Below, piece by piece: positions 1-54,877 of a stretch of DNA of 54,877 nt. Location of the stretch: NCBI GenBank assembly GCA_000320545.1, contig ADNK01001011.1, forward strand, positions 1 to 54,877, written 5' to 3'. Below the pieces are notes generated by a model. That model was given only the letters and a program-made list of their open reading frames with translations. It was not told the origin of the DNA and ran no database searches. Every line of letters begins with the position of its first letter. Position 1 is the first letter of the stretch. Origin of the DNA: Bigelowiella natans CCMP2755 (taxonomy: Eukaryota > Protista > Cercozoa). The translations under genes were made by a program, and so were the position numbers.

Positions 1-30
<30 letters not shown>
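1..30. repeat. (AC)n microsatellite, intronic
   Basis: Perfect AC tract visible directly. Confidence 0.95.
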
Positions 31-32
<2 letters not shown>

Positions 33-156
33 CACAATACATACAAATCCGAAGGTTCTCTTGCTCTCGTTGTTGTTGTTCTTCCTCTTCATTATCACCA
101 TCATCCTCTTCTCCCATTAATGGCTCCTCCTCTCTCCTCTCCCTCACCACCATTAG

Positions 157-1313
157 CGGCCGTACACAAGCGCATGCGACATATGGTCGAGTGGCATCAT
201 CCTCTTCGTAATGAGAGTCGGTCACCCTCCTCTTCTGGTATATCGTAGCATGCTGCATATAAAATAGATAATAATAATGACAAGCCATAGGGTGATATGT
301 GTATTGTTATCATTGAAGGCAGCAGCAGTTGCAGGCCGTTGGAAACACATCATACGAATTTCTCTGTTTAGCTAACACGGTGTGGGGTGCTGCGGTGAGG
401 TGGATTGAAGCAAGTGATGATGATCGATGATGATGACGGTGGTAATATTTATTATTATCTTCTGTCTTCAACTCTTTCCACCCCCCCACCCCCCTAACCC
501 CACTCCTACACCCCTTCTTCTCCAGGAGCCAACAAGCAATGACAAGTTGTTTCAGTGCCTCGTGCGCGGTGATTATGCACGATTTTGGGCGTTTCATATC
601 CATCAGCTACGTGATAGTCATACGATGAAGCAGCGACAGAAGAAAGAGGGAGAGGGGGAAGGAGGGGGGGGAGGAGGAGGCGGGAGCAGCTCCAACGACT
701 GTGATAGAGATTCTGCTGGTGCTGCAAAGATTGAGATGTCCAATGACTTCAAGGAATTGGTGAAGTCGCTTCTCTCTGTTACTGCTAATGAGCGTATTAG
801 GCTCGATGAAATTAAGGTAGCGGAGGAAATAAGCAAGCGGTGGCATCGATGGTGATGGTGATGGTGATGATGATGATGATGATGATGATGGACAACAGTC
901 CAGCAAAAGAACTTCATATTGCAACAACAGTAGCAGTAGCAGCATAGTCTTAGAGGGACCTGATTGCATCCTCCGATGCTCTCCTCTCCCTCTTCTTCAT
1001 TCCAAGATCGCTCCCCCATGTTTTTTTATTGTTTGCTTCTTTTTTTTTTGTGTGTTTCTTCATTGACTTCCTTTACCCCCTTCTTTCTCCCCCATCCTTG
1101 TAATTGCCGTTAAAAGCAAAGCAAATGGTTTTGTGGACGCATACTTTCCCCTAGCGAGCTCTCCGATATACTCAGCTCGACGACGACAGACACGACAAAA
1201 AATACTAGCAAAGAACACAACCAAGCTGCAAGAGAGGGAGGAGGAGGAAGAAGAGGGGAGGGGGGGTTGACCGCGCATCAGTGTCAGCACGAGCGCGACT
1301 ACGATAATGATGA

Positions 1314-1345
<32 letters not shown>

Positions 1346-2745
1346 ATAATGACGACGATCATGAGAATTCAAGACCAGTAGCAGCAGCAGTACGGCGTAA
1401 TGCGACATCAGCGAAGAATAGTCGTGACCCCCTGAGTCTAACGTCTGATGATGATGATGATGGGTATGTAAGATTCGTGGTTAGTTGATTATTCTCCACC
1501 TCCTCCCCCTCCTTTCTTTCTTTCTGTTCTATTCTGGAATGCATGCGTGTGTGTGTGTGTGTGTGTGTGTTTGTGTGCGTGTGTGTTTCATGGGTTTTAG
1601 TTGTCGCCTCCTCACACCCACGGTTCAGGAGACACAGGGCAAGAAGTGGGGAGGGGGCAGGGCTGCGGGGAAGAAGGGGGGATTTGTATCGAGATGAAAG
1701 CGACATTTAATTGATATTATCATTCTCACCAGAGCAATGAAGGCAGCAGCAGCGCCAATGGAAGTCATCATCGTCGTATCCACCGACGGTTCGTTGTTGT
1801 TATGTCGTGTCTCTCACGCGACACCGCCGCGCGCAGGATCTCGACACAACTGAAGTCCATGCATTCCGCCGGTTAGTTATCGCCACGCGTTTGATCATCA
1901 TCCTTCATCATTATCATCATCATTATCATCATCATTATCATCATCATCATCTTCTTCATCATCATCGTCACATCCGCCACCACCTACCTCCATCCGCGTC
2001 ATTTTTTACGGCTCGATATAACCTAAATCGCCGCCATCACAAACATCAACAGGGGTACGTTACTCGAAGCATGGAAGCTATCACTTTGATGTGAGGATAC
2101 CGCTATGTACGACGCGACCAACCCCCTCCTCTCTTGCCAGCTCCTCCTCTTCTACGGCTGACACGAAACGAGGTAGGCTGTCCAAGCGCGAAAGGATGAA
2201 GGCCCGGAGGAAAAAGAAGAAGAAGATGCTCAGCAGGAAGAAGTATAGCGATGATGAAGATAGTCAAGATCACGACGGTGAGTGTGCATTGAATATTGAG
2301 TTGATAAATAATTTATGCACACATTAATATAATTATATATATGTACCATGCCAATTTGCTTATGCATACCATCGGCACATGACGGCACTCATAACCAACA
2401 GAGAAGGAGGAGAAGCCGGCCTCTCCCCCCCCTACGACAAAAGCGTCTGCAGGAGTGGTGATGGAGAGCTGTTCGATCACGGTTCTCCCACCATTATTGG
2501 ACCAAAAAAGTCAGGGTTTTCTTCGGATGTCGAGCCCAATCCCCTCCTCCTCCTCCTTCTCCTCCCCCCCCCCCCCCTCTCCCGTAGTTGCTCCTCCTGA
2601 TTCCACCACCATCATCACCTCCTCAAAGGGTACGACAAAACCCAGTCTAGCAACATCGATAGCGCTGTCGCGCGTGGAGTTTCAGCACGCTGACAATAAA
2701 CTCATCGATCAATTTCGAAGGACCCTTATTGCGTGTGAGGTGTGA
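157..2745 (+). CDS. Ser/Thr protein kinase (CAMK/AMPK-like), 3' part; multi-exon, 5' end outside the window
   Basis: Exon 157-237 reads RPYTSACDIWSSGIILFVMRVGHPPLL (subdomain IX, DxWSxG). Exon 526-816 ends ...FKELVKSLLSVTANERIRLDEIK and exon ~1117 begins QSKWF (subdomain XI). These junctions are GT-AG and in frame. Low-complexity C-terminal exons run to a stop at ~2745 and are less certain. Confidence 0.85.
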
Positions 2746-3237
2746 GCGTAGTGACGGACAAGAGAGTGTTCTAGCGCGAATTGATGGATGCACAGGATAG
2801 CATCGTCACCCACACGTCCTATCGATAATAATGGTAATAATGACCAGTGTACATAGTGTATGTGTAAAAAGTGGTTCTCTGTTGACCTTCCCCACACGGC
2901 ATTAATCCGTTAGAAGTAAGCTTTCGCATCGTGCGATAAAGAGTAGTTCCAGAAGTTAAGATCTGATCATTCTATTGTAATAACCGTGATGAGGATATAT
3001 TTCTCCGGAGGTATAAGAGATGTAAATCACAGCTTTGATGCACAACGCTCATTAATTGTAAAGAAAAGTAAAAGTTATTCTTGCCATACTTATTGCGCGT
3101 GCTAGCGTGGCAGAGTCAGAAAAGGCCTTTCTATTTCTAATTTCATAAATGACGAGGCATAGTCTAGATAGTGACCATAAAAGTACACTGTACAACCTTA
3201 TGTCACTGTTCGCAGCACGCAACGGCGCAAGATGACA

Positions 3238-3270
<33 letters not shown>

Positions 3271-3698
3271 TGCATACAGCGCAGGCAGCAGACTCTGTAA
3301 TAAGCTCCTTGGCGCAAACAATAAAGGATTCATTCCGTGTGTTGGCGAGTGGGATCATCAGCAGCAAAATTTGTGCAACAGCGCACAATGTAGCTAGAAA
3401 ATCATCCTCATGTACAATGAACGTTCGAATTAAATATAATATGCTGCAAACGCTAAAAACATTTATTTGCCGATATGCTTGTTCCACCTCGATTCCTCGA
3501 AGAGAAAATTATGCGGGCGAGATGTTATCTACAGGTTGTTTCCCGTTCACAAGTTCTGGCACAACTTTCTATCCTTAAAATTGTAGCGTTTCTCGATAGT
3601 CATTTTCCCCGTGCAACAACCGTAGTGCAAATAGTAAGATAGCAAAGCTATGCTTCTGCTGCTACTGCTGCTGTCTCACACACCAGCCACCCCATATT

Positions 3699-3800
3699 CT
3701 AAACTTTGACGACGACCTTTCCTAATGTCCGACCGGTTTTTAACTCTCGAATGGCATTTGGGAGATCTTCGAAGCTGCAGAGGCATGATTGAATAGATCA

Positions 3801-3874
<74 letters not shown>

Positions 3875-4345
3875 TGGGGGGGGGGGAGGGAAGGGGTTAG
3901 AGATAGAGAGATACAAATATTTTTTCCATAAGCATTGATGGAAAACTGGCATGCCTATCGATGTGTTCTTCCTCCTCGTTGTCACATCGCCCACAAACTA
4001 ACCCAAAGTTTTCGCCGACATGTGGAGGGTCCAGCTCCATATCGATGAGGGTATCTAAGGAAGATATGACGTATTGCGATTGAATCGCTTTGATATGTGC
4101 GGGGTTCGTTCAGAGTTGTTACCGAGCAGTGGCGTTAGCTTTTCCACACGGTCAAACATCCATATCAAGTTGAACCCAATCACGCCCTAAACAACAACAA
4201 GAAGAACATCATTACAGAAGCACCAAGCAGCAGTAACAAAACAACGACATAATAATTAATGGAAGACTCTAAAGGAATTCGTACAAGATAATCGAGCAAA
4301 TATGCCGGACGAAGAGATCCGTTTGATGTTCCATCTGCTGCATTC

Positions 4346-4391
<46 letters not shown>

Positions 4392-4514
4392 CGCTCGCTA
4401 CACTCCCTCTCTGCCTCTTTCCACTCGCAGGTACCTTATTCGCGGAGGGCAGTGCCATGACGTCAACTTTTGGCCTCCGTAGGTATTTCCAAATCTTTTC
4501 AAAAGGAAATAAGC

Positions 4515-4565
<51 letters not shown>

Positions 4566-4671
4566 GAGAGAGGGAGAAAGAGAACGTGTGTATTATGGTA
4601 CACCGTTCAAATATTTATATTTCCCGGATAACATACGCTACTACTACTGCTACTTATACTGCTGCTGCTGG

Positions 4672-4707
<36 letters not shown>

Positions 4708-4916
4708 GAGTAGTAATAGTAGTAGTGGTACCAATTTTGGCCAATCTATGCGGTCCTTTGTTGGGGTGAAATCGGCAGATCCGAAGGTGACAAAGCGCCC
4801 ACCGCGTGCGACGACGGAAAACATGTCTTCGAAGTACGCCCCTCCTATAGCGTCCATCACCACGTCGAACCCCTATTGTTCGCGTGCACGTATTCATAAC
4901 TTTGTGTATGAGTATA

Positions 4917-4962
<46 letters not shown>

Positions 4963-6123
4963 GTGTGTGTGTGTGTGTGGATAAAAGTAAGCATTATCAT
5001 CAGGCACTATCATCAACTTTTAAGAGCGACAAACCTCCTCCCTCCTCCCTATGAAATCAAGGGCATTATTGAGCTGTGCAGCAAATGTTATCGTCGGCGT
5101 CGACTTCTTCCTGCTCCTCCTCCTCCATATCCCAATGTTCGTCGCTCTTTCGCGTACAATTACCTTTGGGATTGGAGGAGGAGGGATATATTGAAGCTGC
5201 CACTACTTTTCTACTACAAAAACCAGCAGAGCGCAGGTTGATCCTAAAGCAGCTGCGACTCAACACCTTTCTTATCATCGCCACGATTTCCATCATCATA
5301 ATTATCCTTCTCCCCCTCCTCTTCCTCCTCATCATCATCACCATCATGTAATCATATTCCCCCCCCTGATATAATCGTCGATCTTTCTTTCTTTCATCGT
5401 CACCTGCTGTGGTTGGAGCCATGGAAATTTATCGATTAGAAACCGGCGCTTCCCTTCGCTGCTGACCGTCGTCACACACGACGCGCCGAGACCGAGGGCC
5501 TGGCAAATCTTAAGGCAAAACATTCCTACTCCTACAAAAAGTAGCACTTCATATCTTGTGTAGCACGTTGTCGTCGTTATGGCAGAAAATAGCAATGTTA
5601 ATAAATGAAATGCTCAGCATCAGCATATCTTACCACCAGCCCCGGAGCTTATGAGAACACTGTCTCCTAATACACCGAGTTGATGAGAAGGGGGGGGAGG
5701 GAGCAGGAGAAAGAGGATCTTTTCAATGTAGCGAGAGACAGACAGAGAGAGAGAGAGAAAGAGAGAGAGAGCATTGATTCTGCAATACGATGTTTGGCAA
5801 ACAATCTTAATCTTGCTAAACACGCCATCATGATGAAACGCCTAGGATGGAATATCTGACAGCATTCCAAGACTCTTACATCATGAGTAAATGTGACTCA
5901 TGTGGGAAAGTAGTGGCCTTAGATCTACCATAAGTCGTTCATCCTGCACGTATCACTACACACACTGTACCTAATATTACCTTGCTGAATGTTGCCTAGC
6001 TTCCGTAATCCATAGATGGCCGTCAGACCTATTTCATATAACAAGATACAACGTCATCAGCGGAAAGCAGTAGCGTCGAGGAAGATATGCGTTTGTGATG
6101 TCGGCCTGTTTAGGTGTTTATGC

Positions 6124-6166
<43 letters not shown>

Positions 6167-8444
6167 TCTCTCTCTATCTGTCTGTCTGGGTTCTTCTTAC
6201 TCATCACCCGACGGTTTGAATCAAATACATGCTTTTCCCAATGTCGGTTTACGGGTCTTATCTTAAGCAAGCCCTTACTTATCGGACCCCCCCCATTTTC
6301 ACCACCTTGAACCATAAAGCTAGCACCCTCCTCGAAGCTCCATGAGTCCGGAATTCGTCGGAGCAAGTTCTGAGAAGAGAGGCAGCTGACTGAGTAATGG
6401 GATGATGGTGTGAGGGTGCGTGTGTTTGCGTGTGTGTATGAGTCTTCTCTCTACCTCATTAGCGACTACACGTGACGAAAATGCGCCAAATCTAGGTTAT
6501 TGATGGCACATGCACAAACACAAGCACAAGCACAAACACAACATTTAAGTGAATATAACCTCTGCATGAAGTATCTGTTTTATTTTTCCCATTATCATCA
6601 TGATCATTGTCATCATCACTGTTTTGCTGTTGTTGTTGTTGTTGTTGTCGACGTCGTCGTCAAAATCCTCTCTTGATTCAGGAACGAGTTTACATGTTAT
6701 TTACTAGAATCAATCTGTAGGACATCTAACCATCATATATTCATCATGTTCCTCCCCTTCCTCATCATGATCATCATCACTGAAACCTTGTGACTCCCAT
6801 GACTCTATCTCCTACTTTCAAGCCCAAAGAGGACGATGAGGAGGTAGGCGCTGATGATAATGCTGCAATGTAAGCAACACGGGGATAAGAGTGAAGGACG
6901 GATAGGCTAATAACCTCGACCAAAAAAAAGTAGATGGGACCAAAAGTACAGAGCAGAGAGGGAGGGAGAGAGAGGGGGAGAGAGAGAGCGAAAGGGAGAG
7001 TGAATGTGAGCGATACAAATTGCTCTCATTTCGCACCCCCCCGATTTCACTTACCGGGTGGCACGTCCTCGATAATCCCCTAGTAACATCATCATAAGGG
7101 CTACTCAACGCATTGCTAGAGCAGCAAGGGAGGGAGACATAGACATGTGTAGCACCAAAAGCAAAGATGGAGTAAAATAGGGCTGAATTGTAGTGTGGAC
7201 CGTCAAATTTCACGCATCATAAAACATGATATATGTATATTACCGCGTATTCAAGGCCGGGAATGAAACCCCGCCCTTCCACGAATCCTTTGGGTATGTT
7301 TCACAGTAGTAGCACTTCAATAAAATTTATGTTTCGACAGAATCAATGTATAACTATATTATATACATCTAATGCTGTGTGTGTGTGTGTGTGTGTGTGT
7401 TGCTATCTGTCCTCTCTGTGATAACATACCAGGTTCTGAAGGCCTTGGTGTTGCCTTATAAAGTCCCAGCACCGAGAAGACATCCGCAAAGTTGAGACCA
7501 ACGGCTTTGACTCGCACCTGTACCTCGCCCGGGTTGAGTCTTGAACTAGTAGTAGTGCTCTGGTTACTGCTGTCATTGCTGCTGCTATTGCTGCTGCTTC
7601 TGGTGGTTGAGGTGTAAAGGGAATCTGTTCACAGTGAAATTATATTTGCGATGAATGGATTCGTTTTGGTCTGATGTACACCAATGAAATCGAGACTAAC
7701 ACAAATGCAAACGCCACGTTTGTTTGTGTGAGAGTTTTGTGTGTGTTTGCTTCAAGCATTTACATAGGATAAGATTGCACGACATGTAAAGCGTTAGCAC
7801 ACACGCATTGAGCCTGTACAAACTAAAAGAAGAGAGAAAATAACGCTTCAGCTAATATACTAAGCGTTGTTGAATCCAACATGTCTTCGCCTTTTGCATG
7901 GTAACAGCAACGTGAACGTACCTTTAAATATCATTAACCCAGCCACGTCACCTTTCTTTTGCCCCGAGTCAGCAGGGCTATACCTGTGCGTTGGTGGTTA
8001 CGAACGGTTATATTCATTTGTATTGGGCATGAAGGACTAAGACAACAGGATTTTGTATTCTTCGCTAATCATATCAGGGATGTGTTCGCTGTAGGACTGG
8101 GATGGACTTTGTCAGAAAGACTAGAAGGGAATATCGATTGTCTCGACAGGTTCATGGTACTATTAGCGCTTTTCTCTTATGTTGAAAAAATTGCTAGACC
8201 AGGACAATCGTTCAGGTCCTTGATTGCCCCCTATCTGTCTGATTTGCTCGCTTTCCATGGCGCAGCATGAAGTTCGAGGTGGAGACGTAGTCGCCCGACT
8301 GTATCTTGCATTCTTCATCACTGGTTTTATTGCCACACTAGCGCACCCCCTTCGCACATTGACAACGTTTCCAACGACCATTGTGATTAGGGCTGCTGTA
8401 AAACATGCTCTTATCGAGCTTGCGAGGTCTCCCCTAGCCACCAT
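3699..8444 (-). CDS. VAT-1-like medium-chain dehydrogenase/reductase (NADPH:quinone oxidoreductase family); multi-exon, probable N-terminal targeting leader
   Basis: Spliced exons give PGEVQVRVKAVGLNFADVFSVLGLY, FIPGLEYAG, RFGAFSSRVV, LLRRIPDSWSFEEGASFMVQ, GDSVLISSGAGG, MDAIGGAYFEDMFSVVARGGRFVTFGSA, VIGFNLIWMFD and FEDLPNAIRELKTGRTLGKVVVKV* (stop 3699-3701). The start at 8444 is tentative. Confidence 0.85.
3802..3868. repeat. Compound (CA)n(GA)n microsatellite in an intron
   Basis: Visible directly, and representative of dozens of similar tracts in introns between 1 and 25 kb. Confidence 0.95.
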
Positions 8445-8896
8445 TTCTTCTACTCGCCTTTCTTCTCCCGGCTCGGAGGGCCCTTTTTTGAGTTGTCAAT
8501 TAATCACAAGCGATTTATACAGGACGACTACCAAAACATCCTTGTCGCAGTATTAAAACACCCGATTTCGCAGTTTTATCTCGGAAATCTGTCGCTCGGG
8601 AAAAGAAAATGGTTTGGTAGTGCATGCAGAGCAGAATTTATATCTGGGACGTTTCTATCAGATATTTCCTGCATGTTTATGAACATGTACGAGAAATAAC
8701 TTCGAATTCAGAAACGGTCAGCTAAATGACACTGAGTAATATTTTAGGATATATCTCGTTATAATAATGAAGATTTTGCCCGCTCCATCTTCCGATCCAT
8801 CCAACGGCTTCATGCGACGATGCCGATAGCTGGGCTGGGGAACCTGAAGTGGAGTGTTGCTAAGGCTCGTACCTCTTCTCCCCTTTCCTTGAAACC

Positions 8897-9900
<1,004 letters not shown>

Positions 9901-10673
9901 AGTGTGCAAATGGACGGATAGCATAAGGAAAGTTTTAATCAATGATATTGTAATTCGCAAAACACATATATGTTGATCACTAGTGTCTATCTAAAGATCT
10001 TTATTGCTTCTTTCTATGATGTATAGTCTCCATTATATACTTATAGTGTGCACGTTCTTCAAATTACATACAAGAAGCGTTGTCGTATTTCACATAAAAG
10101 CGCAAGATGACTTCCCAAGCCTCAGTGATCCATTGTGCATCCTGCAATGTAGCACGCACAACTACAAGCGAATTTCAGTCCAACGCACATAGCACAAATC
10201 GTACGTGCAGAGATCAACAGCAATAAGAGCTAAGCAGCCAAAGTGCGGCCTGCCTTGTGCGTAGCGTAGTCTATAAGTCTTCACGCATCGCACACAAGAG
10301 GGCATATATGCCTGCACGCACGTACTGACGATGTCTTGCAGATGTCCACACTTGCGCCACACATTTGCATGCACAGTTAGATGGGGTCTCGGTGCTTGCA
10401 TACACATGTAGGCATGCAAAACAATCAAGAAAAGTCACGCATTACAAGCATGTCATGCTAGATGTGTGGTCTAGTGGTGGTACGGTAGCTTTCTGCACAT
10501 TGTTGACTTCACATCGAACAACTTGTGTCCATGTGATTTGCTAAGCTCGCTATGACATTTGTTCACATGGCTAGATGGTCAAAAATACATGCTCACAAAA
10601 AATCATCATTTTGCGCCTGCTAGATCTACGACTATCATTGCTCGCAGTGCCATTGTCGTCATTGACCATTTAA

Positions 10674-11720
10674 TCACAAGATTGACATGCCAAGCGTGCA
10701 CAGTGCGATGCCAAAATATCTCCTGAGGTCTACAAAAGAAGATTTGTGTGGGTTTACCTTGCCCTCAATTTCTTCATCCCTAAGAGATTTGAACACGATA
10801 CGGAGCATAGCCTCCACAATCCTCCATGCAGTGTACACGACTATGGTGTTCAATCGTTTTTCTGGTTCGAGTAAGAACGCGCTAACTGAAATTGCAGATG
10901 TGATGATGGTATGCCGCAATCTCATCAATATTGTGCGTTTGTCCTTCTTTCCAGCGATAATTTGTTCAAAAATTGGGTAATAAATCAACGCACATGGAAG
11001 GATAGTCAGCACAAGTGATGTCCGCAGTACCCTTAGGGTTGTGTCGGGGACCCGAGCTAGAAGGTATATGAGCGTGCTCTTACGATGAAGTGAGTTGCGG
11101 ACAGAAAATAACAATGAAATGCCGTATATTAAAGACACCACGCTGGACTGGGCAAGGAAAATGCGCTTTATCTTCGAGAAAAATTTATCCTTTTCCTCAT
11201 CCGAGAGCACGCCCGACAATGCTTGGGGAAATTCCTTGGCATCCGAACCGAAGCACTGCATATAATCGGAGAAAGAGAAATCGGGTATAATGGAAGTCCA
11301 AAGTCGTATGTAGCTTGGGGACATCCAATCCGCCCTCGATGTCATAAAATAATTGTGGACGAGATGGAGTGCTACGAGCGCCTCCAAAGACAAATGCCTT
11401 CGTCCAGTGTATTTAGTAAGGCGGTGGAGAACGACAAGAAGGCCTTGATTCCAAGTGAATGCTCTCGATGCAGTTTGTGCAGCTGTGGTAGCAAGAATCT
11501 CCACAGCAAGACCATAAGTAGATTTTTTGTTGGCGAGCAATGCGGCATTGATTGCCAACTTCCCGACCCTCCTTATGCCAAAATAGACGACGTAAAAGTG
11601 CACATACTTCTGCAACCTAAGTCTGAGGGCAGAAAGCTTTTCCCTGATAGAGAGCCTCCGAGAGCCCACGATGCTGGCAACCTTCACACATTCATTGACA
11701 GCAACCAGTCGCGACGACAT
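10674..11720 (-). CDS. TMEM135-like (PMP52-like) multi-pass membrane protein, intronless
   Basis: 348-aa ORF with several hydrophobic segments. Motifs WMSPSYIRLW and LLEPEKRLNTIVVYTAWRIVEAM resemble the TMEM135 family patterns (LxxSY..F; LExxxRRxELxxYxxxRxxE). Confidence 0.6.
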   Translation of the reverse strand: MSSRLVAVNECVKVASIVGSRRLSIREKLSALRLRLQKYVHFYVVYFGIRRVGKLAINAALLANKKSTYGLAVEILATTAAQTASRAFTWNQGLLVVLHRLTKYTGRRHLSLEALVALHLVHNYFMTSRADWMSPSYIRLWTSIIPDFSFSDYMQCFGSDAKEFPQALSGVLSDEEKDKFFSKIKRIFLAQSSVVSLIYGISLLFSVRNSLHRKSTLIYLLARVPDTTLRVLRTSLVLTILPCALIYYPIFEQIIAGKKDKRTILMRLRHTIITSAISVSAFLLEPEKRLNTIVVYTAWRIVEAMLRIVFKSLRDEEIEGKVNPHKSSFVDLRRYFGIALCTLGMSIL

Positions 11721-12234
11721 CGTGCTCCAGCAGCGTGGAGCGGGACCTGTACTTGCTGAAGGAAGGTAGCGCCGAATGTCTTGTCGCAGTGATAAATTAC
11801 CTTCTGTTTTTTTTGAAGACTTGAAGATTTGCGAGATGAAGGGCGTTTTTTGACAGAAAAGGGGCGTGCGTGCCCAATACTGAGATCATGGGAAAATCAA
11901 GACCTTCATACATTATCGGTGAAAGCCAATCGTGACAAAAAACAATCAATATTCAATATGCGACATCAAAATATATGTAGTAATAACTCAAAAAGAGGTA
12001 TTTTTCGCGCTCAGAAAGTCGTGCTCGGCCTGAAATTCATTGCCTCTGCCGACCGCCGCGCGCTCGTTCGCCATCACCGCGCGCCCAAGGGCAGAGTCCA
12101 GGCAGGTAAACGGGTAGTTTGCGGAGGGTAGGGATTCATCTAATGGGTATCTCGAGATTGTTTCTCTTAAATTTGACGCTCTGAATTTATAACATAAAAG
12201 CGGGAGCTCAATCGAGAAGCGCCTGCTGGCCGAT

Positions 12235-12740
12235 ATGTCAATCGTAAATGATACTCAAGGAAGGGAGACGGCGCGGGGAATGTACGCGCTCTCCCAAACA
12301 AGTGATATTGATGCCCCGCCACAGCTAGTGGAACAAGATACGATACTTCCTTCTTACGAGGACCGCCTGAGAAATAGCCCGATTGCCAGTTATACGAAGG
12401 TAGCTATTCCTTCCAAAGACTTTTCACTCTTTTCGGAACAAATGGTAGAGTCTCTGCGGCCATTCGATCCTTGGTCTTGCAGAGCAAATTTTAGAGACTG
12501 TTGCCTGTTGAATCCGTTGGCGTGGCTTGCTTTTTTACCTCCGCAAGAGAAATTCGCTCACCGCTCGTTTGGATTTTGTTCTTAATAGGAGCCAGAAAAC
12601 CCCCAAAACCATCATGGAGGTTTGACTAATAACCCTAGCCAGAACTTTGGAAGCCACCAACAGGAGATTAATGAAGAAAATCCGGAGCACCTCCTCGCGT
12701 ATGAACACCAACCTTATTTATTTCATTTTCCCGAAGATAG

Positions 12741-12785
<45 letters not shown>

Positions 12786-15085
12786 GAGAGAAGGGACCAA
12801 GAGATATGAGGAAGGCAACCAAAATTTGTTGGTTTTCTTCCCTTCGTGACCCAGAAATATTTGTGGTTGAAGTAATCGGGTTTCTTTTCGGAGTGATCGT
12901 CGATCCACGACGCCATTAACAATCTATCGGTATTCTGGAAGGCGCTCACAACGAAGCAGCATCCCTTTTGCAACTAATTGGCCTCCATTTTCATCATCTT
13001 ATTTTGTTACGTCATCGTTATTTACTTCTTAGTCGACTTGGAGCGGGTAGGGGTTCGGCGTCTCCATCACCACCGCCCCTAGAGGAGGTAAAGTCTGCAC
13101 CGCATTACCCACCAGAAGGGTATGATGCGAGCTACAATCAACAAGACGACGAAGGCGAAGATGATGACTACAATGGACACGAACTTGCAATTGCGCAGCT
13201 TCTTTCCGCAATGAAGAAGTCGAACATCTGCGCAGCTTGTCGCCATGCAAAGAAGGGCGGGTGTGGCACATCTAGAGCGTACCATTACTGCGAGCGCCAT
13301 CCTGACCGAGCGACATCCGCATCTTCCTTTCGGGGGGATGCAGCAGCAGCGACTGGCACTGGGGCAAGTCGTCGAGCAGCTTCTTCGTCGTCATCGTCAT
13401 CGTCATTTTCCAAGGCCAGGTGTGCTGTCTGTCGGAGGATAAAGAAAGGCTCGTGCGGCACAGAGCGGGCCCATCCCCGCTGCCTTCGTCGTCGAGGGTG
13501 GTCAGCAGCTGCTGCTGAGGGGGTCTTGGCCGTTGTCGCCCAAGCTGCTCTTGAGGAGGAGGAGGAAGAAGGAAGGATGCGGCACAGGGGAGCTAGTGCG
13601 ATGGAGAAGAACAAGCGCCAACGACGGAGAAGGAATGACAACAACGAGGAGGCGCGAGCAGCTGGCAGCGTCCCACAGCAATGACGGAGAAGCGGCAGTG
13701 ATGATGCAGTTGGATGATGGAAAGCAGCAACAGAAATATGCCGTAGCATCAGCAGCAGCGCAGTACTCCCTCGCCGGAAGACTAAGCAGCAGCAGGAGGG
13801 TGAGAAACCAGCAGATCAACCGGGGTTTCCACCCCCCCCAGTTGAACGGAAAGTCTGGTCGTAGTACCAACGCCGCCAGCGCTAGCAGCAGTAGCGGCAG
13901 CGTGAGCAACAGCAGCAATAGCAAACAGAAACCCAAGAAGAAGCGGAATAGAATCAGCCAGCGCTGCGAGGCCTGTCGGCGTGCGAAGAAAGGCTACTGC
14001 GGCACCGATAGGGCTCATAGACATTGTTTGCGTCTCCCTGCCAATGCTCACCGTCGTAATGCTGCTGCTGCTGCTGCTGGAGGAGGAGGAGGAGGTGGAA
14101 GTAGTGGTAGCGGCAATGTTGCTAAATCTCGCCCACTGCCGCAGTCTCCTCCCGCATTCGAGAATAATAAGAAGAGTGGTGGTGGTGGTGGTGGTGGTAG
14201 CCAGCACATGAAGAATGACAAAGCCGACGAAAAACAAGGAGGAGGAGGAGGGGCGGCGGCCGCTGTCACAGGAGGAGCGAACGGGACAGATGCAGGCGCT
14301 GATGCCGCCGCCGTAGCCGCCGCCGCTTTGAGTATAATTAGTGGTGCGGCAAGCAGTGATAGGGAAGGGGACGAAAAGAAGCAGGAGGGAGGAGGAGGAG
14401 GAGGAGGAGGCGAAGAAGATGATAAGGATGGTGATGATGTGGGGGTGCAAATGACCGCAAGAACGACAGTGAAGAAAGGCATCACTGCTGCTGCTGCTGC
14501 TACTGCCAGTGGAGAGTATGAGGAAGAGGGAAAGCTAGGCGTAGGTGCTAAAGCGACGGGAGGCCCAATACAACAAGGAGAAGGGACTTTCGCAACGCCG
14601 CAGCGAGTAAAGCAGGAGCGGGAGAAGAAAGATAGAGATGGAGGGGAGAAGGAGGAGGAGCAAGAGAAGGGGGGGAGGGGAGTGCGGCAAGAGGAGAGCT
14701 CTCTTAGAAAACCATCAATGGAGGGAGGGGGGGGAAGCAGCAGCAACTGGAAGCAGCAGACACGATTCGAATCTGAATCTATCGCTGCTATGACCAAAAT
14801 ACCTACTATCATCCCCGGCGCGACGACGACTAGCAGTAGTTCTGCGAAGAAGAAGAAGAAAAAGAGGACGGCGAGCAAGCGATGCAAGGCCTGCATACGG
14901 CTAAAGAAGGGTTACTGTGGGACCGAGAGAGCGGTGGCGAGGTGTCTCAGAAGGCAGCAGCTGCTCCAAGCTAACGCTGGTAGGCAGTAATAAGTAGGAG
15001 TATTCTAAGGACTAGTAATAGCGGTGGTGGCAGTGGTGGTGAATAGCAGTAGGAGTAGTAATAGTAGTAGTAGTAGTAGTAGTGT

Positions 15086-15129
<44 letters not shown>

Positions 15130-16501
15130 AGTGTGTGTGTGTGTGTGTATTATAGTAGTGGTAGTGATATCGAAACAACCCTGGAGAGACTCTCACTCGA
15201 GGAGGGTTGTGACTAATTACAATAAATATAATGACGCCCAGTTGCAGCAGAGCAGCAGCAGCAGCAGCAGCAGTAGCATACAAAAGCTGTTGTAAAAATT
15301 CTTACGCGTACTGTGCCCCCCCCCCCCCCCCTTATTCCCCTTCATCTTCTTTACCCTCTTACTCGAAAGGCGGAGGCACGCAGCTGAAGCCTATCGTAAA
15401 CAATAAAAAGCAGAAGCTGCAACAACAACAACAACAACAACAACAATCAGCCAAGAGGAAGGCTGGATCTGCTGGTGTGAATAGCAGCAGCACCACAAGC
15501 AGCAGCAGCAGCAGCAGCATCGTAGACAGCAGCAGCCGTAGCAAGAGCAACAACAGAAAGCAGAAGAAGGAACATCCCAAGAAAAAGGCCACAGAACCAG
15601 CAGACATCAGCTTTTGCGGCAGCGACATCCCCGATTACCTCCGGAAACGAACGAAGAAGAGGATAAGGGGGGGGGACAAAAGAAGACGCGGCGCCGAGGA
15701 CAACGGGGAGAGAGTAGACTTGTCCAAAAAAGGAAATAATGGCGACACAAAGCAGAAGAAGGCCAAGACCATCAAGGAAAAGAAGGCAGCGGCGGGCTCT
15801 ACCACCACCGTCAAGGCTGAGGGGGGAGGGAAGTTAAATGCAGGGAAAAAGAAAGCAAAGAAGCAGATGATAGGTCGGGCAGGGGCTCCAGGCCAAGGAG
15901 GAGGAGGAGGAGGAGTGAAGCCGCAAGTTGAAGTCACACACTGGGCGCAGTGCGAAAAGTAGTAAGCAATCGTTCACAAATCATCGGCAAATCGACAGCA
16001 GCTGCAGCCACATGTCGTAGGATTATTGTGATCAGTAGTAGTAGCTGGTCGTTGCATTGTTTGTGGTGATGACGACGATGAGGAGGAGAGGAGGAGGAGG
16101 AGGAAGAGGATATTATGGGGTAGATCGATCCTCTTCTCGTGAGACGAACGTAAATGCAATAACAGCCACGTGTACCACTACAACATTCCTTACGTGTTGT
16201 TGTTTTGTATCACCATCATCATCATCGTCTAGGTGCAACAAGTGGAGGAAGGTCTTCAATCCCCCTAAGGGCAAGTTCTTTTGCCTGGACGTTTATAAGA
16301 AGTAATAGTGACATAGAAGAAGCAGCAGTCATCATAATCGATAACGTATGCATGATGACTCTTCTGCGGCACTCTCATCCCTAAGCAGCCCTGCATATGC
16401 TGATAGTAACATCGTAAAACACGTGTAAATGATATGATGCGTCTGAATGCACATATCCAGCTGTTCTGATCCTGAGGATGACTACGACGACGGGGAAAAT
16501 C

Positions 16502-16536
<35 letters not shown>

Positions 16537-18192
16537 ATAGTAGTAGTAATTGTAGTAGTAATTGTAGTGGTTGTTGTAGCGATACACCGGCGAAGGAGAA
16601 GCAGCATGTACCATTTGTTGAGGAGACTTATGCTATCATAATATGTGCGATCCGAAAGCAATGCCTCTCTTCTTCTCTCTCACTCTCCCTATTATTATTT
16701 TTTTTATTCTTGAAAAACAACGAGCATTAACAACAACAACAACAACAACAACAACAATAATTATAACTACAATAACGACACTGCGCCTTCTTCTTCCTGT
16801 TGTAGGTGGTGACTGATCGGGAGGCCTCCTCCTCCTCCTCCTCTTCTGTGAAAGTTGATAACTCGAAGTACCCAGGCGCTGAAGATAGCGACGACAACGA
16901 TGGCGATAAGCTGGTAAGTAACACTCTACTCTCATCCCTCTTCCCTCCCCCCCCCCCCCCCCTTCTGTGTGTGTGCGTGATTGTGTGTGTGTGTGTGTGT
17001 GTGTGTGTATGACTGTTAGATGGGACTCCATCCTTGGATAAGGCGTCGACGTAAGCTCTCGTTGGAGGAGTGCCTCTCTCGAGACCTTACAGCGGTATGC
17101 ATACGATCCAGTAGCAGCAGCAAGCAGCAGCAGTAGTAGTTAGTTGTAGCAGCAGCAGTAGTAGTAGTAGTAGTAGTTGTTGTTGTTGTAGCAGTAGTAG
17201 TAGTAGTTGTAGCAGTAGTAGTAGTAGTTGCTGTTGTTGAAGGGAAAAAAGTCATAATAATAGCCAGAATCAGACACGTCGGTGAAGATCCGCACTGTAG
17301 TCGCCTAATAACCCACTTATCCGCCCCCCTGTGAGTATGTGAGAGCGTAATACGCTGCGCCTCCTTCTCCCCCCTCCTCCCCCCCTCTCTCGCTTTGTCT
17401 GTCTTGATAGAATACGGTCAATAATAACGTATTATCATTATTACTATCATTCAGTCGGAGCAGTTCCGGAAAGCTGCACAGCAGTTTGGCGCTGCTACTT
17501 GCAAGAGGAAGAAGCGAGGTAGGTCCTGCTTCTGCTGCTGCTGCTGTAGGAATGCAATTGATGATTGTGTTGCTGAAAGCAACTGGTAGAATTAAGGTTC
17601 AGCAAGTACGGCGACCGTCGTCATCGTCCTCCTGTTGCGCACAACAGCCCAGACGCTCTCCTCGTGCCGCTGCATGCTGCATGATAGGAATTAGATGAGA
17701 AAGACCTTTGTCATCTCGAGATATGATGCGTGTGTGTGTGAGTGTGTGTGTGTGTGTGTGCGTGTGTGTGCGTGTGTGTGTGTGTATGCGTGGTTGTGTG
17801 GCTGGGGACGGCTCGTTGGGTGATGATCTTCGTTGATTCGGTCGTCAGAGGACGAGAGGCTTGCTACCTGGGGAAATAACCACCATTCGAGTAATAAGCT
17901 ACGAGCTCATGATGATGATGATGATGATGGTGATGAGATATATGTAGAGACAACAACAATTGCCCATAACCATCATCATCATCACCGCCCTGCTTATTAG
18001 GCGAATTCTCAATACCCTTTGAAGTGGCAGCACGATATGGAGACCGTATGGGATTCATGTCGAGAAAGGTGACGATGATGATGATGATGATGATGACGAT
18101 GATTATTGTTTGCTCTTCGCGGCTCATGGTGTCCTCCTCCTCCTCCGCCTCAGAATAGTAGATGATTGAAGATGATGATGAATCTCTCTTTC

Positions 18193-18240
<48 letters not shown>

Positions 18241-18308
18241 TCCCCAGGCTTTCCGTGCGTGTAAGGATGGTCTGCTAGTGAGGAAGGGCTATATACGGGT
18301 TGACAATA

Positions 18309-18343
<35 letters not shown>

Positions 18344-19096
18344 TTTTGGATGTTTTTCATGAATTTCTTCTCAACCCTACTCCCCCCCCCCCCCTCCCCC
18401 TTCTATTTCACACTTTACTTAGTTGAGGGAGGAGGAGGCTGAGCGATGCGGCCTTCCGGACCAGTGGCTGAGGGGTCTCTTCTTAGCACAGAGAGCAAAA
18501 GCAGGTTGTGTGGATGGTGGTGGAGGGTAGGGGAGGGGGGGGGGAATGTAAATGCCGCATTTGCCTCTATTTATGATGCTGCCGCTGACATGGAGAGGAG
18601 GAGGAGGAGGAGGAGGAGGAGAAAGAAGACAACAGCATAGAGAGAGGGACATAACACGACACGATGGCAACAATAAGCACAACATTTATTACAAAGAGTA
18701 GAAGGTTAGTTCATGATCCAATTTGTTGTAGTACCGTCTCTCTCTCTTCCCCTTTCCTCCTCCTCCTACTTCTACGACGATGACACGATGACGATGGTGC
18801 TATATGTGTATGGTGATGATATATCTCCAAGGCTCCTTCTTGTTTCGATTTGACGGTGATGAGGTCACCCGCGAGAAGGTTCTCAGCTTCAACAACGGAG
18901 TCAGTGAGCACAACAAGAAACTTAGTGACGACATGAAAGCAGCAGCAGCAGCAGCTGCTGCCACCTCTGCCTCCAGCAGCAACCACACTAATGGTGAGAG
19001 AACACATAATCACCTGCTGATGCTTTTCACGTGACTGCATTCATTCCAAATCAGTGCATTCTACACACATAGGGAAGGAGGGAGGGAGGGGGGAGG

Positions 19097-19138
<42 letters not shown>

Positions 19139-19667
19139 GGCGGGAAAGAAACGTATTCGTTGAGTAGTTTTGTTCTTTCTCGTGTAGGTGCTGGTGGCTC
19201 TGCCTTAGCCGTTACGGGGGACAGGAAGAAGACCACGCACTTGCTCCAAGTCGGCAAGTGCTACATCGATGCGTCTGACACAATGCGCTTTCCGAACGGG
19301 CTTCTCAACACAAATCCTGGTAATAACAAGCTAATGGTGGTGATGGCAGAGAGAAGGAACGAGCCTCTAGCATCATCGTCGCCTCCGCTATCACCACCCT
19401 TGCTTCCCTCCCCCTCCTTATGATGCTCCGTGGCTGAGTCGTCATTGATGTGATGATGATGATAGGAGGACCGAATTCTTGCGTGTTCGCATCCAGCCTC
19501 TACAAGCACTACCAACGCAATGCTCCGTATGAGTCTTCGCGGAACGTGTTCGTATCGAGGGACTGCCCAGCGGGCACCCTCCTCACCGCCAAGTGAGGAG
19601 AGCAACAACAACGACGATGACAATCACCACCACCACCACCACCACTAATCTAGACAGCAAAGATGAC

Positions 19668-19701
<34 letters not shown>

Positions 19702-19930
19702 CGGATGAAGGAAAAGAAGAGGTGGTCTCACTTCTTCAAGATCTTCATCCGCGCCGCAAATTAGACGCCGCGACCCGCGAGCTGAGCAGCGACAGGAGAA
19801 TGAATACTTACTCACCGATGGCCTTTGTTACACTCTCACACGCGCTCACACGTACACACACGTACCATAACAAGTAACCAATAAAAGAGCCACCGACATC
19901 CTTATCAACATCAACACCATCATCATCATC

Positions 19931-19966
<36 letters not shown>

Positions 19967-20272
19967 CCTCAGATTCGGCAAGGACTTCTGCACTGAGGGG
20001 TTTGTGAAGCTAGACCTTGAGCCTTGCAGCGGCGAGTGGCAAGCGATGTCAAGGGGGATGTTCCGGCCCTCCCGCATGGCCGGAACCAACCTGAAGTCCC
20101 TCCTCAAGTCGTCGGCGTCCAAGAAGAAGCGCACGCGCAAGCGCAGCAGCACAGATGGGGGTGGGGGTGCGGGCAGTAATGGGGGGTCGGGCAAGCGGCG
20201 AAGGCCTCTCACGAAGAAGGAACTCAAGGAGCAAGAGCAGATACGCCAAGTCATGCGAGCTGTCTATGGTTG

Positions 20273-20315
<43 letters not shown>

Positions 20316-20667
20316 TTTGCCTTGTTTGGAAACAGTCGTCGTCGTTTTGGTTATTATTGTTGTAGTAGTAGTGAGAGTAATAGTAGTGGTAGTAGTAGTA
20401 GTAGTGGTAGTAGTAGGAGAAAGCAGCGTTAAGACAGACGCAGTACGCAGCAAATCACTTCCAAGGGGGAGAGATGGTAGGGTATATTGCCCATCCAGAA
20501 GTAGATAGATTAGATTGATAGAAACACACGCAACCACGCAGAGCAGCCTTTTCATTGAAAGCAGCTGTCCTTTATCATCATCACCATTAATACACTCGCT
20601 CATTGTGGCTGATGATGATGATGACAATTCCACAGGGATGAGGAACCTGAAAGACCCCGCCAAGTGA
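12235..20667 (+). CDS. Large chromatin protein: 4x CxxCxxxKKGxCGTxxAxxxCxR repeats + CW-type zinc finger + divergent SET domain
   Basis: The exon chain is phase-consistent from the CW exons to the stop. CW: WAQCEK|CNKWRKV..KFFC..YKN|CSDPED (15942-16480). SET: LLVRKGYI..RGLFLAQRAKA|GSFLFRFDGDEV..THLLQVGKCYIDAS..GLLNTNP|GGPNSCVF..VFVSRDCPAGTLLTAK|FGKDF (18270-19990). The stop is at 20665-20667. A likely intron at 13501-13678 joins the two overlapping repeat ORFs. The start exons are tentative. Confidence 0.8.
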
Positions 20668-20828
20668 ATAACAACAACAACAACAATCTGGGCAATTCTA
20701 GCGTCTTTGGAGGGATGAGGCCAGAAATCACCACGTCGGATTTTCACCATTTTCATGAGAACCGCCGAAATTCAGCATTTTACAGCTCTTGATGCGTAAG
20801 GAGCATAGTTTTCGATTGATTGTCACAC

Positions 20829-20871
<43 letters not shown>

Positions 20872-21719
20872 ATTAATTAATGGCACGGATGTACAATAAG
20901 ATTTTTCTGACAAACCATCGCTCAAGGAAAGCAAACATTGAGAGGCAACTGCTTCATCGACTGTAGTAGTATCCGGGAGCAAGCGTGGCAGCTATGTAGT
21001 GTACATTAGTGGAAAATCTGATCATTCATTGCATTGCATGCGAATATAAGAAGCAATGCTTGCGTCTCTCGCGCATCATTAGTTGATGATTATAATAATA
21101 CGAAATCAGAATAATACGACTTGTTTCTAGATGGGTTGTTGCGTAATTAAGCCACTTCTTGAATCGTACACTTGCTCGCTCGCTCGCTCATACCATGCAT
21201 GCACATGCTAGCATGCCAGCTAGAATAACCACAATTTAGGTTTCTATCTTGCCTCTTTAGCTCTCTAGCTCTCTTTTGCTATAAGGATGAACTTATCTGT
21301 GCGCATATACAACTAGAAACTAGCAGCAGGAGGATGCTTGTTTAATTATGATGTTGTGCGCAATCAAATTTAATAAGAGCGTTGCGTATACATGCATAGC
21401 CAAATTTGTAGTAGCGCTGCAAAAAAAGGTTATGTAGCTTCTAGAGCTAATCCTACGCCTGTCTAGCTACCTGTTTGTGTCTAAACATACGTGCACATTG
21501 TTCATGATGATGAATCCCTTGTACCGAGAACACCATGCCATGCAACGTACTGTTTCAGCACACTCACATTTTGATTCATAGAGTTTCGCGCTAATGTGCA
21601 AGATGTAATCGATAATATGACAAATTTTGTCTCTTATTCATGCATCACACACTTTATTTTGGTAGGCTACTAAAGAACACATTCATCTAAATGCATTCTG
21701 ATGTCAATGCTAGCTATGC

Positions 21720-22778
21720 TTAAAGAGCTTCCGCGAACATCCCGTAAGTAACAAAGACGTGCCACTCCTCAATGGCCATACCTGCAAACGTGGAAAATGA
21801 AATATTGAGAAAGGAACGGCAGGGTAGCATCTATGTTGTACCAGAATAATACGATAACATAAAACGAAAAACCAGAATGTAAAATCAACAACAAGAGAGA
21901 CGGAGGTGAAAGGGGGGGGGGCTGCTTCTGACTCAAGCACGATGCATGTGCTGCTTGCTGCCTTTGCGTAGCATTTTTACCAATTCGATCTGCCTCGTCC
22001 ATGCATTCCTTTGAAGGACGTGTAGCGTAAGAAAAGAAGAGACACCACACGGATAGATGAGCAGATGAATCAACAAATGGATCGACAAATGAATTGCCAG
22101 AAGCAAATCAGATAATAAAATCTGGACTGATTTTTCGGAGTTGCACCGAAAAACAGCATCACTTATGAGCTCAAAAGCGATTTGGAAGCCAAATGCAAAA
22201 GTTGTTGTAGTTGTTATTCTTTTAACTAATGAAAAGGAGGAGTTATCGGGGGAGGAGGAGGAGGAGGAGGAGAAAAAGAACCGGGAATTCGGCCAAAAGG
22301 TAAAACACAACAGAGTATAGTAAAACACCTGCATGCCGCTTATCTTCACTTTCATGTTCTCATCAGCAGCGACATTGAGATTTGAGCACATCATCGGGTT
22401 GACCTATGTTGTTGTTGGTATGATATGATCGTGTGGTTTGTGTGGCTCTTTTGTTTGTTTGTTTGTATGGTGCTGCGTGGGTGATGCAGCATCGTATACT
22501 CATGGTAGATGATGCTTTTGAATGAAATCGTCGTCTGGTATTGTTTACAATATGTGTGTGGGTGCTTATGCCTCCTCTCCCCGTCATGTTGTTCTTACTT
22601 GGTAGTCCTTAACAACCATGGGCATGACCGTAACGCTCGTGATCACCTGGAGATAGGTAGAGGTATGCGTGTGTGTGTGTGTGTGTGTTTTGAATGTGTA
22701 CTTATACCTGGATGATGATGATGATGGTGATGATGATAAGTTGTTCGCAGTATAGGTGTATTTGCACACGACAAAACA

Positions 22779-22817
<39 letters not shown>

Positions 22818-23035
22818 CTAGATATACAATACACACTACTACTACTACTCCTACTCCTACTCCTTCACTTCTACTACTCACCGGGCTGCATTTGTACAAG
22901 CTCCAAGGGTAAGATGCGCATGGCGACCCTCCTAAGTCCTCAGTGCTAAGAACCATTTCATCAGCATCCTGAAATAATAATAGGATGATGGAGAACAAAG
23001 GGGTGAGATGATCGATATGCTTTGTCCCTTTCTCT

Positions 23036-23079
<44 letters not shown>

Positions 23080-23598
23080 CAGAGAAGGATGCTAGCTGCA
23101 AGGTTACTTGGCACCTGGTGATCTGGAATGGTATCGATATTCACGGCCATGTGAATGCTGGCCACGACGAAGATGATGATGATGGCGACGATGACGCGAA
23201 AGGCCAGGCGAAAATACCAAAGAGAAAACATTGTCGTAACATCAGAACGAAGGACAACATGGCTGCTGCTGCTGCTGCTGCAGAACAAAAACAGACTCTC
23301 TGGAGATCACAAGAGATCATTCTACCTTGACATTGGATCAATCCCTTAAATAATGAGAGTAACAGCAATACACCCTCCTCCCTTTCCTTTCCTCCCCTTC
23401 CCCTAATCATGCCCCCGCCTCCACCACCACCATCACCATCACCACCACCATCACCACCTTTTGTAAAGGGGGGTGCTCAGAGGATCACGTAAGTTGAGAT
23501 TCGCTGCGTACACACTGCCTTCTGGTCCGATCTGCTCTATGAAGCCCACCTGTGTTGGTTGTTGTGATTGTTGTTATTGTTGTGCTTGCAGAATCCAC

Positions 23599-23631
<33 letters not shown>

Positions 23632-23652
23632 AAGGCGGCACCACACAAAACC

Positions 23653-23687
<35 letters not shown>

Positions 23688-24115
23688 CATAATCGAAAGC
23701 CTAAGAGGAGGAGGAGGAGGAGGAGGGGGCGATGACAGTGCTTGCCAGGGTTAAGACGGCATAGACGACGTACACATCCACTCACTCACTCACTTACCAG
23801 ATCGTTCTTGTTGGATGGAACCTTCGTGTTAACCGTCACAGCATACCTATCAAAGAGCCACCGAATATAAGTAACTGCTTAGCAGAGGCACCTTCCTTCT
23901 CATCTTTGTTGAACCCCGCCCCCCCCTACCCTCCCCCCTATAAATATTCGACGGGGAACATACACGTTCAGCTGAGGCCCGACGTAGCTAGACACGAGCC
24001 CATCCCAGGTCTGAATATGCGGCTCTTCGTCCTATACAAAGTCATTTTGCGTGCAATTAATGAGAGATGATAGACGCAGATATGTGCTGAGGGGGACGAA
24101 GATATACGTGTGCTT

Positions 24116-24148
<33 letters not shown>

Positions 24149-24324
24149 TTGTATTTATATTTATATAGATCGATCGTGGACAACCACCTGCACTTGTATA
24201 GGCATGACAATGAGACCCTTCCTTGGAAGCGTTGTATTTTGGGGTAAGATCGAGATATATCTGAGAAGAAAAACAGCCAATAGAACAAAAGCAACTTTAG
24301 AGCATGCTCATACCCTCACCTACC

Positions 24325-24358
<34 letters not shown>

Positions 24359-24513
24359 TAAACACACTAGTGTATTGTGCCGTCGCTACTGCTAACTGTT
24401 TTTACTACTGCTACTACTACTATTACTACTACTAGTAGTAGTATCAGCACCTCGGGAGGGAGAAATCAGACGTTGGCGCAACTTGCATGACCGTAGCAGA
24501 GACCTATTAGTAA

Positions 24514-24549
<36 letters not shown>

Positions 24550-25525
24550 AATCATATCTAACTGTAAACTCAGCGGGAATTAAGATGGAGAGGGAGAGTG
24601 CAGCTAGCTGCATATCAAACCTCATGCCTCTGGTCGTTGCACAGGGAGATATAAACTGATATGTAATCGAGCTCCGACCGGGGCTGTTGTTGGGGGTTGG
24701 GAGAGGATGACAGAACGAATTACAACACTATGTTAGAGGGAAGAAAGAAAACAACAACGGATCTGAATTGTTCAATCCCTAACCTCGGAATTGGAAGGGG
24801 CGGATATGCTCAGCAACGACTTCCCATTTTGGTATGATATCTGACCGAGGAGAGAGTTGTGATTACGGTTGGATCTTTCTTCTTGGAGTATGGTTGTGAA
24901 GTTATTGTTGAAGGGTGTTAGTACAACTACTACCACTGCTGCTGCTACTACTACCTTAGTTCTCAGCTCATGGTTGTACCACTGCACAATGGGCAAATTA
25001 TCGTCCTCCCCCCCAAGGGCCACCGGTATTGCCTGGGTTGGGGATGGACAAGCACAATTCATAGCATCAAGAAAATGTCGACAAATCGTGATTTCCCCCC
25101 CACCCAGGTTAAGGTGGGTAAATCTAAAATTACCATCATTCCTGTGACGAAGAACCCTTTCGGAATATCGATCTCCATCGTTTGGGGAAGGAACGTCTCG
25201 TTCACCTTCAGGAGACAACAGCAACACTGTTAAGATAGAGAACTAGCTGGTAGCGATGCATCTTAGCAGGTCTATGATATAAGCATCATCTTAAGATTAC
25301 CTGAATTCTAATGGTCTTAACTGCGTGTGGGGGCGGCGAGGATGAAAAGGGTGAGCCGATGACTGAAGCTGAGGGTGTGTACCCCCCAAGCGATAATGCG
25401 AACCATACAACAGCCATCCCCGCCATTGCAGCTGCGCATCCACGCAAAAATGGCCTATATGAAGCCTTGCGTTTAGAAGGCCTCGGTCTTGGTCGTATTA
25501 TCCTTTGGTACGATGGTAGATGCAT
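21720..25525 (-). CDS. Hypothetical type II membrane/secreted protein, about 15 small exons
   Basis: The N-terminus is MHLPSYQRIIRPRPRPSKRK.. followed by hydrophobic CAAAMAGMAVVWFALSLGG. A phase-consistent GT-AG exon chain follows (VNETFLPQTMEID.., WYNHELRTK, ISYQNGK.., DEEPHIQTWDG.., VGFIEQIGPEG.., DADEMVLSTEDLGGSPC..). No family was recognised and the 3' end is uncertain. Confidence 0.6.
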
Positions 25526-25946
25526 CTTAGCGGTCTTGTGTTTGGGGAGGGGGGGTCCGCTGTCCCGCTTGTGAAGTGTATGAGAATTCGTACCGAATGT
25601 TTTCGGTTTGTCTGCAAAGAGGCTTGTCGCAGGATGAAATCCCAGGATGAAATTCAGGTGGTCGATGGTAAGGGTTTTCATCCTGCGACAATGACTTTAT
25701 TGTCGCGAATCATGAAGCGAAGCCCCTCGAAAGATAATAATTCCACATTTCTTACATCCTACGTCTCATCCCCTTGGGTGCATGCCGATTTCTATGGGGA
25801 AAATCCATGAAAAAACATTTTTCAGTTGTCGTATAGAATAATAAGGCCCTTATTTTAGCGATCGTTCCTGATTCTCGAACAACCGGATCGAGACTTACAA
25901 TCAGGGGCCATCGAGTAGACATTGAGAGCCGTCTCCTCCCCCCAAG
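25526..25946. promoter_or_regulatory. Putative bidirectional promoter (~420 bp) between divergent genes
   Basis: Short, microsatellite-free interval between two divergent ATGs. The same layout recurs at 11721-12234, 40272-40648 and 45488-45826. Confidence 0.5.
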
Positions 25947-27722
25947 ATGTCCAAGCTTCGTGTGTTCGGCACGAAGAACGGACAATTTAACGACAAGGGC
26001 AAGGCATTTACCTTCTTTGATTCATGGGAGGTTGACCGTGTGGCAAAGCGTGCTCTGAAGAAGGTGCACGGAATAGATCACTGCAGCTCAGAAGGCGAAT
26101 CTCCTGCTGCCGAGATCGTTGTGGGAGGAACGGTGTACGTCGTCGTCCTTTCCGATGAGTACAAGAATCAGTACGTAGAAGCAGAGGTAAATGAGATCCT
26201 CGACGACGGAAAGTTGGACGTCACAATCAGAGAAACAGAACTCGCTGAGAAAGCCGGCGTCAACGGTGTGCAGATCGAAAGTTGTGATAGGAAGTACATA
26301 AAGGTTCCAGGGGAAGCAGACTTCGACCCCTTCTCGAGCCTCACGCCAAAACTATTCTGCGACGGTGCTGAGATTTCGGACGTGAAAAAATTGAAATCGG
26401 ATAGCATCGTTGTGGTGTCACGTGGCGAGCGGTTGATTAAGAAGAAAGTAGCTGATTCTCACAATGGACAGAAGCTTAGCGTCGCCAGTGCGACGTGCAA
26501 ATTGTGTGTTTCGAAATCAGTTTGCAAGAGGTATCGCTATAGCAGTCAGAAAGAGGGACTAACGGAACTGGAACCCCTGGAAGGCGCGTTTGAGTTGTGG
26601 CTTTTGCAGCCTGAAAAAAAGGGTGAGGGGGAGAACAAACTCTTGATTCGCCTGGGAAACGACCATCAGATCATACTTGAGCCGAACATGCCGTGTGTGC
26701 GGCCAGACTGTGACTCGTGCCAGTTCATTCTTACGTCCAGAAAGCTGTTTAATTTCAAGACCGACGAGAACATTATTTACTGTATCCGGTTAGGAGGAGG
26801 AGGAGGAGGAGGAGGAGGAGGAGGGAGCAACGCAGCGTTCAATGACAAATGCCTCAGAATTGCCGAGTCAGAATTCCAAGAGCATGTAAACTTAATCCTT
26901 GCACCAGATAGCAGTCTTGAAGATAGCTTAGCTTTGACAATTAAAGCCTTGCCAGACCGTATCGCTTCCGTTGGTGATAAAGTAGCATCTGCAGTAGAGA
27001 AAGGCGGCTTGTCTGCCGTGAGTGGAATTAGAAAAGCAGCTAGCGGCACTGGGAAAGCTTTAAAATCCGGCGCGGAGTTTCTAAAATCAAAGATCAAGCA
27101 GAAGGAGCAGCCAGTAACCATCTCGAACGAGACGAAGATGAGAATGAAAACTGCGAAGGTGGTCGCGGGGGGTGCTGTGACCGTCACGAAAGCGCTGATG
27201 ACAGGGGCGCGGACAACTGCGCAAATGATATCGAGGGAACTTGCAAGTGCTGCCGAAAAAACGGACATAGGTCGCAGGTACGCCAACTCCGATAATAAGA
27301 GAGTAGCGGCTGCCAAGAATCTTACGAAATCGGCGGTAAGCTCAGCTGCTTCTGTATGGGAGGCTGCTGTTGATGCTGGCCTATCAGTTCTAAAGGACAT
27401 CTCATCAGCCACCGGAGAGATCCTTGAGCATCGATATGGAGCTGACGTGGGAGAGGTAGCAAGAGATGGGGAACAGGTCATTAGCAGTATGGCGGAGTCG
27501 GCACGAAATATAAGTAAGGTTGGCGTTACGGCAATGGCAAAGACGGTGATTCGAGGCTCAGCTGTTGAGTTCTGTACAGACCCGTCAGAGCGAAAACAGC
27601 AGACACCTGAGTTAGATACGAATACTGCTATGACCTTGGCACTGCTCTCCTCTCAATTGCCCGCAGCAGCTGCGGCCTCATCGCCAGCGGTTTCGCCGCC
27701 TCCGCGTGAGGATGGAGAGTGA
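25947..27722 (+). CDS. Senescence/spartin-domain protein with an N-terminal DCX/KHA-like domain carrying a Tudor-like insert; intronless
   Basis: 591-aa ORF. The C-terminal Ala/Ser/Gly-rich amphipathic region contains EQPVTIS..KTAKVV..VWEAAVDAG..TGEILEHRYGADVGEVA, typical of the Senescence domain. The N-terminus has LRVFGTKNG..GKAF and KLFCDGAEISDVKKLKSDSIVVVSRGE. Confidence 0.8.
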   Translation: MSKLRVFGTKNGQFNDKGKAFTFFDSWEVDRVAKRALKKVHGIDHCSSEGESPAAEIVVGGTVYVVVLSDEYKNQYVEAEVNEILDDGKLDVTIRETELAEKAGVNGVQIESCDRKYIKVPGEADFDPFSSLTPKLFCDGAEISDVKKLKSDSIVVVSRGERLIKKKVADSHNGQKLSVASATCKLCVSKSVCKRYRYSSQKEGLTELEPLEGAFELWLLQPEKKGEGENKLLIRLGNDHQIILEPNMPCVRPDCDSCQFILTSRKLFNFKTDENIIYCIRLGGGGGGGGGGGSNAAFNDKCLRIAESEFQEHVNLILAPDSSLEDSLALTIKALPDRIASVGDKVASAVEKGGLSAVSGIRKAASGTGKALKSGAEFLKSKIKQKEQPVTISNETKMRMKTAKVVAGGAVTVTKALMTGARTTAQMISRELASAAEKTDIGRRYANSDNKRVAAAKNLTKSAVSSAASVWEAAVDAGLSVLKDISSATGEILEHRYGADVGEVARDGEQVISSMAESARNISKVGVTAMAKTVIRGSAVEFCTDPSERKQQTPELDTNTAMTLALLSSQLPAAAAASSPAVSPPPREDGE

Positions 27723-28820
27723 TCTCGATTCCTGAAGGGGCAAATGAAAAAAAATATACAAATAGATTTAATGAGATTATGTATTCTGAACAATTCTTGA
27801 AAAGCAACATGCTACTGTTATCGTTATCGTTCTCTTCGTCGATTCTGGATTTAATTTTCTTGCGATTATTAATTATTGATCCTCCCTAACATACTTGAAT
27901 GCACAAGAGATATCAATCACTTGCTTGCGTGTCGTTGCACGACCCCTTATTCTGTAACCATCGCTCGCCACCATATCCGATGCACCGCGGCGCCATGTCT
28001 TTTCACGCACCTTAAATTTGTAGTGTCAGATCTGGTTAGCTGCGCGATATACGAAGCCTGCCCCGCGCTAGCGCGCGAAGATATCTAGATGCATATGCAA
28101 TCACCAAAATTGGTATATCATAAGACTAAGCGCTATACGCCTAGTTTATCATGTGAGGCCCGCGGGTTTGCCTTCAATCGTGGCTAGCTGTAGCTGTGCG
28201 GTAAACACGCTAGCACGGCATATATACGACTATTGTAATGCTATGTTATCGCTAGCGCAAGTCACAAAAAGATTTATCTTGCAAGCATCTAGCGTAGCTG
28301 CTGTCGCTATTATTAACCACATATATGCTGACAGAACGCACACGCGCAGGCGCGATAAGCCTTTATCACAGCGATAGAATGGAGCATCATATAGGTATTA
28401 GCATGGCGAGTTGCAGACTGCATGGAGTGAAGAAATAGAATACACTGCTCATTCATGATAGGCTACATTCACAGGTTACAATTCTAAGAAATACCTGAAT
28501 TAAACGGGTTAGAAGCTGCGTTATACTACTCTCACATAAGATCGCTCTGCTTCCTCCAATCATACTGCGATACGTGAAATATACCGCTATCTTCTTGCGT
28601 GCTTGTGTTGTTTAGGATGAATAAATGGTGAGGAGGTCTCTTCTGCCAACGTAATCCTCGTTATCTTACTATATACGTGGTGTATGCGTTCCTCCGTCCC
28701 CGAAGCGACGCTACTGCTGCTGCTGCTACTGCTGCTGCTGCTGCTGGCTACTGGCTAGTGCCGACTAATAGCAATGCTGACTTTGACGTTTTCTGCTATA
28801 TGCTCCTTGCTACCTGACCA

Positions 28821-31800
28821 TCAATCGTATTTGGCCTCTGGATCTCCCAGCGGAACTAATGTGATCCCTGCAACGCTGCTGCCCCCTCCCCTTCGCTTGC
28901 CAAACGAGTCCCCGCAGGTGCAGAAGACGAGGAGGAGGATGGCGAAGCTCGTCGCCAGCACGGACTTGTGCGCGTACCACGCGCGGTCGGAGCGCGTCTG
29001 GTAGCCCTTGCAGAGCTTCTGCACGCGGAATGAGACCGATCCAGAGGGCTCGAGAGGAATCACCACAAGCACCGCGCTAGCGCCTGGCTTCTCGCACTTG
29101 TACTTGAGAATCAGCTCCGCGGACTGGTCAGGCCCGACGACCATGCTGCGCGAGGCCTCCCCTTCGATTGAAGCCGAGCAGGCGCTCTCCCCCTCCAGCA
29201 GCCGAGTTTTCGCCTCTGCGTAGCCGATCTTCTGCATCCCCTGCACAGCGGTGACGTAGAACTTGGTCTCCTCCTCGCTGGAGGAGATCACCCTCGGCTC
29301 GCCCCCCTGCAGAGCGTACTGGGAGGAAGCAGTGTTTAGCTCGACGACATCATTAGCGCCCTTGGTGCTGCCGATGTTAATGAACCCGGTTCCAAGGTCG
29401 GTCACTTGGCTCTCAGCGGCCTTCGCAGCGGAGACGGGATGCGCCTTCCAGTTGACCTCATCGTGCTCGTGCCAGCCCTCGTTGTTGTCCACCTCTCCCA
29501 CGAGGGGGGCGTTTCCGGCTAGGTCATCCTCCAGGTTTTCGGTGTCCATGTTGTCAAAGCTCTCGTCCTCGAAGCCGAAGTGGCTGGCATTGCGGATGCA
29601 CTCGTCGCGCTTGTAGAGCGGGGCGGGGATCGGGTTGCCGTCGATGTCCAGGAGCTCCTGCTCGGGGAGGTCCTCCGCCTTCAGCACCAGGTAGCCGTCC
29701 TCGCACACCTCGCACTCAACGTGCACGGCCTCCTGGTCGGGCGTGACCGTGAACGACATGATGTATTCCCACATCGCTCCGAGGATGGTTTCGGACTCCT
29801 CCGGCGTCTTGTACTGCACGCAGTGCGGGATGTGCTGGTCGTACTCCGCCTCTGCACACACTTTCGTCCAAGTGTAGGACACCTTCCCGCCGTTGGACAT
29901 CGGGATGACGACGGTCACCGCGGTCTCGCCCTCCCAGACGCAGTTGTAGGTGATGTTGATTGCGTGCACCATGTTGTCGACGAGCAGCAGCATCTCGCTC
30001 TCCTGGAAGACGGACCTGAAGCCCTGTGCCTGCACGTACTCAAAGTTGTGCTGCAAGCTTGGGTTGCAGATGGGGCGGTGCGTGAATATCATCGGCTCGA
30101 GCACTGTCACGCCCTTGTCCAGGCGCAGGAAGCTGGACTTTTGGTGCCAGACGAAGAACATCGTCGAATGCTCGAAGGGGTCCACGATAAACCGGCCGCT
30201 GCGCTTTCCAGACTTGTAGGTGCTGAAGGCGTCCTGCGTGTGTCCGTCGTCGACCACGTCCGGCTGGATCATCATCTGCTGGTCTTCACCGGTGTAGTCA
30301 GTGGAGACGTACATACCGCTCGCGAGTTTCTCCTGAAGCCTCATCGCGTCTGCAAGCGAGCGGTCAGCGCGGCATATCTTGGGAACGGTGAAGGTGATGA
30401 AGCCAGATGGCCGGATGGGGATGCGCACGCTGGCCGCTGCTGTTCCGTTGTACTCGCAGTTCCATTGGATGGTGAGACTTGAGATGTCGCCCCGACGGAG
30501 GCGAAGCCCATCAGCCGCGAAGCCCTTCAGGCGAGGGCGAGCGATGGCGTCGTGGTTGTGCACGATCGGTGCGTCAAACTCGATCACCTGAGTTTGCCAC
30601 CCGTCATCCATTCGATTGAAGATAAGCCCCATCTGTCCTTGGTCAACCACCCTGTCTGCCGCATACGATATGTAGAAAGTGCTGTGAGTGGTCTCCGCCG
30701 GCACCGTGATCGCCTTCCAGTCAGGGTTGATGCGATTGCGCTGGCCGAAGTAATGACGTGTCGGATATCCATCGCGCACCACGTTGGAGGAGAACTTCGT
30801 GTAGCCGACGTTGAATCCGGGAAGGTCGACTCCGCCTTCATCGCGGGTGACCTCCAGATGAGGGTTATTGCAGGTTTTGATGAGGTGAAGATGAATCGTG
30901 CTCATGAAGACTTTCTCCCCTCTGACCCCCCTCTCGTCGATATCGTCCTGCACCAGCTTCCAGGGCAGCGCGATAGTGACGAGAGTGCTGCCGCGTTTCT
31001 TGCAGTTGTAGATGAATCCGAGCTTTGCCGCCTTCTGAGTCTGAGTGAGGTTGAAGGGGGCGGGCGTGCCGGTACCGAGCTCCGGGTCGATGATGCTGTT
31101 TCGATGCGCAGTGATCGTTGGCTCTTCGAATATTATCTTCTCCGTAAATCCTACCTGCACTTCCCTTGAGATAACGAATCGGCTAATTGGCACCTCAGGA
31201 CCCACTTCGATCAACTGGCCGTCCGATCCAATGCCCCACGAGTAGTCGTTGCGCGGAATGCCATCCTTGACGACATCGTCCAGCTCGTAGACGCCAATGT
31301 TAAGCCCGTTGACCGTGAGCAGCTTAGGCGTATGGCCCAACTCCTTCGGGTCGCAAAACTTCCTGAATGCGAAGCTCAGCGTGCCGCGGCGGACAAGGGG
31401 AAGGGTCACAATCACGTCGGCTACGCCGGCCCGGATGCAGTTGAAGGTGACGTCCAGGGAGGCGATCTCGCGGTCCTCGAGACGGTTGCCGGCCATGTAG
31501 CTGCCCCTCAGGTCGGGGAACGCGATGGGCCCCTTAGAGTCGGAGTCGGCGAAAACAGTCGGTCTTGAGTACAGCACGTGGAAGTTGTTGTTCATCCCAA
31601 TGTAGAATGTGTAATTCCTCTGACCGCCTGGAACGATAACAGCGCGCGACCGCCTGAGTTTGGTGGACGATGCTTCCTCAAGGGATTCATCAACCTCAGG
31701 GACGAAGTACTCGGGCCGCACGAAGCCGTTGTGGATGACATTGTCGCGGCCGGGGGTGGTGCCGACAGTAAATCCGGGGATGGAGTGACCTTGAGTCCTC

Positions 31801-33839
31801 TGTACTAGTCTTTGCGTCTCAGATGACACCTCGCCGGCACACTCCTTCACGAATTGAAATCGCACGTTGCCTACCGATGTATCAAAGCTCACAGCCACCT
31901 TTGTCTTCCCTGGCTCCTTGCAGTCGAATGACACGCTCAACATCGTTGGGCGCTCAGCTGTCAGTACGTTGAATTCGCCGCCGCTTCCGAGCAGATCCGC
32001 CGTCGCCTTGACGACTGTGGAGTTGTCTGTGAAGACAACCGGCCGTGAGATCTGCATTTTGCTCACGTCTGCGTCCTTCTCCAGAGAAATGTAGAAGTTT
32101 CGCGCGTCCTCATCCGGGCCGATCTTTACCGACCTGGAGTGGCCTTGGTCCCAGCCGCGCTTTACACGTCCCTTCGAAATCACGTCGGAGCCGCCACTCG
32201 TGAGACCGACTCTCAGGTCAGTCATTGAGCCGCGGGATTTCTTGCGGAAGTGGAACAGCGATGAAGAAGAAGATGATGATGATGCTGATGCTGATGATGA
32301 TGATCTCTCAAGCTGAGCATCATCGAGAAATGTGCCCTCTTCTTCGGCAGCATCATTTCTCCCAGCGAGTGCAAAGGCGTCAATCTTGGTGCAGTTCTTG
32401 TGGACGGCGAGGGTGATACGCTCATAGCCGGTCTTGCCATCCATCCCAAACTCGAAGATAATCACCATAGGGTGGACTCCTTTCGCGAGGCACTCAAAGG
32501 TAACTTCCACCTCGAGAGCGTCGCCAATGTCCGCAATGACCTCCTCATCGTCGTCAAAGAGAGATGATGAGCGGGCAGGCCTAGCATATGGCACCGGCAC
32601 CACATCACTGCCCTTTGGCAGCGCGGCGTCCTTCCATCCAACCGTGGCCCGCGCGCCCGGAGCACCATCACCGGGGGACATGACTATGGGGCGTGCCATC
32701 TTTATCTCGTCGGTGAAGCCATCTTCATTGGCCTGCGAGACGTGAAGGGTAAGCGTTGGATATATGTCCGGGGCGATCAGAGCTGATTTCTGAAGCTGCT
32801 GCTGAGACGACGATGCGGAGGAGGAAGAGGAGGAAGACTTGCTGTAATCGGCGCAGACAGCGATGGCCACTATCGCCGCGTCGTTTTTGTTCGATCTACA
32901 CTGCCAACCTTCTGATATGTGCGGATGAGAGAAACTTAAGTGGTCTCCGAGGCGACCGCCGAGGACGTGGCACCCCCCCCCCACTACTTTCTTACGTGAT
33001 GGGCATGCTGCAAGCGCCTCGCCCATCCCCTTCTCGAGGGTACGCTTCACCTCCCGTTTTGTTTTGACACAGATCGCGGACACCTTCCACTCAGCCTCGA
33101 CTGGACCACTTGCCTCGCACCTCCACGCGTACTTGTTGGTTGGGCCGCTGGACTTGACAAGGCGCTGGCTGTTGACTTTGAAGTCGCACCCCCCACCGTA
33201 CGCGATGTAGCCGTCTTTACACCGAGCAGTGCCCGTGGTGTTTCCTGCTGGGACAATAGAGGTCACAACCTCAGACCCGTCATCCAGCTTCGAGTCTGGA
33301 ATGGCGCAGACTGCCGATATCCTCTTGCTACCCCCCCCCCGGCACATGAATCCAAACTTCGACAAAGGGTTCATTACGGCGAACGAATCTGCATGAACCA
33401 AGTGAGGAGGAGGAGGAGGAGCAGGAGGAGGAGGAGGAGGAGGAGGAGGAGCAGGAGGAGGAGGAGGAGGAGGAGGAGGAGGAGGAGGAGGAGAAGGATA
33501 GACGAATAAGAACGCCAAATTGAAGCGAATTGCATTCATTGTGCTTCAGTATTTTCAGTGAAAATAAATGGTAGAAGATCAGGAATTCGAGTTCCCAAAT
33601 ATTTCACAATGCATTCAATGTGAGAGTAGAGAATGATGGCTAATTTATATATCACTCAGCACCTGCCCCAGAACACCCTCCGCTTAAAACAATCTTGCCT
33701 TTTCCGCATTTCTCCACCATAAGGGTCTTCTTTCCGGTGGAGGATTTTAAGTGAAGGCCGTGTGATACCTGCTCACCCAACAGTAGTAGCGAAGAAGAGA
33801 CAACATACAATCAGAACTTCGAGCAGAAGTAGTACACAA

Positions 33840-33880
<41 letters not shown>

Positions 33881-34413
33881 CCACTGAATATATTTGTATT
33901 CGTGTGTACGTGTGCATGCTCTAGAGGATATCATATATATGAACTTACCCCAATCTGATCTGGAGTGATTCCACCTTTCTTATTTTTCCCGATGACAACT
34001 TCGTCATTATACACTAAGTTGCTCAGTGGGTGATTGCCCTCCCCCGTACCAATCGATATATTGAACTTATTCTTCGAAAATTGACGGGATCGAGACATCT
34101 TGCCAAGCCCCCGCGCGGCCTCGGATACTTTAGACCGTCGTTGCTTTCGCTGTCGTTGCCGCTCAGTAACCATATCAGAACCAATACCAGCACTGACGTC
34201 ACTATCCAACCCTTCCCCCATGTTGTCAGAGTCGAGGTTTTCTAGTTCGTCGATTGTGTGTCCTATACCCCCTAAGCGCCCTCCCCTCGGCCTCGAAAAT
34301 TCGTCGAATAAGTTTCTCTGAGCAGAGACTATCGTAGTGCCTAGCAGTAGGATCCCCGTGATTCCCAGAAGGGCCACGGTACTCGACCGCCTACCACCCC
34401 GGAAGTCACACAT
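28821..34413 (-). CDS. ~1710-aa type I membrane (cell-surface/endomembrane) protein with 7 beta-rich repeats and 3 small Cys modules
   Basis: Exons 34413-33949, 33768-33663 and 33388-28821 splice in phase. Signal peptide: ..VALLGITGILLLGTTIVSA. C-terminal TM: SVLATSFAILLLVFCTCG, followed by a short tail. Repeats match IGxxxGxxDVVxxG..FYI..P..LxVxFxCxxxGxxxVxVxIP..F..KxC. Confidence 0.85.
33404..33492. repeat. (GGA)n trinucleotide tract inside intron 33389-33662
   Basis: Visible directly. It produces the spurious poly-Pro start of the 1572-aa ORF. Confidence 0.9.
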
Positions 34414-35273
34414 CTGGAAATAATACCACACGATTAACACAAGCCCTCAGCTGATCGTTGCGGCGAATAGTGGAACAAGATACGCAACTAGAACACTCCA
34501 CAAACTTGAAATCAGAATCTTTGCAACGACCCGATTTTTAAGTTATGAATTCGAGAGGAAAGAATACTAGGTTATCAGCGAGAGCTGAGTTTGAATTCGC
34601 TCCGCTCGCCCAATTCAGGGCGTGATAGTCGCGGGAACCCCCCGAAATCAATATACAGGTGATGAATAGATAAATCCCGTTGCCAGGAAATGCACGGAGA
34701 AATACAGGAAAGACAGAGAGCGACACGGATGTTCAGGGCTCGAGGGGGGTGGCGTCACCTTACAGTGGCACTTTCAGCACGATTTGCCGAATGCCGATGA
34801 ATTATGTTAGGAGAGTCCTGCATTTTACACTGATTCAGGAGCCAAAATGTTGTCGCTGTATATATTTATGATAATAAATCAACCTTCCACTTCATTTCTT
34901 TTCTTCGCTCGTGCGCAGGCCAAAGGTACCGCCAGCGGCGAGAAGATTTGGAGATTTTACTTTTAGTGGTTTTTTATCGTTGCGACACCTATTTTTAGAT
35001 ATTTAGGTGTAATAATACAGGACATTCAGGTACATTTTCTGGTTTCTTTTGCGAATTTCTGTCGGCTGCATAAAATAGACTGATTTTTAGGCCTACGGCA
35101 TCCACAGATAGCTAAGTATCATAGAAATGAACGGCATTTCGTGAAAATATTTTTTTGTTTTTGATGATGGAAAGCAGAGCTTAAAAAGCGTGGAAGCAAG
35201 AAGAGTAGGGAGGGAGAGGGAAAAAAGTGTACCAACTCCTAATTTCATAGCAGCAGGACTTGCGAAACATAAG

Positions 35274-36741
35274 ATGAAAAGGCGCAAAGTTCTCACCAAC
35301 ACTGTGCCGCCATGGGCTTCTATGCTCGAAGAGGGCAAGTCATTCACAAAGAAGAAAGAAAAATCATCTCGATCTCAGAAACCGGTTGTTGGATCAACAA
35401 CTTCCTCATCCACGCCTCCACCATCTACATCATCGTCCACCCCAGCATCTTTAGAGTCAGCTACTGCAGCAGCGCAGAGGATTGCTGCTCAACTTAATGC
35501 CCAAATTCAAGGTGGGAAGCGTCGAACATGAGGAATGTTAATCTACATTTCCGAATTTGATATGTATTACAGCAAAAAAATCCACTGCTATTTCTAATTT
35601 AGGTCAAAAACGTAAGAGAAAGAAGAGTCGCTTCGATGAAAGACCGCCTGCCTCGGACGTTAGGTATTAAACACAGTAAAGAACTGAGTTCCATCACATC
35701 AAAAAGCTATCATCTTGGCCATTGGTGCTGACTTAGTCTGTGGATGTCATTGTTGCCATCTCAATCATGTTGTCAGTGCCACCATCCCTCTTCCAAAGGA
35801 GGAAGACCCCTTGGCCTATCTCACAAATCCTGCTAAAGCACAAGTGAAACTTACTGCTGAGCTTGCAACCCATCCGACGAGGCGAAAGCACCACATCAGC
35901 GATTACCTACCAAAAGAGGTGTTCCTATTTCCTTGCTCGAATCTTTTCCTTGTACTATTCCTCCTCCACATCCCTAGAAACGGTATTTGAAGTGATAGAG
36001 TGCATCCGAGTCAGTAGCCATATCGTATGTTTAGGAATTGGAGAAATTCATGGCCAAGGCGAAGGGGCTCAAAGCGTAATTCACCGCCATCGCATATTCC
36101 GACACAGAAACTTTGTGCAAAATATATCTCATCCCACTTCACCCCCGAGATGACAACGATTCCTGAGCGAGTAATGCACTATTTTTTTTCTCAGAAAACC
36201 TAGTGAAAAGAACAAGATCAAGGCCGACAACAAAGGATTTGGAATGCTGGCGAAAATGGGTTGGAAGGAAGGATCAGGGGTACCATCATTCATCTGAACT
36301 TTAGCTAAAATCTTCCGTTTACTTATCTTCATTGAGAATCGTTTACATGGTCGCCCCCCTTATCTCCTCTTGCAGTTGGGAAAGAGTAGCAAGGGCATTA
36401 CTGCTCCTGTTGCAGCAGGTGGCAGTGCTGTGGTAAGATAATGACTATTGTGATCTTCCAGTAACAAATTTTTACGGGAAATGATCATTGTTTAAGGGAG
36501 GAGCTGGTATCGGCCACCTGGCCCCCACTGACGTAACAGAGAAAGATGATATCTTCACTCAGGTAGTTGGGTTCTATGAGGTCAATATTTTTGCTGGGTG
36601 GCGTCACACATTTTCATTTTTTCTCAGTACAAGAAACGGATGGCCCTAGCGTATCGCTATCGTCCAAATCCCCTGGGAAATCCTCGGACGCCGTACTGGG
36701 AAGATGATGGTATGAACAAAGGCGCGACTCAAAAGTTGTAA
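35274..36741 (+). CDS. SUGP1: SUGP1/SF4-like G-patch splicing factor
   Basis: Spliced exons give KRKRKKSRF, HHISDYLPKEELEKFMAK, the G-patch NKGFGMLAKMGWKEGSGLGKSSKGITAPV, and the diagnostic C-terminus [30 protein letters not shown]. The start is tentative. Confidence 0.85.
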
Positions 36742-37734
36742 CGCAAACACCGATGCTCTTGTCAAGAAACCAGACATTTTCAAAATGCAAATTTAAAAAG
36801 CATGTAGATGCTTGTTCTCATGCGGTGCTTGCGCACACATGCCATAACAACCACGACAATGCGAAGTTCAAACAATTTTAATAATCAGTAGTGCTCAACA
36901 TGGCATGTGATGTTCGCATCGAATGACGCTGTCTCACTGTGCGCGAATGACATCGGCCTGGTGCCCACACGCAAATGCAGCATCCTTGCACATCTAGATG
37001 GCGTGTGGCTCTTGACACTCTCACCCCCCACTACTAGACTATGTAAGACTAGCTAGCTAGCCCATGAAACACACACAGCAAACTCCACGACAACTAGCTA
37101 GCTAGACGACCGCGCCGCGTTCTTGTGGCACGCAAGCTAGCAAGGTGATTGCTAGATTAGCCGAAGCTCACCCGCGACAAGGCGGGGGTTGTGAGTGAAG
37201 CAATTCAACAGGTGCGGTTGAAAGTGTCCTCAGTCACGCTCCCCCCCAATCAACCACATCATCAAGACCTAGCAGAGCAGCAAAGGAATGAAGTGATTTC
37301 AATGAAGAAAGCAAGCATTCGCAGCTCATCTCGTTTCGTCACTGTGACGATCATTTTTGCAAGATGCATGCCATCTTCCTGCTGAGACACATGTGCTTCT
37401 GTGTCTTAGAATCTTAGGAGTCCGCTGACTGAACATTGGGCTATCTGATTCACATTCACATTTGTGCTGGTTCAGAGACATCAGATTCCCCACAATCTAC
37501 CAAGAAAAAAAACGGAGAAGTTCTGGAAGTTGTGCAAAGTGATGTCGCAGATGCAGAATACTAAGAGATTCAGGTGGAAAGTGAGCACATGGCGCACAAA
37601 GTGGGGAAATCCTAGGAAATCCTGGGGAATTGTGCAATACTTAAACACGGAGTGGAAAAAATAACCAGACGTTGCCAGTTCTGCACAATCAGTTTGAGAC
37701 CAAATTCCGAATCTACGAACACGACGAATTCAGC

Positions 37735-38460
37735 ATGGGATTGTGTGGAAGCTCCCCTGACATTGAGGTAGAAGCTCCTGAGGTCGACATGGGTTATGCC
37801 ATGCGAAAGGCAAAGGACTCTTACTATTACGTCACTCAGCAAGCAAAGGTAGCGTGATGAGCAAAGATTTCAATTTTTTAAAACGGAGAAACTAAACGAT
37901 ACGTACGTTCATCAGACTGAGAAAAACAAGATGAAGTATCCTTTCACCCTTCATGAAATGAATGACCCTGAGAAGACTAAAATTACTGACGTTCCTTCTG
38001 AGGAGGTAAAGTGGGTAGATGCTACTTGCGAGTATCTGGCCGCTCTCGATGAATGGACGATCAAAAGAGTACAAGATAACGTTTGGATTTCTGTGGTGAA
38101 ACCAACCATCGAACCAAATGTAGACAATGCAGTAAATGGTGCGGCAGAAAATGTAGAAGGTTTCAGCAGCCTTCCATACTTCATTCAAAGCAAGGTAAGA
38201 TCCTTGAAAGTCGAAAATTCTTTTTGAACATTCTTTTCGAAGACATGTGATTTCTTTCTTACAAGGCAAAAAGGACTGCTAAAGATAAAGCCATCACAAC
38301 AGCGAGAAAGAAAAGCGGATTTGACAAAAAAATTCAAGACAAAATGCTCTCCATTGCTTTGAACAACATGATTAAAGAAGGAGCTACGATCAATCCCGAA
38401 TTCAAACCACCAAAAGAAGAAGAGGAGGGCAAGGATGAGGAGAAGAAGAATGAGGCATAA
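37735..38460 (+). CDS. Hypothetical ~195-aa protein with an N-terminal myristoylation/palmitoylation motif (MGLCGS); 3 exons
   Basis: The ATG at 37735 begins MGLCGSS. Two short in-frame GT-AG introns lead to a stop at 38458-38460. The sequence is complex (non-repetitive) with a charged C-terminus. Confidence 0.7.
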
Positions 38461-39390
38461 AACCAGTTACGAAGATTTTTACTGAAATATTTTTAGTCTG
38501 AGGATGATGGCGGATAATAGTGTCTGCCATTAGAATGATGAACCTCATAGTGTGCGTCAAGGTTCTAGTCTGCGTCAAGGTTCAGTTCACTAGCAAAATT
38601 ATCACCGATATCTAGCTCCGCAAATGGAGATGCAACGAGTTGTTTAATGTATTAACAACAAAGATGTAATCTGTCTAAATGCTTGATGCCAGTGTTGCAT
38701 CATTACCTTCCAACTTGCACACCCACACACCCGCACACCTGCAGACCTGCACATCTGCAATGAGCTAGTGAACACTCTAGACGTCCTGTCCATCAGCAGC
38801 AGACAAATGTGTACAAAATGCATAAGTCTAGCTAGCTAGAGGTTCTCATGTAAAATTCAAAATCATCAGATCATTCCAATTTCAATGTCTAGATGTGCTC
38901 GCTAGCTCGGACGTGCCTGCATGACGACAAATGAGAGGATTTGAATGTGGAGGTGTCTAGGTGTGTGTGTGTGTGTGTGGATGCATCAGATTGTGATGAT
39001 GGCATCGCACAAACAAATGAACACAAACTAAAACGCATCAATGGAGCACGTGTCATGGCATCTCATTGCTCCAAGCTAGCAAGACTTCAGCAGAGCGAGA
39101 GCGAACGATTTTTCTTGCGAACGTACATGTGTTGTGTGCTGATGTTTGGCATCTTGTTTTCATCGCACTGAAGACATTGGCACTGATTTGAATCATGTTC
39201 GTGTGCAGCTTAAAAAGATTTGTGTGATTAGCAATGATGACTTGGCTTGCAAATTCAACGAGCGACATGGAACATCAATGCTTATGTGGTCTGTACTAGT
39301 GTACTCGTGTAAAGAAGGCTGCAAAGAGCGACGTGTCTAGGTGTTACAAAGCTCCGAAAATTAAATTCATAAATATGCAAATCTTCGTTC

Positions 39391-40271
39391 TCAGGGGGAT
39401 GCGAGCTTTGGTGAGATGCGTGCCATTGTCCATCCTTTGGAATAGTTCAGATGGAACAGATCGGAGATACTCATGTTTTCGTAATTAGATTCTTCATCAA
39501 TTTTCCATGTTATGGAAATGCTCGTCTGATCTTGAAACTGGGCTTTCATTCTGCAGTTAGAATCCATAATACGAGGCGTCCACTCTATTTCATTGGTACA
39601 GTCCGTTCCATCGCATTCAGCATAAATATCGTAGAATGTTAAAATTTCATCCGGAGGATAGCAGTTGCAGGCAAAGGTTTTTTCGTAGACAACTGTAAAT
39701 TTTATTAAATCACTCAAATCACCACTGTTCGGACAAGAGTAAGATTAAGGATTTTTTTACCATAAGGCGTCCTATATTGAGTGCCATCTTGACAGGGAAC
39801 AACTTGCGAGCTTATCTGACCAGTTTCGGTGTTTCGTTCACTAACTAAGTATGAATCTGTCTCAGCATTGTACTCCAAGGTTCCTTCGATAATCTGTCCA
39901 GACTTTACAGTGTATTGATCGCTATTTTGACGATGGTCAGGATCCAATTGAATATACTCTGTGAACATTGTCCACTGATTACCTAGCCAGGGATTGAGGA
40001 GCTGGATTAGACTCAAACCGTCATTTGACCCTAATCCAAACCAAGGGGAATAAAAGACCATGGAAGATGCAGCTGACTCTCCAACCTTCCATTTCATGCT
40101 AAGCTTAGTTATGCGTTCCACTCCCCCAGGAATAGTTCCCTGCATGTAAGCCATCCAGCCTTGCTTCAAATTCCCTCCAGAATTGTTTGAGGTTCCACTT
40201 GTCGAAGTGCTCGTACTACTATGAGCTGCGAAAAACAGAGAGATAGCGAGGAGGGTTCGAACTACGGCCAT
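39391..40271 (-). CDS. Secreted concanavalin-like/glutamic peptidase (G1/A4)-like protein; 2 exons
   Basis: Signal peptide MAVVRTLLAISLFFAAHS. Motifs GWMAY, WKV, FYSPWFGL, LIQLLNPW, WTMFTEY and VKSGQIIEG follow. One intron joins TPY|VVYEK, then CNCYPP and ITW. Confidence 0.65.
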
Positions 40272-40648
40272 CCTCGCAACTGTACAACCTTGTGACTTTA
40301 AGGCAGGAATTACTTGTATTCACGCAAGTGCACTGCAACAAATAATGTTGTGCCGAGCCGAGCTGTGAGCCTCGAAAGCTGCCGAAGAAAAAAGAAAAAC
40401 CCTCGCTCGCGTGCAAAGCAACTCACAACTTACAACTGCGGGCGATTTACATCTACGACGCTTACTTTTGAAGCCTCTATGCTTCGAAGCGCGGGGCGTA
40501 CGACTTGAGAAATCGTGAATTCGCGAAGATCCGACAAAGTCCCACCTTCTTTTCCATAGTGCGACTGGCTGGGAATTCGATGATGGCCCGAAGAATTATT
40601 TTCTACGAAAAATCTTACAATTTGTTCTGCCAAGTGAGCGAGTGAGCG
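40272..40648. promoter_or_regulatory. Putative bidirectional promoter between the G1-peptidase-like gene and SCAR
   Basis: 377-bp interval between divergent start codons, rich in CpG and A-tracts. Confidence 0.5.
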
Positions 40649-43029
40649 ATGCTTCGCCTGCGAGTCATAGATCCCCCCCCCGCTTCTAACTTCAGTCGAC
40701 CACATCGCCCAGATGAAGTTATCGATGGCGTGCTTGTGCGAGATATGGTTGGCGTACTGCAATCCTTGGAGCTGGTTTGATTCGTATTAATATAGAATGT
40801 GCTCACATTCTAGCCTGTCCATGCATGTGTGAGGTGTAGGGTGGGAGGAAGTAGTATGAGGAGGAGCAAGAAATTAGTCATGGATTAAAGATCCCTCCGT
40901 TTTGTTCTTCTATTCCACATGATGTCCTTCTCTTCCACATGATATGCTAATGTAATGTACCTCGCACAAATTTCATTGATAATCTCTTAGTCTCTTTGTT
41001 AAAAAATATCATTCTCTGAATCGCTTAGATTAGTGATGGAGCAAACCAAATCTTCGAAAGTTTAACGGACTTGTCAACGCGAATGGCTCAACGTATACAT
41101 CGTGTAGGAAAACGAGCAGAGTATGTTCCGTGTGCTAACTGATAGTTTTCTAATATAACAAGAGACTTATTTTCAGGGCCGCTGCGGATAAGTTAGTAGC
41201 ATTCGAAAAGGAACTCGCGACAAATAGCTCGTTCTCGGAACAGATATCAGAAACCGGACATATTATTGAATGGTACTTTTCAAATTTTTTATGCTGATGT
41301 GTTTTTTGAAGGTTAAATAATTTCATACCCTGAACTAGGTCCCAGAAGGAGAACTTCACACACAACCTTTTCACGCCGGATACACGGCCTGCAGCATTGC
41401 AATTACGATATCAGAAAGCAAAGTAAGTGAGTACCTGAAACAATGGTCGTAGATAGAGGATATGCTTTGCACAACACCATACACATATACGCACAAATTA
41501 AAAGTTTTTTTTTTAAATTAGGCAACTACCCAACATAACATCAATGAGTGAATTCTCTTACAAAGTGAATTCACAAGATGGCAAACGAGTTCATACAAAT
41601 CCTCTTGATTATTATTCTCAACCCAAGTTTTTCGAGCAATGGTACTTCCCACCAAAATTACTTTAACCGTCCTTTGTGTCATAAAATATACTTGGATTTT
41701 GTGTGCATCACGAGGTGGATTGCTGGACAGGAGAGTGAACTTGCAAGGAAAGCCCGTGAGAAAGAAATTAAGGCTAAAATGCGTATGAACAGAGAGCAAA
41801 AGCGAGCGTAAGTACGCTACCGTTAATTTCTAAAATCACGAGTACCTTCTCTGAAATTATTGTGACCGATAGGAACCAAACCATTAAGGGTTCCGCGGCT
41901 CAGATTACTAATATCACTACTTCAAAATCCTCCTATGTGAGAGGATCTTTGCACGCCCGTTCTGCAACCAGCCAATCTACCATCAAAATTACTCGGGGTT
42001 TAGGCGTCACACAAAATGGGAGAACTATAGCACATGGAAGAGTTTCTCAGCATAGACGCCAGGATACAGCCCCAGTACGAGCTTTTAGTTCTAATAAACA
42101 GTCCAGAAATGTTCAACCAAGTGAACATCGGCCTCCACAACCTCCAAGACCAACGCAGCCCCATATGTCACATGGAAATCCACCTGAGGTTTTGATCAAA
42201 TTTGATGTTACCTCTCAAATACAAGAATGTATCGTTTTATCAGATGCCTCCCCGACCAATGCCACCGGGTGTTGCTCCACCTGCTATTCCTAAGCCCCCA
42301 CCTCCTCAGTACCATCAACCCCCGTCTACATTCGAAGTTCCTCATCAGCCTCCACCTCCTCAACATCCCCCTTACGAACCAGATCTACCAAAATATGATA
42401 TCCAGGAGCCTGTTCCCGCAATCCCCTCACCACCTAAGGTTTTAGTTTTTAGCTTTTCGAACTCATTCTTATCGCAATTAATCGATTTTTGTCCAGGTTC
42501 CTGTTGACTTGTTGCCTCCACCTATTTTAGCCGACTTGCCACCACCACCTGTCATCAAATCATCAGAACCAGTTGTGAGAGTTAAAAAAGGTGGTGGTGA
42601 CGATCTCTTAAGTCAAATAACCGGAGGGGTCCGTTTGAAAAAGGTTATCGAACTAGTTTATTTGCCTTCCGACATATACTGACCCCTTTTATTCGTTAGA
42701 CCGAAAAAAAGGAGAAAAAAAAAGGAGGAAGGGACGCCTTTTTGGAGCAGATTCGGATGAATCAAAAGAACCGACTGAAAAGGGTGATTTCATATCTGAT
42801 CTTAGCTTTTTACATAATTTAAACATAAATACAGGTGAAAGCGAAACCAAGGAATAAACCTAAAGAGGCTCCGCAAATGTCAGCTGTAATGCAGATTCTT
42901 CAAAGACGAAAGGACATTGAAGAGGAAGATGAGGAGGTGAGTTGAAACTTGAATTGAATCTAGGATTTTGGTACATACTAATAGCCATTGCATGTTGTCA
43001 AGGATTCCGAGGAGGAATGGGATTTGTGA
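40649..43029 (+). CDS. SCAR: SCAR/WAVE family Arp2/3 nucleation-promoting factor
   Basis: WAVE homology domain: VLQSLELISDGANQIFESL, NLFTPDTRPAALQLRY, YYSQPKFFEQWW. A basic helix and a Pro-rich region follow. WH2 motifs are DDLLSQITGGVRLKK and RDAFLEQIRMNQKNRLKRV, the central helix is VMQILQRR, and the acidic tail is EEEDEEDSEEEWDL*. Confidence 0.88.
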
Positions 43030-43566
43030 AGGCTGCTCCCCATCTCTGAGATAGTTTGTTCCCCACACCAAATGCACGATCAAAATGCATTGTTAGTTCA
43101 CAAAACTTGCGTTTCATTACGCTTTTCTCATGCTCTCCTGTGTAATTATATGGAATCAACGTGGAAAGCAACCGCAGTATGCAAGCTAACGTATCCCTTG
43201 AGCACTACTAAACGTGACTACCATGTACTGCGAATAAGTGATTAGTGCAAGCACTAGATCAGTGCAGATGCATATTTTCATGCACGCTTGACGACAATGA
43301 GTGCGACATGTTGGATCCCGCACCTCATCGCAGCGTGTATACATGTGCTCGCAGTGCGTGGATTATTTTTCCTGTAAAGTGAGCAGGGAGGGTAGATGAC
43401 TTTGATCATTTCAGCAATCGCGTCGTATCGATCTCTAGATCTAGCTGCGTGCAACTCAACACTGGCGTCTAGGCGTTGCAGTGCTAATGCTAGAATGTCA
43501 TTTGTCAAGTTGCATCACGCACGTCATGATGCGCGCGCTCGTCGTCCCACAGCTAGCGTGTTTGTT

Positions 43567-43963
43567 CTACAAATCTGTGATGCCATAATTGCATTGCGTT
43601 GCACTCCGCAGCTCACCTCTTCGCATGTGATTTTTCCTGTGATTTTTTGACGGCTTCCGGTGTGAAGAACTATGATCCTCAACAACGATGCTGTCATTCA
43701 CGTCGTTCCTTCTCAGGGGCGACATTTGGTCTGTTGTGATTGCATCACAACTGCTTTTGCTGTGCGAGTAACAATCGTTCTTCTTGTCTTCTAGTGTGTC
43801 AAACGGAGTTCTAGAAGCCCTCATTTCCTCAAAAGGCTTGATCCTTCCATCCGTTCCTTTTTCATCATCTTCATTTTCAATCATCATCTTCTTCGTCATC
43901 CTTGTCTGGGCTTTTACAACCTGGAAAATTCGTAACACCGATAACTTTTGATATGAACGTCTC

Positions 43964-44005
<42 letters not shown>

Positions 44006-45487
44006 ACCACCCCCTCACACACTCACCTCATCGCTCGAGTTGCACATCGAGTATATACGTAGCGCCTCTCCATTCAGTGCCCAAAACGCCTTTCCCCAAC
44101 CGAATCGATCGAGGAGACCAATTGCCTCGTCACTTCTTCCCATTATCGCCAATGCGGATGCAAGTGCCTTTAGGGACAAAGAGAACTTCTATCAGTCGCA
44201 ATAACAGTGATCATCCACACGACTGGAGCATGCGCGCACGTGGTACTACTCACTTCGGCACACGAGAGCCTATGCGGTTTGCCGTAATTTACGGGGTTTG
44301 CTGCTATAAGCGATGGAAGCAAACGCGCATGGACACCAGGACAGTCTTTCGGTGACACCTATGATCGATCAATCAACAATTTCCTGAGTAACGGTGGTCA
44401 TCAAAACCACAGAAGAATACAGAAGCACGGGTGTATATTGTTTGCTACTTCAATCTATGGAGGGGTGCGTGCGATGCAGTTGAATACTATTGTGAAACGA
44501 AAACAAACGAGAAAATTGCCTCGGCCACACGGTTCCATGAGCAATCAACGACAGCGATGCCGTGCTTCTCTACGAGTCTGTATATGTCAGTAGGTATTAA
44601 ATAATAGGCTACCCTCAGGCCAAAACAATTAGTAGCATTACTTCGTCGAGCTAGTATGCGTATGTACACTATTCCGCGCTGTGTGTATAGTATATATTTG
44701 ACGTACACTTTATCTTCGGGAGAGAGCGCTTTCGTTGCGAATGGGCTAAGAACTATACCTCCCCAGCGCTGTTTCCTGAACATAAATGTGTTGCAAATTC
44801 TATTGACTTGTTCTACCCCACCTCCCCCCTAATCTTATCGCTAGCGAAATCTGCTCTCTGATATGTTCAGCACCATCAATACACCACTCTGCTGCTGCTG
44901 CTGCTGCTGCTGCTGCCGCGGCTGTGCTACTACATTCTGAGCAGATGTAGAACAGCCGCCTTATGGAGCTTGAGCTAAGATTCGGATCAGAATATAAGCA
45001 AGGTGCAGGAGTAACTCATCATCCAGAATACAATAAAGAACACTTTCGATGTCAAATTGTGTTAGCTAGGACATAAAGGCCATTAGTAGCTGCTGTACCC
45101 CAGTGCATCGTCTCGGGTCACAATGGCCGAAATCCCACATTGCAAGCCTTGTTCCTCGTTGAGTAGGGAGGGAGTTGCAGTCATCCTTCTCGTTCGAATT
45201 CAGAGCCTTGGTAGTCGCCCACCACCTCTTACCAAGTGTGCTTTGACCTCCCCTCGGGATGCTGTCGCGTCCATTTCCAGGTGCTGCATGTGAGTGAACA
45301 AATTTGCATGTTTTGAACAAGAATTTATCCAAAGTCAGGCAAGCAGACAGACACACTCTGCCGCTGTCTGCACAATTCCCTTCTACTCCTCCCTACAATG
45401 CCCAAAGCACGCACCAACGATCCCTATGCTCAGGATTGCAGCGAACAAGCAAGCTACAGGGGCCAGGCTTCTTCCCGACACAGCCAT
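43567..45487 (-). CDS. TSR3: 18S rRNA aminocarboxypropyltransferase Tsr3 with an N-terminal hydrophobic leader
   Basis: Spliced exons give [69 protein letters not shown] and [21 protein letters not shown], then a charged tail. Confidence 0.92.
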
Positions 45488-45826
45488 TAAAGCCGGCGGA
45501 AGCGCCCGAGAAATCTCGCCTCTGTCGCAGCATGTAAATCCAGGACATTTCTGCTCGTATCTCCCTTTTTTGGTCAAAGCAGGTCAAAATGTATGCGGTT
45601 TTACTCGTGCGACATCCACCCAAGTGCATCGTCCTGAATTGGAGATAAACCGTGTCGGTGGACGAACGCAAATCCCACCCGGCCCCTTCCCTTTCTCTGA
45701 TGGATTGCCTTTGCCAGCTCTCTGATGATGACGATGCTGGCTGTCCTCGACGGTGATACCCTCCTTAATGCTCTCCTTAATGCAGTGATCGGATCGCATG
45801 TTGATTACTGTTGAAGAAAGAGGCCG

Positions 45827-46264
45827 ATGTTGCTGCTATTCGTAGCCCTAGTCCAGAAGAAGCCAGCTATCCGCACCCAGCGAGTGCGTCTTTTGCCCTC
45901 CAACTCCACGCCTCCCTCCCCACCCTCCACCTCCCCAATTACTATAGCGTATCCAACCACTCCTCCTCCTTCTTCTTCTTCGTCTTCCCAACATCACAAA
46001 TCCGGCGCTGATCAAGAAGGTGCTTTCAACCTTATGGCGCTGGGCATGATGGAAGAGACCGTGTCGTCTCCTCGCACTGCAAGATCCAACCCGATAGCGC
46101 ATCGAGCAAGAGTGGGCTACGGATCCAATAGTATTGCAGACATTCTAAGGGAAGGCTGTAGCGGCTCAGGGGAAAGCCCGGCTGAAATGAGACTTTGCTT
46201 CATGCAGTTGGAGACCGCCTTGAAGAAGGTAAGGGTGAGGGTACGACTCGGAACATCTTTTCTA

Positions 46265-46356
<92 letters not shown>

Positions 46357-47686
46357 TCTCTTTCCGACTAATTCTCCCCTCTTTCACTCTGAAAAGGGGA
46401 AATCTATGGGAGAAACTAGACGCATGTTGTCGATGTGGATGAAGAGTCACGAGCCGCCGCGAGGGCGACTCCGATATGAAGGGCACCCTGGTCTAGGATC
46501 ACAGTATCCTCCAGCATGCGAAGAGACGGCGGCAAGAACTATTAATCTGCTCAGCAAAAATATAACTAACAAAGAATGGACTGCCTTAGGTCCCCTTGAG
46601 CGCAACAAGACCAAAAACGCCAGTAGCAGCACAATTTCTCCAGGCGACGTGAAAAAAGCGGTAACGGTATGTCCCTGCGGCAGACTCTTAGCCAGTAAAG
46701 GTATTTCTTAAACGTGCGTGATCAGAATTGAAAATCAAATCGCCGCGACGATGATGAAAGTGGTAGCGAACAAATCATGCGATGATAGCGATGTCAATAA
46801 TCATCCATAATCTTGCAGACGCTCTTCGGCAGCACGTAATCGGCGTCCACTTTCGTGAAGAGTGCGGTTACAAGTACGTATTTAGAAAAAGGGGGGCTGG
46901 GGGGGGTGTAGATGCTTTTAGCGATGATTTACGGTGCTGCTCATTTCGCAACCCTTTCCAAAACAACACATGGATGATCTCTGCCATGCGGCACGTTCCG
47001 CGCTGTGTCGCAAGACAAAGGCACAGAAGACTTTCGGGTGGGATTCAACGGGAGATGTTGGAAAGAATGGATCAGCTGATAGTAGAGGAATCAAGCTCAT
47101 GTGTGTTTTAGGTGTTTCATGTGCAATAAAACCTTATCAACAAATTCGAACCGTAGGGTAAGCCCCCCCCCACCCCCCTTATTAGACTGCATAAGATGAT
47201 ATTTCAATGCATAACATCGCATGCATTAGTGTTTGGCGACTGGTAGTTCTCTTAAAGCTGATTTCACTCATCTCACTGATTTTGGTGTTCAACTGCGACT
47301 ACCGCTGCTATTGATTCTTTCCTCTCCTTTGTTTTCTTCTTATGATTTCCGAAGACCCATTTGCTGGTCCATCTCAAGTTTCGACTGCACCGTTGTTCCA
47401 CGTGCGACAAGGGTTTTGCCGACCGAAGTAACTTAAAGAGGTGGCTTTTTCCATGTAGCAATCACAGGGAGGGAGGGGAGGGGCTATTTTGTGGATTCAT
47501 TGCATCTCACCTTGGACGTATCTGACAAAAAATATGTTATCGTATTTTGGTAGGCACCTTAAAAAAAAACTGAAGTGTCGTCCGCGGAGCTCACGTCGTC
47601 GAAGTAAGTCTGAGCATCCTGCTGACCAAAACAACACCAAGAATGAGCAAATTTTGTCCTCCAACACTAAGCACCAAAAAGACTAG
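45827..47686 (+). CDS. Hypothetical multi-exon protein with one C2H2-like zinc finger
   Basis: A long first ORF and an in-frame splice give VCPCGRLLASK|DALRQHVIGVH (C-x-C..H-x4-H). Later exons are tentative. Confidence 0.5.
46272..46350. repeat. (CT)n microsatellite, intronic
   Basis: Visible directly. Confidence 0.95.
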
Positions 47687-48832
47687 TAAGACTAGTAGAT
47701 TCGGTACATCTAGAAGATACGACTATAATGAAACATCCAAAAGGGAGTCGAGGCGCGGTGGTAATGATAGTAGCAGTAGTGCCAATGGTAGTCTTCTTAG
47801 AAGCATAACTTTCAGTACCAGAGCAACAGCAAAAGAAGAACTATTCAAATGCGAAAGCACAGAACTCATAACGTGTAGCAGTAAACGTTATCGGAGCCAA
47901 AATCCAGTTGGACATAGCAAGATTAACAAGGTAGCACATGCTATGTATCCTCTATGTCTTATTAGCAGCACAGTATTGTAGTGAATGATATTTCCACATG
48001 CGCACATCTACACGCACAAATGTATCTAGGTATGCGCACATCGTGTATCTAGAGATTTGCAGCTTAATAGCAGCGCGAATTCCACCAGCTTGACGCACGA
48101 TGTGGCGGATCTCTTTGATCGCAGCACGTGCAGATCAAGAGCGACACAGCATTATATTGCAGCAGTCTGATACGCGTATTATATCGTGTGTATACTTCAG
48201 TTTAGCTCATGCATTATCTCCATAAAACAGGAAATTGGGCGGAGCGAAAGCCTGTCGAATCGACGATATATGTGATGTGCATGTGGTCATCCACTATTAG
48301 AACGGCAAAAGCTCCAGCATTTCATTCATTGCATTTCTTGCTTCATTTCTTCTGGTTTCGGGGCGATTAATTGTCCACGTTGGGGCTACACTCAAGATGT
48401 TCCGGGATTACTTTAAATTTCAAAATGTACCTGACATAAACACGGAATCCATCCGTAACATACGAGAAGATGGCTGTGCGAATGAACACTTCCTCGCGGC
48501 TAGTACATGTACCAGTATTTGCGTATTTGCATGATAACTTGACATTAGCCATTAGTTGTCACATGTCGACAGTGTGCTCGCTGTCATAGAAGCGCCTAAT
48601 GAGTAGATTGCTAGAACCTTTCCGATGCCTGGATTTTGAGAGCATGAGCCAAGAGCAAACTCATAATTATCGAAGAACTTGTTCGGAACACCTTCGGCCG
48701 GGGGCTCCTCGAAATGAGAAATACTCCCAGAATACTTTCTACCGATAAAAATTAGGCTACATCCTTCACCTGCGACAAGCTCAAAGCTAAAATATCAAGG
48801 CCGAAAATATCTCAGTTTTGGCTCAACAACAC

Positions 48833-50030
48833 ATGGGGCTGGGCAATTTCCCCTCGGTTTCCGGGAAAAGCATTGTCGCAGCAGGATTTCAGGAATCATC
48901 GCTAGACGTCGTCGCCGGTAAGAAATCTCCCGTTTGTGCAGTCGTGTGGGCGTTTTTGTAACGTCTCCGACTGAAAGCGTTTATTGCAGAGAGGATGGTG
49001 AAAACGAGTCGACCTTTAGGTCAAATCTGGTATCAAATAATATTTTCCGCTTTCTGTGACAAAGTTCGGCATGACTGCCCACCGGCAGACACCCTGCCCC
49101 TCCCCAGGGTACCTGCGGTTCCTGCTGGGTTTCTACTACTTCGCAGCCCTCATGGACATTTTCACGTTCATCCTCTACCTGCCATTAATGCATCCAGAGG
49201 TATGTAGATGCTCCTCCATGCTTGATTTAGCGTGGCTGCATGGTGTCTTCACATCCTGCTGCCTGGCCTTTTCAATTTTTTAAGCCCCTGTAAACATGAT
49301 GGTAGGCCCACGGCGATTGGGGATGGCACTTTGTGCATTTGACAACCTGGGGAGGTTACGTCCAGGTCAGCAAAGCCAATTTCGGTGTCACCTAAGTGCA
49401 TTTTCTCACCTGCGTTTCGATGTTGTGAATTTAGGCGACATACTTCATCGTATGCGCTGTGGACACCCATAGGAGCATCGTCGATTCAGATCATTGGTGA
49501 CCGCAATTTCTGTTTCTATCTTATAATTACTATCCAAAGTCACAGAGATACTTCTCTATGTCTCCTTCCGCGAACAGGAATGGATCTGCACTCCACATGC
49601 ACCGCGACCGTTTTTTTGGCTTCGCATTCTCACTAGGTACCCATATGGATTTATCCTTTGGGCAGCATAATATGTTAAATTTAAATCCAAATCGCATAAG
49701 GAATCTTCATTGCCATTGGTTACTGGCTCGTGTTGTTCCCCGTGAATCCAGGAGGGAAATCTACGCTCGAGGTGAGTCGTGTTTCTTCTGAAGTTTTCAC
49801 AACTTAAAGTGGGGAGCTAACGCGACGTGAATAGAAATACGTCAACATTCTAAGAGCATCCTGCTTTTTTAGTTTCTCCTTACATTTTGCGAGCACGGCG
49901 TGACCACGCTTTTGATTTGCACAGAGATGTTCCTCCTGCCCCATCAGGTCACTGTTGTTTGTTTAGCTATAGATTCTCTCACAATCGTGATTTCCAGTGC
50001 ATTGGATTGAAGCTCCGCCCGTCCTATACA

Positions 50031-50079
<49 letters not shown>

Positions 50080-50994
50080 CTGTGATCAGTATTCGCCCCT
50101 GGACGACTTGCATCAAAAGTTCCTAGATTATTGCTGCTGCTGCTGCCGATCATGTACGCATCAACGCGTTAATGAAAGCGTGTTCGCAACATGTAGCCTG
50201 ATGAGTGAATAATTTTCAGCTAGCAGCAACGATGCCCTTGTTGAAGCGAAAGAGGATATGATGCGAGGCACTAGCAACTCCAGTATCCAAAGGTTATATA
50301 TCTGTATTTCATCTTGGAGCATGTACCTCAATAACCAACTTGCGGGGAATGAGAGAAATCCAATCACTGTTTATATCACTGTTTATTTTTATCGCAGCGC
50401 CGATGTTAGTGCCGGCCTAGAGATGGAGAAAGACGTTGGGAGCTGCGGTTGGAACTCCGTTTGGCCTGCAAAATATGAGATTGGTACTGCTATTAATTTT
50501 TCGTCTTGGCAACGAATTTAATCGAAGAATTATAGGGATTTCACTAGTGTTTGGAGCTGTCTACGTGGTATGGAACCTTATCTGCTACGCCTTCAACCAC
50601 CATTATCCGTATCCAGTGCAGGTAGAAACGAACCAATCTCTGGCTTCCGATTTTGTATTTTTTGAACACACACACACAAACATACATGCACACGTTAAGT
50701 ATCATTTTTTTTATGTAGAGAGAGGGAGAGAGAGAGAGAGAGAGAGAGAGAAAGTGATGAAGCTCAATATATTTCGCGAAATGGAAAGCAATGCGCATTT
50801 TGTTTTTGAGCGACAATGATGGTAATACTGAAAGTTGTTGCTGTTTCTTCTTGTGTTAGGCCATGATTCCAATAGCTGCTGCTGTCTTCTTATACCCCCT
50901 TGTACCCATATCGATGGCAGCCTGTCACATACTCGGAAACAAACTGGAGAGTAAAATTCACGCTGGATCACATGATTTCATCAGCGTGGCATAG
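48833..50994 (+). CDS. FAR-17a/AIG1/ADTRP family membrane protein (putative Thr/His lipid hydrolase)
   Basis: Spliced exons give WGWHFVHLTTWG (catalytic Thr motif), HRDRFFGFAFSL, IGYWLVLF, FCEHGVTTLLICTEMFL (catalytic His region) and AVYVVWNLICYAFNHHYPYPVQ. Confidence 0.75.
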
Positions 50995-51611
50995 TTGAAG
51001 CAGAAAATAATTTTGCTTATTAGATATCCCTTCTTTGTAGATAGGCCACGATGGCATTCCTTCATCATAGCATGGCGTATTATATTCTAGGATGCGCACA
51101 CGACTCATCTTCCTTTGGCAGTTGTAATGGTTGATTTAAAACCTTATTAGAGAAATAAAAGGGTTAATAACATAGCATTACATGTAGTGTCATATGATTC
51201 ATACATTGCACAGGTATACATACACGCTGCATTAGGATGATCAGTGGAAAATATAATTTATTCATTACATCCGTCTTATATATACGCTGCGAATGCTTTA
51301 TAATGCATGTGCACAGACTCGCTCAGCCAGGTACGTACGGCACCTGTGCAGATTTTTCAGCCGTCGAGCGCTTATATAAATAGCAAATTGAAGCTAGCAT
51401 TTAACGACGTGCAATTTACTTTTTATATTTTATCATAGACTCGCTATAGCTACAACGAGTATGTATCGGATGAAATGCATGCAGGTTGTACGACGCAACA
51501 TGCACAATACACTGCTAACACGCTCGCGCAACATGCAATACGCTTACTGTTAAGAGCCATGGTGTGAGCATACCAAAGAATGAGATAATTTCCAGTCACA
51601 CATGTTAATGC

Positions 51612-53574
51612 CTAATTGCATGCTTGGGCATGAACAATCATACGATAGTATATGGTGAGGGTGAGCGATATATGTTTACATAAGGACACTCCATAAGCGA
51701 TTATGAATAAGAAATGTGTTATCAATTCATTCTCTTCGCATATCAACGATGCACTGTTCTTCCTCTGTGAAGAATCGAATCCTTGCATAGCCTGAAATGT
51801 CGACAAATCATTATAAATCATCTCAAATGAGATGTGTGTGTGTGTGTGTGTGTGTGCGTGTGTGTGTGTGTGTGTGTGAGTGAGTGTTGTTCTAGTACAA
51901 TCCAGAATCACACATAAAGGCAAAACTAATCGCGGCAGCATTTTAAAACTCATAATCATTTTCGTTGCATTACTTCTTCCTTTGGTTAACTTTTTTGTGA
52001 AGATCTTCTCCATTTCTCGACGGTTGTCGATCGTGACTGTGTGTTGTTTTCCGTCTTCGTCAACAACGTGACTTCCATAGCCATGAATACCAGGTGCCCC
52101 TGTATTAAGGTAAAGAAGTAAGTTGGCGATCCCACAGGCTAAAAGTCGAGTTTAATTAGTGTTTGGCTCAACGCACTCTTTCTGACAAACAAAAATGCAT
52201 GTTGCACTCTCACCAAACACGGCCGTAAAAGCTACGCACGAGATCTTAATGCGGTTGCCCATGCTCTGCAGGCCCTGACGATATATCAACATGCAAATTT
52301 GATGCTAAAACAGTTGAACATTGTGTTGGTGCTGAATTCCTGTCTTACCGTTCTGACGGACTTTTTCCCAGATTTCATATTCTCACGTGTTTTCTTATGG
52401 AACTCCCCGAAGTTGCCGCCACAGTTGGCAAGAGAGGCTCCATTGTGCTAGAAATGTGTCAACAAATCCGTCATTTATTACCTCGTGAAACATGGCGTGC
52501 AGTTCGTTGCTACTTCAGGAAGCTGACATGATTTTACGAATCAAAAGGCACATTGTACCTGGCTTTTGACACGTTTTTCATGCAGCTCCTTAGCTGCTTC
52601 TTCGTCATCACAGTCGCCATTCTTACCTATCAACTTCCGTTTGCTTCCCCTTTTTTGTGTTTTTGAAGGGGGTTTCTTAGTGTCCACTCCCTTCTTCCCC
52701 CTCTTCTTAGTCTTACTCTTCGGTGCGAGTGACTTTTTTAATTTATAGTCCTTTATCCAGGCCTCGAATATCTCCATTGCATCACGCATACCCTTCGTTA
52801 ATTACAACACTCTCAATGTGATACACAACACCCATAATCTATATTATGTATATACCTGCCTTTGTGCACATGTTTGTATAAAACTCTATTTTTCTCCGAC
52901 TACATCTATCATATCCATGCCATGATGACCCCTTCATATGCACAACCTGTGTCTGGTTGGGATGATGCTTTGCTCGGTAAAACATCGTGTTAATAGTCCA
53001 GATTCTCTGTAGCGGTACCATGTTGTCGCAAAAAGTAGATATTATGCCACAGTGTCCGACATATACATTTATGATGATATAAACTATCGTAAACTGGATG
53101 ATGACCCCCCCTTCAAAAGTTACTCTTTCAACAATTTTGTTATTCTCTCTTTCTATTTCTCTCCTCTCAAGGTACAGTCATGACCAAATTCAGTTGTTAC
53201 AACCTTGTTGGGCGGCTTATTCGCTTCTGTGAGCCTACAGAAACCATACAATCAGACAGAAGGTACCAGTATCATACAAATTGGTGTAATTGTATATTCT
53301 TTGTTCCCGGCGACCTGATTGTCCTCAATGCTGTCTCACGATCCTTGAAGCCTTCACACCCAGATATTGGATTAGAGTTTGTCATTCCAGAGAGATGGCA
53401 AGCAATTCATATGCATAAATAAGACATATGCATGAATAGACTATTACCTGTGCCTTTTGTGGTGGTCGCCGGGTTATCATCTGTGTAGAGGTGGAGGTTT
53501 TTCCCAGACTTCTTTTTCTGCCCGTTAGTCGCTTTTACTAATCCTCCTCCTCCATTGGTGCTTTGTGTGGGCAT
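51612..53574 (-). CDS. Hypothetical protein with an 'LYTDDNP-GTGFKD-RAKHHP' domain; multi-exon, 3' end uncertain
   Basis: Spliced N-terminal exons give LHLYTDDNPATTTKGT|GFKDRETALRTI|RLTEANKPPNK|RIWTINTMFYRAKHHPNQTQ|GMRDAMEIFEAWIKDY, followed by a Lys-rich linker. Confidence 0.65.
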
Positions 53575-54331
53575 TTTCGCACAAGGTTGAGATAAGAAAA
53601 GGAAGAAGGGAGGGTGGCACACCAATAATCCAAGCAAGAACAATGCTAGAATGGCAATGACGACTGCTCGCTCACAGGTCTCAACTTCTTTAACTTCCGA
53701 AGATAGCTACAGAATTGAGGAAGAACATATCAGATATAATTACGATATATTGGGTATAATTATTAGTCCAAATATCGATAGACTCCACCCACGGTTCCGA
53801 ACCGATTTCGGATCAAAAGCAGCTTTTGGAAATGATATCAAGAACACTAGGAATATCCTAATAATTCTTACCGCGCTGCCGCTAAGATTCTGTGGCGGAA
53901 GCACGTCGACAGGCACACGTGTCCCACAAAATTTCAGGCAAAACGGGAGGAGCTTAAAACCGATCCACATTTAGGTCCTGCGTCAATAGAAATATTAAGT
54001 CGCATGTCAAAATTAGTGGTACGACGATGATCTTAAGTCTGAATATGATTACATTTTGGACTCATTTCTCCGGAAATGGATATTGTGCGAATGTGCCCGA
54101 TTTCGGGTAAAAATCCCCTGCGTTTTAGGCCTAAATCTGCCTCTTCCAACCTTGCAAAACTCCGTTCCTTCTGGTGGTAATGAATGGGTTCCTGAAGGAG
54201 GAGGAGGAGGATGTGCAATGAGTTTTTCTTCGCTCTCACAGCCATTCAACATGATCGTTTCAATCGATACAAACTCATCATAATTCGCTGCCACCTCATT
54301 CGATTTTGCCCTCAGAGAATAAAGAATTGGG

Positions 54332-54764
54332 ATGAGTTTCGTCTGCAACTCATGCCATTTCGTGGTGAGCTCCACCACCGAACGTGCGGACCACTACCGG
54401 TCCTACTGGCACAGGTTGGACCAACGAATACTAAATTTTCCGCGAGGTAGTATGCCTTCATCTTATAACGAGTCTATTTTTTCAGATACAATGTAAAACG
54501 CGGGTGTGAGGGACTGAAGCCTGTGCCACGTGAGGTGTTCGAAAGGAAGCTCGCAGAGATGAGCAATCGGGCTGACGGTGCAGCTCGTCAGAATTCTTTC
54601 GACTGCAAGATATGCAAGTAAGTTCAACATCCGTACACTACTGACATATTAGAACGTATCACCCCGCGTTTGATCTCTCTTCTTTTACGTCCGGATGTAG
54701 GAAGAGCTTTCGAACGAAGAAGAGCTACGACCATCACATAAATAGCAAGCGGCATCTACAGAAG
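54332..54764 (+). CDS. REI1: REI1/ZNF622 pre-60S biogenesis zinc-finger protein, 5' part (runs off the window)
   Basis: Three in-frame exons give MSFVCNSCHF..ERADHYRSYWHR|YNVKR..LKPVPREVFERK..FDCKIC|KKSFRTKKSYDHHINSKRHLQK. Confidence 0.85.
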
Positions 54765-54811
54765 GTTCATATTTACATGAATGTTATATAAACACACGAA
54801 ATATAATATCG

Positions 54812-54812
<1 letters not shown>

Positions 54813-54877
<65 letters not shown>
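54813..54877. repeat. (TA)n microsatellite at the window end, probably within a REI1 intron
   Basis: Visible directly. Confidence 0.95.

What the first reader, a model, noticed from the sequence alone, without database searches (positions are those of the whole stretch)
12235..20667. One gene combines four unnamed Cys4 fingers, a CW finger and a SET domain
Seen: the ORF track shows only scattered fragments here. Manual splicing gives a phase-consistent chain from the CW finger (WAQCEK|CNKWRKV..FFC..N|CSDPED) through MGLHPWIRRRRK and SEQFRKAA to a SET domain and a stop at 20667. Known: zf-CW reads methylated H3K4, and CW+SET occurs in plant ASHH2/SDG8, which also carries AWS/post-SET regions; I see neither here. 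Inference: this is a lineage-specific reader-writer (or reader-pseudo-writer) chromatin factor, guided by a DNA- or histone-binding repeat I cannot assign to a named family.
Basis: partly seen in the sequence, partly recalled or inferred. Interest (0 to 1): 0.8.

Follow-up and report, generated by a model that had tools for sequence, protein, structure and literature searches.

The report
Zinc-knuckle, CW, SET-like chromatin gene
A many-exon gene of the alga Bigelowiella natans encodes four copies of an undescribed zinc knuckle and a CW histone-reader finger, but its supposed SET methyltransferase domain has only weak support.

Summary
The window is nuclear DNA of the chlorarachniophyte Bigelowiella natans.

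**Fingers: confirmed.** There are four copies of a C-x2-C-x7-C-G-T-x2-A-x3-C zinc knuckle. It matches no Pfam family or solved structure. A profile finds it in 81 proteins from green algae and chlorarachniophytes, often beside bromodomain, BRK, PHD, DDT or Myb domains.

**CW finger: confirmed by motif, not by HMM.** It is split over three exons.

No SET HMM hit appears on the exons, on P0002 or on this contig. Weak evidence does point to SET:
- All family-bearing language-model neighbours are SET or PR-SET.
- The motifs lie in canonical order.
- Shuffle P ranges from 0.002 to 0.04.
- The NH and Tyr positions used in catalysis are substituted.

**One gene or two: open.** No transcript evidence was found. 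No relative of the C-terminal part was found in the length-limited searches that were possible.

This is a new variant of a known kind, of moderate interest.

The parts
12235..12399 (+). Predicted first coding exon (ATG at 12235), as in public model P0002
   Evidence: P0002 residues 1-56 map here. Donor GT at 12400. No independent support.
12589..12698 (+). Predicted exon 2
   Evidence: P0002 residues 54-92 map here. Acceptor AG at 12587-88, donor GT at 12699.
13033..13497 (+). Exon holding finger 1 (13229-13291) and finger 2 (13421-13483). The 3' end is uncertain.
   Evidence: Both fingers are intact in one frame. The public model cuts out finger 2 with a ~20-nt micro-intron. Conventional GT-AG introns, for example 13498-13678, would link this frame to the next one.
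13679..14979 (+). Exon holding finger 3 (13965-14027) and finger 4 (14883-14945) in a low-complexity G/A/S/K-rich stretch. The 5' end is uncertain.
   Evidence: A 515-codon stop-free frame. Fingers found. Donor GT at 14980, with an in-frame stop at 14988 if that donor is not used.
15370..15957 (+). K/S/Q-rich exon ending in the first CW motif (W-x-Q-C-E-K at 15942)
   Evidence: 249-codon open frame. Acceptor AG at 15368-69 after a pyrimidine run. Donor GT at 15958.
16233..16301 (+). CW middle exon (C-x-K-W-R ... F-F-C), absent from the public model
   Evidence: Ranks 2nd of 2480 stop-free pieces of the window against an HMM of the genome's own CW domains, 10.8 bits. Splice sites and phase read.
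16461..16503 (+). CW last exon (C-S-D-P-E-D, fourth Cys and acidic tail)
   Evidence: Present in P0002.
16806..16913 (+). Acidic/Ser-rich linker exon
   Evidence: P0002 residues 945-981. AG at 16804-05, GT at 16914.
17020..17094 (+). Linker exon (starts M-G-L-H-P-W)
   Evidence: P0002 residues 979-1005. Splice sites.
17455..17518 (+). Linker exon (S-E-Q-F-R-K...)
   Evidence: P0002 residues 1003-1028. Splice sites.
18001..18068 (+). Exon upstream of the SET-like core
   Evidence: P0002 residues 1026-1050. Splice sites.
18248..18277 (+). Short exon upstream of the SET-like core
   Evidence: Present in P0002. AG at 18246-47, GT at 18278.
18423..18504 (+). SET-like N-terminal block, first half (…R-G-L-F-L-A-Q-R-A-K-A-)
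   Evidence: P0002 residues 1059-1088. Aligns to the GxG...G block of the genome's own SET HMM.
18832..18993 (+). SET-like N-terminal block, second half (G-S-F-L-F-R-F-D-G-D-E-V) plus a low-complexity insert
   Evidence: P0002 residues 1086-1142. The motif is rebuilt across the 18504|18832 junction.
19188..19319 (+). SET-like core exon (Y-I-D-A-S ... M-R-F-P-N-G), the degenerate counterpart of the RFINHSCxPN block
   Evidence: hhalign and hmmsearch place it in the SET-C register. No PDB or Pfam hit alone.
19466..19592 (+). SET-like core exon (…N-V-F-V-S-R-D-C-P-A-G-T-L-L-T-A-K)
   Evidence: No PDB or Pfam hit alone.
19706..19855 (+). Basic low-complexity exon used by the public model only. Probably not coding.
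   Evidence: P0002 residues 1226-1275. It interrupts the counterpart of the E-L-x-F-D-Y-G block. Splicing 19592 directly to 19973 is in phase and restores it.
19973..20268 (+). Exon starting F-G-K-D-F (end of the SET-like core), followed by a basic tail
   Evidence: P0002 residues 1274-1374. No relative among proteins of 101-322 aa.
20636..20667 (+). Predicted last exon with stop TGA at 20665-20667
   Evidence: End of P0002. AG at 20634-35. Prediction only.

Best explanation
This is one intron-rich nuclear gene of Bigelowiella natans with about 18 exons (12235-20667, + strand). It encodes a chromatin-associated protein in three parts.

(1) An N-terminal array of four small zinc knuckles of an undescribed family, C-x2-C-x7-C-G-T-x2-A-x3-C, each with basic flanks. 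By inference they tether the protein to DNA or nucleosomes.

(2) A compact CW finger with both conserved Trp residues. By inference from the family it reads methylated histone H3K4.

(3) A very divergent SET/PR-like domain without AWS or post-SET. The usual NH and Tyr positions are substituted, so it is either an atypical lysine methyltransferase or, more likely, a non-catalytic SET-like module.

Shown: the fingers and their family, the CW signature, and the phase-consistent splice chain. Inferred: the SET fold, all binding functions, and that everything is one transcript.
For: Organism and public model: P0002 is EukProt Bigelowiella_natans_P013133, which is jgi Bigna1 72579. It maps exon by exon to this contig.

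Fingers:
- 8 genomic matches to the back-translated motif against 0 for the control, 4 of them here.
- 9 aligned copies have invariant C, C, K-G, C-G-T, A, C.
- The profile finds 81 proteins at E<=0.001 among 1.84 billion.
- Partner domains are bromodomain x4, BRK x3, PHD+DDT, ePHD, Myb and TAFII55_N.
- AlphaFold model with mean pLDDT 80.

CW:
- The three motifs are unique or nearly unique in the window and lie in order within 520 nt.
- The middle exon ranks 2nd of 2480 pieces against the genome's own CW HMM.
- Other CW genes of this genome are also split by introns.

SET-like:
- 26 of 30 nearest Atlas clusters for residues 1020-1300 are SET; the other 4 carry no family (score 0.94).
- 30 of 30 named clusters for residues 1060-1227 are SET or PR-SET (0.92-0.93).
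- The best hhalign hit of the whole 1382-aa protein falls in the SET-C register.
- An HMM of six SET domains of this genome scores 5.7 bits, reached by 2 of 1000 shuffles, against 964 of 1000 for a control slice.
- Two motif blocks are rebuilt across splice junctions.
Against: - No SET or PR HMM hit on the exon pieces, on P0002 or on this contig.
- No PDB sequence hit.
- hhalign gave E 0.16, probability 0.4%.
- With a broader 18-sequence SET HMM the shuffle P weakens to 0.02-0.04, and the controls reach 0.1-0.2.
- Language-model scores of 0.92-0.94 occur for a few percent of shuffled proteins, and the feature overlap (133-158) is below the 170 typical of true members.
- No CW Pfam hit at exon level.
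- No transcript-derived protein or contig was found.
- From memory, the 'fgenesh1_pg' name marks the public model as ab initio.
- The frame change between fingers 2 and 3 is unresolved.
- If the donor at 14980 is unused, a stop at 14988 and an ATG at 15231 allow two genes.
Confidence: 0.5

Rival explanations
1. There are two adjacent genes on the same strand. One is a finger-array protein ending at the stop at 14988-14990. The other is a separate CW plus SET-like protein starting at the ATG at 15231. The fusion exists only in the ab initio model and in the reader's splicing.
For: The frame of finger 4 reaches a stop three codons after the proposed donor. An in-frame ATG at 15231 opens the 243-codon ORF that ends in the first CW motif. 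No transcript evidence links the halves. In other organisms the finger occurs in many short proteins without other domains.
Against: The gap would be only about 240 nt, made of (GA)n and (GT)n repeats. The stretch 15231-15369 is GCA repeats plus a C14 run, which looks like an intron's pyrimidine tract rather than coding sequence. The donor at 14980 and acceptor at 15369 are in phase. The finger is often fused to chromatin domains elsewhere.
Confidence: 0.3
2. The C-terminal part is not a SET domain. It is a lineage-specific region of unknown fold, and the SET resemblance is a chance reading of short motifs. The protein would then be a reader or tether only (fingers plus CW).
For: Every HMM and sequence search for SET or PR was negative. 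The hhalign result was not significant. Shuffle P is only 0.02-0.04 with the broader HMM. The key residues are not conserved.
Against: Two language-model look-ups on different slices returned only SET families among family-bearing neighbours. The best local hhalign and hmmsearch alignments fall in the correct SET register and order.
Confidence: 0.3
3. The locus is a decaying or non-expressed gene, or a gene-prediction artefact. Repeat-rich sequence was stitched into a model, and only the finger exons are functional.
For: No transcript-derived protein was found in collections that do hold MMETSP chlorarachniophyte transcripts. There is a frame break between fingers 2 and 3. Microsatellites fill nearly every intron.
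Against: All four fingers and all CW ligands are intact. About 17 junctions are GT-AG and in phase. Long open frames of 515 and 249 codons remain. Conventional introns can bridge the frame break.
Confidence: 0.1

Closest known systems
Plant ASHH2/SDG8/EFS (CW + AWS + SET + post-SET H3K36 methyltransferase)
   Same: A CW reader finger lies N-terminal to a SET-type domain in one polypeptide (reader-writer logic).
   Different: Here there is no AWS and no post-SET: no Pfam hit and no Cys-rich flanks. The SET-like part is below every HMM threshold and has substituted NH and Tyr positions. There is an added array of four novel zinc knuckles. No sequence relationship was detected.
PR/SET domains (PRDM family; small viral, bacterial and protist SET proteins)
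   Same: Language-model neighbours include clusters carrying PF21549 PRDM2_PR. The M-R-F-x-N-G block resembles the R-F-I-N-G and F-V-N-G blocks of two B. natans PR-like SET genes on C2715 and C710.
   Different: PF21549 hits C378, C2715 and C710 in this genome but not this contig. No C2H2 array is present.
CXXC zinc finger (PF02008), as in KMT2/MLL, CFP1, DNMT1
   Same: A C-x2-C ... C-G spacing, basic character, and occurrence in chromatin proteins including SET enzymes. A DNA-tethering role is plausible by analogy.
   Different: CXXC has eight Cys in two zinc clusters and a KFGG loop. This knuckle has four Cys and an invariant C-G-T-x2-A. There is no Pfam, PDB-sequence or fold match.
zf-CW readers MORC3/4 and ZCWPW1
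   Same: The W-x2-C-x2-C-x-K-W-R core with both Trp residues and four Cys ligands.
   Different: Very compact, about 45 residues. The third aromatic position is Phe. It is encoded on three exons. It is untested for histone binding.

Membership tests
zf-CW (PF07496) | Four Cys ligands with the W-x-Q-C-x2-C-x-K-W-R core and a C-terminal C-x2-P-E-E/D | tested here: met
   Read across three in-phase exons at 15942, 16234 and 16462. It matches the genome's own CW domains.
zf-CW (PF07496) | Pfam HMM score above the gathering threshold (27.5 bits) | tested here: inconclusive
   No hit on the exon pieces or on this contig. The domain is cut into pieces of 6, 22 and 8 residues, and the public model lacks the middle exon.
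zf-CW (PF07496) | Binding of methylated H3K4 | not testable with these tools
   Needs peptide arrays or ITC.
SET (PF00856) | Pfam HMM score above the gathering threshold (22.4 bits) | tested here: not met
   No hit at E<=10 on the exon pieces, on P0002 or on this contig.
SET (PF00856) | Motif blocks in order: GxG...G-x2-I-x2-Y-x-G-E; Y-x-F...I-D-A; R-F-I-N-H-S-C-x-P-N; G-E-E-L-x-F-D-Y | tested here: inconclusive
   Counterparts of all blocks lie in the right order. Statistics are weak: E 0.16, and shuffle P from 0.002 to 0.04.
SET (PF00856) | Catalytic and cofactor residues: N-H of NHSC and the Tyr of ELxFDY | tested here: not met
SET (PF00856) | SET beta-fold with pseudoknot | not testable with these tools
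   The spliced C-terminus has no reference of 1200 aa or less (P0002 is 1382 aa), so no structure was predicted. Language-model neighbours are all SET, which is a lead only.
ASHH2/SET2-type CW-SET enzymes | AWS and post-SET Cys-rich regions flanking SET | tested here: not met
   No Pfam hit. There are only one Cys and two Cys in the flanks.
zf-CXXC (PF02008) | Eight Cys in two clusters with a KFGG loop | tested here: not met
   Four Cys only. No Pfam hit on the fingers or on finger-only proteins.
Unnamed 'CGT' zinc knuckle (defined here, alignment A1) | R-C-x2-C-x3-K-K-G-x-C-G-T-x2-A-x3-C-L-R-R-P | tested here: met
   All four copies carry the invariant columns. P0002 scores E 2.8e-42 with 4 stretches against the profile.

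The most novel reading that the evidence does not exclude
The four-Cys 'CGT' knuckle is a new DNA- or nucleosome-binding domain family of the green lineage. Chlorarachniophytes may have gained it from their green-algal endosymbiont. In B. natans an array of four has been fused to a CW reader and a cryptic PR/SET-like module. That would give a lineage-specific reader-writer (or reader-pseudo-writer) with a new targeting principle.
Probability: 0.3. Interest if true: 0.6.

Novelty: new variant of a known kind. Interest (0 to 1): 0.45.

Why it matters
Chromatin machinery of Rhizaria is almost unstudied. A small zinc knuckle absent from Pfam and the PDB recurs beside bromodomain, BRK, PHD, DDT and Myb domains in green algae and chlorarachniophytes. 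It is a concrete candidate for a new chromatin-targeting domain, and it is cheap to test (zinc content, EMSA, structure).

The locus also shows how ab initio models in intron-rich protists hide domains. The public model skips the CW core exon and one finger, so it carries no annotation at all.

If the SET-like part is real, it widens the known sequence space of SET/PR folds.

Tried and rejected
- **Pfam on ten stop-free exon pieces:** no CW or SET.
- **PF00856, PF07496 and PF21549 on the whole genome:** hits elsewhere, none on this contig.
- **PDB sequence search with the two SET-like core exons, with P0002 and with the finger profile:** nothing relevant.
- **Exon-by-exon blastp against ten SET ORFs of this genome:** noise only, E above 0.3 apart from low-complexity matches.
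- **Homologue word searches:** the C-terminal 468 residues of P0002 found only itself. The last large exon found none. A PR-like SET paralogue, meant to enrich a profile, found none.
- **Transcript hunt:** an exact 30-mer of a core exon in metagenome/metatranscriptome contigs gave no match. An exact look-up of P0002 in assemblies found nothing on record.
- **Fold search with the finger model:** no match with Foldseek or VIA-align. At 36 residues the model is probably too small.
- **Own-genome paralogue search with P0002:** only the fingers recur.
- **Left out by rule:** The only spliced sequence used was the public model P0002, by its id and as numeric slices in scripts. So there was no Pfam or HHpred run and no structure prediction on the corrected splice form.
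- It was rerun with numeric slices.
- **Rejected ideas:** the window is not human or bacterial (eukaryotic 18S, B. natans). The finger is not a CXXC, fungal Zn2Cys6 or PSI domain. The only hits, to PSI-type families, were E 1.3 and 0.03, below threshold.
Full report
**What the window is.** The assembly is eukaryotic: 91.4 Mb in 3736 contigs, with a eukaryotic 18S. The finger profile search returned a 1382-aa protein, P0002. The collection names it EukProt Bigelowiella_natans_P013133, which is jgi Bigna1 72579, model fgenesh1_pg.20. P0002 maps exon by exon, at 85-99% identity, onto this contig from 12235 to 20273, and its last residues are encoded at 20636-20667. It is not human DNA. The model carries no Pfam domain.

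**The observation.** The + strand of 12.2-20.7 kb holds only short stop-free pieces. I re-read every junction in the sequence. All are GT-AG and in phase, and the introns of about 100-480 nt are filled with (GA)n, (GT)n and trinucleotide repeats.
- It includes a 69-nt exon at 16233-16301 that the model skips.
- It counts finger 2, which the model removes with a micro-intron of about 20 nt at 13420-13442.
- It joins 19592 directly to 19973, where the model inserts a basic low-complexity exon (19706-19855).

Exons were searched one by one by reference. The only spliced sequence I used was P0002 itself, by id or as numeric slices.

**The fingers.** Four copies of C-x2-C-x7-C-G-T-x2-A-x3-C lie at 13229-13291, 13421-13483, 13965-14027 and 14883-14945. 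Each has a basic run before it and L-R-R-(P) after it.
- A back-translated pattern matches 8 places in the genome against 0 for the reversed control. Four are here and four are on C539, C2641, C3454 and C3597. A second copy on C3597 brings the total to nine.
- One of the others closes a 416-aa ORF that contains an ankyrin-like region.
- The nine copies share invariant C, C, K-G, C-G-T, A, C.
- A profile of them finds 81 proteins at E<=0.001 among 1.84 billion representatives, 15 of them at E<=1e-10.
- Named members come from chlorarachniophytes (Norrisiella, Lotharella, Chlorarachnion, Amorphochlora) and from green algae (Pyramimonas, Coccomyxa, Elliptochloris, Chromochloris, Klebsormidium). 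There is also one transcript from the rhizarian Leptophrys, an algal predator, so that one may be prey contamination. A large unnamed marine cluster from JGI/IMG and Tara samples also matches.
- Of the 79 other members scanned, partner domains are bromodomain (4), BRK (3), PHD+DDT, ePHD, Myb, TAFII55_N, ankyrin and mTERF.
- The finger has no Pfam match, even in proteins that are little more than the finger. It has no PDB sequence match.
- AlphaFold gives a moderately confident model: pLDDT 80, with a short helix starting at the second Cys. No fold match follows, but 36 residues is too short to conclude anything from that.

The 'unnamed Cys4 finger' is therefore a real, conserved, undescribed zinc-knuckle family tied to chromatin proteins. 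DNA or nucleosome binding is inferred from its basic flanks and its domain company.

The frame changes between fingers 2 and 3. Several conventional GT-AG introns, for example 13498-13678, would bridge it. An assembly indel is the alternative.

**The CW finger.** Pfam does not see it on the exon pieces or on the contig. That is expected, because it is cut into 6 + 22 + 8 residues. In all six frames of the window (109,750 positions) the motif W-x-Q-C-[DE] occurs once, C-x-[KNR]-W-R twice and C-x2-[PA]-E-[DE] twice. One copy of each lies in order on the + strand at 15942, 16234 and 16462, each beside a compatible splice site. From those counts the chance expectation is about 1e-4. The middle exon ranks 2nd of 2480 pieces against an HMM of this genome's own CW domains. 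Three of those CW genes are also intron-split. All four Cys and both Trp residues are present, and the third aromatic position is Phe. Binding to methylated H3K4 is inferred from the family (my own knowledge, untested here).

**The SET domain.** Negative results:
- No PF00856 or PF21549 hit on the exons, on P0002 or on the contig.
- No PDB sequence hit.
- Exon-by-exon blastp against SET genes of this genome gave noise only.

Positive but weak results:
- The protein-language-model look-up of P0002 residues 1020-1300 gave 26 SET clusters among 30 neighbours, and the other 4 have no family (score 0.94).
- For residues 1060-1227, all 30 named neighbours are SET or PR-SET (0.92-0.93).
- The best hhalign match of the whole protein to six SET domains of this genome is residues 1171-1226 in the SET-C register (E 0.16).
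- An HMM of those six scores the C-terminal slice at 5.7 bits, reached by 2 of 1000 shuffles, against 964 of 1000 for a control slice.
- With 18 more canonical sequences this weakens to 133 of 3000 for the slice and 52 of 3000 for the core.

The blocks lie in canonical order. The first is R-G-L-F-L-A...G-S-F-L-F-R-F-D-G-D-E-V, rebuilt across the 18504|18832 junction. The second is Y-I-D-A-S...M-R-F-P-N-G. The third is N-V-F-V-S-R-D-x-P-A-G-T-L-L-T-A-K-F-G-K-D-F, rebuilt across 19592|19973.

N-H is replaced by N-G, as in two PR-like SET genes of this genome. The Tyr of the D-Y motif is replaced by Phe. There is no AWS or post-SET.

I put a SET/PR-like fold at about 0.65-0.7, and catalytic competence well below that. 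It survives only as a distant-homology hypothesis.

**One gene or two.** No transcript-derived protein or contig was found, although the collections do hold MMETSP chlorarachniophyte transcripts. If the donor at 14980 is unused, a stop follows at 14988 and an ATG at 15231 opens the CW exon's frame. Against that reading, 15231-15369 is GCA repeats plus a C14 run, like the tail of an intron. I put one gene at about 0.6.

**Mechanism, comparison and novelty.** The best reading is a chromatin factor in which a zinc-knuckle array tethers the protein, a CW finger reads H3K4 methylation, and a degenerate SET/PR-like module either writes a mark or serves as a non-catalytic binding surface. It works like plant ASHH2/SDG8 (CW + SET) or like the PRDM9-ZCWPW1 pair, but it fails membership of either. 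No relative of the C-terminal part was found within the length windows searched, and the genome holds no paralogue. This is a new variant of a known kind. The most reusable result is the finger family.

Noticed in passing
window 12745-12779, 15090-15150, 16960-17010, 17730-17790, 18185-18345, 19095-19135, 20280-20315, 20834-20868: Nearly every intron of this gene holds a (GA)n, (GT)n or (TA)n microsatellite, and many also hold GTA/GCA trinucleotide runs. This repeat load is why the ORF track looks fragmented.
   Followed up: no
window 28821-33539 (- strand): A single uninterrupted 1572-codon ORF sits in an otherwise intron-rich genome. It has a long poly-proline N-terminus, internally repeated Cys-containing modules and a C-terminal hydrophobic stretch. 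It looks like a large surface or secreted repeat protein.
   Followed up: no
P0004, P0005 (relatives of the two-finger locus L006 = G000:C3597:228511-238510): These chlorarachniophyte proteins carry two CGT knuckles and a C2H2-like finger. They also carry a second unnamed repeated motif (G-Q-C-x-R-N-x-N-C-x2-G-x-R-H-x-G-F-C-G-G-W) and a weak HTH_3 match at the C-terminus.
   Followed up: partly
L004 (G000:C2641) and L005 (G000:C3454): Two loci carry fingers that are 91% identical. On C3454 the finger closes a 416-aa ankyrin-like ORF. On C2641 the open frame is only 76 codons, so it may be a fragment or a split exon.
   Followed up: partly
G000:C3187:98824-100617 (L008, L010): One 489-codon open frame holds two tandem, divergent SET domains (50.1 and 29.1 bits). 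Both have degenerate NHSC motifs.
   Followed up: partly
window 13420-13442 and 15958-16460, against P0002: The public JGI model 72579 removes finger 2 with a micro-intron of about 20 nt and skips the CW core exon. This explains why the protein has no domain annotation in public resources.
   Followed up: yes
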